Both the position numbers and the translations under genes were made by a program. This document shows, piece after piece, positions 1 to 64,000 of a DNA stretch of 64,000 bases. Numbering within the stretch: the stretch's first letter is position 1; each line of letters begins with the position of its first letter. Under the pieces are notes generated by a model. It did not search any database and was not told the origin of the DNA. It saw nothing but the letters and a program-made list of their open reading frames with translations. The DNA lies in IMG/VR virus record IMGVR_UViG_3300020370_000002, positions 1 through 64,000 of that record; one strand, written 5' to 3'. Source of the stretch: a virus.

Positions 1-45
1 GGTAAAATGAGCGCGGCCTACTGGGCCAACAAAGTGAAATGGTAA
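1..45 (+). CDS. 3' end of a conserved phage hypothetical protein (partial)
   Basis: Frame 1 reads GKMSAAYWANKVKW*, a C-terminus typical of small basic marine-phage proteins; truncated by the window edge. Confidence 0.6.
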   Translation, partial: GKMSAAYWANKVKW

Positions 46-47
46 TC

Positions 48-98
48 TCGTTCATCCTTTAAGGACGGAAGTAAGGAGCACTTAGCCTGAAGGAACGC
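48..98 (+). ncRNA. Glutamine riboswitch (glnA RNA motif, glutamine-I class)
   Basis: CGTTC-A-TCC(TTTAA)GGA-CGGAAGTA-AGG(N9)CCT-GAAG-GAACG-C: P1 CGTTC/GAACG, P2 hairpin, AGTA/GAA E-loop P3; matches the recalled glnA motif consensus; followed by a YRG peptide ORF. Confidence 0.85.
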
Positions 99-124
99 CA
101 GACACGGCTAAAAGGAGAGATACT

Positions 125-178
125 ATGAAAGAAGTAACTTTAGTCTATCGTGGTGTTACATACACTAAAAAGGTATAG
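125..178 (+). CDS. 17-aa DUF4278-like (YRG) peptide MKEVTLVYRGVTYTKKV
   Basis: Strong SD AAAGGAG (111-117), ATG 125, TAG 176-178; L-x-YRGV-x-Y is the hallmark of peptides downstream of glutamine riboswitches; too short for the ORF track. Confidence 0.8.
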   Translation: MKEVTLVYRGVTYTKKV

Positions 179-191
179 GGAGAGGTAAAAT

Positions 192-782
192 ATGGATATA
201 CTTTTAGAACTTGCAACAACTTTTTGGCAATGGAGCGTAGTAATCGTTCTAATTTTAATTGGTTTTATAATCAGTTGGTTTGACGGCCAAGGAGAAGAAC
301 GTGTAGGTTTTAAAATGCCCTTTGGTATGCCCGTATTACAACCTATACCAATAGAAACAAAAGACAAAGGGTTTTGGAAAGGGATTCTTCTGTGGCTTCT
401 TGGTAAAAGACAGTGGGAGGTCGCAGAAGACTTCTGGTTTAAACTAGACGGAGAAACCTACATGATTCCCGCAGGATTTCAGTTTGACGGGGCTTCTGTA
501 CCAAAGTTTCTTGCTACCTTTCTTTCGCCTGTAGGAGTTTTACTTATGGGTGGTTTAGTACATGATTATGGGTACAAGTACGCAACTTTAATGAGAGATG
601 ACGGTACTAATATTGGTTATAGAGACCAAGCGTACATGGACAGACTTTTTCGAGATATATGCATCGAAGTAAACGGGTTTAAATTTTTAAACTATCTTGC
701 CTACTGGTCACTTCGCCTTGTTGGCTTTGTGGCTTGGAACGGGCACAAAAAGAGAGGTACGCATACTGAGGAGAGCGCATGA
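192..782 (+). CDS. DUF1353-family protein with N-terminal membrane anchor
   Basis: IPAGFQFDGASVP...LVHDYGY...DRLF motifs; hydrophobic N-terminus; SD GGAGAGG. Confidence 0.75.
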   Translation: MDILLELATTFWQWSVVIVLILIGFIISWFDGQGEERVGFKMPFGMPVLQPIPIETKDKGFWKGILLWLLGKRQWEVAEDFWFKLDGETYMIPAGFQFDGASVPKFLATFLSPVGVLLMGGLVHDYGYKYATLMRDDGTNIGYRDQAYMDRLFRDICIEVNGFKFLNYLAYWSLRLVGFVAWNGHKKRGTHTEESA

Positions 783-1012
783 GTGAAGAAGGTAAGAATA
801 AATACCAGAAGTGGATTGATTTAGCAGAAGCTGTAGATAGCTGGAGAATATTTCCACGAGCATTTTTAAGCGTGTATATCTTTCTTCTCTACTACAGCAC
901 AATGTGGTTTATGGCCTTAGAAGCACCAAGCCTTGAACAGTCGGGCCTTATATCAATTATCGTGGGTGCGGGTGCTGCATGGTTCGGATTATATACAGGA
1001 AGTAAAAAGTAA
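779..1012 (+). CDS. Small two-TM membrane protein, holin candidate
   Basis: 77 aa, two hydrophobic helices, DSWRIFPR motif, basic C-terminus; ATGA overlap with the upstream gene. Confidence 0.55.
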   Translation: MSEEGKNKYQKWIDLAEAVDSWRIFPRAFLSVYIFLLYYSTMWFMALEAPSLEQSGLISIIVGAGAAWFGLYTGSKK

Positions 1013-1021
1013 GAGGCCACT

Positions 1022-2326
1022 ATGGCAATAGAGATTAGTCGAGCGGATATTATTTCGCAAGAGCTATTAGAGTTACAATCTGAGACAAGGTTTCTCAAAT
1101 TACCAGTAGATCCCTACTTGGAGCTACTCGGCATAACGCCCCTTGCTAGTCAAGTGGCGATCATAAATGCGATTAATAATCCGAAATACCGTTTTGTATG
1201 TGCGGCTGTTTCGAGAAGGCAGGGTAAAACCTACATCGCAAACATAATCGGGCAGCTAGTTTCGCTAGTTCCCAACTCAAACATACTCATAATGTCCCCC
1301 AACTATGCCTTGTCTCAGATTTCTTTTGATCTTCAAAGAAATCTGATAAAGCACTTTGATTTAGAAGTTGCGAAAGACAATGCAAAAGATAAGGTAATAG
1401 AACTAACAAATGGATCCACAATTCGAATGGGAAGTGTTAATCAGGTTGATAGCTGTGTTGGTCGTAGCTACGACCTTATCATCTTCGATGAGGCTGCTTT
1501 GGCCGATGGCAGGGATGCTTTTAACGTAGCCCTACGCCCCACGCTGGATAAAGACAATTCAAAAGCAATCTTTATAAGTACCCCCAGAGGAAAAAACAAC
1601 TGGTTTTCAGACTTTTTCTACAGAGGCTTTTCAGATGAATTTAAAGAATGGGCGTCTATTCGAGCTACTTATAAGGATAATCCTCGCATGTCTGAGACGG
1701 ATATTGCGGAAGCTCGAAAATCTATGTCCGAGGCTGAGTTTCGACAAGAGTATGAAGCAGATTTCAACACATACGAAGGACAAATTTGGAACTTTAATCA
1801 CGAAGAATGTATTGGAAACTTCGACGAGATTGACACCTCAAAGATGGATGTCTTTGCGGGCTTGGATGTCGGTTACCGAGACCCTACGGCCTTTTGTGTA
1901 ATTGGCTATGACTGGGATGAAGAAAAGTTTTACTTACTGGATGAGTACTTAGATGCCGAACAAACAACAGAAACTCACGCAAAAGAAATTCAAGCACGAA
2001 TTGATAAATGGGGTATTGACTATATTTATATCGATTCTGCTGCGCAGCAAACACGATTTGACTTCGCACAAAACTATGACATATCTACTATTAACGCAAA
2101 GAAGTCCGTTCTCGATGGAATCGCGCAGGTAGCTGGAATAGTAGATAATGATAAATTACTTGTTGAACAGACTTGTAAAGAATCCCTCTCTGCGTTAGAT
2201 CAGTACCAGTGGGACCCCAATCCCAACCTAATGAAAGAGAAACCGAAACACAACTATGCATCGCACATGGCGGACGCGTTAAGGTATGCATTATACTCAT
2301 TTGAGACTTCGGCAATAAGTTTTTAG
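1022..2326 (+). CDS. terL: Terminase large subunit (T5-like)
   Basis: Walker A SRRQGKT, Walker B LIIFDEAA, ISTP motif III, nuclease GLDVGYRD and HMADALRY. Confidence 0.97.
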   Translation: MAIEISRADIISQELLELQSETRFLKLPVDPYLELLGITPLASQVAIINAINNPKYRFVCAAVSRRQGKTYIANIIGQLVSLVPNSNILIMSPNYALSQISFDLQRNLIKHFDLEVAKDNAKDKVIELTNGSTIRMGSVNQVDSCVGRSYDLIIFDEAALADGRDAFNVALRPTLDKDNSKAIFISTPRGKNNWFSDFFYRGFSDEFKEWASIRATYKDNPRMSETDIAEARKSMSEAEFRQEYEADFNTYEGQIWNFNHEECIGNFDEIDTSKMDVFAGLDVGYRDPTAFCVIGYDWDEEKFYLLDEYLDAEQTTETHAKEIQARIDKWGIDYIYIDSAAQQTRFDFAQNYDISTINAKKSVLDGIAQVAGIVDNDKLLVEQTCKESLSALDQYQWDPNPNLMKEKPKHNYASHMADALRYALYSFETSAISF

Positions 2327-2348
2327 GATACCTGGTCAAAAATAATAT

Positions 2349-2377
2349 TTGACATGATACCCCAAACTAGGTATAAT
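2349..2377 (+). promoter_or_regulatory. Consensus sigma70 promoter
   Basis: TTGACA-N17-TATAAT, with AAAAATAATAT upstream. Confidence 0.85.
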
Positions 2378-2411
2378 TCTATCATTGAAAAATTAGAAAT
2401 CCAAGAACCTA

Positions 2412-2777
2412 ATGGTCACACTTAAACGAGATATAGTAAAATATATTCGAGACAAAGCGAAGAATAAGTACGATAAAGGTTCGGAGTGCTACATTTGTGG
2501 AGCAACAGAGAAACTTGACTTTCACCACTATTACACGTTAGCGCCCCTAGTACATAAATGGGTTCGGGAAAATGACTTAAATCCTATGTACGTTCTTGCT
2601 TTCAGAGAAGACTTTATAGAGGACCACCACGACGAATTATACGTACATGCGGTTACTCTATGTCATACGCACCATAGACAATTACATAAAGTATACGGAC
2701 GAGACCCAGGCCTTGGAACAGCAAACAAGCAGAAGCGCTGGGTAGAGATACAAAGAGAAAAACATGGCATGGTATGA
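2412..2777 (+). CDS. HNH nicking endonuclease (T5-like, between terL and portal)
   Basis: CYIC...DFHH...TLCHTHH zinc/HNH motifs; same position as the T5 nicking endonuclease. Confidence 0.8.
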   Translation: MVTLKRDIVKYIRDKAKNKYDKGSECYICGATEKLDFHHYYTLAPLVHKWVRENDLNPMYVLAFREDFIEDHHDELYVHAVTLCHTHHRQLHKVYGRDPGLGTANKQKRWVEIQREKHGMV

Positions 2778-3975
2778 CAGATTCTTAGGCAGGGAAGACG
2801 AGGAAAAAGCTAATCCCGCACAGTCGCTATTAGGAGGGACTTCCGAGAGTACTCGAGAGCCTACTATAAGCTATGAGCGACAATACGAAGAATTAGAAAT
2901 TGTCAACCGTGCAGTTAATATGATTGTTGATGACGCTGCAGAAATTCCTTCTACAATATTAGGCTCTAGGCGTCAAACAGGAATTATAAAAAACATAAAA
3001 AGAGCAAAAGTTAATCAGCTCTTAAATGTAGAACCAAACTTATTTCAAGATATAAATACATTTAAGCGTAACTTAATAACGGACTTTATACTAGATGGAA
3101 ATATTTTTATATACTACGATGGAGCACATTTGTACCATCTTCCTTCAAGTAAAATGTCTATTGAAGCAAGCGAAAGCACCTATGTAGAAAAATATACTTT
3201 CTCTCAGTCTATAGACTATAGCCCAAAAGAAATCATTCATATAAAAGAAAATTCTTTTTATTCTATTTACAGAGGAGTACCTAGACTTAGTCCAGCCTTG
3301 AGAACTATGCAGTTAATTGGCTCAATGAGAAAGTTTCAAGATAATTTCTTTAAAAACGGTGCAGTTCCAGGATTAGTTTTAAAAAGCCCTAATACTCTTT
3401 CTGAAAAGATCAAAGAGAGAATGATACAATCATGGAGTGTAAGGTATAGGCCCGAAGGCGGAGGAAGGCGCCCTTTAATTTTAGATGGCGGCATTGAAGT
3501 TGATTCTCTTTCTAATACTAACTTCAAGGATTTGGACTTTCAGAATTCAATATCAGAAAATGAAAAAATTATACTTAAAGCTCTTGGCGTACCACCCATA
3601 TTACTTGATTCAGGTAATAATGCAAATATAAGACCAAACTTAAGATTGTACTATTTAGAGACGATACTCCCAATAGTGCGAAAAATAAACTTTGGGTTTG
3701 AAAGATTTTTTGGGTTTGAAATTAAAGAAGATATTACAGATATCCCCGCTTTACAGCCAGAGTTAAGAGACCAATCAGCGTATTATACCTCCCTAGTAAA
3801 CGGTGGTATAATAACTATAAACGAAGCAAGAGAGCAGCTAGGTTTTGAACCTATTGCTGGTCAAGACGAAGTAAGAGTTCCTGCAAATATAGCAGGGAGT
3901 GCAGCAAACCCAGACGAAGGGGGAAGGCCTGCCGAATCAGAAGAAACTATAACCGAAGATGGAGAGGAAGAATAA
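2764..3975 (+). CDS. Portal protein (T5 pb7/HK97-type)
   Basis: 403 aa; LDGNIFIY, EIIHIK, FFKNGAVPGLVL, ITINEAREQLG motifs. Confidence 0.95.
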   Translation: MAWYDRFLGREDEEKANPAQSLLGGTSESTREPTISYERQYEELEIVNRAVNMIVDDAAEIPSTILGSRRQTGIIKNIKRAKVNQLLNVEPNLFQDINTFKRNLITDFILDGNIFIYYDGAHLYHLPSSKMSIEASESTYVEKYTFSQSIDYSPKEIIHIKENSFYSIYRGVPRLSPALRTMQLIGSMRKFQDNFFKNGAVPGLVLKSPNTLSEKIKERMIQSWSVRYRPEGGGRRPLILDGGIEVDSLSNTNFKDLDFQNSISENEKIILKALGVPPILLDSGNNANIRPNLRLYYLETILPIVRKINFGFERFFGFEIKEDITDIPALQPELRDQSAYYTSLVNGGIITINEAREQLGFEPIAGQDEVRVPANIAGSAANPDEGGRPAESEETITEDGEEE

Positions 3976-4287
3976 ATGGCGGGATCGTCAGTACAAAAGA
4001 AAAAAATGGCAGTTACAATGGCCATGTATTTCGCAGAGAATGGTTATCTTCCAACTCCAAAAGAATTCTCGAACGACCCCATTAGACCACCAGAAATAAA
4101 AATATCAACTATACGAAAAATATTTGGTTCTTGGTCGATAATGGAGAAATATACGAGATCATTTTGTCCCGACATTATGCGTGGACTTACTAATGTAAAG
4201 CCTAAAATAATCGATCCTTTAAAGGAGCTAAACAAGGCACAGACCGCAGAAGCGGAAAAAGAGGGGGCAAATGGAAAAAGTATTTAA
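3976..4287 (+). CDS. Small basic protein with homing-endonuclease-associated repeat-like motif
   Basis: LPTPKEF...ISTIRKIFGSW resembles the HNH-associated repeat signature; abuts both neighbours. Confidence 0.5.
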   Translation: MAGSSVQKKKMAVTMAMYFAENGYLPTPKEFSNDPIRPPEIKISTIRKIFGSWSIMEKYTRSFCPDIMRGLTNVKPKIIDPLKELNKAQTAEAEKEGANGKSI

Positions 4288-6241
4288 TCTCACCTCTACT
4301 TTTAAGTCTCATACTGAAGAAGATGGTAGTGTTATGATTCGAGGTATGGCTAGTACCAATGACTTTGATCGCGCGGGCGATTCAATTTCAACTGATGCTT
4401 GGACTAAAGGTGGATTAAACAATTTTGAAAAGAACCCTATTATTCTTTTCAATCATGATTACAACAGACCTATTGGTAGAGCTACTGGTTTAAAAACTAC
4501 TGCCAATGGACTGGAGCTGACTGCTAAGATAAGCAAAGCAGCAAAAGATGTTGTAGATTTAGTTAAAGACGGTGTTCTTGGGGCCTTTTCTGTTGGTTTC
4601 CGAGTCAAGGACGCTGATTATATCGAGGAAACCGACGGTTTAAAGATAAAGGACGCTGAGTTGTTTGAGGTATCGGTAGTATCTGTACCATGTAATCAAT
4701 CAGCTACTTTTTCACTGGCGAAGTCTTTTGACTCCATGGCGGAGTACGAAGAGTTCAAAAAAACTTTCACTAATAGTGACGGGGCGCAAGTCCAAAAGGA
4801 GATAACAATGTCTGAAGAGACAACTCAACCCGTTGACTTGGAAGCTTTTGCTAAAAAAGTAGCTGAGGAAACTGCTGCTAAGATAGCCATGAAGCAAGCC
4901 GAGCAAAAAGCAGCCGATGAGGCTGTACAAAAAGAGGCTGAAGAAAAAGCTACTGCGGAAGCAGAAGCTAAAGCTCAGCAAGAAACAGAAGTTAAGCAAG
5001 CTATAGTTACAGGCGTTGAGTCTGGAACTGAGCGTTTGCTTTCTGATGTTGAGGCTAAGTTGGCAGAAAAAGATGCTAAGATGGATGAAGTCATCAAGCA
5101 GCATGAAGCCGACCTCAAAGAAAAAGCCGAAGAAATTGAAAAGATGCGTGATTCTAAGCGTGTTTTTTCCGATCGTGATCGCGGCGACCTAACCAAGTTT
5201 GGCAAGGATTTCCTCCAAGCTCATATTCTTGGTAAAATTACTCGTAAAGGGTGGGATACTGGCTTTGGTAAAGAAGTATTACAAAAAGCCGGCGTAACTT
5301 ACGATGCTACTAGCGCAGCTGGTATCGACGTAAATGTTTCTGCAGCTTTTGAAGAGGAAGTAAGACTTGAGCAGAAGGTTGCTCCTCTCTTCCGCGAAAT
5401 CGCTGTAGCATCTGGTGCAACTGTACTACCCATCGCACCCGATACTGAGAACGCAAACTGGAACAACACTGGTTTGGAAACTGCGGGTAACCTGTTAGAA
5501 GAAGCTGGTGCTACTGATAACAACTACAACGTTAACCGCGTGTTGTTACAGGCTTACAGACTTGTATCAGGTACGTTTATTGCTAACGATACTGATGAGC
5601 AGGTTGTAATTAGCGTTCTTCCTATCATTACTTCCGCTCTTGCAAGAGCACATGCGAAAGCAATTGATTCAGCCATTATGGTTGGAAACTCTTCTTTCGT
5701 AGGTCTTGTTGGTGGAGCTGGTACTGACGGTTCTGGATCTTTCCTCGCAGCAGATTCTGCTCTTGTAACTGATCCTGATGCATCTGGTACTTCCGATGCA
5801 ATCACAGGCGCAAACTTGCTTTCCATCCGATCTGAGATGGGCAAGTATGGTATGAGCCCTACTGATGTTGCATACATCGTTGGTATTGACCAGTACTACA
5901 ACCTTATTGCCGATGCCGCATTCCAGGATGTGTCAGAAGTTGGTTCCGACACAGCAATGAAGCTGGTTGGTCAAGTTGGAAGCATTTACGGATCACCTGT
6001 AATTGCTACTGATGCACTTGCTCAAGGTACGAAGGAAGGTGGAGCCTTTGCAGGAACCGCTGCTGTTGCCGTAAACGTACGCAACTATGTTGTACCTCGA
6101 CTGAAGGGTGTTAGCATTGAGACCGACTACGAAGTAGCGGGTCAGCGCACAGCCATTGTTGCCGCACAATCTCTCGGATTTAACGAGTTGGTTGCTGGCA
6201 CAACTAACAATGAGCCTGCAGTACGAATCGAGTATCAGTAA
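4271..6241 (+). CDS. Prohead protease - scaffold - major capsid protein fusion (HK97 fold, T5 pb11+pb8-like)
   Basis: N-terminal S78 protease (LFNHD, FSVGF, LFEVSVVSVPCN), then a coiled-coil delta domain, then the capsid domain (GSIYGSPVI); no stop between them. Confidence 0.92.
   Translation: MEKVFNLTSTFKSHTEEDGSVMIRGMASTNDFDRAGDSISTDAWTKGGLNNFEKNPIILFNHDYNRPIGRATGLKTTANGLELTAKISKAAKDVVDLVKDGVLGAFSVGFRVKDADYIEETDGLKIKDAELFEVSVVSVPCNQSATFSLAKSFDSMAEYEEFKKTFTNSDGAQVQKEITMSEETTQPVDLEAFAKKVAEETAAKIAMKQAEQKAADEAVQKEAEEKATAEAEAKAQQETEVKQAIVTGVESGTERLLSDVEAKLAEKDAKMDEVIKQHEADLKEKAEEIEKMRDSKRVFSDRDRGDLTKFGKDFLQAHILGKITRKGWDTGFGKEVLQKAGVTYDATSAAGIDVNVSAAFEEEVRLEQKVAPLFREIAVASGATVLPIAPDTENANWNNTGLETAGNLLEEAGATDNNYNVNRVLLQAYRLVSGTFIANDTDEQVVISVLPIITSALARAHAKAIDSAIMVGNSSFVGLVGGAGTDGSGSFLAADSALVTDPDASGTSDAITGANLLSIRSEMGKYGMSPTDVAYIVGIDQYYNLIADAAFQDVSEVGSDTAMKLVGQVGSIYGSPVIATDALAQGTKEGGAFAGTAAVAVNVRNYVVPRLKGVSIETDYEVAGQRTAIVAAQSLGFNELVAGTTNNEPAVRIEYQ
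4808..6241 (+). CDS. Major capsid precursor from an internal in-frame start
   Basis: AAGGAG (4796-4801) + 6 nt + ATG 4808, in frame with 4271; gives 477 aa starting at the coiled coil. Confidence 0.7.
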   Translation: MSEETTQPVDLEAFAKKVAEETAAKIAMKQAEQKAADEAVQKEAEEKATAEAEAKAQQETEVKQAIVTGVESGTERLLSDVEAKLAEKDAKMDEVIKQHEADLKEKAEEIEKMRDSKRVFSDRDRGDLTKFGKDFLQAHILGKITRKGWDTGFGKEVLQKAGVTYDATSAAGIDVNVSAAFEEEVRLEQKVAPLFREIAVASGATVLPIAPDTENANWNNTGLETAGNLLEEAGATDNNYNVNRVLLQAYRLVSGTFIANDTDEQVVISVLPIITSALARAHAKAIDSAIMVGNSSFVGLVGGAGTDGSGSFLAADSALVTDPDASGTSDAITGANLLSIRSEMGKYGMSPTDVAYIVGIDQYYNLIADAAFQDVSEVGSDTAMKLVGQVGSIYGSPVIATDALAQGTKEGGAFAGTAAVAVNVRNYVVPRLKGVSIETDYEVAGQRTAIVAAQSLGFNELVAGTTNNEPAVRIEYQ

Positions 6242-6272
6242 TTGATACGACTGATTACCTTGGTAATCATGG

Positions 6273-6305
6273 AAACTGGGGGAGGATTTCCTCCCCTAAG
6301 TTTTT
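6273..6305 (+). terminator. Intrinsic terminator after the capsid gene
   Basis: GGGGAGG-ATTT-CCTCCCC followed by TAAGTTTTT. Confidence 0.75.
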
Positions 6306-6317
6306 ACTAATTTACTT

Positions 6318-6905
6318 ATGGCTGACTTAATAACATTACAGCAGTATAAAACAGCAGAGGGCATATCTCAACCAAAAGATGATGCTCGTCTGAATGTATT
6401 AATACCTTCAGTAAGTCAATTAGTAAAAACTTATTGCGGAAACAGTTTTGTAGATTTTTATTCTTCAAATAAAACAGAGACTTTTACTATTGATTGGGGT
6501 ACTTATATAGTTCAATTAACAGAAAGTCCCGTAAATAATATTGTAAGTGTACAAGAGGCTACAACATATGGGGGAACTCTTAAAACTCTTACTACAGGGT
6601 CTCAAGAGTATGCCTTAAATAAGGCAACAGACTGTGTATACAGAACTACAAGTGCAGGCTACAGAAATTGGCCTGTAGGAGTAGAAACAGTAAAGGTAGT
6701 GTATACCGCAGGATATGATGTAATACCTACAGATTTAAAGCTCGCAGTTATTGATTTAGTTACTTACTACTTAAAGGACGAGCACAAGCAAAGACAGTCT
6801 ATAGCGGGTGCAAGTTTACAAAATCCTTCAAGTAGTACCCAAAACAATAATGTCTCTTTTCCAGATCACATTAAGAGAGTCTTAGACTTATATAAAAACT
6901 TTTAA
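6318..6905 (+). CDS. Head completion / head-tail adaptor (T5 p144-like)
   Basis: Position after the capsid gene; VKVVYTAGY..IP.DLKLA and FPDHIKRVLDLY motifs. Confidence 0.85.
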   Translation: MADLITLQQYKTAEGISQPKDDARLNVLIPSVSQLVKTYCGNSFVDFYSSNKTETFTIDWGTYIVQLTESPVNNIVSVQEATTYGGTLKTLTTGSQEYALNKATDCVYRTTSAGYRNWPVGVETVKVVYTAGYDVIPTDLKLAVIDLVTYYLKDEHKQRQSIAGASLQNPSSSTQNNNVSFPDHIKRVLDLYKNF

Positions 6906-8248
6906 TGGCAAAAGCAGACTTATCAAAATTACAAGCGCTTTTAGAAAAAAGACTGAAGGATACTTCTCCTTCGTACCGAAAAGAAATTTCGGACAAGCTA
7001 GACCACCATATACATATTAGCGAACAAAGAATTAAAACTCAAGTAAAGAGAGAGCTAATAGCTAGAGGAGCAGGCGATAAAAAAGGAAAGCTAGCAAAAA
7101 GTTTAAATACTATAATTGAAACAGAAGTTCCTTTAATGTGTCAAGGACTCTACAACGAGTTTAAAAATTATAAAGCCACCAAAACAGAAGTAACAGGTAT
7201 TGAGGGAGGCCCAAGAAGGTTTAGTTTTGTTCTTGCAAACCAAGGCACAAATACTACGAGTGTATTTGCAACTTTTAGACGAATAAAAGCAAAACACCAA
7301 AAAAACTTAATAGATCAAATAAAAGCTCAAATAAAAGTACTTAATTCGGGCAGAACAAAAAGTCAGATAGCTGCTCCTACGAGTAACTTTTTAGATATTG
7401 GTCATGATGCGGGCTCTGCTGTTTCGGAGCAAAGACAACAAGCAGTAGAGGATGCCTTATTTCAGTTTGGTACAGGACTAAACTCTGACAGTAAAAAGGT
7501 ATTAAAAAGTTTATTAGGCGATTTAAAAATTAAACTTGTAAAAAATGCAAGAGATCCTATTGATACTTTATCCGTCTCTTTGGAAAGTAGTAGACTGAAC
7601 AAAGCAAAGGGTGGAGGATCAGAAAAAGATATTATTCTACAACTAACAAAAGATCTACAAACATTATTAGATAGATTAGGCGCAGAAACATTTTATGACC
7701 AAAAAGGTTCAGACTCTAAGAAAGAACGGGTTAGAAAAACTGTTTTAAACCCTTTTGGAAAAGCAGCAGCAAAAAATAAGAAGATAAGAGCAACCTTTAA
7801 AGCTAAAAAAGTAAAGACTGGTACTACAAAAACAGAGGGAAAGAAAAAGAAGGCAAAGACAACAAGAGCAAAGCCTTTTAAAGATACGGAAAAAGTTAAA
7901 CTTCCTATGTTTGATACTAAAAGCTCGGGGAGTATGTTTTCTCTTTTAGCTATACTTAATAAAAGGTTGCCAGATGTAGTAAAAAAGAATATGCGATCTC
8001 CTGCATTGGAAAGTAGAAGCGGTAGATTTGCAGAAAGTGTAGAGATAATGAATGTTATTAGCACAAAAAGAGGGTTTCCTAGTTTTGGCTATAAATATCA
8101 AAAAGACCCGTATCAAGTTTTTGAACAGGGCGAAGGTAGCGCTCCTTGGGCCAGCCGCGAAAGGGATCCAAGAAGATTGATAGATACTTCTATAAGAGAA
8201 GTCGCTGCAAATATGGCATTAGGAAGATTTTATACTAGGAGATTATAA
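6905..8248 (+). CDS. Tail completion / neck protein (T5 p143-like) with a long basic extension
   Basis: C-terminal LESRSGRFAESV...PYQVFE...RDPRRLI; synteny; Lys-rich. Confidence 0.65.
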   Translation: MAKADLSKLQALLEKRLKDTSPSYRKEISDKLDHHIHISEQRIKTQVKRELIARGAGDKKGKLAKSLNTIIETEVPLMCQGLYNEFKNYKATKTEVTGIEGGPRRFSFVLANQGTNTTSVFATFRRIKAKHQKNLIDQIKAQIKVLNSGRTKSQIAAPTSNFLDIGHDAGSAVSEQRQQAVEDALFQFGTGLNSDSKKVLKSLLGDLKIKLVKNARDPIDTLSVSLESSRLNKAKGGGSEKDIILQLTKDLQTLLDRLGAETFYDQKGSDSKKERVRKTVLNPFGKAAAKNKKIRATFKAKKVKTGTTKTEGKKKKAKTTRAKPFKDTEKVKLPMFDTKSSGSMFSLLAILNKRLPDVVKKNMRSPALESRSGRFAESVEIMNVISTKRGFPSFGYKYQKDPYQVFEQGEGSAPWASRERDPRRLIDTSIREVAANMALGRFYTRRL

Positions 8249-8700
8249 TGGCAAATGAAAGGCAGTATACCTCTCGAAGAGCAGGAATCACAACCGCATT
8301 AGCCAAAAAAATCGGTGAAATTGATGGGAGAGGATTATACCATCAATCAATTGCTGAAACAAGTCCTCGGTTAAAGTTTTGGGACGAAGTTGAAGAGTTT
8401 CCCGCAGTACATTTAAATGCAGGAGGTGAAACAAGGGAATACCAAACAGGAGGCTATAAAGATAGATTTTTGAATGTAACAGTTCGCTGTTATGTAAATC
8501 AAGAAGATTCAGTTACTGCTTTAGACGAGCTGCTAGAAGATGTAGAAACCGTAATAGAAGAAAATGGTAGGTTACAATACTTTGATAGAAATGGGCTAGA
8601 GCAGCATACTCAACAAATCACTATAGTTAGTATAGATACTGATGAAGGTGTACTAGATCCTCTAGGGGTAGGAGAAATACTTATAGAGGTTCGTTATTAG
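8248..8700 (+). CDS. Tail terminator (T5 p142-like)
   Basis: KFWDEVEEFP...ETREY...SIDTDEG motifs; immediately before the tail tube gene. Confidence 0.8.
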   Translation: MANERQYTSRRAGITTALAKKIGEIDGRGLYHQSIAETSPRLKFWDEVEEFPAVHLNAGGETREYQTGGYKDRFLNVTVRCYVNQEDSVTALDELLEDVETVIEENGRLQYFDRNGLEQHTQQITIVSIDTDEGVLDPLGVGEILIEVRY

Positions 8701-8761
8701 AAAATACGGGCACGAACAAACGTTCACGACCCTGTCTTTTCAAGTTCATAGGAGATAATCC

Positions 8762-10429
8762 ATGGCACAACAACTATATTTTAGCCGTGATACGAGAATG
8801 TTCATACAATTTCGTAACGTTGCTGATAATACAGAGGCAGCTGCGAATTTAGGTAAGGGTGAACTGTGGGAAGTTCCCGTACTTGATGGATACAGCTTCT
8901 CGCAAACTACAAATACTTCTGAGATAACTCTCGCGGAAATGGAAAGTACAGCAGGTATCAGTAGACGAGGTCGTCGTATGTTTACAGACTCATTGGCACC
9001 TGCCGAATGGTCTTTTTCAACATATATTCGTCCTTTTGTATCTAAAGCTGGCTCTGCTACTCCTGCGGGAACGCGAGCAGCCTCTGATGCTACCGAAACC
9101 CATGCGGTAGAAGAGTGTTTGTGGGCAGCTATGTTTGGCGCAGATACTTATACAACAGGAAGTGGCTTTACCCGAGCTACAAACCCTGCGGTTTCGGGCG
9201 GTGAAGTTATTACACCAGCAGCCGCAACCTCGGTAATTAGTATTGCTGAATCTAACAGAGCGGCATTGACAGGTTTCACCATCTTTTTCGTAATTGATAC
9301 AGCTACTTCCAACCCTCTTGTATATCGTATGCCAGAAGCGGTTGTAAACGAAGTTTCTGTAGACTTTGATGTTGATGGTATTGCTACTCTTAACTGGAGC
9401 GGGTTTGCTAAAGAAATTCAAGATCATTCAGGCTCAGTTATTATTAATAGTGTTCGACCTACTGTAGGTAATGCAACTAAAGATGGTTCTACAATGGTTG
9501 TTGGTGACATCTTTATTGATACCGCCAATGCAGCAGGTAGAGCAATTCACTTAATTAAATCTTTGCCAGGAAGCGGCCAGCTTGGAACAGCAAATGTCAC
9601 CCAAGCAATCGATGAAGGTACTACTAGTACTAAGAACTTTATTCGAAACCGACTAACTTCTGTAGATATTGAAGCAGCAGACAACAGTGATAAAACTCCG
9701 ACAATTTTTCCAGGAAACTCTGTGTCAATTACAGGACTTACTAAAGCTAATCCTGCGGTTGCTACTGCAGCAGCACACGGATTTAAAGTGGGCGATGTAG
9801 TATTTATAACAGGTACTTGTGCAATAACGTCTGGAGGAACTGATGTTCTTCAAAATATTGCTCATACTATTACAGCAGTTGCTACTAATACATTTACTAT
9901 TGGTGCATTGAATACGTCCGCGGCTTCGGGGTCGTTTAGTGCAAGTAATCTAGTAGCATGTAATGGTAAGTACAGCCTTGTACTGACAGGTGGAAGTTTT
10001 ACACTTGGAAACAATGTAACATACTTAGTACCGGAAGAATTAGGTGCAATTAACAAGCCGCTCGAACACGTAACTGGAAACCGAGCTGCTACTGGTAACG
10101 CTACTTGTTACTTAACTCTGGAGGACGCAGATATTACGTCAGGTACTTCACGACAGTTCTTTAATGACTTAGTAGGTACTGGTGCAATGTCCAAAGTTGT
10201 GAACAAATTTAAAGTAACAATGGATATTGGTGGCGCAACTGCAGCAACTTCAGGTAGTAATGAACCTGCACTAAAGATTGCGTTCCCGACAGCACACATT
10301 GAAGTACCAACTCACTCGATAGAGGACGTTCTATCGCTAGAAACAAACTTTACCGCACTTCCGACAGACTTCGGAACAGCCGACGAAGTTAGTGCAATCA
10401 CCTACTTCCCAGTAGACGATTACGCATAA
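8762..10429 (+). CDS. Major tail tube protein (T5 pb6-like)
   Basis: PVLDGYSFSQ, PAEWSFSTYIRP, DIDGIAT-like and PTAHIEVPTH motifs; internal beta-rich insert; SD AGGAG. Confidence 0.88.
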   Translation: MAQQLYFSRDTRMFIQFRNVADNTEAAANLGKGELWEVPVLDGYSFSQTTNTSEITLAEMESTAGISRRGRRMFTDSLAPAEWSFSTYIRPFVSKAGSATPAGTRAASDATETHAVEECLWAAMFGADTYTTGSGFTRATNPAVSGGEVITPAAATSVISIAESNRAALTGFTIFFVIDTATSNPLVYRMPEAVVNEVSVDFDVDGIATLNWSGFAKEIQDHSGSVIINSVRPTVGNATKDGSTMVVGDIFIDTANAAGRAIHLIKSLPGSGQLGTANVTQAIDEGTTSTKNFIRNRLTSVDIEAADNSDKTPTIFPGNSVSITGLTKANPAVATAAAHGFKVGDVVFITGTCAITSGGTDVLQNIAHTITAVATNTFTIGALNTSAASGSFSASNLVACNGKYSLVLTGGSFTLGNNVTYLVPEELGAINKPLEHVTGNRAATGNATCYLTLEDADITSGTSRQFFNDLVGTGAMSKVVNKFKVTMDIGGATAATSGSNEPALKIAFPTAHIEVPTHSIEDVLSLETNFTALPTDFGTADEVSAITYFPVDDYA

Positions 10430-10434
10430 AGGGG

Positions 10435-10457
10435 AAAGGGGCTTCGGCCCCTTTTTT
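10435..10457 (+). terminator. Intrinsic terminator after the tail tube gene
   Basis: AAAGGGGC-TTCG-GCCCCTTT-TTT (cUUCGg tetraloop). Confidence 0.9.
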
Positions 10458-10480
10458 CACTCACCCTACAAAAATAATTC

Positions 10481-10509
10481 TTGACATTTATTGTCTTTTC
10501 CCGTATAAT
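10481..10509 (+). promoter_or_regulatory. Consensus sigma70 promoter
   Basis: AAAAATAATTC-TTGACA-N17-TATAAT. Confidence 0.88.
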
Positions 10510-10538
10510 TTACTTTTATAAATAAGGATTTATCTAAA

Positions 10539-10982
10539 ATGACCGATACAAAAACAGCACCTAAGAAAGAGCCAGTTCCATTAAAGAGTCTAATGACTCC
10601 AAGCAAAACAATTACCTTTGATTATCCAGGGTATGAAGGTTTTACAGTAGATTTATGTTTTCTGGCAAGGGAAGGTCTTTTAAAACTTAGGAAAAAATGT
10701 TTATCAACACGGTGGGATAAAAAAACACGTCAACCCGTAGAAGAGTTAGATGATGATAAATTTTTAGTAGAATACTCAGCAGCAGTTATTAAAGGATGGA
10801 AAGGATTAAAATATTCATACTTAGAAGAGCTTCTTTTGGTGGATGTTTCTCAGTTTGATCCTGATGATGAACTGCCATATACACAAGACAATGCAGAAAC
10901 GTTAATGCAAAACGGGTCTGATTTTGATTCTTGGGTTACGGAAATGGTCGGTGACCTTGAAAATTTTACGAGGAACAAGTAG
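10539..10982 (+). CDS. Tail assembly chaperone (gpG-equivalent)
   Basis: Between tail tube and tape measure; AVIKGWKGL motif; slippery site near the 3' end. Confidence 0.85.
   Translation: MTDTKTAPKKEPVPLKSLMTPSKTITFDYPGYEGFTVDLCFLAREGLLKLRKKCLSTRWDKKTRQPVEELDDDKFLVEYSAAVIKGWKGLKYSYLEELLLVDVSQFDPDDELPYTQDNAETLMQNGSDFDSWVTEMVGDLENFTRNK
10961..10967 (+). promoter_or_regulatory. -1 programmed ribosomal frameshift heptamer A AAT TTT
   Basis: X XXY YYZ in the correct phase; the -1 frame is closed by TGA at 10958-10960 and open from 10961 to 11389. Confidence 0.8.
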
Positions 10983-11389
10983 CAGAAATAATTAAGCTAC
11001 TTGAGCGTTATGTAAATGAGGCATCAACTATTGATGTAGAAAAGTACCTACGTATATGTGAACAGCTAGGTGAAGAACCTGACCCAAAAAGAATGCCACT
11101 TGAAGCCTCTGCTTTTCCAGAGGAAGTTCAAATGGCATTTTTTATGTCTGATTTAGTTTCAGAAAGATGGGAGGGAATGTCTGGTACTTACATGGGGAAA
11201 AACTGGATAGAAACAGACCAACTGTTTAGTCTATATGAAATTGACAATCCTCAAGAAATTTTATACTTCATGAAGATATATGATAGTTTTATTCAAAAGA
11301 AACGAATGGAAGAGCAAGAGAGAAGACGTAAAAAAGACGAACGAAAAAGCGGTGGAGGTAAAACTTACACCCATAATGTGCAGGGATAA
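10961..11389 (+). CDS. Frameshifted C-terminal chaperone segment (gpT-equivalent)
   Basis: The -1 frame reads YEEQVAEIIKLLERY...KYLRICEQLGEEPDPKR into the tracked 11093 ORF; 44 open codons precede that ATG. Confidence 0.8.
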   Translation, partial: KFYEEQVAEIIKLLERYVNEASTIDVEKYLRICEQLGEEPDPKRMPLEASAFPEEVQMAFFMSDLVSERWEGMSGTYMGKNWIETDQLFSLYEIDNPQEILYFMKIYDSFIQKKRMEEQERRRKKDERKSGGGKTYTHNVQG

Positions 11390-14300
11390 TGGCAAAAGAT
11401 AAGGTCACAGTAGACGTAAAGGTAGATGATAAGGGCACTACCAAAAAAGTTGGTTTAGGTGCTCAAGGTGCTGCAGACGGCTTAGAAAGAATGGGCAGAG
11501 CTGCTCAAACTTCAGACCGAAGATTAAAAGGTGCTGCACAAACTTCTGCAAACTCTACGAAAAACAATGCAAAAATGATGCAAGGCATATCGGGAGGTCT
11601 TGTTCCCGCCTATGCAACTCTTGCAGCTAATGTCTTTGCCCTGACTGCGGCATTTAATTTCTTTAAACGAGCGGCAGATGTCGCAAACTTAGAGAAGAGT
11701 CAAAAATCTTTTGCAGCCAGTACAGGTACTGCAATGGGTACTCTAACAAAAAGATTACAAGAAGCATCAGGAGGAATGCTGGGCTTTAGAGAAGCAGCTG
11801 CAGCAACTGCTATTGGAGTTGCAAAAGGTTTCTCAGGCAAGCAAATGGAAGATTTAGCTGTTGGAGCACAAAAAGCTTCTGCAGCATTAGGCGTTGGTTT
11901 CGAGGATGCTTTTGATAGACTTGTTCGAGGTGCATCAAAAGCAGAACCAGAACTTTTAGACGAATTAGGTATAACATTAAGACTTGAAGAAGCAACGCAA
12001 CGATATGGAGAAGCCATAGGAAAAAATGCAAAAGATTTAACAACTTTTGAGAGAAGCCAAGCAGTATTACTCGAAACTCAACGACAGTTAAATGAACAGT
12101 TTGGAGAGGCAGATGCAATTCAAAATCCCTATGTTAGACTTCAAAAAACCTTCGAAGAAATAGTAAAGCAAGTTACTGAATTTTTTCTTCCTGCATTTAA
12201 TACTCTTGCAAATTTCTTAGCTGAAAACGCAAAATTAGCTGCTGTAATTTTTGGCCTATTAGCGGCTTCAATAATTAAAAGCATTCCCGGTGTACAAGAA
12301 CTAACCGATAAAGTATTAGATTTTGGAAAGGGTTCTAGCGCAGGCGTAATGGATGCTATAGATGACTGGTCCGCCTATAATGCGAAGCTAAAGGAAACGA
12401 AAAGAACTCTAGCGGATATTAAAGACAAAGCTTTAAAGAAAACCACTGGAATTGCAAAGCAGCTTGTTGAAGGAGGAAGCAAAAGTAAAATAGTAGGAAA
12501 AGTAGCAAGAGGCGAAACGCTAGGAAGAGGAGACGCAAAAAAACTACAAGCAGCCTTGGACAGAGCAGAGGCACAATATAAAAAGCACGGTAAAATTGTA
12601 AGTGGAATTTTTAAAGGAGAAGATATAAAAAGATTTAAGCATTTTAAATCTTCTTTTGAGCAAAGTCAAAGAACCTCAAGAACCTTTTTTCAAGTTTTAC
12701 AGTCGGGTTACGGAAAGGCAACACGAGGAACAAAAATACTCGGAAAAAGTATTAAAACAGCAATTATTGCTCCTTATCGTCTAGCGACCAAAGTAGCAAG
12801 AGGAGCTGCGAAAGCTTTTAGTATGGCTGGAAAAGCTACTGTAGTTCTTGCTGTAGTTGGTACAGTTTTAACTGGCTTAAAACAAATGGCTGAAGCACCT
12901 GCAACTGTGCTTAAGAATTTTATAAGCTTTATAGCTGGTATAGCAAAGGGCGTACAGTTTGGTGTTAATCTTGTTATCGACGGTATAAATGCTTTACTTA
13001 ATAAACTCCCTGATAGAGTTAAAAAGTTAATTGGTTTAGAAGAAGGCGAAGTTTTTATAGGACAAGTTACTTTTGCAGACGGTTTAGAGCAGCGATTACT
13101 TGAAATGGATATGGTTGCGGGTAAACTAAAAGAGTTTGAAAAAATTGAAGAAGCAAATGATGCTATAAAAGCAGTTGATAAAAACTTAGAAAATCTTAAG
13201 GAAACAGCAGAGACGGCAGGAGAAGACTTAAAAAATGCTCTTAAAGGTATAGCTAAGCTGCCTGCGGGTGCAAAAAGAGATCTGGTAAAAGCAACCACTA
13301 TAAGTACTCTTCAAATAGCGGAGCAAGTAAAAGAAGCGCAAGATAAATCCTTTAGTCCTCAGCAACGAAAAGAAGCCTTAGAGAATGTAGTAAAAGGACT
13401 TAAAGAGGAGCAGCTAAAAGCACTTGGTCTCGACATTGTACAAGCAATCAGAGATGGAAACTCAGCCCTAATAGAAGGTATCGAAATTGAAAATAGAGAT
13501 TTTGCAGCAAAAACTAATGCTTTTAGTGATGCTTTAAACAACTTAAGTCAACTGTCTGGGAAGACAAAAAGCCAACAATTAGAGTTCTTGGAGGTTTTAA
13601 GAGACCAAGGTATAGAGCTGATAGAAACAGCAGAGAGAACTGGTAAATTAACCGATGCTCAGAAAGACTTAGATAAGGTTTTCGGTAACACTGGGGGATT
13701 AGAAGCTTACATTGATCGTTTAAGAGCAGCCAGAGATGAGCTTGAAAGAATAGACAACAAACTGCAAGAAATAGCACTGAGGGCGCTTCGACGAGAAGGA
13801 ACGTTTCTTCCTAAAGGCTATAACGACTTCTTGTCACAGCAGGATACGATAGATAAAGCTCAAGCCGAGGCCGACAGGGCCATGCAGAACCTTAGAGACG
13901 CACAAGCCGACGAAAGAATGTTTCAAGAAGATCCCGGATCTCGAACTAAATTATTTGGGGGTAAAACTCTGGACGACATGTCGGACGCCACCAAGAAAGC
14001 AGAACAAGAGGCAGACACTTTAAATGCGAAACTAGTAAAAACTCAAAAAGAAATGAGTACTATTGGTCAAATTGGACAAGTAGTTACTGATGGTCTCTAT
14101 AAAGGTTTTGAGGATGCTTTTGCCGGTCTAATTGATGGAACTAGAAGCGCAAAAGACGCTTTTAAAGACATGGCAAAAAGTATGTTAACCATGATAGCAC
14201 AACTTATTAGTAGGATGCTAGTAGCTCAAGCTTTGACAGCGTTATTAGGCGGCTTCATGGGTGCTTCGGCAAGTCCTTCTTTAGGGATGACTGATATGCC

Positions 14301-14679
14301 GCAACTAGACCCTGGTTTGATGTACGCAAGGGGTGGAGGTATTTTTGAGCCAGACCACGGCAGAGGTTATCGTAGAGGTGGAATTGCACGGGGACGAGAT
14401 GCAGGCTACCCCGCAATGTTACACGGTACAGAAGCAGTAATACCTTTAGGACAAAATAAACATATTCCTGTTGAAATGAAAGGCGGAGGGGGAATGGGAA
14501 CACAAAATAATGTCTCTATTAATGTAAATATTGATAAGAATGGAAATAGTGACGAAACCAGCACTTCCGACAGCACTCAAGGCGAAACTTTAGGTAAAGC
14601 AGTATCAAGAGCTGTACAAGAAGAATTACAGTATCAAAAACGTTCAGGGGGCATTCTTAACCCTTATGGAGTATCATAA
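11389..14679 (+). CDS. Tape measure protein
   Basis: 1096 aa, Ala-rich and helical; T5 pb2-like N-terminus (GLVPAYA, EPELLDELGI); lambda-family C-terminus (ARGG...GTEAVIPL). Confidence 0.93.
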   Translation: MAKDKVTVDVKVDDKGTTKKVGLGAQGAADGLERMGRAAQTSDRRLKGAAQTSANSTKNNAKMMQGISGGLVPAYATLAANVFALTAAFNFFKRAADVANLEKSQKSFAASTGTAMGTLTKRLQEASGGMLGFREAAAATAIGVAKGFSGKQMEDLAVGAQKASAALGVGFEDAFDRLVRGASKAEPELLDELGITLRLEEATQRYGEAIGKNAKDLTTFERSQAVLLETQRQLNEQFGEADAIQNPYVRLQKTFEEIVKQVTEFFLPAFNTLANFLAENAKLAAVIFGLLAASIIKSIPGVQELTDKVLDFGKGSSAGVMDAIDDWSAYNAKLKETKRTLADIKDKALKKTTGIAKQLVEGGSKSKIVGKVARGETLGRGDAKKLQAALDRAEAQYKKHGKIVSGIFKGEDIKRFKHFKSSFEQSQRTSRTFFQVLQSGYGKATRGTKILGKSIKTAIIAPYRLATKVARGAAKAFSMAGKATVVLAVVGTVLTGLKQMAEAPATVLKNFISFIAGIAKGVQFGVNLVIDGINALLNKLPDRVKKLIGLEEGEVFIGQVTFADGLEQRLLEMDMVAGKLKEFEKIEEANDAIKAVDKNLENLKETAETAGEDLKNALKGIAKLPAGAKRDLVKATTISTLQIAEQVKEAQDKSFSPQQRKEALENVVKGLKEEQLKALGLDIVQAIRDGNSALIEGIEIENRDFAAKTNAFSDALNNLSQLSGKTKSQQLEFLEVLRDQGIELIETAERTGKLTDAQKDLDKVFGNTGGLEAYIDRLRAARDELERIDNKLQEIALRALRREGTFLPKGYNDFLSQQDTIDKAQAEADRAMQNLRDAQADERMFQEDPGSRTKLFGGKTLDDMSDATKKAEQEADTLNAKLVKTQKEMSTIGQIGQVVTDGLYKGFEDAFAGLIDGTRSAKDAFKDMAKSMLTMIAQLISRMLVAQALTALLGGFMGASASPSLGMTDMPQLDPGLMYARGGGIFEPDHGRGYRRGGIARGRDAGYPAMLHGTEAVIPLGQNKHIPVEMKGGGGMGTQNNVSINVNIDKNGNSDETSTSDSTQGETLGKAVSRAVQEELQYQKRSGGILNPYGVS

Positions 14680-15281
14680 TGGCTATAGGATTTATAGCAA
14701 CAAATATTACTGCAACAAAAGTAGTCCCAGATAAGTCATTAACTCAATCAAGTTCTCCTAAAATATTGAGGTCTGATTTTGGTGATGGGTATTCACAAAG
14801 AGTCGTAGATGGAATAAATTCAATTACGGAAACTTATAGTTTATCTTTTACAAATAGAACAAAAGCAGAAGCAGATGATATAATAGCATTTTTTAATTCA
14901 ACTAAAGGGGTTACCTCTTTTGAGTTCACTTATCCTGATACTAATTCAACTAGTACAGCAACAGCTGTAACAGCATCTAGTGTAAGCAGCAGCACATCAA
15001 TTGTACTTACTAATGTTCCTGGTAATAATCTAAATATAAGTCCTAATGCATCGATTACAGGAACAGGAGTTACAACAGGTCCTGCACCCACTGTGGAGAG
15101 CATATCCGGAACAGCTTTAGTTGTAAATACAGCACAGAATATCAATAGCGGGGTAACTTTAACTTTTACAAATCCAAATGAAAGAACAATAAAAGTGATT
15201 GCATCAAATTGGAATCTTCTTTTTAATAATGCTAATCATTACTCTGTAACTACTTCACTTGAGAGAGTATACGAACCATGA
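14679..15281 (+). CDS. Distal tail protein, lambda gpM-like, with insertion
   Basis: FGDGYSQRVVDGIN and FF...GVTSFEFT motifs. Confidence 0.85.
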   Translation: MAIGFIATNITATKVVPDKSLTQSSSPKILRSDFGDGYSQRVVDGINSITETYSLSFTNRTKAEADDIIAFFNSTKGVTSFEFTYPDTNSTSTATAVTASSVSSSTSIVLTNVPGNNLNISPNASITGTGVTTGPAPTVESISGTALVVNTAQNINSGVTLTFTNPNERTIKVIASNWNLLFNNANHYSVTTSLERVYEP

Positions 15282-16567
15282 GCGATACAATAGCAACAGA
15301 TGCCCAGTCTTTAGAAGTAACAACTGGACTCATAGATCTTTATGAAATAGAGATAGGCACAGGTACTAATAATACTTTATATTTTTATGGTGGAAAAGAC
15401 TTAGAGAATGGGGACGCAAATAAAGACGTAATTTTTGACGGTAATACTTATATCGGACTTCCTATAGTGGTGGAGGGTATCGAGAAAAAAGCCGACGGAG
15501 CCATGGCTCGTCCTACAATGGTTGTTGCAAATATAGAAAGTATTGTAAAAACCGGAGCAGACTTTAAAACTGAAATGGAAGACGGTACTTGGGACTCTAT
15601 TTGGAATGGAGAGATAGTTAACGCAGCCAATTTTAAAATGGAAACTTTAATTGGGCAGAGAGTAACAAGAAGAAGAACCTTTGAAAAATATACAGGAAGT
15701 GGAGTGAGCCCTTACGAGTTTCCAAAAGAAACATTCATTATTGATAGAATAAGTAACAAGACTTTGTTATTTGTAGAGCTAGAACTATCTTCTCCGATGG
15801 ACTTAGCAGGTACTCGTATCCCAAGAAGAGCCGTTATAGGTAAATACTGTCCTTGGGTTTATCAAGCATATGATAAAACAAATAAAAAAAGTGGGTGTTT
15901 TTGGAAAGTAAACGGGCAGATAAGAGACGCAAATAACACGTATACTTATTATTTTACCGGCGATGATGAGCCTATAGTAAATGCTGCTCTTCTAACAGGA
16001 AGCACGAATGATTTTTGGAAGGGGGCTTACAGCAGCTCTACTTCTTATGCTAAGGGTGACTATGTGTCTCAGACTGTTGCTCAAACAGACAGAAATACAG
16101 GTAGTTCTTATAATGAAACACTTTTTTGGAGATCCGAAGCAGCAAGCAATCAAGGAAACACACCTAGTACAGCAAGCGCAACTTGGCAGCAAGTAAGAAC
16201 TTTTACTGCTTGGAGTAATTCAACCTCTTATACTATAAATAATGAATCTCCTTTTCCTGATTTTAAGAAAAATCCTTACGTTTCTTATGGGGATGGTACG
16301 GGAAATCATAGTGAAACAGACCCTACTGTTACTATTTGGAGGGCTATTGCTCCAAGTACTAATGTTGCACCAGGAACAGACCCGTCTGTTTGGGTAAGAG
16401 GTGATGTTTGTGGAAAGTTGTTAAAGTCTTGCAAAATACGATATCAAGCAGTTCCTAGAATGACTGGAAACAGCTATGATTTGGGTAGCTCAATTATACA
16501 CGCAGAGCTAAATAGCTCTTCTGCGTTACCTTTTGGAGGTTTTCCAGGGAGCAGGAAGTTTAGATAA
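15278..16567 (+). CDS. Tail tip protein, lambda gpL-like
   Basis: CPWVY, GC, CGK.L.SC and FGGFPG motifs (four Cys); ELELSSPMDL. Confidence 0.88.
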   Translation: MSDTIATDAQSLEVTTGLIDLYEIEIGTGTNNTLYFYGGKDLENGDANKDVIFDGNTYIGLPIVVEGIEKKADGAMARPTMVVANIESIVKTGADFKTEMEDGTWDSIWNGEIVNAANFKMETLIGQRVTRRRTFEKYTGSGVSPYEFPKETFIIDRISNKTLLFVELELSSPMDLAGTRIPRRAVIGKYCPWVYQAYDKTNKKSGCFWKVNGQIRDANNTYTYYFTGDDEPIVNAALLTGSTNDFWKGAYSSSTSYAKGDYVSQTVAQTDRNTGSSYNETLFWRSEAASNQGNTPSTASATWQQVRTFTAWSNSTSYTINNESPFPDFKKNPYVSYGDGTGNHSETDPTVTIWRAIAPSTNVAPGTDPSVWVRGDVCGKLLKSCKIRYQAVPRMTGNSYDLGSSIIHAELNSSSALPFGGFPGSRKFR

Positions 16568-17268
16568 TGAATTTAGAAGAAATTGAAGAACATTTTAAAA
16601 AAGAATATCCAAGAGAAGGCTGTGGAGTTTTATCTGTTGTAAAAGGAAAGAAAAAGTTTTTTCCTTGCACAAACGTCGCAGAAGAAGATAAAGATTTTAT
16701 AATTGATTCAAATGAATATATAAAACTTCTTCGTACCACAGATATTATTGGAATAGTACATAGTCATCCTGATGCTTCATCAGAGCCATCAGAGTCAGAT
16801 AAAAAACAGTGCAATGCTTTAGGGATACCTTATTATATATTTAGCTATCCTGAAATGGACCTTACAGTGGTTGAGCCAGAAAAAAATCTTACAGATCTGT
16901 ATGGAAGAGAATATGAATTTGGTGTACTAGATTGTTTTGAGGCTATGAGAGACTATTTAAAGTCTAAAGGAATAGAAATACCTCCAAGAGCCTTATTTGA
17001 AGATGATTGGTGGGAAAAAGGAGAACTTGATTACTTCTCCGCAGAAGTAATAAAAGATTGGGGCGGACAGCCCATTGACATAAACTCAGATCTACAAGAA
17101 AATGATGTTCTTATATTTAAAGTAGAAGCAGAGAGAAACAACCATTGTGGAGTTTATTTAGGAAACGATATATTTTATCATCATGCAGTAAATAGGTTAT
17201 CTTGTAGAGAAAATATATATCCTTTTTGGCATAAGTATTTAATAGGAGCGTATAGATATGTTGCGTAA
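16567..17268 (+). CDS. Tail tip assembly protein, lambda gpK-like (JAB + NlpC/P60)
   Basis: YPREGCG, HSHP...PSESD JAB motif; GVLDCF and NHCGVYLG NlpC motifs. Confidence 0.92.
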   Translation: MNLEEIEEHFKKEYPREGCGVLSVVKGKKKFFPCTNVAEEDKDFIIDSNEYIKLLRTTDIIGIVHSHPDASSEPSESDKKQCNALGIPYYIFSYPEMDLTVVEPEKNLTDLYGREYEFGVLDCFEAMRDYLKSKGIEIPPRALFEDDWWEKGELDYFSAEVIKDWGGQPIDINSDLQENDVLIFKVEAERNNHCGVYLGNDIFYHHAVNRLSCRENIYPFWHKYLIGAYRYVA

Positions 17269-17953
17269 TGTTTATTTAGAGGGAGAAATGGGAGAAAAGT
17301 TTGGAACAAACTTTCAAGTCCATGCTGAAACTGTGCAAGATGTTTTAAAATGTATGGAAGCAAATCATCCCTCATTTAAAAAGTATCTTATCGACTGTCA
17401 TGAAGAAGATGTAGGTTTTATTATTGATGTTGCAGATAATAATTTAGAGTATGCAGAAGAGTGCTTAATGGAAGTAGGAGAGGGAGATATTACTATTACT
17501 CCTGCAGCTATGGGATCAAAGTCTGCACTAGGAAAAATTCTTGCAGCGATACTAATAGTTGTTGTTACAGTATGGGCAGTTAGTACATTTGGTGCGGGCA
17601 CTACATTGTTCGCAAAATTTGCTGGATTAACTGGTGTCGCTAAATTCGCAGCTTTTATGGCTTTAGGGGTTGCCACAAACTTAGCTATGGCAGGTATTAT
17701 GCAAATGATGGCACCTGATCCTTCAACAGACTCAGACCAAGAAGAAAGTTATTTATTCAATGGGGCCGCTTCTAATGTAATCGAAGGAGATCCTGTACCT
17801 GTTCTATACGGGCAACTTAGAGTTCCTGGGCAGCCTATAAGTTTCGAAGTATCAGGAGTTTCTTCTTATAGTAATACATATGCAACCAGTCGTGGTGGGG
17901 GCTCCGCTGGTGCTTCTGTAACTTCTAACTCGACTGTTGTAGGGAGAGCGTAA
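17258..17953 (+). CDS. Tail tip assembly protein, lambda gpI-like
   Basis: LEGEMGEKFG N-terminus, TM-like middle, SYLFNG...EGDPVPVLYG. Confidence 0.88.
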   Translation: MLRNVYLEGEMGEKFGTNFQVHAETVQDVLKCMEANHPSFKKYLIDCHEEDVGFIIDVADNNLEYAEECLMEVGEGDITITPAAMGSKSALGKILAAILIVVVTVWAVSTFGAGTTLFAKFAGLTGVAKFAAFMALGVATNLAMAGIMQMMAPDPSTDSDQEESYLFNGAASNVIEGDPVPVLYGQLRVPGQPISFEVSGVSSYSNTYATSRGGGSAGASVTSNSTVVGRA

Positions 17954-20900
17954 TGTCCGAATCCTCTATAAATGCTACTGACAGACGTAGGTATGCTCCT
18001 CAAAATGATTCTTTAAACTACTCTTCTCGTGGTTTTACAGAGCAAACTATTGCAATCTCAGATGTTATTTCAGAGGGACCTATCGCTGGTTTAGTAAACG
18101 GTGGAAGTAGTATATTTTTAAATAATGATTCTTTAGAAGCGGAGGCTCAAACAGTTTATAGTGCCCCAGCGGGTGCAACAGTTGCATTAACATCTGGTAG
18201 CACAACTGCTACTGTTGATTCACAAGGAAATTCTTTTAATGTGCAGTCTGCTGTAGATGGTAAAAAATATCTACAAATATTCGATGCTTATACAATGTCT
18301 GTTACTGCAGCAGGTGTAGAATATCATGGAGGCCAAGGAAGCGGGGGTGGTTTTGTTCCTGACATGCCTAGAGGGGGATCAACAGTTATAACCAGAACTG
18401 CAGGAGCCAGCTTTACCTCTGCAATGAATACTACAGCAGGAAGTAGCCCATATGTTGCAACGCAAGAAACTATAACAAATGGCGGTGTTCGTGGAAATCT
18501 TACTATAAAATCTAGAAATTATGAACTTTCAGGAAATTTTAGTAATGTAAATACTAGCAATCAAACTGCCACATTTACTTTTGTGAATACTGCAGGATGG
18601 GCTCTTATGGGTGCAGTTGGTGATAACGAAGGGTTTGGGGGTACTACAGTTCATACACTGACCATTGATTTATACTTAGAAATTTCTGCAATAAATGGGA
18701 CTACTATAACTCTTGCAAGCGCCCCTCCTTCAGATTTATTTTCAGGATCTCCTAGAACTTTTAGCTTTGGAATTACCAGACCTATAACAACCCACAGTGC
18801 TGCGCCTGATTATGGTTCTAATACACAAGCTGATACAGAAAAATATGAGGGGGCAGGGTTTACTTTTAATCCTGGAGATGTTTTTCAGCCTGCACTTCCT
18901 GGCTTGGGTGGAGTAGGGGTTTCTTCAGTGCCTATTAGTTTTCCTTCGGGCGCACTAGAAAAAAATAATGCAAAAGTTATAACAGCAAGCGGGTCACAAG
19001 CAGCTCTAATAGATGAAGTAAAAATTCTAGTTACATACCCGAACGGCTTATATACTCAAGACGGTGGAAAGGATAAAAAATGGCCTTCAGGTGCAGCATA
19101 CCATATTGAACTAGCTATAAATAGAGGGTCGGGTGATGTGTATGAAACCGTTAGAGGAAACGGTTCAAAAGGCGGTTTATCCTGTTTCACACATGGAGGA
19201 ACTTATACTTCCGCTACAACTTTTGAATTTAGAATAAACTTAGAACAGTATCAACCTTTTCAAGCGTTCAAAATACGAATTACTAGAAAGACAATGCATG
19301 CTTTTAATGATGGGCATGTTCAATGGCCTAGTCTTAATGAAGTGTTTGGAGGAAAACATAAAATTGTAGGAACTAGTCAAATTGCGGGAGTACAAGGATT
19401 AATCAAAGAAAAATTAAATTATCCATACACCGCAATGGCAAATGTTTCTTTTAGCTCAAAATCTTTTCAATCCGTACCGTCCAGAACTTACGAGTGTCAA
19501 GGATTAAAAATTAAAGTTCCCTCAAATTATGTGACTCGGCAAGAGAATGACGGTCTCAACGCACAGTATAACAGAAATGTAAGCACGGGTGCTCTTGTAG
19601 TAGATGGAAGTAACAATCCGCTGCCTCAATTTTGGGACGGCAATTTTAGAGATATAGATGTCTTTACAGATAATCCTGCTTGGATTTTTTATGATATACT
19701 TACGAATAATCGCTATGGTTTAGGAGAGTTTTTACGTTCTACTGATATTGATAAGTTTTCTCTATATAAAATTGCAAGATATTGTGATGAGCTAGTTCCC
19801 GATGGAAAAGGAGGGCAAGAACCTAGATTTACTGCAAACTTATATCTAACAAAAGCTACTGATGCTTTCAAAGTTATGAAAGATATAGCAACTATTTTTA
19901 GAGGTATTCTTTACTGGTCTGATTCTAAATTTTTTGCAGTTATTGATGAGAAGAGAGAACCTATTTATACTTTTTCTAAGGCTAATGTTATTGATGGTCA
20001 GTTTAAATATGAGTCAACAGGAGACAAAACTCGAGCAAATCAAATAATTGTTACTTGGAATAACCCAGAGTCAGACTATAAGCTTGAACCTCTTCTAGTA
20101 GAAGACAGAGAAAATCAAATAAAAACAGGAAAAATAGTTAGTAGTAAAGCTATGGCTTATGGTTGTACTTCCCAAGGCCAAGCAGTAAGATATGGTAGAT
20201 GGAAATTATGGACGGCTATAAATCAAACAGAAGTTTTATCCTTTGAAACCTCAATAAATGCAGGATTTCTTAGTCCGGGCGACATAGTAAATATTCATGA
20301 TGAAGCAGATTTTAGGATGCCTTTTAGTGGTAGAATAAGAAGTTGTACTAATTCTGAGATTACCATAGATCGTTCTGTTGCATCAGATTTTGCAAACGGA
20401 TTTAATTATACTATTGCTGTGATAATTCCTAAAAGAACGATACTCTTGAACCAAGATAGAGCAGTTGTTAAAACATCGTCAGGAGATGTTACTCTAACAA
20501 GAGGAGACGAAGTTACAGAAGCACAAACAGAGAAAAGTGGAAGTGCGGTTACATTATTAAATGCTAGTCAAGATACCACCGATAAGAATATAGTAAGTGC
20601 GTTAGATACTTCTGGAAACTCTATAGAATTGCAGTATGCAGAGTCTCAAATAGTTGAAGAAAGAACTTTAACAACAGGAAGTGCGACTACAAACGATGGA
20701 GTAGATACAATTCCTATTTCTTCAGCTTTTTCTGAGACTCCTGCGGTGGGGGCCATTTGGGCAATAAAAGAAACCTCTACTTCTACGGCGGTAATAACAG
20801 AATCATCCTATAAGCAATTCAAAATAATGACTATAGATGAAACTAGTAAAGGAAAGTATGGAATAGTAGCAGTTCAGTATGAGCCAGGAAAATTTGATGT

Positions 20901-23781
20901 TCTTGAAAATGATTTTACTTTAGATACTCCCGATCCTTTATATTCACCTGAAGGTGTTTCTGACGTACCTGCCCCCAAAAATATACGAATACTTAGAATG
21001 TCTTCGGCAGGAAAAGACGGAGAAGAGCTAGCTCTTGCTTGGGATCCCCCCGATCCTGTGGGTAGCTCTGGTGTATCTTCTAATTATGAACATTTATCCT
21101 ATTTTGAAGTAACTCATAACTGTACTTCAAGTACTGGAAGACCTCCCACTTTTACTGTACCCGCAGAAAGAACTTCGGTAGGTTTTAATAATGTTCCTGA
21201 CGGTCTATTTGCTGTTTTTCAAATTAGAACAGTCAGCGCTAAAGGAAGAAAATCAGAAGCAGCAGTAGCAAAAATACAAGTTGAAGATATATTTAGTGGC
21301 AACTTTCCTCGAACAGGCGGAATTATAAGAGGAGGATTTTCCTCAAATGATGTAATGATGATTGATTCTGGCTCTGAGAAAGGAACTGTAAAATTTACAA
21401 ATACCTCTTTTGTGGCAGCGCCCTTCACAGATATAGAACTAGGAAAAAGAAATACAGAAGCAGATGCAAATACTTATTCTATATCTACAGCTCCTTTAGC
21501 AAACGCACAATGGCCTCAACAAAATTCTACGGGCGGTTCAGACTTGGGCTGGATATTCATGGATTTTAGTAAACTTGATGCTTCTAATCCAAACGCTGAT
21601 GCACTTAAGCTAATACAATTAAAACAAGCGGGGGACTCAGAATATGGAGTAGAGTATTGGTATGATGGAACTAAATTTATAGCGGATTCGGATAGTATAT
21701 GGACAGGTGTAGGAAATGTTGCAGTAACTCAAGGAGAGAGAAAAGTAACGGGTTCAGGATTTAACTCTAGCTTAAAAATACCTGATACTGTAAGAATTGG
21801 TACTTTTGGGGCAAAAGTTGCTTATGTAGAAAGCGATACCGTTGCATACCTAACACATGCGTATACAGGAAGTACAAGCGCAAGTATAGCTATGCATACA
21901 CAGGAACTTGATATAGATTATGATACAGATTTCTTAGTTTGTGCAGTTCACTACACCGCATCTGAGAATGATAGTGCAGGCCAGTCTGGAAAATATCGAA
22001 TAAGTGGTAATGGTATGACTTTCTTAGAAATTACTCCAGACCTAAATGCAATAGGAAGATCTGTAGTTGTTAATTCTCCTGTCCCTTTCTTACAATACCA
22101 AGCAGATAATACTCAAGTTACAACTTATGCTAATATTCAACTTACTATGGCTGCCGTTAATTTTGATGAGGCAGAGTTTAAAGTAACAGGTAGTGGTTTT
22201 AGTCAAGTAAACCAAAGTCAAGAAGGTGTTTTCACTACAGGTACAAATAATTCTCGTACAGTTACTGTCCATAACAGTAGTAGTGCTATAACTTACTCTG
22301 CAACTCCCATAGATTTTACAGTAACTGCAAGAGAAAAGTCTGATCCAGATAATACAAGCAAGCAAGTAACTTCTACTTTCTCTATAGGAAAAATAAGGGA
22401 GGGTATACAAGGTAACTCGACAGCTCTGGTATATTTATATAAAAATAGTGAGGACGATCCTGGCTCAGTAGGAAACTCTTTTCCTACCGTTACAGTAGCA
22501 CTCTCAGGTACGGGAGCAGGGACAATTACAGGAGTCTCTTCTGGCGTTATATCAGGGGCGGGACAAATTGGAAGCACGGGATGGTTTAAAACTCCACAAA
22601 CTCCTAATACAAACGAAAAAATATGGGTAGTTGCAGCAACTGCAAACGGCTTAGGAACTACAGATACAATTCTTAATACTGAATGGACCTCTCCAGTACA
22701 ATTCTCAGGAGCAGACGGAAACCCAGGACCTGGGGGTTTCAGTAGCGCAACAGTAGAAATATTTAAACTAAGCACTGTTGGCACTGGGTCAACAACTACA
22801 CCAAACCAAGCTTTAACTTATAAGTTTTCTGATGGAACTTTAAAAAATAGTTCAGGAGTTGCTCAGAATACTGCTGGCAATGTTACAGGTTTTAATGGCT
22901 GGAGAACAGTTGCTCCAAATCCTGATAGCACTAATAAATATTTATATAAAAGAACTGCAGCAGCGATAGCAACAACTTTAGCTACTCCTGCTAATACTAC
23001 CGCCAGTATAGCTACAAATGACTGGTCTGACGCTATTTTAATAGCTCAACTTGTAGAAGGAGGTCCAGGAGCTCCTGGTAAATTATCAATAACTGGTACT
23101 TTGTACTATCAAACTGGAGTTGTGGCTGTGGGAGGAAGTTTTACTCCTCCTAGTGTCCCTAGTGGCAGTATAAATTTTAGATTTAGTGACAATAAGTTCC
23201 AAGAGGGAGGCTCCTTCTTAGACACTGTAGATGGTTGGGCACTTAAAACTCCAACTTTTGCACCTTTTAATGCTAGTGATGTTGCGCAAAAATGGTATGC
23301 TTGTACTTTCTCAGCAGAAGAAAACGAATCTGAAGGAGACATAGCAAGTGGCAGTAATCTTACCTTTGTTAATGTTACAGAGGTACATTCGTTTGATGGT
23401 GTTGTTGCCTTTACAGATTTAGAAAATGCGGGAGGAAGTACAGTAATACAAGGAGAGTATATAAACACGGGACAAATCAAAAGAGGTAGCCCTGAAGCAT
23501 CAGAGATAGACGGTACTAATTTTGTAGGTAATGGTGAATTTGTTATTAACTTGTTAGATGGAACAATTAATACTCCTAAATTTAAAGTTAAAGGAAGTAC
23601 GGGAGACGCAGAGTTTAAGGGCTCCGTAAAAGGAGGCTCTTTTGAGGGTACAAACTCCTTGCTTACAAATGCAGGAGATAAAATTACGGTAGGAAATAAT
23701 GTCACCATAGACGGACAAAATCAACAGATTAAGATAACAGATGCATCTGGTAATACGCGCGTAGTATTAGGAAAATTATAG
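17953..23781 (+). CDS. Central tail fibre / host specificity protein, lambda gpJ-like
   Basis: 1942 aa; ISEGPI.GL, TDNPAWIFYDILTNNRYGLG, YCDELV, GCTSQGQA.RYGRW, FN3 region, C-terminal RVVLGKL. Confidence 0.92.
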   Translation: MSESSINATDRRRYAPQNDSLNYSSRGFTEQTIAISDVISEGPIAGLVNGGSSIFLNNDSLEAEAQTVYSAPAGATVALTSGSTTATVDSQGNSFNVQSAVDGKKYLQIFDAYTMSVTAAGVEYHGGQGSGGGFVPDMPRGGSTVITRTAGASFTSAMNTTAGSSPYVATQETITNGGVRGNLTIKSRNYELSGNFSNVNTSNQTATFTFVNTAGWALMGAVGDNEGFGGTTVHTLTIDLYLEISAINGTTITLASAPPSDLFSGSPRTFSFGITRPITTHSAAPDYGSNTQADTEKYEGAGFTFNPGDVFQPALPGLGGVGVSSVPISFPSGALEKNNAKVITASGSQAALIDEVKILVTYPNGLYTQDGGKDKKWPSGAAYHIELAINRGSGDVYETVRGNGSKGGLSCFTHGGTYTSATTFEFRINLEQYQPFQAFKIRITRKTMHAFNDGHVQWPSLNEVFGGKHKIVGTSQIAGVQGLIKEKLNYPYTAMANVSFSSKSFQSVPSRTYECQGLKIKVPSNYVTRQENDGLNAQYNRNVSTGALVVDGSNNPLPQFWDGNFRDIDVFTDNPAWIFYDILTNNRYGLGEFLRSTDIDKFSLYKIARYCDELVPDGKGGQEPRFTANLYLTKATDAFKVMKDIATIFRGILYWSDSKFFAVIDEKREPIYTFSKANVIDGQFKYESTGDKTRANQIIVTWNNPESDYKLEPLLVEDRENQIKTGKIVSSKAMAYGCTSQGQAVRYGRWKLWTAINQTEVLSFETSINAGFLSPGDIVNIHDEADFRMPFSGRIRSCTNSEITIDRSVASDFANGFNYTIAVIIPKRTILLNQDRAVVKTSSGDVTLTRGDEVTEAQTEKSGSAVTLLNASQDTTDKNIVSALDTSGNSIELQYAESQIVEERTLTTGSATTNDGVDTIPISSAFSETPAVGAIWAIKETSTSTAVITESSYKQFKIMTIDETSKGKYGIVAVQYEPGKFDVLENDFTLDTPDPLYSPEGVSDVPAPKNIRILRMSSAGKDGEELALAWDPPDPVGSSGVSSNYEHLSYFEVTHNCTSSTGRPPTFTVPAERTSVGFNNVPDGLFAVFQIRTVSAKGRKSEAAVAKIQVEDIFSGNFPRTGGIIRGGFSSNDVMMIDSGSEKGTVKFTNTSFVAAPFTDIELGKRNTEADANTYSISTAPLANAQWPQQNSTGGSDLGWIFMDFSKLDASNPNADALKLIQLKQAGDSEYGVEYWYDGTKFIADSDSIWTGVGNVAVTQGERKVTGSGFNSSLKIPDTVRIGTFGAKVAYVESDTVAYLTHAYTGSTSASIAMHTQELDIDYDTDFLVCAVHYTASENDSAGQSGKYRISGNGMTFLEITPDLNAIGRSVVVNSPVPFLQYQADNTQVTTYANIQLTMAAVNFDEAEFKVTGSGFSQVNQSQEGVFTTGTNNSRTVTVHNSSSAITYSATPIDFTVTAREKSDPDNTSKQVTSTFSIGKIREGIQGNSTALVYLYKNSEDDPGSVGNSFPTVTVALSGTGAGTITGVSSGVISGAGQIGSTGWFKTPQTPNTNEKIWVVAATANGLGTTDTILNTEWTSPVQFSGADGNPGPGGFSSATVEIFKLSTVGTGSTTTPNQALTYKFSDGTLKNSSGVAQNTAGNVTGFNGWRTVAPNPDSTNKYLYKRTAAAIATTLATPANTTASIATNDWSDAILIAQLVEGGPGAPGKLSITGTLYYQTGVVAVGGSFTPPSVPSGSINFRFSDNKFQEGGSFLDTVDGWALKTPTFAPFNASDVAQKWYACTFSAEENESEGDIASGSNLTFVNVTEVHSFDGVVAFTDLENAGGSTVIQGEYINTGQIKRGSPEASEIDGTNFVGNGEFVINLLDGTINTPKFKVKGSTGDAEFKGSVKGGSFEGTNSLLTNAGDKITVGNNVTIDGQNQQIKITDASGNTRVVLGKL

Positions 23782-23804
23782 CTCTTACCCTCAAAAAATA
23801 AACC

Positions 23805-23833
23805 TTGACTAAGGAGGTGGATTGTATTATAAT
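23805..23833 (+). promoter_or_regulatory. Sigma70-type promoter for the fibre cluster
   Basis: AAAAAATAAACC-TTGACT-N17-TATAAT. Confidence 0.75.
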
Positions 23834-23853
23834 TACACCATGGAGAAAAACTT

Positions 23854-24192
23854 ATGAGTGCAGGAACATATAACTTAGTAGTCGACCAAGGCTCTAGCTT
23901 TGCTCTTGACTTGGCAATTAAGCAAGCAGGATCAGCTTTAAACTTGACTAATTATACTGGTCGAGCACAGCTGCGTACGGCTCACTCTGCTTCTTCTGTT
24001 TCTGCTACTTTTACAGTTACTAAAACTAATGCAGCTCAAGGTACTTTAAAATTGGAGCTGTCAGCAACTCAAACTGCTAACTTACCTGCAGGACAATATG
24101 TATATGATTTAGAAATTTTCACTTCAGGCGATGCTATTGTTAAAAGAATTTTGCAGGGAGACGTAACTATAACACCGGAAGTCACACGATGA
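23854..24192 (+). CDS. Fibre collar/adaptor protein (T5 p132/BppU-N-like)
   Basis: DQGS.F, NLTNYTGRAQLR, YVYDLEI, ILQG.VTITPEVTR. Confidence 0.7.
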   Translation: MSAGTYNLVVDQGSSFALDLAIKQAGSALNLTNYTGRAQLRTAHSASSVSATFTVTKTNAAQGTLKLELSATQTANLPAGQYVYDLEIFTSGDAIVKRILQGDVTITPEVTR

Positions 24193-24599
24193 GTACTCAA
24201 ACTACCTTGGAGCTTACAGAAGAAGTTACAGAAGTTGCTGTAACTGGAGATACTATTAGTGTTACTATAACTGACGATATTACAGAAGTTCAAGCATATA
24301 CATTAGCAATACCCATAGATACTCCGGGTCAGCTTGCTGCAGCAAACGTAACAGTAGTACCTTATAATACTATTACATCTAATACACTACAAAGTGCTTT
24401 AGAAGAGCTAGCGGATCAGAATTTTAGAGGCACAAGTACTCCTTCTTCGAATATACAAGAAGGGGATACGTGGTATGACACAGATGACGATCAATTTAAA
24501 GTCTATAGAGAGACAAGTTCTGGGAACTTTGCATGGGTTCCTATAATGGTAGGAAACATCTCACCCGACTCAGACACAATAGACGCAGGATCCTACTAG
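24189..24599 (+). CDS. Virion structural / fibre-associated protein
   Basis: Thr/Val-rich; PSSNIQEGDTWYDT and terminal DAGSY motifs. Confidence 0.55.
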   Translation: MSTQTTLELTEEVTEVAVTGDTISVTITDDITEVQAYTLAIPIDTPGQLAAANVTVVPYNTITSNTLQSALEELADQNFRGTSTPSSNIQEGDTWYDTDDDQFKVYRETSSGNFAWVPIMVGNISPDSDTIDAGSY

Positions 24600-24617
24600 G
24601 ATATTTCGGAGTTTTAA

Positions 24618-25730
24618 ATGGCTCAAACAATGAAAATCAAAAGAAGTACCGGGACTGGCAAACCCACTTCGGTAGCACAGGGTGAGCTATTTTATGCGTA
24701 CGGTACAGGGGGTACTTACGGTAAACGACTCGCTATAGGCCATGTCAACGGCGGGGGCGATACTCCAGAGATTATCGGTGGTAAGTTCTTTACTGATTTA
24801 CTCGATGTTACAGCAGGAAATATAACTGCTAGTAAAGCCCTACTTCTAGATGCCAATTCTACTGTAGATGAATGGAAGATTAGAGCACAAGGACAGTTAA
24901 AACTTTTTGAAGCAACTGCAAATGGAAGCAATTATTTAGGTATAAAAGCTCCTGCAACAGTTAATAGTGATCTTACTTATACTCTTCCTGCAGAAGCAGT
25001 AAATGGTAGATTTTTACAAACAGACGGTTCGGGAGTTTTATCTTGGACTGCTGTTGCAACAACTATTCTTATAGGGGCAGATTCGGGTAGTAATGATACT
25101 GTAAATCTTGGCGAAACTATTAACTTTACAGGAACAACCAATGAAATTGAAACCACGGTATCTAATAATGAAATAACAATAGGATTACCTGATAATGTTG
25201 TTATAGCGGGTAATCTAACAGTTAATGGTACAACTACTACTATTAATACAGCTACTCTTGATGTTGAAGACTCCTTAATTCAGTTAGCAAAAGCAAATAC
25301 TTCTTCAGATAGTATAGATATTGGTCTTTATGGTATCTATGACACAGGAGGCACTGATAAATATTCAGGATTATTCAGAGATGCTTCTGATTCAGGAAAA
25401 TGGAAACTATTTAAAGACAATCAAGCCGCTCCTGCTGCAACAGTTAACCCTTCTGGAACAGGATATGCAGTAGCTACTCTTGTTGCCCACCTTGAAGACT
25501 CAAATATTACTGTTACAGGTGGATCAATTACAGGCATTACTGATCTTGCAGTAGCAGATGGAGGTACAGGACTTTCAGCAATTGCAAAAGGATCTATACT
25601 TGCAGCAAATTCAGCAAACGTACTCACAGCAGTAGATGGTGGAGGATCAACAGATAAAATGTTGTTATATACAGCATCTTCTGACACGATTTCATGGTCA
25701 AATACTATAGACGGCGGAACTTATTCATAA
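24618..25730 (+). CDS. Tail fibre protein
   Basis: MKIKRS..GEL N-terminus, LQTDGSGVLSW, LAVADGGTG, IDGGTY fibre motifs. Confidence 0.75.
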   Translation: MAQTMKIKRSTGTGKPTSVAQGELFYAYGTGGTYGKRLAIGHVNGGGDTPEIIGGKFFTDLLDVTAGNITASKALLLDANSTVDEWKIRAQGQLKLFEATANGSNYLGIKAPATVNSDLTYTLPAEAVNGRFLQTDGSGVLSWTAVATTILIGADSGSNDTVNLGETINFTGTTNEIETTVSNNEITIGLPDNVVIAGNLTVNGTTTTINTATLDVEDSLIQLAKANTSSDSIDIGLYGIYDTGGTDKYSGLFRDASDSGKWKLFKDNQAAPAATVNPSGTGYAVATLVAHLEDSNITVTGGSITGITDLAVADGGTGLSAIAKGSILAANSANVLTAVDGGGSTDKMLLYTASSDTISWSNTIDGGTYS

Positions 25731-25742
25731 TAGGAGATAGCA

Positions 25743-26861
25743 ATGGCAATGGTAATTAAGCCAAAGCGGAAGTTTACTGCTGGTGCTCCTACAACGTCAG
25801 ACATTGTAGAGGGTGAAATTGCAATTAACACCGCCGATAAGAAGTTATACGTTAGAGATAACTCTAATGCTATAATTGAAATCGGGGGTGCTGCTGGTAC
25901 AACGGCAGAAATTACACAAAATAGTCATGGTTTTGTAGTTAAAGATGCTATCTATCATAATGGAAGTGCTTGGGCAAAGGCACAAGCAAACTCGGTAAAT
26001 AGTTTAGCGCTTGGAATTGTTACTGAAAAAACTACTAATACATTTGTAGTTGCACAGTCGGGAAGGTTTACAATAAGCTCTCACAGTCTTATAGTTGGAC
26101 AGTGGTACTACTTAAGCGCGTCTTCAGCAGGAGGGCTTGTTACTACAGAGCCAGTTATTTCTCAACCGATAGTGTATGTAGAAGATGCAAATACTATACA
26201 AATTTTTCAGTATCGTCCTACAAATTTACTGGTAAACGGTAGTTCAAGTATAATACCGGGCAATAACACAGTAACATCAGCAAAGATAGTAGATGGCACA
26301 ATCGTAGCGGCAGATTTAGCAACAAATGCGATTACAACAGCAAAGATAACAGACTTAAATGTTACAACAGGCAAAATAGCGAATGATGCTATTACAGCTG
26401 CAAAAATAGATAATGACGCAGTAGGAGCTGCAGCAATAGCTGATGACGCAGTAGGAGCTGACGCAATAGCTGATAACTCCGTAGATATTGCACGTTTAAA
26501 TGTAACTGATGGTTCGAATGGTCAGTTTTTAAAAACGAATGGTTCAGGTACTCTATCTTTCGCCTCAATAACTCCTGATAGTGGAAGACCCTACACAGAC
26601 TGGGCAATAAAAACAGGCACGTATACGGCAGTTGACAAGGATCAACTTATAGCAAATAGCGGAAGTGCTTTTACTATTACACTTCCAGCAGGTTCGGCAG
26701 GAAACACAGTAATTATCTGTAATGCGGGAGCAGGAACTGTAACAATCGGAAGAAACGGGAGTCAAAAAATAAATAGTGCAGCAGAGGATGGTACTTTACC
26801 TCAGGGCAATAGCGTTCAACTTGTGTATGTAAGTGATCCTATTGGTTGGTTCGAGATTTAA
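25743..26861 (+). CDS. Tail fibre protein with 10-aa shaft repeats
   Basis: GEIAINTADKKLY; repeated (N/D)AIT.AKI.D decamers; C-terminal adaptor domain paralogous to 34176-34637. Confidence 0.75.
   Translation: MAMVIKPKRKFTAGAPTTSDIVEGEIAINTADKKLYVRDNSNAIIEIGGAAGTTAEITQNSHGFVVKDAIYHNGSAWAKAQANSVNSLALGIVTEKTTNTFVVAQSGRFTISSHSLIVGQWYYLSASSAGGLVTTEPVISQPIVYVEDANTIQIFQYRPTNLLVNGSSSIIPGNNTVTSAKIVDGTIVAADLATNAITTAKITDLNVTTGKIANDAITAAKIDNDAVGAAAIADDAVGADAIADNSVDIARLNVTDGSNGQFLKTNGSGTLSFASITPDSGRPYTDWAIKTGTYTAVDKDQLIANSGSAFTITLPAGSAGNTVIICNAGAGTVTIGRNGSQKINSAAEDGTLPQGNSVQLVYVSDPIGWFEI
26413..26472 (+). repeat. 30-bp tandem duplication in the fibre shaft
   Basis: ATGACGCAGTAGGAGCTG(CA/AC)GCAATAGCTG x2, 28/30 identical. 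Confidence 0.9.
26601..26849 (+). repeat. Paralogous fibre C-terminal domain, copy 1 (copy 2 at 34377-34625)
   Basis: W..KTGTYTA...DQLIANSGSAFTITLP...NAGAGTVTIGRN...QLVY...IGW in both. Confidence 0.85.
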
Positions 26862-26863
26862 TT

Positions 26864-27886
26864 ATGGCAGTATTAGGAGGAGCAGCAGCAGGGGGTGGTG
26901 GTCAACTACCTACTATAAGTTTTATGACGTCTCAGGCCTGGACTCCTTCATATGACTTAACAGCTTATGTATATGTAATTGGTGGAGGAGGCGCTGGAGG
27001 CTCCACTAATAATTCTGTAGGAGGCGCTTGTGGTGGAGGTGCAGGCGGATGCGCTGTAAGCAAGTTAGATCTTAAATCTGGTACAACTTATACGATTACA
27101 ATCGGAGCAGGAGGAGCTGCTCAGTCTGCTTCAAACACTAATACAAATGGTAATAACGGAAACAATACCACTTTTGTGGATGGCTCTAGCGTTATATCCA
27201 CAATGACTGGAGGCTTAGGATATGGAGGAGTTACGAGACCCAGTAATGATAGTACACAGGCTGCTGGAGCTAATGGAGGAACTGCAAGTGGTGGTACTTT
27301 AGGTAATTTTACAGGTGGAAAGGGCGCAGCAATAACAGCATCAGTAAATAGTGTGGCTTATATCATGGGTGGGGGAGGAGCTGTTGGACTTTGGGCAAAT
27401 GGAAATGATGCTCCTGATGCACTTAGCCATTATGGGTATACCGTACCAGGTGCTATGTTAAATGTAGAGAAAGGAGATCTTCCCGCAAATAAATATTATA
27501 ATCGTATGAACGAGGGAGGTGCAGACGATCACGAACTTAGTGGATACCCAACAATCGAAGCTTTTACGGGAATTCTTACTACGGAAGTTAGCTATGCCGA
27601 CTACATTTCGACGGCTGGCTCATATGCCGATTATGATCATACTTTTGAAAAAAGAACAGGAGCTCTGGATGCTAAAGGCCGAGGATTTACTCATAGCAGC
27701 AAAGTTTGGATGGGTATGTCTCCCCCTTTTCAAGGTGCTAATGGCTGGAGTGGTGCAAATGGTTATGGTCAAAGAGGTTGTGCAGGTTCTGGGGGAGGGG
27801 GCTCTTATGCTTACTCGAGCGCTACCTATGGTGGAGCAGGCGGAAACGGGCTTGTACTTATCTTTCCAATAAGTTTAGGAGCATAA
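26864..27886 (+). CDS. Glycine-rich fibre tip / adhesin
   Basis: VIGGGGAGG...GGGAGG, ITIGAGG, GGAGGNGLV; start adjusted to ATG 26864. Confidence 0.7.
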   Translation: MAVLGGAAAGGGGQLPTISFMTSQAWTPSYDLTAYVYVIGGGGAGGSTNNSVGGACGGGAGGCAVSKLDLKSGTTYTITIGAGGAAQSASNTNTNGNNGNNTTFVDGSSVISTMTGGLGYGGVTRPSNDSTQAAGANGGTASGGTLGNFTGGKGAAITASVNSVAYIMGGGGAVGLWANGNDAPDALSHYGYTVPGAMLNVEKGDLPANKYYNRMNEGGADDHELSGYPTIEAFTGILTTEVSYADYISTAGSYADYDHTFEKRTGALDAKGRGFTHSSKVWMGMSPPFQGANGWSGANGYGQRGCAGSGGGGSYAYSSATYGGAGGNGLVLIFPISLGA

Positions 27887-27887
27887 T

Positions 27888-28202
27888 ATGCCAAACATTA
27901 AGATAATAAAAGATGGAGTAAGTAATATTATAGTAGCTTCTATGTCTTTTGCGCAAAAAGCATACCCTACAAGTGCAGGATACTCCCATGAGAATCTTAC
28001 ACTAGAGCCGACAGAAGAAGAATTACTAAACGTTAGAAAAATTCATGCACGAGAGTGGAGAGATAATGAACTTTTAAAGACAGATTCTCTTTCGCTTCTT
28101 ACAGACCACCCAAAGAAAACAGAAATAGCTGCGTATCGAGTAAAATTAAGAGACTGGCCGAGTACATCAGACTTTCCTAATACTCGACCAGTAATGGAGT
28201 AA
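27888..28202 (+). CDS. Tail fibre assembly chaperone
   Basis: AREWRDNELLKTD...YRVKLRDWP motif. Confidence 0.75.
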   Translation: MPNIKIIKDGVSNIIVASMSFAQKAYPTSAGYSHENLTLEPTEEELLNVRKIHAREWRDNELLKTDSLSLLTDHPKKTEIAAYRVKLRDWPSTSDFPNTRPVME

Positions 28203-28205
28203 CCT

Positions 28206-28535
28206 ATGTCATCATCGCCAGTAGCAGCAAGTATATCATCAATAACATTAAATGCAAGCACGAGTAATATTACAGAGTTTGTGTCTACCTCTAACCAGAC
28301 TACCTACTCAATTACTTATACTCCAAATGCAATACTTGTGTTTTTAAACGGAATACTACTAGATAATGGAGTGGATTATACAGCAACAAACGGTACTTCG
28401 ATAGTTTTAACAAACGGAGCAGCAGCAGATGACGTTCTCACAGTAGATAAAGGAAACTATACTTTTACTGCTACATCAGTGGGGGCTCCCGCATCAGTAG
28501 ACGATGCCACAGCTCTGGCAATCGCATTGGGATAA
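28206..28535 (+). CDS. Fibre-associated structural protein
   Basis: VFLNGILL..GVDYTATNGTSIVL; C-terminal ALAIALG. Confidence 0.6.
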   Translation: MSSSPVAASISSITLNASTSNITEFVSTSNQTTYSITYTPNAILVFLNGILLDNGVDYTATNGTSIVLTNGAAADDVLTVDKGNYTFTATSVGAPASVDDATALAIALG

Positions 28536-28538
28536 ATT

Positions 28539-28874
28539 ATGGCAAATACATTTAAAAACGCTTTTAAAGCAAATGTAAATCACTCAGGCTATGTTGATTT
28601 ATATACTGCTGGAAGCGGAGTAACTACGGTGGTTCTTGGTTTAGCACTTTGTAATAAAACAGCAAATGCTGTAGATGCTACTGTGCAGATACAAGATACA
28701 GCACCTTCAACTGCTAACTTTCAAGTTTTGGATACTGTAAGTATACCTCCAAGAACAACCCTTGAAGTGTTGGCGGGGCAGAAGTACATACTTGAAGCTA
28801 CAGATGTTTTACGAGTAAAATCGGGAACTGCATCCGCACTTGATGCAACACTCGGAATTATGGAGATAACCTAA
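28539..28874 (+). CDS. Fibre-associated beta-sandwich structural protein
   Basis: MANTFKN...GQKYILEATD.L...MEIT family seen in aquatic phage tail clusters. Confidence 0.55.
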   Translation: MANTFKNAFKANVNHSGYVDLYTAGSGVTTVVLGLALCNKTANAVDATVQIQDTAPSTANFQVLDTVSIPPRTTLEVLAGQKYILEATDVLRVKSGTASALDATLGIMEIT

Positions 28875-29155
28875 TGCCATTTATTGGAAGAACCCCTGAC
28901 ATAGGAGCAGTATCTGATAATAGTGTTACTTCGGCAAAGATTGTAAATGCTACTATTGTAGAAGCAGACTTAGCAGATGATGCAGTTACAGCCGCAAAAA
29001 TAGCAAACAACGCAGTAGACATAGCAAGATTGAACGTATCTGATGGAACAAATGGACAGCTACTTAAAACAAACGGAAGTGGAACTTTATCTTTTACAGA
29101 CCCTCCTTCTGGTGGAGCAAGCGCGGGTAAAGCCTTCTTTATGGGACAATTATAA
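28874..29155 (+). CDS. Short fibre segment with decamer repeats
   Basis: MPFIG start, VTSAKI repeats, VDIARLNV.DG.NGQ.LKTNGSGTLSF shared with 25743-26861. Confidence 0.65.
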   Translation: MPFIGRTPDIGAVSDNSVTSAKIVNATIVEADLADDAVTAAKIANNAVDIARLNVSDGTNGQLLKTNGSGTLSFTDPPSGGASAGKAFFMGQL

Positions 29156-29463
29156 TGGCAGTTAAAATATCAGGTGTAAACCTATCAGCAAATACAACAG
29201 CAAACGTAGGACAGGCGGGTTCAAGTGGCGGTACATACACCGTCCATATTCTGAATCGAGGAACTACCTCTGCTCAAATACAACTAGGCGTGGGAGACTC
29301 TTCTGCGACTTTTGATACAAGTCAGAAGTTATTAGAATCCACACTAATAGGTATTAATGAAAGTATGAGTTTCTCTCCAGTTGTCTGTGGAGCATCGGAT
29401 TATATAATTGGCAGATCAACCGTGGCAAATGTGAACATGGTGATGATGGGGCATGACGAGTAA
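29155..29463 (+). CDS. Fibre-associated structural protein
   Basis: TAATG coupling on both sides; beta-rich 102 aa. Confidence 0.5.
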   Translation: MAVKISGVNLSANTTANVGQAGSSGGTYTVHILNRGTTSAQIQLGVGDSSATFDTSQKLLESTLIGINESMSFSPVVCGASDYIIGRSTVANVNMVMMGHDE

Positions 29464-30464
29464 TGGCTGGTTTAGTTTCAAATTCAACAGGTAAGAGTCG
29501 TACAAGAACGGAACTACCTATGTTTCCTCTTGCCGATACAACTCTATGGCCTTATTTTGGCTGCGACCAACCCGAGGGTGCTTATGCAAATTTACCAGGT
29601 TTTGCAGGCGGAACAGCAGGAAGATGTATTAGAATTCTTATGAACTCTAACACTTCTTTTGGAGCAACTCTGTATAACATAGACGGAACTGCCGCTACAG
29701 ATGGTGTTTGGAACGGAGGCATGACAATAGCAGAAGCGGCTGGAAGTGCAAACGCTGACCATTTTGTTGGCGCATGTATGGATGCTACAGACCAAGTTTT
29801 GTATATGCTATTTAATGATACAGGAACAAGTCCTGACACATTGTATTTTTCCAAGGTAAATGAAGCGGGAACTGTAACCGCCATTGGAAATGCTCAAGTT
29901 GCAAACACATCATTTGATGGCTTTCGCCTGAACAATTCTTATATGGGTGCTTTGCATCGTAAAGGCGGAGACGGTTCTGGAGACTTTGCCGTATATTGGA
30001 TGCATACCGCAGGAGGAAATGCTGCATATGGACTACCTTACCGTGGATCGGAAGTTACCATTGCAACAAGTAATGGGGCTCTAAGCTACGCAAATTTTAT
30101 GCCGACTACTTTTGGAAGTACAACTCCGACAGGCTACTATCCAAGGGTTGGGCCTACATCCAATAATATTGTAGGAAGCTTTGCTTCATCTTGGGGTGCT
30201 ACAGGAAATGGTTCAGCGATTGGTGGAAATTATGGCAATATCTGGAACAGAGACAATGGAAAAGCAATAACTCATGCTCATATGGGACATCCGTATCACA
30301 ATGGTGTACCGTGGGGCACTGGGTACGGTGTTATAACATTTAGGTGTAGAGGATACTATGTTTTCTCACAATATTATGCCACACAGTATGGACAAAAAAT
30401 TTATAAAGAAGAAGACGTTCATACTTGGTTAGACGAAATGGCGGTGTATTATGGAATTTTATAA
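29463..30464 (+). CDS. Putative receptor-binding / fibre tip protein
   Basis: 333 aa, Gly/aromatic-rich, in the fibre operon. Confidence 0.5.
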   Translation: MAGLVSNSTGKSRTRTELPMFPLADTTLWPYFGCDQPEGAYANLPGFAGGTAGRCIRILMNSNTSFGATLYNIDGTAATDGVWNGGMTIAEAAGSANADHFVGACMDATDQVLYMLFNDTGTSPDTLYFSKVNEAGTVTAIGNAQVANTSFDGFRLNNSYMGALHRKGGDGSGDFAVYWMHTAGGNAAYGLPYRGSEVTIATSNGALSYANFMPTTFGSTTPTGYYPRVGPTSNNIVGSFASSWGATGNGSAIGGNYGNIWNRDNGKAITHAHMGHPYHNGVPWGTGYGVITFRCRGYYVFSQYYATQYGQKIYKEEDVHTWLDEMAVYYGIL

Positions 30465-30753
30465 ATTTGTAGAAGTCGAAAAAGCAGGAATGTTACATTT
30501 TCCTGCATCTGTTTGGTTGAATCTTTTAACAGAAACAGAAATGTGCGCCTTCTTTCGTAGCTCTACACAGATCATAGCTGATACAGCACTACTAATGAGT
30601 AACAGAAATTGGATTGTTAATACTGAAAGCTCAAGATTTGATGATGTGATGACTGCTTGTGTAGCAGAAAGTATTTTTACTGCTGAAAGAGTAGCAGAGT
30701 TTAAGCGTGGTGTGATACCAATAAGCCCAATGGAATATTTAGACGGAGTATAA
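30451..30753 (+). CDS. Hypothetical protein, possible chaperone of the preceding gene
   Basis: Overlaps the upstream ORF; small and helical. Confidence 0.45.
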   Translation: MEFYKFVEVEKAGMLHFPASVWLNLLTETEMCAFFRSSTQIIADTALLMSNRNWIVNTESSRFDDVMTACVAESIFTAERVAEFKRGVIPISPMEYLDGV

Positions 30754-30756
30754 AAT

Positions 30757-30900
30757 ATGCCTTTTATAGGAGAACAACCAGCAGAAAGAGCAACATTAGG
30801 AGTTGTGGCAAGATCGGGCACAGTGACGATTGATTTATCTGTGCCTGGCACTATAACGGTCACGACCCGTTCAGGCACAGTAAGTGTAGGAGTAACATAA
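30757..30900 (+). CDS. 47-aa fibre-associated peptide (MPFIGEQP...)
   Basis: Untracked short ORF; MPFIG start as in 28874; TAATG overlap with the next gene. Confidence 0.6.
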   Translation: MPFIGEQPAERATLGVVARSGTVTIDLSVPGTITVTTRSGTVSVGVT

Positions 30901-31616
30901 TGGCAGATAGATTTCCACTTGTAGTGGATTCATCAAATAACAACATAAAAGAAATTCCTTCTGGGGATAATCTTGATATCACTGGTTGTGGACTTATAAC
31001 ATCCTCAGGAAACAGTAATATAGGACTTACTCCCCATGGCACTGGAGTTGTTCGTATTGATGGCACAAGTGGCATTGATATGCAATCAGGCGAAATCTCA
31101 ATTAAAAACAGCGGAACTGTATCAAACATCAAACTGTATTGTGAGCAAAGCAATGCTCACTACGTACAGTTACAGTCGCCTGCACACAGTGCGTATAGTG
31201 GAAATGTTACTCTTACTTTGCCTTCTAAGACGGGTACTATAATAGGAGCAGATGCGAATAATGTTACAACTTTTTTAGGAGGAACTGCGGGCAAGACTAC
31301 GGCAGTTTCTTCCTCTGGTGGTACTGCTACTTTTAATTTACAACTTGGGGATAGTTTTACAACTACTCTTACTGAGAATACTACATTTGCTTTTTCAAAT
31401 CCTCCAGCTGGTACAGGGTTAGGAGCTTTTATAATAAAAGTAAAACAAGACGGCACTGGTGGTAGAACACTTGCATTTCCTGGAACAGTCGATTGGGCAG
31501 GTGGTTCAGCTCCTGATGTTTCAACAGGAGCAAATGATGTAGATATTTTCGTATTTGTAACTGTAGATGCAGGAACAATTTATTATGGAATTACAGCAGG
31601 ACAGGACTTAGGATAA
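30900..31616 (+). CDS. Tail fibre segment
   Basis: IGLTPHGTGVV; C-terminal QDGTGGRTLAFP..VDWAGG.AP domain. Confidence 0.7.
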   Translation: MADRFPLVVDSSNNNIKEIPSGDNLDITGCGLITSSGNSNIGLTPHGTGVVRIDGTSGIDMQSGEISIKNSGTVSNIKLYCEQSNAHYVQLQSPAHSAYSGNVTLTLPSKTGTIIGADANNVTTFLGGTAGKTTAVSSSGGTATFNLQLGDSFTTTLTENTTFAFSNPPAGTGLGAFIIKVKQDGTGGRTLAFPGTVDWAGGSAPDVSTGANDVDIFVFVTVDAGTIYYGITAGQDLG

Positions 31617-33679
31617 TGACCTTACGAATACTAGCAGGAGGCGGAGGCGCGGCTGACCCAAGGGACGACGATTTTAACCTTGTAACTACGCTTCTTCAAG
31701 GAAACGGGCCTAATGCAGGAACGAACGGTTTTTTTACAAATAGCTCTGGAGATAGCTATAGTATAAGTACATCAGGATCTATAAATCAGGGAAGAAGGAG
31801 CCCTTTTAGTGCACCTGCAGGATACTGGTCTACATTTTTTGATGGTGCGAGTGAATACTTTAAAGTAAATGCAACTAATGATTTTGCTTTTGGTACAGGT
31901 GCTTATACTATTGAAATGTGGGTTTGGAAAACTAGCACAGGCTCGCAGTTTTTTTACGAAGGCAGAGATGGAGGAGATACAGGCAGAATTTTGTTATATG
32001 TCAATAGCAATAATAAACTTGCTGCTCATATAGACGGTGGGACTGTAGGAACTATAGAGTCCTCAAGTGGTACTTTTCCTTTAAATCAATGGGTTCATAT
32101 AGCTCTTACTAGAAACTCAACTTATGGTTATATGTATCAAAATGGAGCACAAGTTGCTACTTGGTCAGATTCTGTGAATGTTGTAAAACCAAGCTCTGAT
32201 TTATATGTAGGTAGGTACTATTCTGGGGGCAGTTATGACTTTAAAGGCTATATATCAAATCTTCGAGTTATAAAAGGAACTGCTTTATACACTTCTGCTT
32301 TTACTGCTCCAACAGCGCCTTTGACTGCGGTTACAAATACTAAACTACTTATGTGTACTAGTAATAGTATGTTGGAAGATAGAAGTGGAACAAATAAAGT
32401 AATTAGATCATATGGCGGACAAGAAGGTTATTCTTTTTCTCCTTTTGCTCGACCAGCAGCTACCGCTGCTTATGATGCTGCGGTACATGGAGGCTCCTAT
32501 AGTTTTGATAGGAGTGTTCCTAACTACGCGCAGATGAACCACGCTAATTTTGCTATGGGCACAGGTAATTTTACGATTGAAGGCTGGGTTAGATTTACAA
32601 AACTTACAGACCATGGTATATTTCATACCACACCGTCAGGTATTGGTAGCGTCAATACATCAAACCCCTCACTTGGAATATCTTCTAGTGGAAATTATTG
32701 GACTATATACTCAGGGGTAGGACAAAAAATTTTTAGTGGTATTGATGCACCCATTATGTATACTTGGTATCATTTTGCACTCGTTAGAGGCACGTCAGAT
32801 GGGGTGGATAATGCCTTAAGGCTTTATATAAATGGAGTAAGAGCAACTGATGGAAGCGGTGCTGATGGCTATGTTGATACAACAAACTATACAGCACAAT
32901 ATCTTACGATAGGTGCATACTACTCGAGTACTTATGCACTTCATGGAGACTTAAGTAACTTCAGGGTTATAAAAGGGGACCAAATCTATGCTGCTAACTT
33001 TACTCCCCCGACCGCTCCTGTGACTAATACTGGAACAAACACAAGACTTTTACTACAGGGAACAAATGCAAAAATAGTCGATGGCTCAAGAAATTTCAAT
33101 ATTTTCCTGAATCAAAATACGCATTTAGATACTAGCATTAAAAAATTCGGTACTGCAAGTATTGAGATTAATGGTCATGCTGCGAACGAATTTTTAAAAG
33201 CTCCTCCACAAATGTTTTACGGAAATAACTACCTGCACAGAATTTTAGATATAGGTGTATTTACGGTTGAGTTTTGGGTATATGTAGACAGCTATCATGC
33301 TGCATATATGGATATTGTTGGAGTGTTTAATGGGTCGTCCTCAGGTTGGTTAATTTACCAAAATGGAAACAATCTTGAGGTTTATATGAATGGAAGCACA
33401 ATGATTACTGGAACCAGACCATCCGTTGATGCGTGGCATCATATTGCGATGACAAGGGACGGAACAACTCTAAGACTATTTGTAGATGGTAGTCTGCATG
33501 GAAGTGCTACCAACAATAGCACAGGTGTGTCGCAAACCAACAACCCTCTTCGAATTGGAGACACTGGAGGGGGTAGAAACTCTTTAGATGGATATATAGA
33601 CGATTTTAGAATAACATATGGTAAAGCTAGGTACACTTCCAACTTTACAGCACCAACCGAAGAATTTTTAGCTATATAG
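31616..33679 (+). CDS. LamG/concanavalin-A-like multidomain adhesin
   Basis: Three repeats of F/YTIE.W...W.H.A..R...G.I...RV/I; YT..FT.PT linkers. Confidence 0.85.
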   Translation: MTLRILAGGGGAADPRDDDFNLVTTLLQGNGPNAGTNGFFTNSSGDSYSISTSGSINQGRRSPFSAPAGYWSTFFDGASEYFKVNATNDFAFGTGAYTIEMWVWKTSTGSQFFYEGRDGGDTGRILLYVNSNNKLAAHIDGGTVGTIESSSGTFPLNQWVHIALTRNSTYGYMYQNGAQVATWSDSVNVVKPSSDLYVGRYYSGGSYDFKGYISNLRVIKGTALYTSAFTAPTAPLTAVTNTKLLMCTSNSMLEDRSGTNKVIRSYGGQEGYSFSPFARPAATAAYDAAVHGGSYSFDRSVPNYAQMNHANFAMGTGNFTIEGWVRFTKLTDHGIFHTTPSGIGSVNTSNPSLGISSSGNYWTIYSGVGQKIFSGIDAPIMYTWYHFALVRGTSDGVDNALRLYINGVRATDGSGADGYVDTTNYTAQYLTIGAYYSSTYALHGDLSNFRVIKGDQIYAANFTPPTAPVTNTGTNTRLLLQGTNAKIVDGSRNFNIFLNQNTHLDTSIKKFGTASIEINGHAANEFLKAPPQMFYGNNYLHRILDIGVFTVEFWVYVDSYHAAYMDIVGVFNGSSSGWLIYQNGNNLEVYMNGSTMITGTRPSVDAWHHIAMTRDGTTLRLFVDGSLHGSATNNSTGVSQTNNPLRIGDTGGGRNSLDGYIDDFRITYGKARYTSNFTAPTEEFLAI

Positions 33680-33689
33680 GAGATAAAAA

Positions 33690-34166
33690 ATGCAAATAGC
33701 AATAATAAAAGATAATGCCGTAGAAACTATGGGGGAGCATAAAGAATTGTTTCCAAATGTTGGGTTTCCTGGTGGAGTACCTACAGAGTCTTGGATGGCA
33801 GAAAACTCTGTTATGCCCGTTACTGAGTTTCGACCGTATAACGGACTTACTGAAAAAAGCACGCCTGTAGACCCTTACATAGAAAGTGGTGTGGTTTATT
33901 TACACAAAATAGAGACGTTAGATGATAGCGAAAAAACTGCTGCACAGACAGCAAGAAACAATCGAATTGCAGAAGACAACAGAGCGTTTAGAGACCGATT
34001 ACTTGCAGAGAGCGACTGGATGGCAAACAGTGATGTAACGATGACAGATGAGTGGAAAACATACAGGCAAGCACTTCGAGATATTACAAAGCATAGCAGT
34101 TGGCCTAATTTAAAACTAGGGGGCCCAGGAACAGAAGAGACTGACTGGCCCGTTCAACCTTCGTAG
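33690..34166 (+). CDS. Tail fibre assembly chaperone
   Basis: RDRLLAESDW...WKTYRQALRDIT...WP. Confidence 0.8.
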   Translation: MQIAIIKDNAVETMGEHKELFPNVGFPGGVPTESWMAENSVMPVTEFRPYNGLTEKSTPVDPYIESGVVYLHKIETLDDSEKTAAQTARNNRIAEDNRAFRDRLLAESDWMANSDVTMTDEWKTYRQALRDITKHSSWPNLKLGGPGTEETDWPVQPS

Positions 34167-34175
34167 GAGAGATAA

Positions 34176-34637
34176 ATGGCATTTTCAAAAGCACGTAGAC
34201 TTGCAGACTTAATGTCAGCGGCATCTGCCTCAGTTCCTGCTTCAAAAAGAACGCTTGCAGATGATGCAGTTACGTCTGCAAAAATAGCAGACAATGCAAT
34301 CATTACAGCTTTGATAGCAGATGGTGCGATTACTGGTGCAAAACTTGCAGCAGGCGTTGGAGGCGGATATAATAGTTGGTCTGTAAAAACAGGAACTTAT
34401 ACAGCAGCGAGCAGAGACCAACTTATTGCCAATAGCGGTAGTGCTTTTACTATAACCTTGCCATCTTCTCCAAGTGCAGGAAACTCTGTAACTATACATA
34501 ATGCAGGTGCGGGAACAGTTACAATAGGAAGAAATAGTTCAAACATAGAATCAACAGCAGATGATGGAGAACTGGAAACAGGAAAATCAACTCAATTAGT
34601 TTATATTGACAGCACCATAGGTTGGAAGGAGGTATAA
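34176..34637 (+). CDS. Short fibre adaptor with decamer repeats
   Basis: SKARRLADL N-terminus, VTSAKIAD repeats, C-terminal domain paralogous to 25743-26861. Confidence 0.7.
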   Translation: MAFSKARRLADLMSAASASVPASKRTLADDAVTSAKIADNAIITALIADGAITGAKLAAGVGGGYNSWSVKTGTYTAASRDQLIANSGSAFTITLPSSPSAGNSVTIHNAGAGTVTIGRNSSNIESTADDGELETGKSTQLVYIDSTIGWKEV

Positions 34638-34638
34638 A

Positions 34639-36747
34639 ATGCCAGTTAAATTAGGTGGTTCAGGAGGCGGTGGCGGACAAGTCACAGAAATTTCTGCTAC
34701 AGCAGATGGCGCAATAGCTAATGGAGCACCCTGTATTCAAAGTGGAGATGGAAAGATTGCGACTCCCGTAGGAAATATTGCTGCTAACGCAATAGATGTT
34801 GGTTCAAATACATCTTCAAATAATAACTCCGCTTATTATGCGTTTTATAACGGAATTACTTTTGTTGATAGAGCCGCTGGTAGAGGGATTCTGTTAGGCA
34901 ATCAAGGCGTGGGGTATAACTACCGTGCTACATGCAAATTATTCACGGTAAATACAAGCACAGGAGGAGGGACAGCAAGTGGCATGACTTCTACAAATTT
35001 TAGTTACCCACAAGGCACTGGTGTAAACTATACGCAGTATCCAGTAGGAGCAATTTGGGATGCAGATACTGATTCATGGTTTGGTTGTTACCGTTTTAAT
35101 TCCTCAGCTAGCTATGGACTAAATATGTTTAAACATAGAACTACAAATGGTACAACAAGTACAGCGGGTTACGGGCATACCTTTGGCACTACTAATTATT
35201 GGAATCCGTATTCAAGTCAAAGCGTTGGATCAACTAGATTTATAGAAGCAAGAGGATTCAAATATGTAATCACTACTGGAAGCACTCAGGCTTATGGCAG
35301 AGACTCTTGTATGGTGCATGGGCCGTTTACGTGGACTTCAAATGCGCATGACGGAGGTGCGTTCGGTGCTCATGTTGTAGCAACAGATTACGTTGCGAAT
35401 GGGTATAACTATACCGCAGATGCAAGTTATGATTCCGCTAATGAACAAATCGTAGTAGTAACCGCGAATTATAACGCTGGTGCTCACAATCAAACTCTTT
35501 ATGCTTTTGACGTAGCCGCTAATGGGACAGTAACGTATTCTCACTATCTTGCGAACGCTGGTGGAGCTGATGTTATAGGCCAAATTCGAGCAGTTGAGTG
35601 TGATACAGCAGGCAATATAGTTTGGTCTGAATTAACTGCGAAAAAATTTTATGCTGCTTCAAACAACGGAAGTGCTTTTACAAAAGGCGGCTCTTTAGCA
35701 TGGCCTGCTGGGGTTCATTCTCAGATAAGTATGCGATATAGTTCTACTTATAAAAATTTTGTTGCGAGTTTTTGTCCAGCCAATTTTTCGGCCCTCCCCC
35801 CTCCTAAACATATTATCTTTGCAGTAGGAGCTGGCAATTTTTCAGATAAGACTTTTACGTCAGCAGGCACTGGTTCTACTTATGGCACATACGGAAACTA
35901 TGCAGGCTACCAGGACTATCCGACTAGCTCAGCAAAAATAGGCGGTAACTTCGCGGATACTACAGATACCTTTATTCAGTACAACTTCGGAAACGCAGAT
36001 GGTAACACCGTGTCGGAAGTAAATAGTAATAAAATTGCCACTAGCAATTTATTTACAGGTAATTATATAGGTTTAGCAAAAGCCGCTATATCTAATGGAG
36101 CATCTGGAACTTTAACAACAAAGGGTGCGATAAATGAATCTCAATCTGGACTTACTGCGGGTGCGAGATATGCGGTAACACCAACAGGCACGGTAAAAAC
36201 AGAGTCTTCTTTAACTGACGCAGAGCAGCTATCAAGTGTTTTTCTTGGAACCGCTACTGCTACGAACGCTATTATCGTAGGGGATAGTTTAGTTGCAGTA
36301 GATTCGTCTGCTATTCATAACGATGTACCTAAGGGAGTAGCCACTAGCGGGAGTAGCACTCCTGCTGCTTATTCAACCGACGGTTGGACGAGTGTATTAA
36401 ATAGGTTCGGTATAAATACTTCAAGCGTAACCGCAACAGGAACAAATACCATACTCAAAGTTACAGGTAGTGGTACAGTTTTATATTTTATCCTAGGTGG
36501 GCAAAGTCAACAATCAACAAGCGTAACAGTACATATTGATGGTGTACAGATTATAGAGTCAGGCACGATTACTACTGGAAATAGCTATCCTTATTGTCCT
36601 ATTGGTGAATTTGGTGGAGTAAACAGCAATAAACACGGAAACTTCTCGCCTTCAACGGCTTTTAGTTTTAATAAAAGTTTTGAAGTAAAAAACAATGGTG
36701 GAACAGCTACAGCCTTTTATATAGGCTATAGAATAGTAGAGAACTAG
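34639..36747 (+). CDS. Large fibre tip / receptor-binding protein
   Basis: 702 aa, Gly/Ser/Thr/Tyr-rich; ATADGAIANG...YIGLA...QSGLTAGARY.V split domain flanking a variable core. Confidence 0.65.
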   Translation: MPVKLGGSGGGGGQVTEISATADGAIANGAPCIQSGDGKIATPVGNIAANAIDVGSNTSSNNNSAYYAFYNGITFVDRAAGRGILLGNQGVGYNYRATCKLFTVNTSTGGGTASGMTSTNFSYPQGTGVNYTQYPVGAIWDADTDSWFGCYRFNSSASYGLNMFKHRTTNGTTSTAGYGHTFGTTNYWNPYSSQSVGSTRFIEARGFKYVITTGSTQAYGRDSCMVHGPFTWTSNAHDGGAFGAHVVATDYVANGYNYTADASYDSANEQIVVVTANYNAGAHNQTLYAFDVAANGTVTYSHYLANAGGADVIGQIRAVECDTAGNIVWSELTAKKFYAASNNGSAFTKGGSLAWPAGVHSQISMRYSSTYKNFVASFCPANFSALPPPKHIIFAVGAGNFSDKTFTSAGTGSTYGTYGNYAGYQDYPTSSAKIGGNFADTTDTFIQYNFGNADGNTVSEVNSNKIATSNLFTGNYIGLAKAAISNGASGTLTTKGAINESQSGLTAGARYAVTPTGTVKTESSLTDAEQLSSVFLGTATATNAIIVGDSLVAVDSSAIHNDVPKGVATSGSSTPAAYSTDGWTSVLNRFGINTSSVTATGTNTILKVTGSGTVLYFILGGQSQQSTSVTVHIDGVQIIESGTITTGNSYPYCPIGEFGGVNSNKHGNFSPSTAFSFNKSFEVKNNGGTATAFYIGYRIVEN

Positions 36748-36749
36748 AA

Positions 36750-37031
36750 ATGACAAAAATAAACTTAACAAATCCAGATAAAGACCCTGTTCATGGAGAT
36801 GAGATTTTAGAAACTCAAGGCGGTTTGAAGATATACTATACTCACGCTGAAGACTCACGTTCAAAAGAAGAGCAAGCGCGAGAGTGGCGAAATCAAGAGT
36901 TAGTAGATAGTGATTGGATCATGTCAGTTCCTGACCATCCACAGTTTGAAGCATATAAAACCTATCGTACTAAGTTAAGAGACTGGCCCGCTAGCGAGTC
37001 AGATTTTCCTGATACGAAACCAACATTATAG
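36750..37031 (+). CDS. Tail fibre assembly chaperone
   Basis: AREWRNQELVDSDW...YRTKLRDWP; paralogue of 27888-28202. Confidence 0.75.
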   Translation: MTKINLTNPDKDPVHGDEILETQGGLKIYYTHAEDSRSKEEQAREWRNQELVDSDWIMSVPDHPQFEAYKTYRTKLRDWPASESDFPDTKPTL

Positions 37032-37065
37032 GGCTGAGCCCAAGATTCCAAGGAGGGAATATAAT

Positions 37066-37746
37066 ATGAGAAAACTAGTGGCTATGGGGTTAATTGCCCT
37101 CAGCCTTGGGGCCTGTGCGAGTACGTCTACAGAGTATTACAATGCAGTAGAAAGAGCAGCTCTAGCGCAGGCAAAGGTACAAGAAGCAAGATATAACGCT
37201 CTAAGCAAAATTGCAGGACAAGGAGACGGGGCAGCAACTGCCGCGGTTATGGCTCTCGCTATGACAAATCAAACTCCTATAGTTCCTAAAGCCCAACAAT
37301 CTGCAGCCCTACAATGGGCATCAGTCCTCTCGGGCCCAGTTTCGTCATTAGGAGCAATGTGGCTTTCAAATGATGCAACTAAATCAATGGCAAGATTCAA
37401 TAGAGACACTCAAATAGCAAACATAAGAGCAGACCAAACAAATACTACTCAACTATATGGTTTATTAGGTTCTAATTCTGATAATCTAACAAGTATGGGT
37501 TTGGGAGGCTTTAATGCGTTGAATACTTCTATGGAATATATGGATAATACCGATATTGTAATACCAGACTATTCTACTAACTTTGGTGATATTGACGATT
37601 ACTTACTAAAAATAATAGATAATTTAAATACTACTAATGGAGAAGATAATCAAATTTGGGTTCCAGGTGTTAACTGTGTAAGTGCTGGAAACGGTATAAT
37701 TGGTGTCGGATCATCAGGAAGTGCGGTTCCTATTTGCCCACAATAA
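37066..37746 (+). CDS. Lipoprotein at the end of the late operon
   Basis: Signal peptide MRKLVAMGLIALSLGA-C (lipobox LGAC); SD AAGGAGG. Confidence 0.75.
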   Translation: MRKLVAMGLIALSLGACASTSTEYYNAVERAALAQAKVQEARYNALSKIAGQGDGAATAAVMALAMTNQTPIVPKAQQSAALQWASVLSGPVSSLGAMWLSNDATKSMARFNRDTQIANIRADQTNTTQLYGLLGSNSDNLTSMGLGGFNALNTSMEYMDNTDIVIPDYSTNFGDIDDYLLKIIDNLNTTNGEDNQIWVPGVNCVSAGNGIIGVGSSGSAVPICPQ

Positions 37747-37770
37747 AAAAGGGGCTATTCAGCCCCCTCT
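37745..37770. terminator. Terminator at the convergence of the late and replication units
   Basis: A6-GGGGCT-ATTC-AGCCCC-CTCT; U-tract on the minus strand. Confidence 0.75.
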
Positions 37771-37910
37771 TCACTTACCATTTCAGGTTGCATTTGAGGT
37801 GCAGCCTGTTGTTGTATCTTTTGGATAAGTCCCATACTATGTTTAGCAGGTAGTTCCCCTAAACCTTGTAAGAGTACATTTACTTCTTCTACTTCTAATT
37901 CAAATTTCAT
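37755..37910 (-). CDS. 51-aa hypothetical protein (MKFELEVEEVNVLLQGLGELPAK...)
   Basis: Untracked ORF with an ATGA overlap to the nrdB stop. Confidence 0.6.
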   Translation of the reverse strand: MKFELEVEEVNVLLQGLGELPAKHSMGLIQKIQQQAAPQMQPEMVSEEGAE

Positions 37911-38866
37911 TTAAAAATGTCCTGCCAGTTTCCTGTTGTGCTTGCCCGAGAATACTCAGTTGCACGGTTCTCAAAGAAATTAGTGTGTTCAACACCGTTT
38001 AACATATAGTCTAACCATGGTAACGGGTTGTCTTCACTCCCAAATATTTTTTTCATTCCAAGACCTAAAAGTCTACGATCTGCAATATAACGAATATAAT
38101 CTTTTATTTCTGCTGCGGTAAGATTTGGCACTTCTGCGTTTTCAAAACACAAGTCAATAAAAGCATCTTCAAGCTCTACTGTACGCTCTGCAGCACAATA
38201 AATCTCATACTTTAGATCGTCTGTCCATAAGTCTGGGTTCTCCTTTATAAAAGTGCGAAAGAGCTGTGACATTCCTTCAACGTGCAATGTCTCATCTCGC
38301 ACAGACCATGTAACAATTTGACCCATGCCTTTCATAAGGTTATGTCGAGGAAAGTTCAACAAGATAGCAAAACTACTAAATAGCTGTACCCCCTCGGTGA
38401 AAGCTGAGTATATAGCCATCGTTTTTGCGATATCCATCTCAGTTTTCATACCAAAATTATTCAAGTGCTCATGTTTTGCTAACATTTCCTTGTGTTGGAA
38501 GAATTTTTGATATTCTTCATCACCAAATCCTAACGTTTCCAAGAGCAAAGAATATGCTTCCTGATGTACTGCCTCCATAGCTGCAAAAGCCGAAAGCATC
38601 ATTCGTACTTCAGGTTGTTTGAATGTGGGCAAATAGTGTTTTGCGTACCCACAACAAACGTCTACATCTGCTTGAGTAAAAAACCTAAAGATTTGACTTA
38701 TAAGTTTCTTACTTTCAGGTGTTAGTTTCTCTCTATAGTCACGCAAATCATCTGCAAGATTGACTTCATCTGGAAGCCAGTGCATATGTTGTTGTGTCTT
38801 ATAATGTTCAAAAGCCCAAGGGTAATTAAAGGGCTTGTAATAATTTCTTTCTGCCAATAAACTCAT
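37907..38866 (-). CDS. nrdB: Ribonucleotide reductase class Ia beta subunit
   Basis: FFTQAD, EAVHQEAY (radical Tyr), EGVQLFSSF, DETLH, NFFE. Confidence 0.96.
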   Translation of the reverse strand: MSLLAERNYYKPFNYPWAFEHYKTQQHMHWLPDEVNLADDLRDYREKLTPESKKLISQIFRFFTQADVDVCCGYAKHYLPTFKQPEVRMMLSAFAAMEAVHQEAYSLLLETLGFGDEEYQKFFQHKEMLAKHEHLNNFGMKTEMDIAKTMAIYSAFTEGVQLFSSFAILLNFPRHNLMKGMGQIVTWSVRDETLHVEGMSQLFRTFIKENPDLWTDDLKYEIYCAAERTVELEDAFIDLCFENAEVPNLTAAEIKDYIRYIADRRLLGLGMKKIFGSEDNPLPWLDYMLNGVEHTNFFENRATEYSRASTTGNWQDIFK

Positions 38867-38875
38867 TTTATTTCT

Positions 38876-39037
38876 CTACCAGTGGTGTATCACTCCTGAA
38901 ATTATAAAGAAGCAAGTTATAAAATTTACTAATACAACTATACTTCTTATAATAGCCACTAAATCTGCTTCGTGGGAGTCCTCGGATGCTTTTTCTCCAA
39001 GAGACATTGCCCATAACTTCCATAGTCTAGCCCTCAC
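38876..39037 (-). CDS. Small membrane hypothetical protein
   Basis: WKLWAMSLGEK...EAD...IRS...GVIHHW; probable GTG start overlapping the nrdA end. Confidence 0.55.
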   Translation of the reverse strand: MRARLWKLWAMSLGEKASEDSHEADLVAIIRSIVVLVNFITCFFIISGVIHHW

Positions 39038-40796
39038 AGGCCAAACAGCCTTCGTCGTCCATACTCTCAAAGATATACTGTCGGAGAGCTTCATCAGATA
39101 CTGTTTCGGCTCTCTTTATTGCTTCACTTCTTAAATAGTACAGAGTTTTTACTTTTTTCTTCCATGCCATCATATGAATAGCATGAAGTTCTTGTTTTGA
39201 AACATTTGCAGGAAAGAAGATATTTAAAGACTGACTTTGACAAATTTCTTTTTGTCTGTCTGATGCCATTTCTATTATCCATCTCTGGTCTATTTCTACA
39301 GCGGTCTTAAAGACATCTCTAGTCCAATCATCCAAAAAATCAAGATGCTGAACAGAACCATTGTTTGTAATAATACTTTTCCATACTTCATCAGTATCTT
39401 CTCCTATTTCTTGTAGTATGTGTTCAAGGTATTCATTCTTTAAAAGAGATGATCCCGATTTTGTTTTCTGCGTAAATGCATTAGCGCGGTATGGCTCGAT
39501 ACTAGGAGAAGTATTCCCACAGATAATAGAACTGCTAGCATTGGGAGCCACAGCCAAAAGATGAACATTTCGAACACCCTCGCCAATAGCATCAGGGGCT
39601 TCACCACGCTCCACAGCCAAAGTTGTTGTAGCATTTACTGCCTCCGATTTTATATGTCTAAACATTCTTGCATTATGGCTTTTTGCGATTGCACTCTCAA
39701 AAGGCACATTATGTCTTTGTAAGTAGGCATGGAAGCCCATTGCTCCCAGTCCAAGACTTCTTTCCATTTCAGCACTATATTTTGCTTTTGATAACGTGTC
39801 GGGTGCATTTTCCACAAAGTAAGAGATTACATTGTCTAGCATCCGTATAAGGTCTGGAATAAAGTTCTCATCATTCTTCCACTCGTCATACTCTTCAAGA
39901 TTTACACTTGATAGACAGCATACTGCTGTTCTCTCTTCGTTTGTTGCAAGCGTAATCTCTGAGCACAAATTAGAGTGGTGAACCCGTAACCCCTGCTCTA
40001 ACTGGTATAAGGGGAGAGCTTCTTGTACTGTATTCTTAAATACAATATACGGCTCACCAGTTTCTACTCTATTTTGTATTAGCTTTACCCATAATGTCTT
40101 TGCAGACACGGTTTTAACAACTTTTTTTGTATGTGGGTCTATAAGATCCCATGAATCGTTAAAACCAGGCTCTCTTGTAGCCTGCTCAATTAGCCCCATA
40201 AACCTATCGCTAAGGAGAACACCATGATGCAAATTAACAGACTTTCTATTAACATCGCCTCCTGTGGGCTTACGTACGTCCAAGAACTCTTCGATCTCAG
40301 GGTGAGATATATCCAAATACGCCGCATAACTTCCTCTCCTAGTTACTCCTTGTGAAAACGCCAACATTTCTGCGTCAACAACTTTCATGAATGGTATGAC
40401 TCCTGTGCTCTCAGAGCCGTTAGATGTTTTTGAGCCTACAGAGCGAATAGCTGACCAAGAGCCACCAACGCCACCACCAACACTGGAAAGAAAAGCATTT
40501 TCTGTGTAGTGGCTCGTGATTCCCTCTCTGCTGTCCTCAACATAATTAAGAAAACAACTAATAGGCAAGCCGCGAGTTGTTCCGCCATTAGAGAGTATAG
40601 GAGTAGAAAACATAAACCAAAGTTTACTAGCATAATCATAGAGCCTCTGTGCATGCGCTTCATTATCTGAAAAAGCTTTTGCAGCTCGCGCAAAAGCATC
40701 CTGAGGAGATGTTTCTCCTTCGATTAAATATCTATCTTGTAGAGTTTTGTGACTAAACTCTGACAGATAGTTGTCTCTCTTGTAATCAATTAACAC
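39027..40796 (-). CDS. nrdA: Ribonucleotide reductase class Ia alpha subunit (no ATP cone)
   Basis: PISCFL, SNLCSEI, VAPNASSS, TLYYLR, C-terminal CLAC. Confidence 0.96.
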   Translation of the reverse strand: MLIDYKRDNYLSEFSHKTLQDRYLIEGETSPQDAFARAAKAFSDNEAHAQRLYDYASKLWFMFSTPILSNGGTTRGLPISCFLNYVEDSREGITSHYTENAFLSSVGGGVGGSWSAIRSVGSKTSNGSESTGVIPFMKVVDAEMLAFSQGVTRRGSYAAYLDISHPEIEEFLDVRKPTGGDVNRKSVNLHHGVLLSDRFMGLIEQATREPGFNDSWDLIDPHTKKVVKTVSAKTLWVKLIQNRVETGEPYIVFKNTVQEALPLYQLEQGLRVHHSNLCSEITLATNEERTAVCCLSSVNLEEYDEWKNDENFIPDLIRMLDNVISYFVENAPDTLSKAKYSAEMERSLGLGAMGFHAYLQRHNVPFESAIAKSHNARMFRHIKSEAVNATTTLAVERGEAPDAIGEGVRNVHLLAVAPNASSSIICGNTSPSIEPYRANAFTQKTKSGSSLLKNEYLEHILQEIGEDTDEVWKSIITNNGSVQHLDFLDDWTRDVFKTAVEIDQRWIIEMASDRQKEICQSQSLNIFFPANVSKQELHAIHMMAWKKKVKTLYYLRSEAIKRAETVSDEALRQYIFESMDDEGCLACEG

Positions 40797-41614
40797 GCAA
40801 TTTTCTCCTCAATCTCTGCAATGTTTTTATTTCCGATTGCATCGTCACAATATGACATTAAATCCATTAGCTCATAGTTTTGCAGTATTCGTTCCCCGCT
40901 TGCATTAAGTTCTTGGATGTGCTTATATTTACTAGGTATAGGCATAGAGTCATAGATATTCATTGCATCACCATATGCAACAATTAAGTCTTTAGCTCTC
41001 TTTGGACCAATACCTGTAATTCCTGGAACATTGTCTCCTTTATCTCCTGTGAGGCATTTTAGCGAGATATATTGCTCAGGACTTACTTCATAGTGGTCAT
41101 ACCAGTTTTGAATTCGTACCTCTTTTCGATTTACATATGAAAATCTGCTTACGCCTTCTTGTATTAGTAAGTCCCAGTCTCGGTCGCTTGATATAAGCCA
41201 GACTTCTCCAAAACCATACTTATCTTTGTTTTTTACTAAGTGTGCGGCAATATCATCTGCTTCTACTCCGTCAAAGCGTAGTAAAGGCAAAAATGCACCA
41301 AGCATATCAAGAGTGGCTTGGTACTCTTCGAAAAACTCTTCAAACGCAATTTTTTCTTCTTCCGTCTGAGTCGCATACTTGTCTTTTCTATTCTGTTTAT
41401 AATCAGGAAGTATAGCTTTACGGTATGCTGAAGCGCCTCCGTCTGCTGTAAGTATTACGTCCTTACACTTATATGAATCTGCAAGACTATGTATGGTCTT
41501 TTCGTACTCATATCTAAAATCTGTTCTGCCCTGATGTTTCCATCGGAACGCTAAGTTGAGGGCATCAACTATCATTGTTCCTTCTTTTTTCTGAGAATTA
41601 AAACTAAGTGCCAT
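40790..41614 (-). CDS. D15: Flap endonuclease / 5'-3' exonuclease (T5 D15-like)
   Basis: IVDALNLAFR, YKQNR, GVEADD, SSDRDW, GDKGDNVPGITGIGPKRA. Confidence 0.93.
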   Translation of the reverse strand: MALSFNSQKKEGTMIVDALNLAFRWKHQGRTDFRYEYEKTIHSLADSYKCKDVILTADGGASAYRKAILPDYKQNRKDKYATQTEEEKIAFEEFFEEYQATLDMLGAFLPLLRFDGVEADDIAAHLVKNKDKYGFGEVWLISSDRDWDLLIQEGVSRFSYVNRKEVRIQNWYDHYEVSPEQYISLKCLTGDKGDNVPGITGIGPKRAKDLIVAYGDAMNIYDSMPIPSKYKHIQELNASGERILQNYELMDLMSYCDDAIGNKNIAEIEEKIAC

Positions 41615-42047
41615 TTATAAATTCTACCTTTTCTTTTTGCAACCATTGTTCTGCAATACAGATATAGCAGTTTAAGTCGCTAATATAAATATAATTTGTA
41701 TACTCTGGTTTATCTTCTGTGCCTACATATATCTTTGATCTATTATATTTGAAAAAGAGCAAAGGACGCTGTTTTCCTGCGATTGCCTGTACAGTTACTT
41801 TTTTCCACCATCGTATTAAATTATTTGTTTTTAACTGAGAAAGTATTTTATCTGTCAAAGGAGTTTCTGCATAGTTTTTTACTTCGATACAGAAATGATT
41901 CTTTTCATTTGGAACATATAAATCTCCTTTTAAATATTCCAAAGCTCCTGACATGGGTACTCGTTCAAACTGAAGATTTGTATATTCTCTTAGTAAGTCT
42001 CTTACTAAATACTCTCCGCGAGCACCTTTTGCTCTGCTATCTACCAT
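41604..42047 (-). CDS. D14: Holliday-junction-resolvase-like nuclease (T5 D14-like)
   Basis: SRAKGARGE, RVPMSGA, GDL, IEVKN PD-(D/E)xK motif. Confidence 0.85.
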   Translation of the reverse strand: MVDSRAKGARGEYLVRDLLREYTNLQFERVPMSGALEYLKGDLYVPNEKNHFCIEVKNYAETPLTDKILSQLKTNNLIRWWKKVTVQAIAGKQRPLLFFKYNRSKIYVGTEDKPEYTNYIYISDLNCYICIAEQWLQKEKVEFINGT

Positions 42048-42295
42048 TCAGTTTTCTGCCATCTATCCTTGTATAGCTCGTCCTCAGGGTAGGCATAGCC
42101 TATCCCATTTAAGGCAGCTAGTTTATCTTTGTACTCGGCAATCTTTCCAAGTTCTTCTTCTATTGTTGCCATCGTATCAGGGTGTTCTGCCACACCTACT
42201 GGGTTTTTCATAAAAACCTGTGCATTGATTGTGTGTTTTGCAATCTGCCCTTCCAGATACTTTTCCATGTGTTCTTTTATAACATTATATGCCAT
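42041..42295 (-). CDS. Hypothetical protein
   Basis: NPVGVAEHPD motif; start adjusted to ATG 42295 (TAATG coupling). Confidence 0.6.
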   Translation of the reverse strand: MAYNVIKEHMEKYLEGQIAKHTINAQVFMKNPVGVAEHPDTMATIEEELGKIAEYKDKLAALNGIGYAYPEDELYKDRWQKTEW

Positions 42296-42510
42296 TAAAA
42301 CCTTCCCATTCTGTTTAGCATTCTTTGATACTCTAGCCTTATCTTTGCTTCGGCTTCGCTTCGTTCCATCAAGTAACATTCTCTTCTACCTCCGAAAGTT
42401 TCGCATATCTCTATGTACTCTGTCGAGTTGAAGCTTGATGTTCCTTTTGTAGGAATTAATTTACCGCTAGTACAACCTGTTAATAATAATAAAATTAATA
42501 AGTGTCTCAT
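42295..42510 (-). CDS. Small lipoprotein
   Basis: MRHLLILLLLTG-C lipobox. Confidence 0.6.
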   Translation of the reverse strand: MRHLLILLLLTGCTSGKLIPTKGTSSFNSTEYIEICETFGGRRECYLMERSEAEAKIRLEYQRMLNRMGRF

Positions 42511-44300
42511 TCGAGTCTACTAATGTTCTCCCTTTTAACTACTTCTTTCTTTTCAAGAAGTGGGTGAGTCCAACCGTGTGAAACTATGTAAGTATTTAAA
42601 TCTTCGCTAAGAAGAACCTCTACTAGCTTCTCACGCCCTGTATCATCTAATACTGCGATGACTTCATCTAAGAAAAGTATGTTAAGTCGAGACTTCGAGA
42701 TGCTACTCATTAGCTTTCGAATAGCAATCAACGTGGCAGTATTCACTCTTGCTAACTCTCCTGAAGAAAGTGCGAGAATATCTACTATTTTGCCATCATC
42801 TTCAACCTGTACATTTAACTTATCATTAGATACTACAAATTCAAGAGTAAACCTTCCATCAGAAAGCTCTGCTAGATAGGTGTTCGCCAATTCTTCTAAC
42901 TCTTTTACAAGATTTTCGATCTTATAGGCAAGAAGTCCGTTTGTACTAAAGGACTTTTTTAATATTTCAAGATTCGACAGCAGGGCTTCCTGTTTTATGA
43001 GAACGTCCTGAAATTCTGCCAGTTCTAAAAGAAAAGCATTTGTTTGTTCTTGAATTACTTGGATTCGAGTGTTGTGCTTTGTTCTTCTTTCATTTTCCTT
43101 TGCTGTGTTCTCCAGTTCGCTCTTTCGTTCAAGTAACTGCGCACGAACGCTTTGTAACCGACTATCGAGCTCTTCTTTATCCAAAAGAGCCGTAGGAAGA
43201 TCCCGATCAATACTCTGCCAAAGTTCCTTCCAATCGTTTTCCAACTTTTTTGTTTCGTCAAATCTTTTGTTGTCATTCTTAATTCGTCTAATTTCTTCTG
43301 TAATCCGTTCAATTTCTTTCTCCGCATCTATTGCTTTTCGTGTTTCCGCCGCTACAAGTGACTGTTTGAAGGTCGGATCTACCTCCTGTTCGCACGTAGG
43401 ACATATATCCCCTAATTTATTCAACTTTTCTACAAGTCGTTGAGACCCCGCTGCGACTTGAGAGTGCTCTCCCATTTTTGTCTGTAAAGAGTCATACGAC
43501 TTTCTTTCAGTTACAGACGGGTTTTGTACTTCTTGTAAATTAATTTGACCTAATAAGGTTCTCAACTGATTATTTTTTGAGATTTTTTTATTTTTTTCCG
43601 AAATATTTTCAATTTCTTTCGTAAGATATCGGAATTGCTTCTCATCTTCATCCGAAGAAATTGGTAAATCTAACATGGGAAGTATGTTAGTATCCCCTAA
43701 TTTGTTATCTACTAACCATTTTTCTATCGTATCGAGCTTTGCTTGTACTCCGTTAATTTCCAAAGAAGCAACTCTAGCAGCCTCTTTAAAAATATCAAAT
43801 AGCTGGACATAGTTTTCAAGGTGTAGCAAATCGATCAAAAACTTTTTTCTGTTTGTATCTGTAGCGGTTAGAAACTGTAAACTCGCATTTGTATTTTGAT
43901 ACACTAACTGAGAAAAAGTTTTGAAATCTACACCGATAGTATCTTGTATGGTTTTGTATGTGTTTGTAGCTGTATGACTGGAGATATCCTCTCCGTTCTT
44001 TTCAAGCTTTACTTTTACACTTGTCTTTCTATCAATACTAACTACATAAGTATCTTCGTCTTTAGTAAAAACTAATCGTATATTATAGCCTTTACCTATA
44101 TATCTATTTGGTATATCTGCTTTTTTGATTCCTTTGGAATTTTTGTTGTACAGCGCCTCCTCTATAATTAGAGGTATAGAGGATTTGCCAGTACCATTTG
44201 TTCCAATGATTTGAGTTACAGTATTGTTATCAAGAAGTAACTCGTTGTTAGAACCATAGCTAAAGCAGTTATTCCACTGTAGCTGTTTTAGAGTAATCAT
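42507..44300 (-). CDS. D13: Rad50/SbcC-like recombination ATPase (T5 D13)
   Basis: GTNGTGKS, CPTC zinc hook, LSSGE signature, LFLDE. Confidence 0.93.
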   Translation of the reverse strand: MITLKQLQWNNCFSYGSNNELLLDNNTVTQIIGTNGTGKSSIPLIIEEALYNKNSKGIKKADIPNRYIGKGYNIRLVFTKDEDTYVVSIDRKTSVKVKLEKNGEDISSHTATNTYKTIQDTIGVDFKTFSQLVYQNTNASLQFLTATDTNRKKFLIDLLHLENYVQLFDIFKEAARVASLEINGVQAKLDTIEKWLVDNKLGDTNILPMLDLPISSDEDEKQFRYLTKEIENISEKNKKISKNNQLRTLLGQINLQEVQNPSVTERKSYDSLQTKMGEHSQVAAGSQRLVEKLNKLGDICPTCEQEVDPTFKQSLVAAETRKAIDAEKEIERITEEIRRIKNDNKRFDETKKLENDWKELWQSIDRDLPTALLDKEELDSRLQSVRAQLLERKSELENTAKENERRTKHNTRIQVIQEQTNAFLLELAEFQDVLIKQEALLSNLEILKKSFSTNGLLAYKIENLVKELEELANTYLAELSDGRFTLEFVVSNDKLNVQVEDDGKIVDILALSSGELARVNTATLIAIRKLMSSISKSRLNILFLDEVIAVLDDTGREKLVEVLLSEDLNTYIVSHGWTHPLLEKKEVVKRENISRLE

Positions 44301-45228
44301 TAAATGTTCCTATTATACTAGATATTTTATCTTTAGGAAGCTCTAGTATGTATTCCAGATACTCTGCTAGTTCTTCTCCTACACTCATTTCTTTATCGAG
44401 AACAAGGGTTGCTTCCGTACTTCGTTTCACAACTTTCTTATCTAAAAGTTCTGAGTTTTTTACTTTCGAGAGGTCTTGTATATCGCCTTCCAACTCATAA
44501 ATTGTGTGATGATAGTCGCTTGGAATCATCTCTTCAGCACTACTTACAGTCTTTCTCAGAAGCTGTGGTAAATAGAACTTATCCCACATCCAAGACCAAT
44601 CTTTATCATTTATAAGTAAATACCCTGTTTCTACCTCATTTCTATGAAATGAAGTAGTCATAGGACTTCCTGGGTATACAATATTTCTCTGAGTATTACT
44701 ATGCGCATGTAAGTCTCCTGCAAAAACTACAGGAAACTCAGCTAAGCGATCTAAATCTACTTCTGGTTTTACATGGGGAGGAATCTCTCCCCGCACATGA
44801 GTAAATAAAGGCATAGAAGTTTTAAATGTTTCTATACTGTCTTCTCGGTGTAAGTCCGCATAAGGAAGCACACTAAACCCTTTATCTGTATCCACATAAG
44901 AAAAATCGACAACATGAATCAAAGGATTTATGTCTCTACTTACTTGCTTTAATTGAGTAAAGAAAGTTCTATTTTTCTTTGTGGCTTCGTGGTTTCCATC
45001 GTAGATAAGAGTGGGGATGGTGACTCTTCGTATAAACGAAAAGTACAATTCTAACTCTTCCATAGTCGGAAGACGATCAAAGAGATCGCCTCCGATTATG
45101 TGCATATTGCATTGTTTTTCCTGTTCGCTGATTTGCTCGAAAAAAGACTCGTATCTTTTTTTCGCCCAAGCAACTGGGACATTCTTCTGCCCCAGTTTTA
45201 TGTGCCAATCGGCTGTAAACAGTATCAC
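44269..45228 (-). CDS. D12: Mre11/SbcD-like nuclease (T5 D12)
   Basis: ADWH, GGDLFD, GNHE, GDLH, YPGSP. Confidence 0.93.
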   Translation of the reverse strand: MILFTADWHIKLGQKNVPVAWAKKRYESFFEQISEQEKQCNMHIIGGDLFDRLPTMEELELYFSFIRRVTIPTLIYDGNHEATKKNRTFFTQLKQVSRDINPLIHVVDFSYVDTDKGFSVLPYADLHREDSIETFKTSMPLFTHVRGEIPPHVKPEVDLDRLAEFPVVFAGDLHAHSNTQRNIVYPGSPMTTSFHRNEVETGYLLINDKDWSWMWDKFYLPQLLRKTVSSAEEMIPSDYHHTIYELEGDIQDLSKVKNSELLDKKVVKRSTEATLVLDKEMSVGEELAEYLEYILELPKDKISSIIGTFNDYSKTATVE

Positions 45229-45851
45229 GCTACGTTAAACTCTGCTTCAAGGGTTTCGTCAATCTCAGAGACAGTCTCTTGGCGTATGCGGTCAAGAAGC
45301 TCTTTCTGAGCGTCAGGAGTAGGACGAGGCATCACGTCATCCATGGACTTTACATCCGCAGCAAGAGCCGCGTCAGAGTCCGAAAGTGCACTAGGCTTGC
45401 ACTTTAGAGGTTGTAACTGGTATTCCACATTATAGGGAAGAGGACCAGTTTTAACTCTCTTAAATTTGATTTCCCATCCAGTCTCAGGATCGGTAGGATC
45501 GCCTAAATCCTCTGCGGCAGTTATGATTTGCTCCCACAGCTTCTTTTTTAGATTAACAACTTTTACTTCACCGTTGTCAATGCACTGAGTTGCATAGCTC
45601 CAACCACACTTGAGGTCGGGGTAGTATTCACGAACCCAATCCTTCTCTTTGTTGTTGAACGCTTCTGCATTGCGATCAAAAGACAGACACTCCAAAGGAA
45701 TGTTCTTGTCGTTTTCGCCTTTGACCCAGTACACATAGCGAGCAAGAATGTCGCCTACGAGACGAAAAGAGTTGTCACCGTCTTTGTACTGAAATGTGCT
45801 GATAGAGGTTTTTTGAGCAGATCCCTTCTGCTGATTAAATGATATTGCCAT
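45225..45851 (-). CDS. D11: Single-stranded DNA-binding protein (T5 D11-like)
   Basis: ARYVYW, LKKKLWEQI, LGDPTD, KTGPLPYNVEY, acidic tail; start adjusted. Confidence 0.8.
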   Translation of the reverse strand: MAISFNQQKGSAQKTSISTFQYKDGDNSFRLVGDILARYVYWVKGENDKNIPLECLSFDRNAEAFNNKEKDWVREYYPDLKCGWSYATQCIDNGEVKVVNLKKKLWEQIITAAEDLGDPTDPETGWEIKFKRVKTGPLPYNVEYQLQPLKCKPSALSDSDAALAADVKSMDDVMPRPTPDAQKELLDRIRQETVSEIDETLEAEFNVA

Positions 45852-45852
45852 T

Positions 45853-46254
45853 TTAATGTATCTCCATTGGGGCTTCTTCGTATAGAAAGTGAAGTTGATC
45901 ACTATCTACATAAAGTAGTCTAGGGTTGTCTAAAAATATAAAAGGATCTATTGTTAAATGCAATAAATCCAATGAAAGTTTGCCGTGTGCAGCATACTCG
46001 GCGTATGAACGTGCACTGGCCATTGCTACGTAAATACAGATGTCTTTGTATGAATACTGATACGCATTATACAATAAAACATCTGGGTGTAGTAGAAAGG
46101 AGTCACCACGGAAATCAATATGAGAATATTTATATATTTTATCATACTGGTTTACTGGTAGTTCTTTTTCTACTAACATTTTTAAAACTCGCAAGACCTC
46201 GGAAGTATTTCCTCTGCAAGTTTCATAAATCTTTTTCCAATCGTAGAATAACAT
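45853..46254 (-). CDS. Conserved T5-like hypothetical protein
   Basis: MLFYDWKKI...GDSFLLHP; syntenic between D10 and D11. Confidence 0.6.
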   Translation of the reverse strand: MLFYDWKKIYETCRGNTSEVLRVLKMLVEKELPVNQYDKIYKYSHIDFRGDSFLLHPDVLLYNAYQYSYKDICIYVAMASARSYAEYAAHGKLSLDLLHLTIDPFIFLDNPRLLYVDSDQLHFLYEEAPMEIH

Positions 46255-46283
46255 ATTATATCAAAAATTATAACTCATGTCAA
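46255..46283 (-). promoter_or_regulatory. Consensus sigma70 promoter
   Basis: AAAAATAATAC-TTGACA-N17-TATAAT on the minus strand. Confidence 0.8.
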
Positions 46284-46294
46284 GTATTATTTTT

Positions 46295-47578
46295 TTAAAG
46301 TTCCTGTATCTGGTAACCCTGTTTCATATAGTATCCCATCCTGTTGGAAGCCTGCCTGCGTGCAGTATTCCCTTTCAAGTGTACGTCTATAACGAGAGGG
46401 TCTTTCTTATCTTTCTTCTGTCTTATCACTCTGCCGATTAACTGAGTGAGTAGAGGCTCGTTATTCACTGGCGTACCTAAAATGAGGCAACTCAAGTCGT
46501 CTAGTGAGATGCCTTCTGAGAAAATAGCTTGTGTACCGAATAAAATATCTGCTTTTCCGTTTGAAATCTTAGACATGAGTGTTTTTCTCTCCTCATGCGG
46601 CACCTCACCCGTAACACAAACAGCTCTATCACCTGCCAGTTCGGCGCAGACCTGCAAAAAATGCACACGATCACTTACTACGAGCACTTTGTGCCCTTTC
46701 TTTGCGTAAAATGCGGCTAAAAGTGCAATGCTGTGCAGATATTCTTCATTGTAGGCTAAGTTTGTTACTTTATTTGCCCAAGGAATGTTACTTCCGTCCA
46801 TAAATCGTACTTCCGAGCGGTATACAAGTATGCTCGGAGTCATATAGTTTTCTTTTGGAGGTTTGATTACTTTTTGTCCAAAGTAATCACGAAATACTAC
46901 GTGTTTGCCATCTTTTCTTTCTATAGTGCCCGATAGGCCGATCTTATATCTTGCATAATTTGAGTCTATGACTTTAGAAAACGTTGGAGACGAGACATGA
47001 TGCATTTCGTCCAAGATGACGGTTCCAAATTCTCGACGTATATCTGGAATGCGACGGTACAGACTTTGAGTGTTCCCAATAACCACAGGACTGTCAATGT
47101 CCATTTTACCACTTCCAATAATACCTGCTGTAATTCCATATACTTTTTCTACCTCTGCCGCCCACTGGTTTCTTAGTGGAACTGTGTGTACAACTATAAG
47201 TGTTTTCTGCCCTAGTTTGCCAGCTATTGCAAGACCTGTAAAAGTCTTTCCCCAACTGACCCAAGCGTTTATTATACAGTTGTCATCAACTTCGTCAAAA
47301 GCATCCTTTTGGCTTGGTCGTAACTCAAACTTAAAGTCAGGAAAGTCGACTGGCTTTGTTATACGCTTATTGACTATTTCGTAGTCATCTGGGATTAGAT
47401 CCATTCGTCCAATCGGAATACTAACTAAGTTACTCTTAATACGTGCCATATTCTTAATAACTATAGGCGGATCTTTCCGATTGAACGAAGGAATCGTATA
47501 TGTCAGTTCTTTGCTTAAAATGTCTTTATATTTATCTGTTACTTCAAGATAAATACGGTTACTGACTACTGCTTTCAT
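46295..47578 (-). CDS. D10: SF2 DNA helicase (T5 D10/UvsW-like)
   Basis: WGKT, ILDEMHH, GLSGT, SEGIS, QLIGRVIR. Confidence 0.92.
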   Translation of the reverse strand: MKAVVSNRIYLEVTDKYKDILSKELTYTIPSFNRKDPPIVIKNMARIKSNLVSIPIGRMDLIPDDYEIVNKRITKPVDFPDFKFELRPSQKDAFDEVDDNCIINAWVSWGKTFTGLAIAGKLGQKTLIVVHTVPLRNQWAAEVEKVYGITAGIIGSGKMDIDSPVVIGNTQSLYRRIPDIRREFGTVILDEMHHVSSPTFSKVIDSNYARYKIGLSGTIERKDGKHVVFRDYFGQKVIKPPKENYMTPSILVYRSEVRFMDGSNIPWANKVTNLAYNEEYLHSIALLAAFYAKKGHKVLVVSDRVHFLQVCAELAGDRAVCVTGEVPHEERKTLMSKISNGKADILFGTQAIFSEGISLDDLSCLILGTPVNNEPLLTQLIGRVIRQKKDKKDPLVIDVHLKGNTARRQASNRMGYYMKQGYQIQEL

Positions 47579-48228
47579 GCGTACTCTTTTGCTATAATAT
47601 ACTCTTTTACAAAACCGCTTCGTACAATATCCTCTACCCCAAACTCTATAAAATCAAATCGATTCATAGAAGCTAGAATCTCAAAAAACTCCTTCATTCC
47701 GTTCTGTTTTAGATCGGATTGTGAGAAGTCTCCGCAGAATATCACTCTACAGTTTTCCCCGACTCTTGTTATGATAGAGTCTAATTCATGAAAACTCATA
47801 TTTTGACACTCATCTATAAGTATAACTGCATCTCTGAGTGTGATACCTCTTATGTAAGAAGTAGTCATAAAATGCACTAATCTTTTAGTTTTAAGTATCT
47901 GGTATGCGTCTCCTCTTGCAAACAAATCAATAGATATGTCATAGTAAGGCTCTTCATACACTGAGCTTTTTTCTTTTTCAGTTCCTGGTAGAAAACCAAT
48001 ATCCCTAGTAGGAACTGCACTTCGTATGATTACTAACTTTTCATACTGATTTTTTGTCATATCGTCAAATGCAAGATAACATGATATGAAAGTCTTTCCC
48101 GTGCCTGCACACCCATGCAGAACTAAATTTTTATCACTTTCAAAAGCAACTAATTGATTACGGGTCAAAGGTTCTATCTCTGCTAGTTCTAAACCAGAAC
48201 CATTCAGAGTTTTACTACGTTTAGCCAT
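47575..48228 (-). CDS. phoH: PhoH-family ATPase
   Basis: GCAGTGKTF, IGFLPG, YIRGIT, IDECQN, GDFSQSD, DIVRSG. Confidence 0.95.
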   Translation of the reverse strand: MAKRSKTLNGSGLELAEIEPLTRNQLVAFESDKNLVLHGCAGTGKTFISCYLAFDDMTKNQYEKLVIIRSAVPTRDIGFLPGTEKEKSSVYEEPYYDISIDLFARGDAYQILKTKRLVHFMTTSYIRGITLRDAVILIDECQNMSFHELDSIITRVGENCRVIFCGDFSQSDLKQNGMKEFFEILASMNRFDFIEFGVEDIVRSGFVKEYIIAKEYA

Positions 48229-48231
48229 AGT

Positions 48232-48726
48232 TTATATTTTCCTGCGAGTATCCTTGAGTTTTTCTTCAGAATACTCATATAGCAGCCAAGGTATATCGTT
48301 TAGATGTAAAATACCTGCCCAAGTTCTTCCGTCCTCTGGAGGTCTCGGAATCGTAAACGGAAAGTTTATTCCTTTGACCCATAAAATTGAGGCGACCTCT
48401 TTTCTCTCAACCTTTCTGATTTTGTAATACTTAAGTTTACACATCAAGGTCTTGTCATAGATAAAAGGATCGCCTTTTGAGTCAATAAAATTTTTTCCCG
48501 CTTGTTTTATTATGCCGATATGGCTGATAAGAGCGTTTCGCAGAGGAAACAGATTCTTAAAAGGAGTCTGTAGTCTGCGAATACCCAAAGTTTGCCCAGG
48601 CATATTCTTATCGTCTAGTAACTGATCGTCTAAGAATAGCAGTCCGTCAGAATAACTCCAGTTGCTTCCAGTAATCTTGAAAACTGGGAAAGTTACGCTT
48701 TGAACGTCCCTGTATGTAACTATCAA
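48232..48726 (-). CDS. Conserved T5-like hypothetical protein (polymerase-downstream)
   Basis: LDDKNMPG.TLG.RRL, FIDSKG, terminal TRRKI. Confidence 0.65.
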   Translation of the reverse strand: MIVTYRDVQSVTFPVFKITGSNWSYSDGLLFLDDQLLDDKNMPGQTLGIRRLQTPFKNLFPLRNALISHIGIIKQAGKNFIDSKGDPFIYDKTLMCKLKYYKIRKVERKEVASILWVKGINFPFTIPRPPEDGRTWAGILHLNDIPWLLYEYSEEKLKDTRRKI

Positions 48727-48874
48727 CTACTTCTCCATATGGGGCATAGTATTTTATTTTTATATCTGTTGCTCCCTCTCTTTCTAGCATCTGGCAGTAT
48801 TCGTACCTGCCGAGGGGAGATTTAACTTTGGCTTTGTACTTCTTGCCGTCGTAGTTCCATGCTGCTTTGTACAA
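48647..48874 (-). CDS. Hypothetical protein
   Basis: TTG start after SD AAAAGGAG; overlaps the next gene. Confidence 0.45.
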   Translation of the reverse strand: MYKAAWNYDGKKYKAKVKSPLGRYEYCQMLEREGATDIKIKYYAPYGEVVDSYIQGRSKRNFPSFQDYWKQLELF

Positions 48875-48886
48875 CTTTTTCTCCTT

Positions 48887-49195
48887 TTAAATGGTGAAGC
48901 TAACGCCACACCCGCACGCATCCTGTACATTAGGATTGTTTATTGTAAGCGAAGAACCTATGAGTTCTTCATGATAGTCTACTGTGCTTCCATGTACTGC
49001 CGTTAGGGCAGCTTCACCAACAACCACTAGATCATCTACTAATGTAAAGGTTAGTGGGAGTTCATCACAGTAGTCCCAAGTATATTCAAAACCCGCACAG
49101 CCACTAGGCTTCAGGTCTAAGAGTATATACTTCTTATTCTTCTCAATACGTTTACTGTTAAGATACTTCTTGGCACTCGCAGTTATGGTTAACAT
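48887..49195 (-). CDS. iscA: A-type Fe-S carrier (IscA/HesB family)
   Basis: LTITASA, SGCAGFEY, NPN...CGCG.SF. Confidence 0.92.
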   Translation of the reverse strand: MLTITASAKKYLNSKRIEKNKKYILLDLKPSGCAGFEYTWDYCDELPLTFTLVDDLVVVGEAALTAVHGSTVDYHEELIGSSLTINNPNVQDACGCGVSFTI

Positions 49196-49568
49196 TTTTA
49201 CCCTTGTAATCCTCTATTGCAGCTTTTATTGCGTCTTCAGCTAAGACACTACAGTGGATCTTGACTGGGGGCAAGGAAAGTTCGTCCGCAATTTCGGTGT
49301 TCTTGATTTGAAGAGCTGTATCAAGGCTTCGTCCCTTAACCCACTCGGTAAGGAGAGAGCTTGAAGCAATGGCGGATCCACATCCGTAAGTTTTAAACTT
49401 AGCATCTTCAATGATGTTTTCATTATTGACTCGTATTTGTAGTCGCATAACATCCCCGCAAGCAGGTGCACCAACCATCCCCGTACCCACGGAGTCGTCT
49501 CCTTCGTCAAGTCGCCCAACGTTTCTTGGTCGTTCATAGTGTTCTAATACCTTATCAGAGTATGCCAT
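49158..49568 (-). CDS. iscU: Fe-S cluster scaffold IscU
   Basis: MAYSDKV..HY..PRNVG, GAPACGDVM, TYGCGSAIASSS, LPPVKIHC; start adjusted to ATG 49568. Confidence 0.96.
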   Translation of the reverse strand: MAYSDKVLEHYERPRNVGRLDEGDDSVGTGMVGAPACGDVMRLQIRVNNENIIEDAKFKTYGCGSAIASSSLLTEWVKGRSLDTALQIKNTEIADELSLPPVKIHCSVLAEDAIKAAIEDYKGKNVNHNCECQEVS

Positions 49569-51834
49569 ATTGCTTCTCAAATTTGCCCATTGAATAGTCG
49601 TCTCCGATTTCGAAGTCGCACCCAACTGGAGCGCCAGGAATAATAATTCCTCTGTCTTTCTGTATACAATACTTAAGTTTTTCTGAGTACACTTCTATCT
49701 CGTCGTCTGGAACTTCTGCAAGAATAGAATCGTGTACAAGTGCAAAGATACGGGCTTTCATCTTGCTTGCCTGTATATCATCATGCATATCTATAGCCCC
49801 AAGCAGGTTAATATCAGAAGCAGTAGACTGGACCAAAAAGTTAAGACCAGAACGAATGCTGTGACTTTTGATACCTGCGTCCGAAGATTTGACATTTGGT
49901 AATCTCCTTTTTCTACCAAAGAAACTGTATACAAACCCATTTTGTTCAATGAATCTGTGGTTGTCGTTTATCCACTTCTTAAGCGCATGAAACGATTCAA
50001 AGTAGTCATCAATAACTTCTTTTGCTTCTTGCTGACTAAAGTATTTGCCAGAGTCTTTGGTAACTTGCTCACTAATCTTCTTTGGGCCTGCACCATACAT
50101 GATGCCGAATGTAACTGCTTTTGCAGCCTGTCTTTGTGTTGTGTATAGTTCTGCTACTTCTTCTACTTCACACGGTAGACGAAATACTGTCTTCGCAATA
50201 CTACTGTGAAAGTTTCCGCCTGAACGAAATACTTCCATAAGTGCTTTGTCTTTGGCAAGAACTGCGGCAACATAAACCTCTGCCGTAGTCAAGTCCATTG
50301 CAACAATCTTATGTCCTTCCGCCGCTTTGATACATCCTTTTACAGCAGGGTTATCCCGAGGAAGCTGTTGCATATTAAGCTTACCACTAGAACTGAGCCT
50401 ACCGCTAGTAGTACCATGAAGGTTGAACGATGTGCGCAATCTGCTATCTCTATCCAGTTGCGGTATGATTTTGTCCAGATAAGTATTTTTAATTTTGGAT
50501 CGTTGACGTATGTCAAGGATAAGTCGTGGAATTTCCGACTGGGATCCAAGTTCTTGCAATACCTCTGCATCCGTAGAGTGAGCTCCTGTTCCTGTCTTTT
50601 TGCCAGTTGGTTGCAGATCAAGATAGTCAAAAAGAAGGGAACGTAGCTGGACAGTAGAATTAGGATTAAAATCTTTTCCATTGTACTTTTCCCACTTGTT
50701 TATTATAGGGTTCTTGTATAGCCCAGTAACGGCAGTATCAATATCGTCCTGCATAAGCTCCTGAGCTGCGTATAATCTTTTCTTGTCGAAAGGAACACCG
50801 TTGTCCTGTGCATCAATCAGAAAGCGTGTGCCAGGAATGAGTATGTTATCGTATACCCACTTGAGTTTGGGGTTCTCTTTAATCTTCTTAAACTTGTCGT
50901 AAAGAAGATAAGTACATAGAGCATCCATTGCTGCATATGTTTTCATTATATCAAAGGGAATAGACCCCCACTGGAAGTCTCCTTTCAGGATGCCGTTTTC
51001 TTTTCTGTAGTTATCCATCCACTCATACATTGGCTTCTCATAGTCGCCATATGGAGTAAATCGAATAGATAACTGCTTCAGGCCATGCCCTCCGGGATTC
51101 TCGTCTATGAGATAGTGGAGCAGCATGGTGTCTTCTATTCTTGGGAACTCAAAGTTGAAGTGGTACTCAAAGAATGCAACGTCAAACTTTGCGTTATGAA
51201 ATACTACTCGCTTTTTGCTGAAGAGCGTTTGAAGAAGCTCTTCAGTCTCTTCATCAAAGCAGTCTGTTGAGATATATGCTCCGCGTTTGCCGTCGTAAGA
51301 AAGTGATATCCCCAGAATGTGCCCGTCCCTAGGATAGAGCCCAGTCGTCTCGGAATCCAGAGCAATAAATGTACCAGAATCTGCGATTGCTTCTCGTAAA
51401 AACGTGTTACACTCTTTTGTATCTTGTATGCCAAATGCGATTGACTCATCTATTATCACCTCTTCTATCTCACCATTTATATACTTAATGATGCTTTCTT
51501 TTGAATCTTCCCATGTCTTACGTGCTTCTGGCTTGAAGGTAAGCATGGCTGGGTTTATTACTGGCAAGAATTTATCTTCTACTTTCTTACCAGAATATTC
51601 TGTTACTGAATTTATCTTTGTGAAGTATTTCAACGCATCACTCCCAACTAGAACAATCCAGTCATATAAGTCTGCGTTAAAGGTTATATCACAATCTCTC
51701 TTCAATACTTTCTTTATAGTAGGATCAGAACAAAGCTGATACTGGTCGAACTCGAAAGCTCCACCAAACGCTTTGTTAAAGTCTGTTCTACTAGGTTTAG
51801 TTTCTACTAGAGCAACTTTAGCTGGTAACTTCAT
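49555..51834 (-). CDS. polA: Family A DNA polymerase with 3'-5' exonuclease (T5-like)
   Basis: DSETTGL, HNAKFD, YAAMDA; SGRLSS, MDLTTAE (A), RQAAKAVTFGIMYG (B), LVHDS (C). Confidence 0.97.
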   Translation of the reverse strand: MKLPAKVALVETKPSRTDFNKAFGGAFEFDQYQLCSDPTIKKVLKRDCDITFNADLYDWIVLVGSDALKYFTKINSVTEYSGKKVEDKFLPVINPAMLTFKPEARKTWEDSKESIIKYINGEIEEVIIDESIAFGIQDTKECNTFLREAIADSGTFIALDSETTGLYPRDGHILGISLSYDGKRGAYISTDCFDEETEELLQTLFSKKRVVFHNAKFDVAFFEYHFNFEFPRIEDTMLLHYLIDENPGGHGLKQLSIRFTPYGDYEKPMYEWMDNYRKENGILKGDFQWGSIPFDIMKTYAAMDALCTYLLYDKFKKIKENPKLKWVYDNILIPGTRFLIDAQDNGVPFDKKRLYAAQELMQDDIDTAVTGLYKNPIINKWEKYNGKDFNPNSTVQLRSLLFDYLDLQPTGKKTGTGAHSTDAEVLQELGSQSEIPRLILDIRQRSKIKNTYLDKIIPQLDRDSRLRTSFNLHGTTSGRLSSSGKLNMQQLPRDNPAVKGCIKAAEGHKIVAMDLTTAEVYVAAVLAKDKALMEVFRSGGNFHSSIAKTVFRLPCEVEEVAELYTTQRQAAKAVTFGIMYGAGPKKISEQVTKDSGKYFSQQEAKEVIDDYFESFHALKKWINDNHRFIEQNGFVYSFFGRKRRLPNVKSSDAGIKSHSIRSGLNFLVQSTASDINLLGAIDMHDDIQASKMKARIFALVHDSILAEVPDDEIEVYSEKLKYCIQKDRGIIIPGAPVGCDFEIGDDYSMGKFEKQYGIL

Positions 51835-52654
51835 ATAATTTTTCCTTTAACTTATCTACTTGAAGTTGACTGAGAGCACCAGGGTCTGTGTTTTTGATAT
51901 GCACATTCCTAGCTACGAGACCAACTTTCTCACACTCAGTCTTTAGTTTTTCTGCGGCACTTTGTCCCGCATCGTCTCCATCAAAAAAGATGTCCACGTA
52001 CTCTGCTCCTTGTACTCGGAGCATTGATAATTTTGCTTCATTGTAATTATTAGTTCCAAAGCAGCACACAGCATTTGTCAATCCCTTATCATGAAGGTTT
52101 ATCATGTCAAAAATGCCCTCAACTAGGATAGCGGAACCCTGTATAAAATCCACTATCGGGAAGAACGGAAGTTTTGCGCCTGGAGGAGTAAATTTATATT
52201 TTGGCCTCCCGTCTGCTGTGTGCCGCCCTTGGAACGCAACTATACGCCCTGCAATGTCTCGTATAGGAAATACTATTCTTCCTACATAGTCAGAGTCAGA
52301 GTGCTGAAACGCCTCAAACTTTCTATAGGTTTCTGGACGAATATCTCTCCAGTTTCCTACATATGGTAAACTATTTTGGGGAAAGGACAAGCCAACACTT
52401 TCAGACCTCTTTTGTATAAGTTTCTTCTTGAAAAGTTCGCGCTGCTGTTGTAATTGATTTGCCCTTTCTCCAAAATGATTAAATAAACTTCCCTTGTAAC
52501 CACAAGAAAAGCAGTTGAATATCCCAGTAATCTGGTCAATTCTCATGCTTGGGTTTCTATCTTCATGCTCAGGATTTAGACAACGAACAAGAAAGTCGCT
52601 ACCTTTCGGCATGAAGTATATATTTTTACTTGTTAGTAATGTTTCTACATTCAC
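51818..52654 (-). CDS. DNA primase (Zn finger + TOPRIM)
   Basis: CLNPEHEDRNPS...CFSC, LVEGIFD, FFDGDDAG. Confidence 0.92.
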   Translation of the reverse strand: MNVETLLTSKNIYFMPKGSDFLVRCLNPEHEDRNPSMRIDQITGIFNCFSCGYKGSLFNHFGERANQLQQQRELFKKKLIQKRSESVGLSFPQNSLPYVGNWRDIRPETYRKFEAFQHSDSDYVGRIVFPIRDIAGRIVAFQGRHTADGRPKYKFTPPGAKLPFFPIVDFIQGSAILVEGIFDMINLHDKGLTNAVCCFGTNNYNEAKLSMLRVQGAEYVDIFFDGDDAGQSAAEKLKTECEKVGLVARNVHIKNTDPGALSQLQVDKLKEKLYEVTS

Positions 52655-52950
52655 TAAGGTCTGTTATCCCATCTGTAAAATTTCTTTTCTGGGTAGCTCC
52701 AAAACCACCCTTTGTACTTTTGCTCCTCTTGAGGAGTAGTGCTTTCTACATATCGTTCCGCTTCTGCAGCAAACTCAGGACTCTGAGTAAGAGGAGGTTT
52801 AGGTTTCGGGTACTTACTTTCATCCTCCCCGTTACGGCCTCTCTCACGGTTTCCATCTGCATTAAGTTCTGTTAAGTCTTGTTGTGTAAATTTAAAATCA
52901 GGTGCTAATCCCAAAACGCTGTCTCCTGTGGTACCATCCTTGGTGTACAA
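52654..52950 (-). CDS. Hypothetical protein
   Basis: ORF abutting the primase; start uncertain. Confidence 0.45.
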   Translation of the reverse strand: MYTKDGTTGDSVLGLAPDFKFTQQDLTELNADGNRERGRNGEDESKYPKPKPPLTQSPEFAAEAERYVESTTPQEEQKYKGWFWSYPEKKFYRWDNRP

Positions 52951-53114
52951 TATGCTGTTATTTTAGCTTGAAACCCTCGATACGATTTTCCGTACCTACC
53001 TCGTTCTATTCTCTCCGAAAAATAATTACATCTATTGATATTACGAAAGTACATATTTGCAGTAGGCTCAGGTTCTCCATCTACAATTACTACTAATAAA
53101 AAAGCCATTAACAA
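52905..53114 (-). CDS. Small hypothetical, probably exported
   Basis: Hydrophobic N-terminus, two Cys. Confidence 0.5.
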   Translation of the reverse strand: MLMAFLLVVIVDGEPEPTANMYFRNINRCNYFSERIERGRYGKSYRGFQAKITAYCTPRMVPQETAFWD

Positions 53115-53116
53115 GT

Positions 53117-53190
53117 TGGCATACCCCCAGGGACTCGAACCCCGACTAACAGTTTTGGAGACTGTCGTGCTACCATTACACTAGGGATAT
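53117..53190 (-). tRNA. trnW: tRNA-Trp (CCA)
   Basis: ATATCCC/GGGGTAT acceptor stem, ACAGT-CT-CCA-AA-ACTGT anticodon arm, GTTCGAG T-loop, encoded 3' CCA. Confidence 0.95.
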
Positions 53191-53195
53191 TCATA

Positions 53196-53483
53196 TTACT
53201 TTCCAATATCCTCAATGCTATCTTTACTAATTACTTGGTATGCGCCTTTGTTGTAAGCAGGTGCAATCGTGTACCCCTCAGAAGCCTGCACCTTCCAATC
53301 GTCACGAGGACGAGGTTTGTAAGGTGTAAGCGGAGCGGAAGGGTAGTCGGGTGTCTCACGACGAACAGGCTCATTATTTGCATGAAGCTGCATATATTGT
53401 ACCCTACGCTTGTTTGTATATAATGATTTGTTTGGTCTCTTTCTACCACTAGGTGAATATCTCATACTGCCTCTTACAATCAT
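53196..53483 (-). CDS. Conserved phage hypothetical protein
   Basis: YTIAPAYNKGAYQVI motif; SD GGAGG; own promoter. Confidence 0.7.
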   Translation of the reverse strand: MIVRGSMRYSPSGRKRPNKSLYTNKRRVQYMQLHANNEPVRRETPDYPSAPLTPYKPRPRDDWKVQASEGYTIAPAYNKGAYQVISKDSIEDIGK

Positions 53484-53507
53484 AAAGCCTCCACATTTTG
53501 AATATAT

Positions 53508-53536
53508 ATTATACTAAAAATAGATGCAAATGTCAA
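53508..53536 (-). promoter_or_regulatory. Consensus sigma70 promoter
   Basis: AAAATAGTTC-TTGACA-N17-TATAAT. Confidence 0.85.
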
Positions 53537-53544
53537 GAACTATT

Positions 53545-54897
53545 TTAGATGTCGTCTATATCTTCACCAGTTTTTTGGTCATTATCCTCTCTTTCTGTCG
53601 GAGTCAGAGCGGTATCTGGACCAATCTTGAGTGTCTCCCAATCCATGTAAGAAGAAAAATCACGCATAGCGGCAGCTCGCATTTTTACACACTTGAAGGT
53701 AATACAATTATCTTCCTGTGACCAAGTTTCAAGACTATACGCAGCATCTGCTGCATCTAGTATTCCCTTGGCAAAACGAGCCTCACCGCTAGCGTCAGTT
53801 TGGTATGGTGAGAACACGGGGGTTTCGAATTCTTGTGCCATACTCTTGAGTGCTTTACTAACTTCGATCTGCTCTGTCCAGTCATACTGTCCTCCACGAG
53901 AAGGCATACTGGATCTTTTTACTTGATTGATGTAGTCAACGATAATCACGCCAACGTCCATCTTACTTTTTATTTTCTTATCAAGTTCAGATCGTATCTT
54001 AGAAATAGTCAAGCTAGGGTCATAAATTACATCTAACTGTTGAGTCGGGAGAAGCTCACAGCTAGTCTTTAACTTATCATGAAACTTCTCAAAGTCTCGA
54101 TGTTCTCGATACTCTGCTAGTCTCTCTTGACTATCACTGTATCTTGCAGCCCACCAACCAGCTACTTGCTCCCACTCAGGAATACTAAGATTCTTAGTTC
54201 GTAGGCGAGAGAAGGGTATGCCTGTTGCAATCGAACAACACCGTTGCAGTATTGCACGACTATCCATTTCAATGGTGAAATATAAGGCAGACTTGCCAGA
54301 AGCATAGACTGAGTTAGCTATGTTAGCACAAGTGATAGATTTCCCTGCCCCGCGACGGCCTCCGACAAGAATCAAGTCTCGGGGGGAGAACGTGATATCT
54401 TGGTCATACTCCGTATTTAGACCGAGGGGCAGGTACTTTCCAAGTTCTTCATCTGGTTCAAACAAGGGAATACGTTGCATACTCTCTTGGGGTTCTTGAA
54501 GCTCTACTTTTTCTTCGATATCAAGAACTATTTGATGTAGATGATTTACAGACTCTTCCGCATCCTCAAAGGATATGGAGTTGTCAACATAATCCTCAAG
54601 AGATTTGAGTATCTCTTTTTGAGTAAACTCATTCTTGAGGTACTGCAGAAGCATGAAAGGCTCAGCTTCTACATCAATGGCATCTATTGCAAAGAGCAAT
54701 TCTTTGGTAGATGTATCACGGATCTCGAACTTAAGATCCTCAAGGGTGGGGAGTCGATGAAACTTCTCACAGTGTTTATCTATCTCTGTAAAGAGACGAT
54801 GGTATGCTGTAGGCAAATATGCTTTGCGCGTAGAAGACCAAGACTCAAAATCTTGCAGGTCTAAAACTTGCTTCAAGTAAGCACTTGCTATGTTCAA
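53545..54897 (-). CDS. DnaB-like replicative helicase (T5-like)
   Basis: GGRRGAGKS, FTIEM, IVDYINQ, ARFAKGILDAAD; TTG start. Confidence 0.9.
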   Translation of the reverse strand: MNIASAYLKQVLDLQDFESWSSTRKAYLPTAYHRLFTEIDKHCEKFHRLPTLEDLKFEIRDTSTKELLFAIDAIDVEAEPFMLLQYLKNEFTQKEILKSLEDYVDNSISFEDAEESVNHLHQIVLDIEEKVELQEPQESMQRIPLFEPDEELGKYLPLGLNTEYDQDITFSPRDLILVGGRRGAGKSITCANIANSVYASGKSALYFTIEMDSRAILQRCCSIATGIPFSRLRTKNLSIPEWEQVAGWWAARYSDSQERLAEYREHRDFEKFHDKLKTSCELLPTQQLDVIYDPSLTISKIRSELDKKIKSKMDVGVIIVDYINQVKRSSMPSRGGQYDWTEQIEVSKALKSMAQEFETPVFSPYQTDASGEARFAKGILDAADAAYSLETWSQEDNCITFKCVKMRAAAMRDFSSYMDWETLKIGPDTALTPTEREDNDQKTGEDIDDI

Positions 54898-54908
54898 CGA
54901 TTCCCCCG

Positions 54909-54947
54909 AAAAGAGTACAGCCGCAACGACCCCTCATCACGGCTGTA
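54909..54947 (-). terminator. Long hairpin terminator/attenuator between D5 and the helicase
   Basis: TACAGCCGTGATGA-GGGG-TCGTTGCGGCTGTA followed by CTCTTTT. Confidence 0.65.
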
Positions 54948-54963
54948 GAATTAACACTAAAAT

Positions 54964-55695
54964 TTAGCTAGCGGCAGCTTTTTCTTTTTTAGCCGCACCA
55001 TCATAATCAGACGCTGTTAATCCTCTTCGGGTCAACATAGTCTTTACACCACGTGCAGTTTTACCAATCGACTCTGCGATTGCTTCAACTGTCATGTCAG
55101 ATACATCACCTAACTCTGCTAAAGGATCGCTTTTTGCAGAACCTTTGGTGTGTTCCTGACGGGGAATAGCGTCAATATCGCCAGAACGAAGTAGGCTGAG
55201 AGCCTTTCCTCGTACACTGTTTACACTACGATCAAGAGCTTCTGCAATCGCTTCTACGAAAGCACCATCATTTACCATAGAAATAAAGGTAGCCTCTTCA
55301 TCTGGTGAGTAGGTTCTAACAGTCTCCACTTTGGGAGCTGGCTTAACATGGGCAGTAAGTTCCATTGAAAGAATCTTACCTTGAATAGACTTAGCACTAA
55401 ATGCTCCGCCTTCAAAGTTCTCTGCAATCTGAGCATAGGTATACTCACCGCTATTGTCAGAAACAAAAGCTGCAAGAGTAGCTTCTTGACTTTCAGAAAA
55501 AGCACGAGTGCTCTTTGCAGAAGCAAGTTCTACTTCGTAACCCATTTTCCTCAGTTTGCTAGAAACTGACCGTGTAGTAGTCTCAAGCTGATCTGCTGCT
55601 TCTGCAACAGTATCTTGAGATACTGGGGATTCATCACCGACAAAATTAGTGAGCTCGTCGGTACGCTCGTCTGTCCACTTAGGCAATGTTGCCAT
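54964..55695 (-). CDS. D5: DNA-binding transcription factor (T5 D5-like)
   Basis: Tandem HTH repeats; RSVSSKLRKMG, KSIQGKILS, RGVKTMLTRRGL...DYDG. Confidence 0.85.
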   Translation of the reverse strand: MATLPKWTDERTDELTNFVGDESPVSQDTVAEAADQLETTTRSVSSKLRKMGYEVELASAKSTRAFSESQEATLAAFVSDNSGEYTYAQIAENFEGGAFSAKSIQGKILSMELTAHVKPAPKVETVRTYSPDEEATFISMVNDGAFVEAIAEALDRSVNSVRGKALSLLRSGDIDAIPRQEHTKGSAKSDPLAELGDVSDMTVEAIAESIGKTARGVKTMLTRRGLTASDYDGAAKKEKAAAS

Positions 55696-55698
55696 AGT

Positions 55699-56454
55699 TT
55701 AGTCTCCTATCAATTCTTTTAGACTTGTAATTATTGTTATGCCCCGTTCTTGGGCTTGTTTTGTTTTAGCAGACTCTATTCCTGACTCATTAATTAAGAA
55801 TATTACATCCTTAGCCATGGTTGTTTTCACCATATATCCTGCATAGGATAAGGCTTTTGTAGCTTCTGCTTTTGTTTTGAAACTTGAAAGTTTACCACTA
55901 ATACATACTGCACCTTTCGTTTCTTTTGCAATTCTAGGTCTTTCAAACTCCCAATCAAATGGGAGGAGCTGTTTTAGCCCATCTTGAAACTCACCATAGT
56001 ACCAGCTAAGTAAACTTTCTGTTGCTTTCGGCCCAAGACCTGCGGCTTTACATTTGTCCTCATCAAGGTCAAAGAGACTTTTGATTTTGCTGGACAATTT
56101 TGTTGCAGCAGTCTTTCCGATCAACGGAATACTAAATGCAGGTAATACATCATTCATACTAGCTTTTCTTGAATGATTTATTTCTCTTAAAAGTTTTATA
56201 GCTAGCTTTTCAGAGGAAAGACCATCTCTCATATCTACATATGACAAAGAATATATCTTTGGAAAAGAGGTAATACCTAGTCTCTCGATGCTCTTTGGGC
56301 CAAGCCCTTTAATCTTTAGTGCTCTTGCAAAATGCTCAATTCGTTTCTGAAGTTGAGCAGGACACAAGCTGTGTGTGCAATAAAGCAAATCGTTTTTCCA
56401 CTCAAGTGGTGATCCACAAGAGGGGCAAACTTCAGGAGCTACTATCGCTTGCAT
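55699..56454 (-). CDS. ligB: NAD-dependent DNA ligase subunit B (Zn finger, HhH, BRCT)
   Basis: CPSC...C....C, IKGLGPK, IPLIG, VCISG...KTKQAQERGITI. Confidence 0.9.
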   Translation of the reverse strand: MQAIVAPEVCPSCGSPLEWKNDLLYCTHSLCPAQLQKRIEHFARALKIKGLGPKSIERLGITSFPKIYSLSYVDMRDGLSSEKLAIKLLREINHSRKASMNDVLPAFSIPLIGKTAATKLSSKIKSLFDLDEDKCKAAGLGPKATESLLSWYYGEFQDGLKQLLPFDWEFERPRIAKETKGAVCISGKLSSFKTKAEATKALSYAGYMVKTTMAKDVIFLINESGIESAKTKQAQERGITIITSLKELIGD

Positions 56455-56480
56455 AAAGATTCCTCTGAAAATGAAAGTAT

Positions 56481-56509
56481 ATTATACGAAAATTTAGGTT
56501 TCATGTCAA
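56481..56509 (-). promoter_or_regulatory. Consensus sigma70 promoter between the ligase halves
   Basis: AAAAATAATTC-TTGACA-N17-TATAAT. Confidence 0.85.
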
Positions 56510-56512
56510 GAA

Positions 56513-57466
56513 TTATTTTTCCTCAACTCGTCGGACAATACGCGGGATGATTTCACCACTTCGTATGACCTCGACGTGACAACCAATTTCAAGACCTAAC
56601 TCCTCAATATGAGCCATATTATGTAAGGTTGCTCTTGATACAAGAGCATCCCCAATCATAACAGGGCCAAGTATTGCTACTGGTGTAACAACACCTGACT
56701 TACCTGTCTGCCACTCAACATCGCTTAGATAGGTTATTACCCCCTCTTTTTGCTCTTTGAAGGCAAGAGAGCCTCTTGGATGGTGGGAAGTAAATCCCTG
56801 ATCCATCCAATAAGTTGTATCGTCTAGTCGGAATACTCTTCCGTCTTGAGGATACAGGGATGCATCAATAGAGTAAACTGTGCCAATTCCAAAAGACTCA
56901 ACCATCTGTAGAACATCTACCCAAGAGTCTATAAAGTAAGGTCGCATATCATACGCTACAAACCTAAGCTCGTTTCTACGACTCATGAAATCTCTTTCTA
57001 GTTTTAGATTGAGAGACCCCGCAGCGTAATTACGAGCATTAGGAATACTAATAGGGGCGACAACTTCTCCATCAATCTGTACTTCTTTTTTGAAGTTGAT
57101 CTTGGCTGGTACAAGATATTTTATCTTGTTAGTAATATCAATACCTATCTTACCATTGCCTCGTGTTAAGGCACGGTAAAACTCGCCATCTCGATACATG
57201 ACAGATACTGCCGCCCCGTCTAGTTTAGGAGTGCAAGTTACTAACTGTCCTTCATGCTTTACTCTAAGCCAGTTTTCTAGCTCATCATTATCAAATGTTT
57301 TCTGTAGTGAGTACATTTGATACTTATGATGTACTCCAGACTCGGGGGTATATCCGATACCCTCAAGTCCGTCGTATAAAGCGTCCCACTCAGTGTCAGT
57401 CAAAGGACTGTTACCACCTTCGTAGTATTTCTTTGCTATTGAATTTTTGTTAGTATTATCACTCAT
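56513..57466 (-). CDS. ligA: NAD-dependent DNA ligase subunit A (adenylation + OB)
   Basis: KLDG, ALTRGNG, NARNYAAG, RATLHN, RSGEIIPRI. Confidence 0.93.
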   Translation of the reverse strand: MSDNTNKNSIAKKYYEGGNSPLTDTEWDALYDGLEGIGYTPESGVHHKYQMYSLQKTFDNDELENWLRVKHEGQLVTCTPKLDGAAVSVMYRDGEFYRALTRGNGKIGIDITNKIKYLVPAKINFKKEVQIDGEVVAPISIPNARNYAAGSLNLKLERDFMSRRNELRFVAYDMRPYFIDSWVDVLQMVESFGIGTVYSIDASLYPQDGRVFRLDDTTYWMDQGFTSHHPRGSLAFKEQKEGVITYLSDVEWQTGKSGVVTPVAILGPVMIGDALVSRATLHNMAHIEELGLEIGCHVEVIRSGEIIPRIVRRVEEK

Positions 57467-57474
57467 ATGTATAT

Positions 57475-57503
57475 ATTATACTAGAAAATGAATAAAGTGT
57501 CAA
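57475..57503 (-). promoter_or_regulatory. Consensus sigma70 promoter, near-leaderless ligA
   Basis: AAAATAATTC-TTGACA-N17-TATAAT-N8-ATG. Confidence 0.85.
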
Positions 57504-57506
57504 GAA

Positions 57507-57824
57507 TTATTTTGGGTTATCGTGCTTGTATAAATTATCTACGAGGTCTTGGAAGTTCTCCTCAATTATCTCGCGCGACTCTGCTAGAGACAGAATCTCT
57601 GTGAGGGCGCGAAATAACTCTCTGGAGTTATTGAAGTCAATAGGCATTGCTATACCTTCGGGTGTAGGTTTCCATTCTTCAAAAAAATCCATGTAATACT
57701 TACGCAAGTGAAGATATTCAACCCCTTTGAAAGTATTTACAGAAACTCGTACCTGTACTTGTTTTTCTTCATCATAGTGTATTATATGCTCGTATAAAGG
57801 AGCTGGCTCATGAATTTGTATCAT
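57507..57824 (-). CDS. PC4-like ssDNA-binding protein
   Basis: VRVSVNTFKGVEYLHLRKYY...WKPTPEGIAMP. Confidence 0.75.
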   Translation of the reverse strand: MIQIHEPAPLYEHIIHYDEEKQVQVRVSVNTFKGVEYLHLRKYYMDFFEEWKPTPEGIAMPIDFNNSRELFRALTEILSLAESREIIEENFQDLVDNLYKHDNPK

Positions 57825-58087
57825 GAGTCGTTCTTCAATACAGAAGCAAGAGGGACTACACTCGTTACATTCTTAGGTTTTAATAAGCGATAAGAATCCG
57901 TGTCCCAACAAAACAATAGTAGGGTTTCAGTAGATTCTCTCGCTCGGTTTTTCTTGTCTCGAATGTACTTTGTACTAAAGTCCAACGTGCATACATTGTA
58001 CTTTAGTTTTTTTGAGTTCTCACTACGATATGTAATGATCGCATCACCATACTCATCAACAAGTTTGGCTAGTTCGTCCTTCTTCAC
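57821..58087 (-). CDS. Conserved T5-like hypothetical protein
   Basis: KYNVCTLDF...FCWDTDSYR...VVPL; GTG start. Confidence 0.7.
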   Translation of the reverse strand: MKKDELAKLVDEYGDAIITYRSENSKKLKYNVCTLDFSTKYIRDKKNRARESTETLLLFCWDTDSYRLLKPKNVTSVVPLASVLKNDS

Positions 58088-58140
58088 GGTGTTCCTTAGT
58101 TAGGTAGGTAAAATCTTTTACTGTCCTATACTGAAGAAAC

Positions 58141-58169
58141 AAAAAAGACCTCGGGGATCTCACCCGAGG
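58141..58169 (-). terminator. Intrinsic terminator after D3
   Basis: CCTCGGG-N7-CCCGAGG-TCTTTTTT on the minus strand. Confidence 0.85.
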
Positions 58170-58174
58170 GAGTA

Positions 58175-58570
58175 CTAGTCGGCCAATAAGCCTGTGAAAT
58201 ACTGAGCTGCTTTGCCAGTTAACTTAGATATAATATCTTCGTCTACTGCTAAGCCTTTGTCTGTGATAGCTGCGGTGAGGGCATCTTGTGCTGCCTGCTT
58301 AGATACGCGTGTACCACCTGAGGAAGTCCCACCACCATTCCCCGTAGCGGGAGTCTTTTTTACATAGACACCTGCTTTGGTTAGAATCATACGAACCCCG
58401 TTAGGGCTTTCGTTTAATTCATCTGCAATTTCTTTTACAATTTCCATTGAAGTCTCAGGAGTTGGATCCTGTGCTTCATACATCTCTACGGCTTGCGCCT
58501 TCTTGTCGTCGTCCCACGCCATTCTGCGTTTTCCTCGTTGTTGTTGTTGAAAATAAAATCGGTCGCCCAT
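58175..58570 (-). CDS. D3: DNA-binding protein (T5 D3-like); second start at 58522
   Basis: MAW...ESPNGVRMILTKAGVYVKK...KLTGKAA; both ATGs have a GAGG SD. Confidence 0.8.
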   Translation of the reverse strand: MGDRFYFQQQQRGKRRMAWDDDKKAQAVEMYEAQDPTPETSMEIVKEIADELNESPNGVRMILTKAGVYVKKTPATGNGGGTSSGGTRVSKQAAQDALTAAITDKGLAVDEDIISKLTGKAAQYFTGLLAD

Positions 58571-58595
58571 TTGGTTTCCTCATTTTTGAAATACT

Positions 58596-58624
58596 ATTAT
58601 ATCTCGATTTAACATTTGTGTCAA
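58596..58624 (-). promoter_or_regulatory. Consensus sigma70 promoter
   Basis: AAAAAAAGTTC-TTGACA-N17-TATAAT. Confidence 0.85.
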
Positions 58625-58643
58625 GAACTTTTTTTGCTCTCCA

Positions 58644-59297
58644 CTAAATTTTTTCGATATCAATGCCATGCTCTTCCAAGTGAGTTAATTTACCTAGGTC
58701 ACAGGCTAGTGCTGCTCCATGAAAACCTCCCACCCTTAAAGTTTCAGTTTCTTCCAGTATGTATATCTCATAGCACTTACATCCATACTTGTCTATGTAA
58801 TACTGAGGGTTGGGGCTTTCTTTTTGTACTATGGCAGGAGCATGATAGAAAGCAGACCATACTTTTTCATTTGGAATGAACTCATCAGATACACATTGAT
58901 CTGGTAAGAATGCGTATCCTTTTCGTTCTTCTACAAGCGCTGGTCGCGTTGGTACTCCAACTCGATTAAGTATAGCTTTTACAAACCCCGTAGAGCGGTA
59001 CATACCTTGAGATATTTCGGATATAGACTGCCCATCGAGATAAGAAGTTATAGCTTCTTTTATCTCTAAAGCACTTGCTGGCTTACCTTTTAACTGAGCT
59101 TTTCTCTTCGCTCTAAAGTTTTGTTTGTCTTGAAAATCTTGTATTATATTATTAAGTCTTGTAGTATTGTACGAGATGTTGAGTATCTCACACGCCTCCT
59201 TTTTAGTTATCGGTTTATCCGAACTCAAAAGGGTTATCACGTGTTGTATATTTTCCTGAGTCAACTTCTCGTGTTCTTTCTTCTTCACCCTTGCCAA
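58644..59297 (-). CDS. D2: DNA-binding protein (T5 D2-like)
   Basis: TKKEACEILNISYNTTRL, ISEIS..MYRS HTH motifs; probable TTG start after GGAGG. Confidence 0.8.
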   Translation of the reverse strand: MARVKKKEHEKLTQENIQHVITLLSSDKPITKKEACEILNISYNTTRLNNIIQDFQDKQNFRAKRKAQLKGKPASALEIKEAITSYLDGQSISEISQGMYRSTGFVKAILNRVGVPTRPALVEERKGYAFLPDQCVSDEFIPNEKVWSAFYHAPAIVQKESPNPQYYIDKYGCKCYEIYILEETETLRVGGFHGAALACDLGKLTHLEEHGIDIEKI

Positions 59298-59583
59298 GTA
59301 ATTCATCCTCCAATTTAAATAATAAACAACACATCGCATGGGCTAGATGCGATAGTCCAGTTTCTTCGTCTAACTGCTCTCCGTCCATGTGGGCAAAGAT
59401 ATGTCTTAGTGCAGCGCTTGTATATCTATTTTGTAGATCATCTACTTTACGCCAGTTTTCGGCATCATACTTCTCTGCTCCGTATGTTAATACTTTTCCT
59501 ACTTCTAATATAGACTTTGGAGGAAGTAAGTATAGCTTTGGTTTTTCACTATCAAACTTTCTACCTTGTGATTCTTTGTTCAT
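59215..59583 (-). CDS. dATP/dGTP diphosphohydrolase-like protein (DUF5664)
   Basis: GRKFDSEKP, VLTYGAEKY...NW, AALRH, DEETGLSHLAHA; start adjusted. Confidence 0.82.
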   Translation of the reverse strand: MNKESQGRKFDSEKPKLYLLPPKSILEVGKVLTYGAEKYDAENWRKVDDLQNRYTSAALRHIFAHMDGEQLDEETGLSHLAHAMCCLLFKLEDELLGKGEEERTREVDSGKYTTRDNPFEFG

Positions 59584-60130
59584 AATCTGCTTCCTGTTCG
59601 TTCCACCAAGGAGGCTTCTCTCGATACTTCCAAGAAGCAAACGTTGCTTTGTCTTTGTGATAAAATCTACGGTATGCGTCTATGGCGTCTGATCCTTTAA
59701 GTTCATCTGGCATAGCTTGTGCAAATGGAGTAAGTCCCAGTGGTGGTGTTCGTATGCTGGGGAGCTTGAGTATAACATCATGCACTGATTTATGGCTTTT
59801 TCCGTATCTGTAAGTGTACTCTTCGTCCAATGCGAGGGCGTAGCAAAACAACCACTCATAGTTATCGAGGCTACTCCTAGCCCATATCGTGCAGGGGTGG
59901 TTATGCATTGTAGGAAGGTACGGGAAGTCTCTTGGTTCATTTGTTTTTTTCTCCCGTAAAAGGGCGAGTTCTTCTTTTGTAAGTTTTCGAGGAACAAAAC
60001 CCAAGTATTTATCTACCCAATGATTTGTGCACAGCATTTGAGCTGCCTCAAGAGGCATTTTGACTATATGCTTGTCAACGTGGTACTCTGCACACTTGTC
60101 ATGGTTTTCGTCAAGTATAAAAATATTCAT
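59561..60130 (-). CDS. Pyrimidine-dimer DNA glycosylase / endonuclease V-like protein
   Basis: MNIFILD...DKHIVKMPLEAAQML, NHPCTIW, EYTYRYGK.H, FAQAMP. Confidence 0.7.
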   Translation of the reverse strand: MNIFILDENHDKCAEYHVDKHIVKMPLEAAQMLCTNHWVDKYLGFVPRKLTKEELALLREKKTNEPRDFPYLPTMHNHPCTIWARSSLDNYEWLFCYALALDEEYTYRYGKSHKSVHDVILKLPSIRTPPLGLTPFAQAMPDELKGSDAIDAYRRFYHKDKATFASWKYREKPPWWNEQEADYEQRITR

Positions 60131-60136
60131 GCAACT

Positions 60137-60165
60137 ATTATACTAATAAATGTATATAATGTCAA
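60137..60165 (-). promoter_or_regulatory. Consensus sigma70 promoter, leaderless transcript
   Basis: TTGACA-N17-TATAAT-N6-ATG. Confidence 0.85.
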
Positions 60166-60308
60166 GATTTTTTTCGACTTTTGGCCCTCATTGCTTCTAC
60201 ATCAAATTCTTTTTGCCACGGCCAATATCCTGTTGCTTTTTTATCTCCATACGCTGCTCCCAATAGTAATACTACTGGTAGACTAAGTATTAATAGAATG
60301 AAGGTCAT
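60162..60308 (-). CDS. 48-aa membrane peptide (MTFILLILSLPVVLLLGAAY...)
   Basis: Untracked ORF filling the gap after thyX; one TM and a basic tail. Confidence 0.5.
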   Translation of the reverse strand: MTFILLILSLPVVLLLGAAYGDKKATGYWPWQKEFDVEAMRAKSRKKS

Positions 60309-60966
60309 CTACTGCTTTCCTTACGCTTGGGAAGTGGTCACCAATTATACTCCAACATCGATCTGCTATGTCAGCGTGCTCTTGCTGAGTTCCATTAGCT
60401 CTACGAAGCTCACAATAGTGAATCCAACTACGAAGTGTTCCTGCCATATATAAAGTAGTACCGCTCATTCCTTCTGGAAGAAGTGCTCTTGCTTGTTCCT
60501 TTGCAATGCCGTCCTCTAAAGCTTCCTCATATGCTTTTCTTGTTAAGTGCAAGACGTTCTGCTGAGCCATAGAGAAACGTTCATTTATTCTACGGTGGCA
60601 TTGATTTTTATAGTCCATAGAAATACTATTTTGTCTATTTTTCTCATCCTGAAGTCTTGCTTCTCTTATTTCAAAAACATTAGTCACAGCGTATCTCTGG
60701 CTAAACTCTTGAAAAGAGAAGCTTCGATGACGTACTATCTGGTGGGAGATATCTCGTGTTGTCTGTATTTCCATGGTAATGGATACCATTTCAAACGGAC
60801 TCCAGTGACCATGTTTGATTAAGTACTTCAACAGTCCTGGAGCTGTTTTATTATTGTTTTGATTTTCAGGGTTACTTACTCTTGCACAGTAAGCTATAAA
60901 TTCATCCGCCGTATTACATCCTGTACTTGCACTCGGCTTGCTTAGAGCTACTAAAGCTACATTCAT
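60283..60966 (-). CDS. thyX: Flavin-dependent thymidylate synthase
   Basis: ARVSN, HWSPFE, RHRSFSFQEFSQRY (ThyX motif), EQARALLP. Confidence 0.96.
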   Translation of the reverse strand: MNVALVALSKPSASTGCNTADEFIAYCARVSNPENQNNNKTAPGLLKYLIKHGHWSPFEMVSITMEIQTTRDISHQIVRHRSFSFQEFSQRYAVTNVFEIREARLQDEKNRQNSISMDYKNQCHRRINERFSMAQQNVLHLTRKAYEEALEDGIAKEQARALLPEGMSGTTLYMAGTLRSWIHYCELRRANGTQQEHADIADRCWSIIGDHFPSVRKAVDDLHSINT

Positions 60967-61412
60967 TAAACATTTTCCAATCTAGTCATTAATCTTTCTG
61001 CTCGTTGTGTTACTTGCTTGTACCAACGGGAGTCCCTCCCTTCAACAGCAGCCCTTTTCCAGTCTTCTGCCCATAAGGCTTTATTCATATTCTTAAATTT
61101 GGACAGTCTGGGTCTGCCCATGTTAAACATCATATTGACCAGGATCTGCTGGACTTCGTCGGGGAAGCTTCTAAAAGTCCCTTCTCCGTATAGAGTACAA
61201 CACTCTCTGATGGCAATGTTAAGGTCTCTAGCGAAACACGTCCTGACTCGTTCTTCAGTAACTGGTGTTCCAGTCGGCCTTCCGAATTCCTCGTCACTTT
61301 CGACGATAAGATGACCGACGCCAAAGGTTGGATAGCCGAGGTGGTCATTGTAGATTCCATATACTACTCCTTCATCAATCTTGAGTTGCTCGTAAACTGC
61401 TTCTCTATTCAC
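60966..61412 (-). CDS. T4-type lysozyme (GH24 endolysin)
   Basis: LKIDEG...YNDHLGYPTFGVGHL, NMMFNMG, SRWYKQV..RA.RL. Confidence 0.92.
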   Translation of the reverse strand: MNREAVYEQLKIDEGVVYGIYNDHLGYPTFGVGHLIVESDEEFGRPTGTPVTEERVRTCFARDLNIAIRECCTLYGEGTFRSFPDEVQQILVNMMFNMGRPRLSKFKNMNKALWAEDWKRAAVEGRDSRWYKQVTQRAERLMTRLENV

Positions 61413-61585
61413 ATCATTTTCCCACTAGGATCAAGTAAGTGGCGTTTAATCCACCCTTCGATCTGCTTTTTTTGTTTCTCTACTTCTTCTGCTTGAGACA
61501 TTACTTTTGCCTCAAGGTCATCAATTCTTTTTTCTTGAAAGCGAAGTCTGTCGCTCTGCATCTCTATTTCGTACTGACCTTTCAT
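61409..61585 (-). CDS. Small coiled-coil hypothetical protein
   Basis: Coupled to both neighbours; start adjusted. Confidence 0.5.
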   Translation of the reverse strand: MKGQYEIEMQSDRLRFQEKRIDDLEAKVMSQAEEVEKQKKQIEGWIKRHLLDPSGKMM

Positions 61586-61836
61586 TATGCTACCCTTACT
61601 AAATCCCAATTCATTGGTTCATGTGATTTAATTTCAACCACGTTCTTATCAATATCTATAAATTTTATAATGTTAGGTTTCAAACTAATTATCTCTCTAA
61701 CATTATAAAACTTTGGTGTACGCATATACATAGCTTTTCCATCTTCATCTATGCCTGTTACACTTCCAAAGTATATGGTTAACTTGTACTCTTGGTAAAA
61801 TAAACTTTTCCACCAAGCTATAATTTTATCAATCAT
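61585..61836 (-). CDS. Hypothetical protein
   Basis: MIDKIIAWWKS start overlapping the o-spanin stop. Confidence 0.55.
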   Translation of the reverse strand: MIDKIIAWWKSLFYQEYKLTIYFGSVTGIDEDGKAMYMRTPKFYNVREIISLKPNIIKFIDIDKNVVEIKSHEPMNWDLVRVA

Positions 61837-62236
61837 TTTTCTCAAGCCATTCCTCTGCTTCATCGGCAGCATTTGTAGCTTTTCTATAGTACAATATAAT
61901 TTCTTTTTGTTGCCGTATATACCTACGAATCTCTTGTAAATTATATGCCATGTTCTCATAGCCTTTTGGAGTAAGAGCCATTACTACAAAATCTCCACCC
62001 AATAGACCCTCTACTTTTGCTACTGACTCTTCCCAGTTATCCTTTGTGATTACAAACCATGCTACATCCTCTAAGCCTATCTCATTAGGTAAAGGAGGTT
62101 GGTATATATCAACTTTAACTTCTTCCGTGATTACTTTTACAGGGGGAGGTGGTGTAAAGTCTACTTTCGGTAATACACTACATCCACTACTTAACGCTAT
62201 CGTAAACGCGCTCACTAGCACTATCGTCGGCTTCAT
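61829..62236 (-). CDS. Outer-membrane spanin (Rz1-like lipoprotein)
   Basis: Lipobox LSSG-C, Pro-rich; overlaps the i-spanin 3' end. Confidence 0.75.
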   Translation of the reverse strand: MKPTIVLVSAFTIALSSGCSVLPKVDFTPPPPVKVITEEVKVDIYQPPLPNEIGLEDVAWFVITKDNWEESVAKVEGLLGGDFVVMALTPKGYENMAYNLQEIRRYIRQQKEIILYYRKATNAADEAEEWLEKND

Positions 62237-62639
62237 CTAATTCCCTACTATCTGCTTCCACTTGTCGGAACACATCTTTTGTGCCCTTATTTATCCGTGG
62301 TTCAATAAGTCCTGGCTTTCTACGAGCCAGATTTGTTAAATTGTGTTTTTTAAAAATACTTAAGTATTGCTGTTTTTCAGCTTCTAATTTACTATTCTTA
62401 TTTGTTAGGTCTGCAAACGCTTGAGCCTGCTGCTTCATTTGTTTCTCTAACTTACGAATAGTGCTTTCGTTAGTCTGTGCTGCGGTTTGAAGAGCCACAT
62501 TTTGTTGTGTTGCTGCTGCAATCTCCATTTGTTGTTCGGTGATGCGGTTATCCTTCGCATTGATTTGTATTTTGTGATAAGCAAAACCAGCACCACCTAC
62601 AACTAGGATGATTGGAAGCATTTTTATCATTCCAAACAT
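62187..62639 (-). CDS. Inner-membrane spanin (Rz-like)
   Basis: N-terminal TM then a long coiled coil; near the lysozyme. Confidence 0.75.
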   Translation of the reverse strand: MFGMIKMLPIILVVGGAGFAYHKIQINAKDNRITEQQMEIAAATQQNVALQTAAQTNESTIRKLEKQMKQQAQAFADLTNKNSKLEAEKQQYLSIFKKHNLTNLARRKPGLIEPRINKGTKDVFRQVEADSRELDEADDSASERVYDSVK

Positions 62640-62655
62640 ACTATTTACCTTTTAC

Positions 62656-62934
62656 TTACAATTCTGTAAGTGTTCTAACGCCTGATTGTCGATTCAGCTC
62701 GCAGAGTATTTTCTGGTTGCCTTCGGGAAAGTATACCATAAACTGCATCTGGAATCCCGCTCCTCGATCTTTTATTTTTTTCAAAAGATAACGCGAAGCT
62801 CCGACATATTCTGATTTTACTTCTTGTTTACACAGATTAAATGCTTTATTTTTATCTATTGCTTTGGCATTTACAGGTAGTGCGACTAGTAGGGCTAGGG
62901 TTCCTATTCCTATTAAGGATAGAACTCGTTTCAT
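62656..62934 (-). CDS. Exported hypothetical protein
   Basis: Sec-type signal peptide ending VNA; two Cys; SD AAGGAG. Confidence 0.6.
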   Translation of the reverse strand: MKRVLSLIGIGTLALLVALPVNAKAIDKNKAFNLCKQEVKSEYVGASRYLLKKIKDRGAGFQMQFMVYFPEGNQKILCELNRQSGVRTLTEL

Positions 62935-63011
62935 ACTTCTTTTCTCCTTTTATCTTGGCATCGTTGCCAGTTTTGCTACTTTCATTTGCCCAATAAAAAT
63001 AGCGGTATGAG

Positions 63012-63173
63012 TCAGAGAGGTACCTCGTCTTCGTCAACGTCAAGATGACCGTTGTCAACGAGGTAGTCTACGGCATGTTGGATTCCGACTCTGCGTCCAA
63101 CATACCAGCAATGTGCTCCACACCCTATTAAACATAGGGAAAACACGACGAAAGCTGCTATCGTAGTTTCCAA
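63012..63173 (-). CDS. 53-aa membrane hypothetical protein
   Basis: Untracked; TTG start after AAAAGGAGAG; first gene of the leftward promoter. Confidence 0.55.
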   Translation of the reverse strand: METTIAAFVVFSLCLIGCGAHCWYVGRRVGIQHAVDYLVDNGHLDVDEDEVPL

Positions 63174-63213
63174 TTTACTCTCCTTTTGAATTTATAATTT
63201 TCAGAATGTAGAT

Positions 63214-63242
63214 ATTATACTTCATATGACATAAAATGTCAA
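63214..63242 (-). promoter_or_regulatory. Consensus sigma70 promoter (leftward of a divergent pair)
   Basis: TTGACA-N17-TATAAT. Confidence 0.85.
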
Positions 63243-63277
63243 GAAAAATTTTTAGAATGTACTTTAAAAAATAATTC

Positions 63278-63306
63278 TTGACATTCGTACTTGTTTTGTG
63301 TATAAT
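63278..63306 (+). promoter_or_regulatory. Consensus sigma70 promoter (rightward), leaderless
   Basis: AAAAAATAATTC-TTGACA-N17-TATAAT-N6-ATG. Confidence 0.88.
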
Positions 63307-63312
63307 ATCACA

Positions 63313-63498
63313 ATGAGAAAATATATAAAAAGACCTTGGAGCAAGGAAGAAAGGACAGTATTATCACAGTATTACTACTTAAAATCTATAGAAGAAATAC
63401 AACTACTACTTCCTGAACGCACTCCAAATGCAATAAGAAAGCAAGTTTTATACTTAAGAAAACGAGGATGGCGATTTAAGCGTGAAAGTAAAGGTTAG
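63313..63498 (+). CDS. Small Myb/HTH-like DNA-binding protein
   Basis: WSKEE..L...Y......I...LPERT..AIR; leaderless ATG 63313. Confidence 0.6.
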   Translation: MRKYIKRPWSKEERTVLSQYYYLKSIEEIQLLLPERTPNAIRKQVLYLRKRGWRFKRESKG

Positions 63499-63691
63499 AA
63501 ACAATAACATAGAAAATGCAATACGTGTTTTCAAAAAGAAGTGTAGCGAGGTAATATTTGAATACCGAGAAAAAGAATACTACGAAAAGCCCAGTGCAAA
63601 ACGACACAGAGCTAAGCAGTCTGCTAAAGCAAGAGAACAACGAAGACAGCGAAAAGATGAGATTCTCACCAGAGGAAATAGAAAATTCTAA
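63482..63691 (+). CDS. rpsU: Phage-encoded ribosomal protein bS21
   Basis: VKVRNNNIENAIRVFKKK...EYREKEYYEKPSAKRHRAK. Confidence 0.88.
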   Translation: MKVKVRNNNIENAIRVFKKKCSEVIFEYREKEYYEKPSAKRHRAKQSAKAREQRRQRKDEILTRGNRKF

Positions 63692-63947
63692 AAGAATATT
63701 TAAGTCTGCTACTCCGAAATACACGGTTGATTGGTACGTTAAGTGGGCTTCTTCAATCATTCTTATTTGTGCAATATCTATCCGATCAGCGCAAATAAGC
63801 CCTTTTATTGACCTCGTACTGTCTTTTATAGGTATGATAGGTTGGACTTATGTGAGTTTAGTATGGAAGGACAGAGCGTTAATACTAGTGAACGGAATAG
63901 CAATGGTACTATTAGGAACAGGACTACTGCGTCATTTCGCGGGATGA
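63657..63947 (+). CDS. Three-TM membrane hypothetical protein
   Basis: DWYVKWASS...GWTYVS..WKDRALI.VN; start adjusted. Confidence 0.6.
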   Translation: MRFSPEEIENSKRIFKSATPKYTVDWYVKWASSIILICAISIRSAQISPFIDLVLSFIGMIGWTYVSLVWKDRALILVNGIAMVLLGTGLLRHFAG

Positions 63948-64000
63948 AAAATTTATTTAAACGTCAGAAGAACTGGAAAGACCCAGACCCTGACGAGGTC
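63944..64000 (+). CDS. 5' end of a hypothetical protein (partial)
   Basis: ATGA overlap with the previous stop; open to the window edge. Confidence 0.45.
   Translation, partial: MKNLFKRQKNWKDPDPDEV

Follow-up and report, generated by a model that had tools for sequence, protein, structure and literature searches.

Genome context of the cassette

The window, i.e. the whole 64-kb stretch of DNA that was analysed, covers positions 1-64,000 of an IMG/VR virus record of 82,805 bp. It opens on the 3' end of a 98-codon ORF, followed by a glutamine riboswitch aptamer, a 17-codon ORF encoding a YRG peptide, a DUF1353 gene, a 77-codon ORF and the gene for the large terminase (TerL) (Table 1). The upstream 98-codon ORF keeps 90-99% amino-acid identity among syntenic relatives and matches no Pfam family at E <= 0.01. 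The last 4,911 bp of the record are an exact copy of its first 4,911 bp, with no mismatch, and the unique genome length is 77,894 bp with a G+C content of 39.9%. The repeat runs from within the 98-codon ORF into the protease/capsid gene, where it ends, and carries the terminase and portal genes, and for these reasons looks like an assembly overlap rather than a terminal repeat of the T5 type. Two matches to the Rfam family RF01739 in the record, at 47-101 and at genome positions 77941-77995, are therefore one and the same element, since the exact overlap ends the record. The aptamer is thus present as a single copy per 77,894-bp unique genome.

Table 1. Features at the start of the window (window coordinates unless marked otherwise).
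Feature	Position	Strand	Details
98-codon ORF, 3' end	1-45 (genome 77643-77939)	+	stop TAA 43-45, 3 nt before P1
Type-1 glutamine riboswitch aptamer	47-101	+	RF01739
Linker CCAGACA(C/A)GGCT	98-109	+	in place of the usual anti-Shine-Dalgarno hairpin arm
Shine-Dalgarno AAGGAG	112-117	+	7 nt upstream of the start codon
17-codon ORF MKEVTLVYRGVTYTKKV, single YRG unit	125-178	+	translation, coding signal, DUF4278 comparison
Shine-Dalgarno GGGAGAGG and DUF1353 gene	177-782 (gene 192-782)	+	PF07087, 44.5 bits
77-codon ORF, two hydrophobic stretches	779-1012	+	tightly packed behind the cassette
Large terminase (TerL)	1022-2326	+	~50% identity to T5-like Vibrio and Pectobacterium phages

Relatives and distribution

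A motif search of IMG/VR and a scan of metagenomes recovered the cassette, at the same position, from 28 more viral and metagenome contigs. The resulting alignment (A2) has 29 rows, 19 of them distinct. Gene order was compared for 7 loci. Among these, the first 5 relatives share the order of 98-codon ORF, aptamer, peptide, DUF1353, 77-codon ORF and TerL. Their neighbouring proteins are mostly 75-99% identical, with a few at ~50%. The IMG/VR scan with a 16-mer returned 76 stretches and 71 new matches, 11 with aptamer context and 7 real; L124, L150, L178 and L184 were discarded from the matches with aptamer context as unrelated coding sequence. The metagenome scan returned 20 stretches. The incomplete L329 was omitted from A2, L325 was a chance match, and L322 and L330 encode a different peptide family. 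Among isolated phages, megablast retrieved no match to positions 1-6000 of the window.

Scanning IMG/VR for both conserved core strings of the aptamer yielded at least 120 viral loci with at least 134 aptamer instances. An ATG-initiated ORF of at least 12 codons follows 8-70 nt after the aptamer in 116 of the 134 viral instances listed, nearly all of these ORFs being shorter than 70 codons. They represent several peptide families, the YRG peptides being one of them. A pattern scan of cellular genomes (18 fixed bases, 596 Gb) was estimated to produce ~400 chance matches, and 70 instances with CGTTC upstream were kept. At a threshold of half of its words or more, the stretch itself occurs in marine metagenome runs from at least 7 studies. 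The aptamer is also covered by contigs of two metatranscriptome runs; libraries of this kind can contain DNA, which makes the contigs weak evidence of transcription. One of them, from an L007-type relative, continues through the peptide.

The glutamine aptamer

Run over the entire window with gathering thresholds, cmscan gave two matches only, a tRNA-Trp and RF01739 (Glutamine riboswitch, glnA leader). The latter lies at 47-101 on the plus strand with 50.8 bits and E 3.3e-8, and its alignment covers the full length of the model (positions 1-53 of 53). Three helices surround the junction, P1 (49-53/93-97), P2 (55-58/62-65) and P3 (74-76/86-88), and the conserved C98 lies directly 3' of P1. The first-pass annotation had recognised a glnA-motif architecture at 48-98 from the letters of the sequence. 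The covariance model bears this out above the gathering score of 35, and the conserved cores CGGAAGUA and GAAGGAACGC are both present as it had stated.

All upper-case consensus positions of the aptamer are present in the window and kept in the 29 copies. Across the 19 distinct relatives, 99.1% of the aptamer pair cells are standard pairs. The P3 pair 74-88 is AU in 11, GU in 6 and GC in 2 of these relatives, an exchange which implies selection on the aptamer fold. There is almost no variation inside the subfamily, so that support for its aptamer comes mostly from the Rfam score. Judged by the covariance model, positions 47-101 are a genuine type-1 glutamine riboswitch aptamer, and binding of L-glutamine is predicted.

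A short reading frame with one YRG unit

Substitutions in the 17-codon ORF follow the reading frame. In 13 copies (9 distinct coding sequences), the 12 variable columns are distributed as 1, 3 and 8 over codon positions 1, 2 and 3, and peptide replacements are limited to K/R, V/I and K/T. The stop codon alternates between TAA and TAG among copies, and a 3-nt deletion in L020 removes one whole codon and keeps the frame. The segment LVYRGVTY, with its hydrophobic-x-YRG-x-x-Y context, is invariant in 29 copies, as is the GGAG of the Shine-Dalgarno sequence. The closest upstream in-frame stop is TAG at 83-85, with no further start codon before the ATG. By its pattern of change the ORF evolves as coding sequence, a hallmark of translated genes. 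A 17-residue YRG ORF with a Shine-Dalgarno sequence had been claimed for this position, and the codon-position pattern, the in-frame codon deletion and the AAGGAG motif sustain that claim.

The relation to DUF4278 (PF14105) is looser. For comparison with Pfam, which requires at least 20 residues, the peptide was extended by 4 upstream in-frame codons. DUF4278 was the sole family matched, with 14.4 bits and E 0.052, below the cut-off of 25.3. The match covers profile positions 47-57 of 57; the 57-position profile holds two YRG units, and 17 residues accommodate one. Ten longer viral YRG peptides all matched DUF4278 with E values no higher than 0.074, and three of them exceeded the cut-off. Because DUF4278 is the only match and the longer viral peptides match it as well, the 17-residue peptide is a single repeat of the DUF4278 type, in a loose sense and not as a formal member of the family. 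Of the earlier label "DUF4278-like", the motif context and the sole family match hold, but the score does not reach the family cut-off. The first-pass annotation had suggested that the peptide may act on glutamine synthetase. In the account of Klaehn et al. (PMC6212724), proteins consisting only of DUF4278 do not have the C-terminal part by which IF17 was shown to contact this enzyme.

Expression platform

Viral glutamine aptamers typically share one expression platform. Of the 102 unique viral instances listed, 79 have a helix of at least 5 bp that begins no more than three bases from the C after P1 and reaches into or just past the Shine-Dalgarno sequence; 200 rounds of shuffled linkers yielded 25.4 on average and 35 at most. 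The two arms covary (CACCT/GGGTG, CACTC/GAGTG, CATCT/GGATG and CAATCTT/GAGATTG). Cyanobacterial genomes carry CGCCTC...GAGGCG at the same place. For gifB, this inhibitory helix is postulated in the relevant part of Klaehn et al. (PMC6212724), where glutamine binding is thought to melt it. No such anti-Shine-Dalgarno hairpin was found in the subfamily of the window; in all 6 members compared, the best helix from the C after P1 is 2 bp long. The linker found in its place is constant in the 29 copies of A2 except at one position.

The invariant linker might itself serve as the platform, though we consider this unlikely. Its GGCT (106-109) could pair with AGCC at 84-87, which would exclude P3, or its GGC (106-108) with GCC at 97-99, which would capture the conserved C98. 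With P3 closed, GGCT could pair with TAGTC at 140-144 inside the ORF, and the choice among these pairings would reshape the ribosome-binding site. The linker stays constant while synonymous sites of the ORF vary, the AGCC/GGCT core is kept in 18-19 of the 19 distinct relatives, and codons 5-10 of the peptide ORF show zero synonymous change. However, the extended pairing TTAGCC 82-87 / GGCTAA 106-111 shows no covariation and loses its outer two pairs (12/19; 5/9 with letters). In L326 an altered 3' strand of P3 breaks G85-C108 with the linker unchanged, and none of the linker helices reaches the Shine-Dalgarno sequence. Invariant columns neither support nor oppose pairing of the linker.

The first-pass annotation had described a visible ON-switch of a different kind. 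Without glutamine, the Shine-Dalgarno sequence would be masked by pairing of ATCTC (45-49) with GAGAT (117-121) and of TCCTTT (55-60) with AAAGGA (111-116). Glutamine would then stabilise P1 and P2 and expose the Shine-Dalgarno sequence. Both the pairing and its release by glutamine seem improbable to us. The complementarity is present in the window as stated and is part of the predicted minimum-energy fold, and the modelled probability of an unpaired Shine-Dalgarno sequence rises from 0.30 to 0.68 in the window when P1 is forced. A remnant of the pairing is kept in 15-19 of the 19 distinct relatives (U48-A118 in 15, C49-G117 in 19, and UCCU 55-58 / AGGA 113-116 in 17-19), and the phage P-SSP10 has a comparable Shine-Dalgarno mimic of an aptamer stem. 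Yet the central pair C47-G119 forms in 3/19 distinct relatives, U46-A120 in 13/19, U59-A112 in 9/19 and U60-A111 in 10/19, and L008-type copies are entirely without ATCTC. One cell is altered on both sides, which shuffles equal (242/500). The RNAduplex energy of 43-61 with 105-128 in the window is -10.0 kcal/mol, compared to -7.6 +/- 2.3 for 500 shuffles of the ribosome-binding region, 14% of which match or beat it, and the duplex energy lies inside the shuffled range for 9 of 10 distinct pairs. Forcing P1 opens the modelled Shine-Dalgarno sequence in 4 of 10 unique relatives, the effect being flat or reversed in the other 6.

AAGGA is present four times (61-65, 73-77, 90-94 and 112-116), which offers the pyrimidine stretch several possible partners. 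The complementarity exists as described but lies within chance expectation (14% of shuffles). The platform built on it does not hold up, given the rarity of C47-G119, the missing compensatory change and the opening modelled in only 4 of 10 relatives. Covariation, suggested as a check, likewise divides the earlier proposal: the aptamer pairs are kept and P3 exchanges AU, GU and GC, but the anti-Shine-Dalgarno pairing shows no real compensatory change. When free and P1-forced folds were modelled, the partners predicted for the Shine-Dalgarno sequence disagreed between relatives, and this modelling was not relied on. Three candidate alternative pairings in the subfamily showed no covariation among the 19 distinct relatives. 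Two further pairings were set aside. A start-codon hairpin (TATAG/CTATG) is restricted to the L028/L131 type, with an analogue in L052 and L057 and not in the window. Pairing of TTCAT in the 5' strand of P1 with ATGAA at the start codon is uninformative because the aptamer always contains CAT and would find a match in any purine-rich second codon.

The aptamer could also be a conserved leader without a working switch, with the peptide made constitutively in late infection. The usual platform is missing in the subfamily, and for 6 of 10 unique relatives the unconstrained model leaves the Shine-Dalgarno sequence largely unpaired (0.59-0.73). Both points would fit such a leader, which we nevertheless consider very unlikely, as every consensus position of the aptamer is kept in the 29 copies and the exchange at P3 implies selection on the fold.

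Possible coupling to downstream genes

The Shine-Dalgarno sequence GGGAGAGG of the DUF1353 gene overlaps the stop codon of the peptide, and the gap from this stop to the ATG of DUF1353 is 10-13 nt among relatives. Translational coupling between the peptide ORF and the DUF1353 gene is thus possible. In a broader form of this idea, the short ORF would mainly relay the glutamine signal by coupling to DUF1353, the 77-codon membrane protein and the terminase. The overlap of stop and ribosome-binding site with its short gap would favour such a relay, as would the weaker Shine-Dalgarno sites before the next gene in relatives (GGGAA, AGGAAA and AAGGAA). The DUF1353 gene and the 77-codon ORF overlap by ATGA, with TerL following 9 nt further on, and no promoter-like site was found near the cassette on the plus strand. 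We assign a low probability to this relay, and an equally low one to its corollary that the switch times packaging or lysis. In L052 and L057, the aptamer and an 18-codon ORF with a single YRG unit form a closed unit with its own terminator, each with a hairpin followed by a T-run, and L057 has a promoter-like TTGATA-17-TAATAT (read by eye). Such standalone units, running from a promoter-like site to a terminator, argue that the peptide itself is the product. Relatives of the L007/L020 type lack the DUF1353 gene and have a 34-nt gap with an independent AAGGAG ahead of the next gene. Furthermore, the amino-acid sequence of the peptide is conserved, beyond the reading frame alone.

Phage lineage and host signals

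TerL is 48-50% identical to its best matches among isolates, T5-like phages of Vibrio, Aeromonas, Pectobacterium and Serratia. The same phages match DNA polymerase A at 44-45% and the protease plus capsid at 33-36% identity. Pfam detects a replication set of the T5 type (FEN, SbcCD-like, split NAD ligase, primase and DnaB), as well as a class I ribonucleotide reductase, ThyX, PhoH and PPK2. T5-like phages (Demerecviridae) have genomes of ~105-125 kb and long terminal repeats with pre-early genes. The genome at hand has 77,894 bp of unique sequence, and its 4,911-bp repeat carries terminase and portal genes. From gene content and protein similarity, the phage is a distant relative of T5, and its description as T5-like in the first-pass annotation agrees with the terminase, polymerase, capsid and replication genes. 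Among 112 crude ORF starts, 51 have a Shine-Dalgarno motif ahead of them, the background being 7%.

The same annotation had favoured a proteobacterial rather than a cyanobacterial host. The signals are mixed and do not establish this. The large subunit of the ribonucleotide reductase is 64.5-66.5% identical to that of Pelagibacter phages, which make up 23 of the best 25 matches. Cyanophages account for 344 of the 395 records matched by the Laminin_G_3 tail protein, a lectin, at ~28-35% identity, and the best full-length match is in a phage labelled Gammaproteobacteria. ThyX and PhoH are ~50% identical to genes of cyanophages, rhizobiophages, Melnitz and Stenotrophomonas phages. The tRNA-Trp gives weak partial matches (79-85%) in 201/301 cyanobacterial, 31/301 alphaproteobacterial and 29/300 gammaproteobacterial genomes. 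PPK2 at E <= 1e-35 matches 0/121 cyanobacteria, 0/121 Alphaproteobacteria and 5/121 Gammaproteobacteria (36-39% identity). At 120 cellular loci with the aptamer pattern, the phage proteins matched only weakly (24-30% identity at 4 loci), and a 702-residue protein at 34639-36747 had no match among isolated phages. Taken at face value, the reductase points to pelagiphages, and the tail lectin and tRNA appear to lean to cyanophages.

If the host of this marine T5-like lineage is non-cyanobacterial, the riboswitch with its non-standard platform may head the DUF1353, membrane protein and terminase block as a nitrogen-status checkpoint for packaging and lysis. Such a checkpoint would act via the 17-codon ORF and translational coupling, beyond the switching of a small peptide, and the ribonucleotide reductase would point to the gene pool of SAR11 phages. 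We regard this scenario as quite improbable.

Function and comparison with known systems

With moderate confidence, we favour a single-copy functional riboswitch of the glnA type in the late/packaging operon of the phage that controls translation of the 17-residue YRG peptide. A type-1 glutamine riboswitch inside such an operon of an uncultured marine T5-like siphovirus would control translation initiation of a basic peptide with one YRG unit. Translational control agrees with the lack of a terminator and with the 27 nt that separate the aptamer from the ATG. Glutamine binding would favour translation (ON), by analogy with the gifB leader of Synechocystis and the usual anti-Shine-Dalgarno hairpin, and with this direction the peptide would be made when the infected cell is nitrogen-replete. 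The analogy rests on a hairpin that the subfamily of the window is without.

In Synechocystis sp. PCC 6803, the leader of gifB (IF17) is a type-1 glutamine riboswitch and an ON switch by experiment, and ON-switch behaviour was also measured for a Prochlorococcus DUF4278 leader, as reported in the sections of Klaehn et al. 2018 (PMC6212724) concerned with these leaders. Like gifB, which acts at translation initiation in that account, the window has an RF01739 aptamer directly before an ORF of the YRG/DUF4278 type. In contrast to the 149 residues of IF17 with their C-terminal contact to glutamine synthetase, as given there, the window encodes 17 residues with one YRG unit. The anti-Shine-Dalgarno arm after P1 known from cyanobacterial genomes of the gifB type is missing here, and the copy lies in a phage operon whereas that of gifB lies in a host 5' UTR. 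The coding signature of the ORF is the same as that of the ORFs of 17-100 residues behind the Downstream-peptide motif, for which the part of Weinberg et al. 2010 (PMC2864571) on this motif gives synonymous changes and 3n indels.

Glutamine riboswitches in phages have been published before, and the first-pass annotation overstated the novelty of the finding in this respect. T4-like cyanophages carry them (PMC9964418, in the portion concerned) and share this trait with the window but belong to another phage lineage. The OM43 myophage Melnitz, the Pelagibacter phage Mosig and related metagenomic genomes have glutamine riboswitches as well, which are read as a regulatory device of the phages' own in the passages on these elements in Buchholz et al. 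2022 (PMC9004378). As in the window, these are glnA-type aptamers in phages, with non-cyanobacterial hosts in their case. Unlike the window, they are T4-like myophages with the element at a two-piece tmRNA gene, and those passages describe no YRG peptide with it. Among the papers listed by literature searches, we found none that links a glutamine riboswitch to a T5-like or sipho phage.

The cassette of glutamine riboswitch and short YRG peptide is thus of a known kind, notable for its T5-like lineage, its minimal peptide and the missing standard platform. T5-like siphoviruses would be a third phage lineage with glutamine riboswitches, beside T4-like and T7-like phages, and a single 17-residue YRG unit would be the smallest form of the regulated product. 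The window supports the view that sensing the host glutamine pool and producing YRG peptides might be a general habit of marine phages, while knowledge of the riboswitch class itself is unchanged by this copy. A peptide of 17 residues is small enough to synthesise, which makes binding partners of YRG/DUF4278 easy to test. The subfamily without the standard platform provides a useful natural variant for studying how an aptamer couples to translation.

The T7-like counterparts are the Prochlorococcus podoviruses P-SSP10 and NATL2A-133, which have a glutamine-II aptamer (Downstream-peptide, RF01704; 51.5 bits) right behind psbA. It is followed by an 18-codon ORF, MTVKLKYRGVTYTKTLNN, that is not annotated in their records. 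Their aptamer belongs to the other class, the pseudoknotted type 2, and that of the window to type 1. Unlike the window, they have a known cyanobacterial host and carry the cassette beside photosynthesis genes. Their peptide and that of the window have YRGVTYTK in common, NATL2A-133 matching at 24 of 25 nt.

Hairpins and peptides downstream of viral glutamine riboswitches

In most viral glutamine riboswitches, a hairpin whose arms covary runs from the C after helix P1 into or just beyond the Shine-Dalgarno sequence (matches listed for L003-L122, from at least 120 viral IMG/VR loci with aptamer core strings). Hairpins of at least 5 bp occupy the linker between aptamer and ATG in 79 of 102 viral instances among the IMG/VR matches listed, against a mean of 25.4 in shuffled sequences. 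The equivalent linker place in cyanobacterial genomes is taken by CGCCTC...GAGGCG. Open reading frames begin 20-40 nt after the aptamer and, among the matches listed for L003-L122, encode several families of small basic peptides besides YRG (see table).

The window linker at 98-109, CCAGACA(C/A)GGCT, is invariant across the window and 28 related viral or metagenome copies of the aptamer-peptide cassette; the adjacent ORF varies at synonymous sites. No covarying pairing partner of the linker was found among these 29 copies. Peptide codons 5-10 (TLVYRG, window 137-154) show zero synonymous changes in the same alignment, and such changes are present at codons 4, 11, 13, 14 and 15. In the window, GGCTA (106-110) is able to pair with TAGTC (140-144).

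Two isolated Prochlorococcus podoviruses, P-SSP10 and NATL2A-133, encode a glutamine-II riboswitch (RF01704, 51.5 bits) immediately 3' of psbA. The riboswitch is followed in both phages by an 18-codon YRG ORF that lacks annotation in the records.

Features associated with the riboswitches and the phage genome (L003-L122, viral aptamer loci; L314-L316, further loci)
Feature	Location	Strand	Remarks
Peptide family, 28-35 residues	after viral aptamer, L003-L122		W/C/F-rich
Peptide family, 64-65 residues	after viral aptamer, L003-L122		GGTSGY-like stretch
Peptide family, 32-33 residues	after viral aptamer, L003-L122		K/Q-rich
Peptide family, 45-53 residues	mostly behind tandem aptamers, L003-L122		NPFYP at end
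Glutamine-II riboswitch and YRG ORF	L314 1420-1547		Prochlorococcus phage P-SSP10
Glutamine-II riboswitch and YRG ORF	L315 1412-1467		cyanophage NATL2A-133
Ribonucleotide reductase large subunit	window 39027-40796	-	64.5-66.5% identity to Pelagibacter podo-/siphophages
Polyphosphate kinase 2, early region	genome 65873-66475 (L316 3873-4475)	-	PF03976, 136 bits

Putative cellular glutamine riboswitches in marine bacteria

In three Gammaproteobacteria MAG contigs (L263, L256, L307), a long hairpin, CACCAAAC...GTTTGGTG, comes after a glutamine riboswitch. L263 continues with a 463-codon ORF, whose N-terminus, judged by eye, looks like that of a glutamate synthase small subunit. Marine heterotrophs thus appear to encode type-1 switches of their own. 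Five further loci come from single-cell genomes of SAR116 and other Alphaproteobacteria. Two of them (L208, L301) extend far enough downstream to include a second, variant core about 15 nt after the aptamer, with TCGGAAGT replacing ACGGAAGTA; the start of such a core is visible in L214, L244 and L292. A simple scan found no short ORF after the aptamer in these five loci.

Genome ends and other genes of the phage

Window positions 1-4911 recur exactly at genome positions 77895-82805. The boundaries of this 4,911-bp repeat fall inside a 98-codon ORF and the capsid gene, with the terminase and portal genes within. Rather than a T5-type terminal repeat, this is probably an overlap left by assembly of a genome that is circularly permuted or concatemeric. 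The ribonucleotide reductase matches Pelagibacter phages far more closely than any core gene matches any isolate. For polyphosphate kinase 2, the nearest cellular matches among the genomes sampled reach only 36-39% identity.
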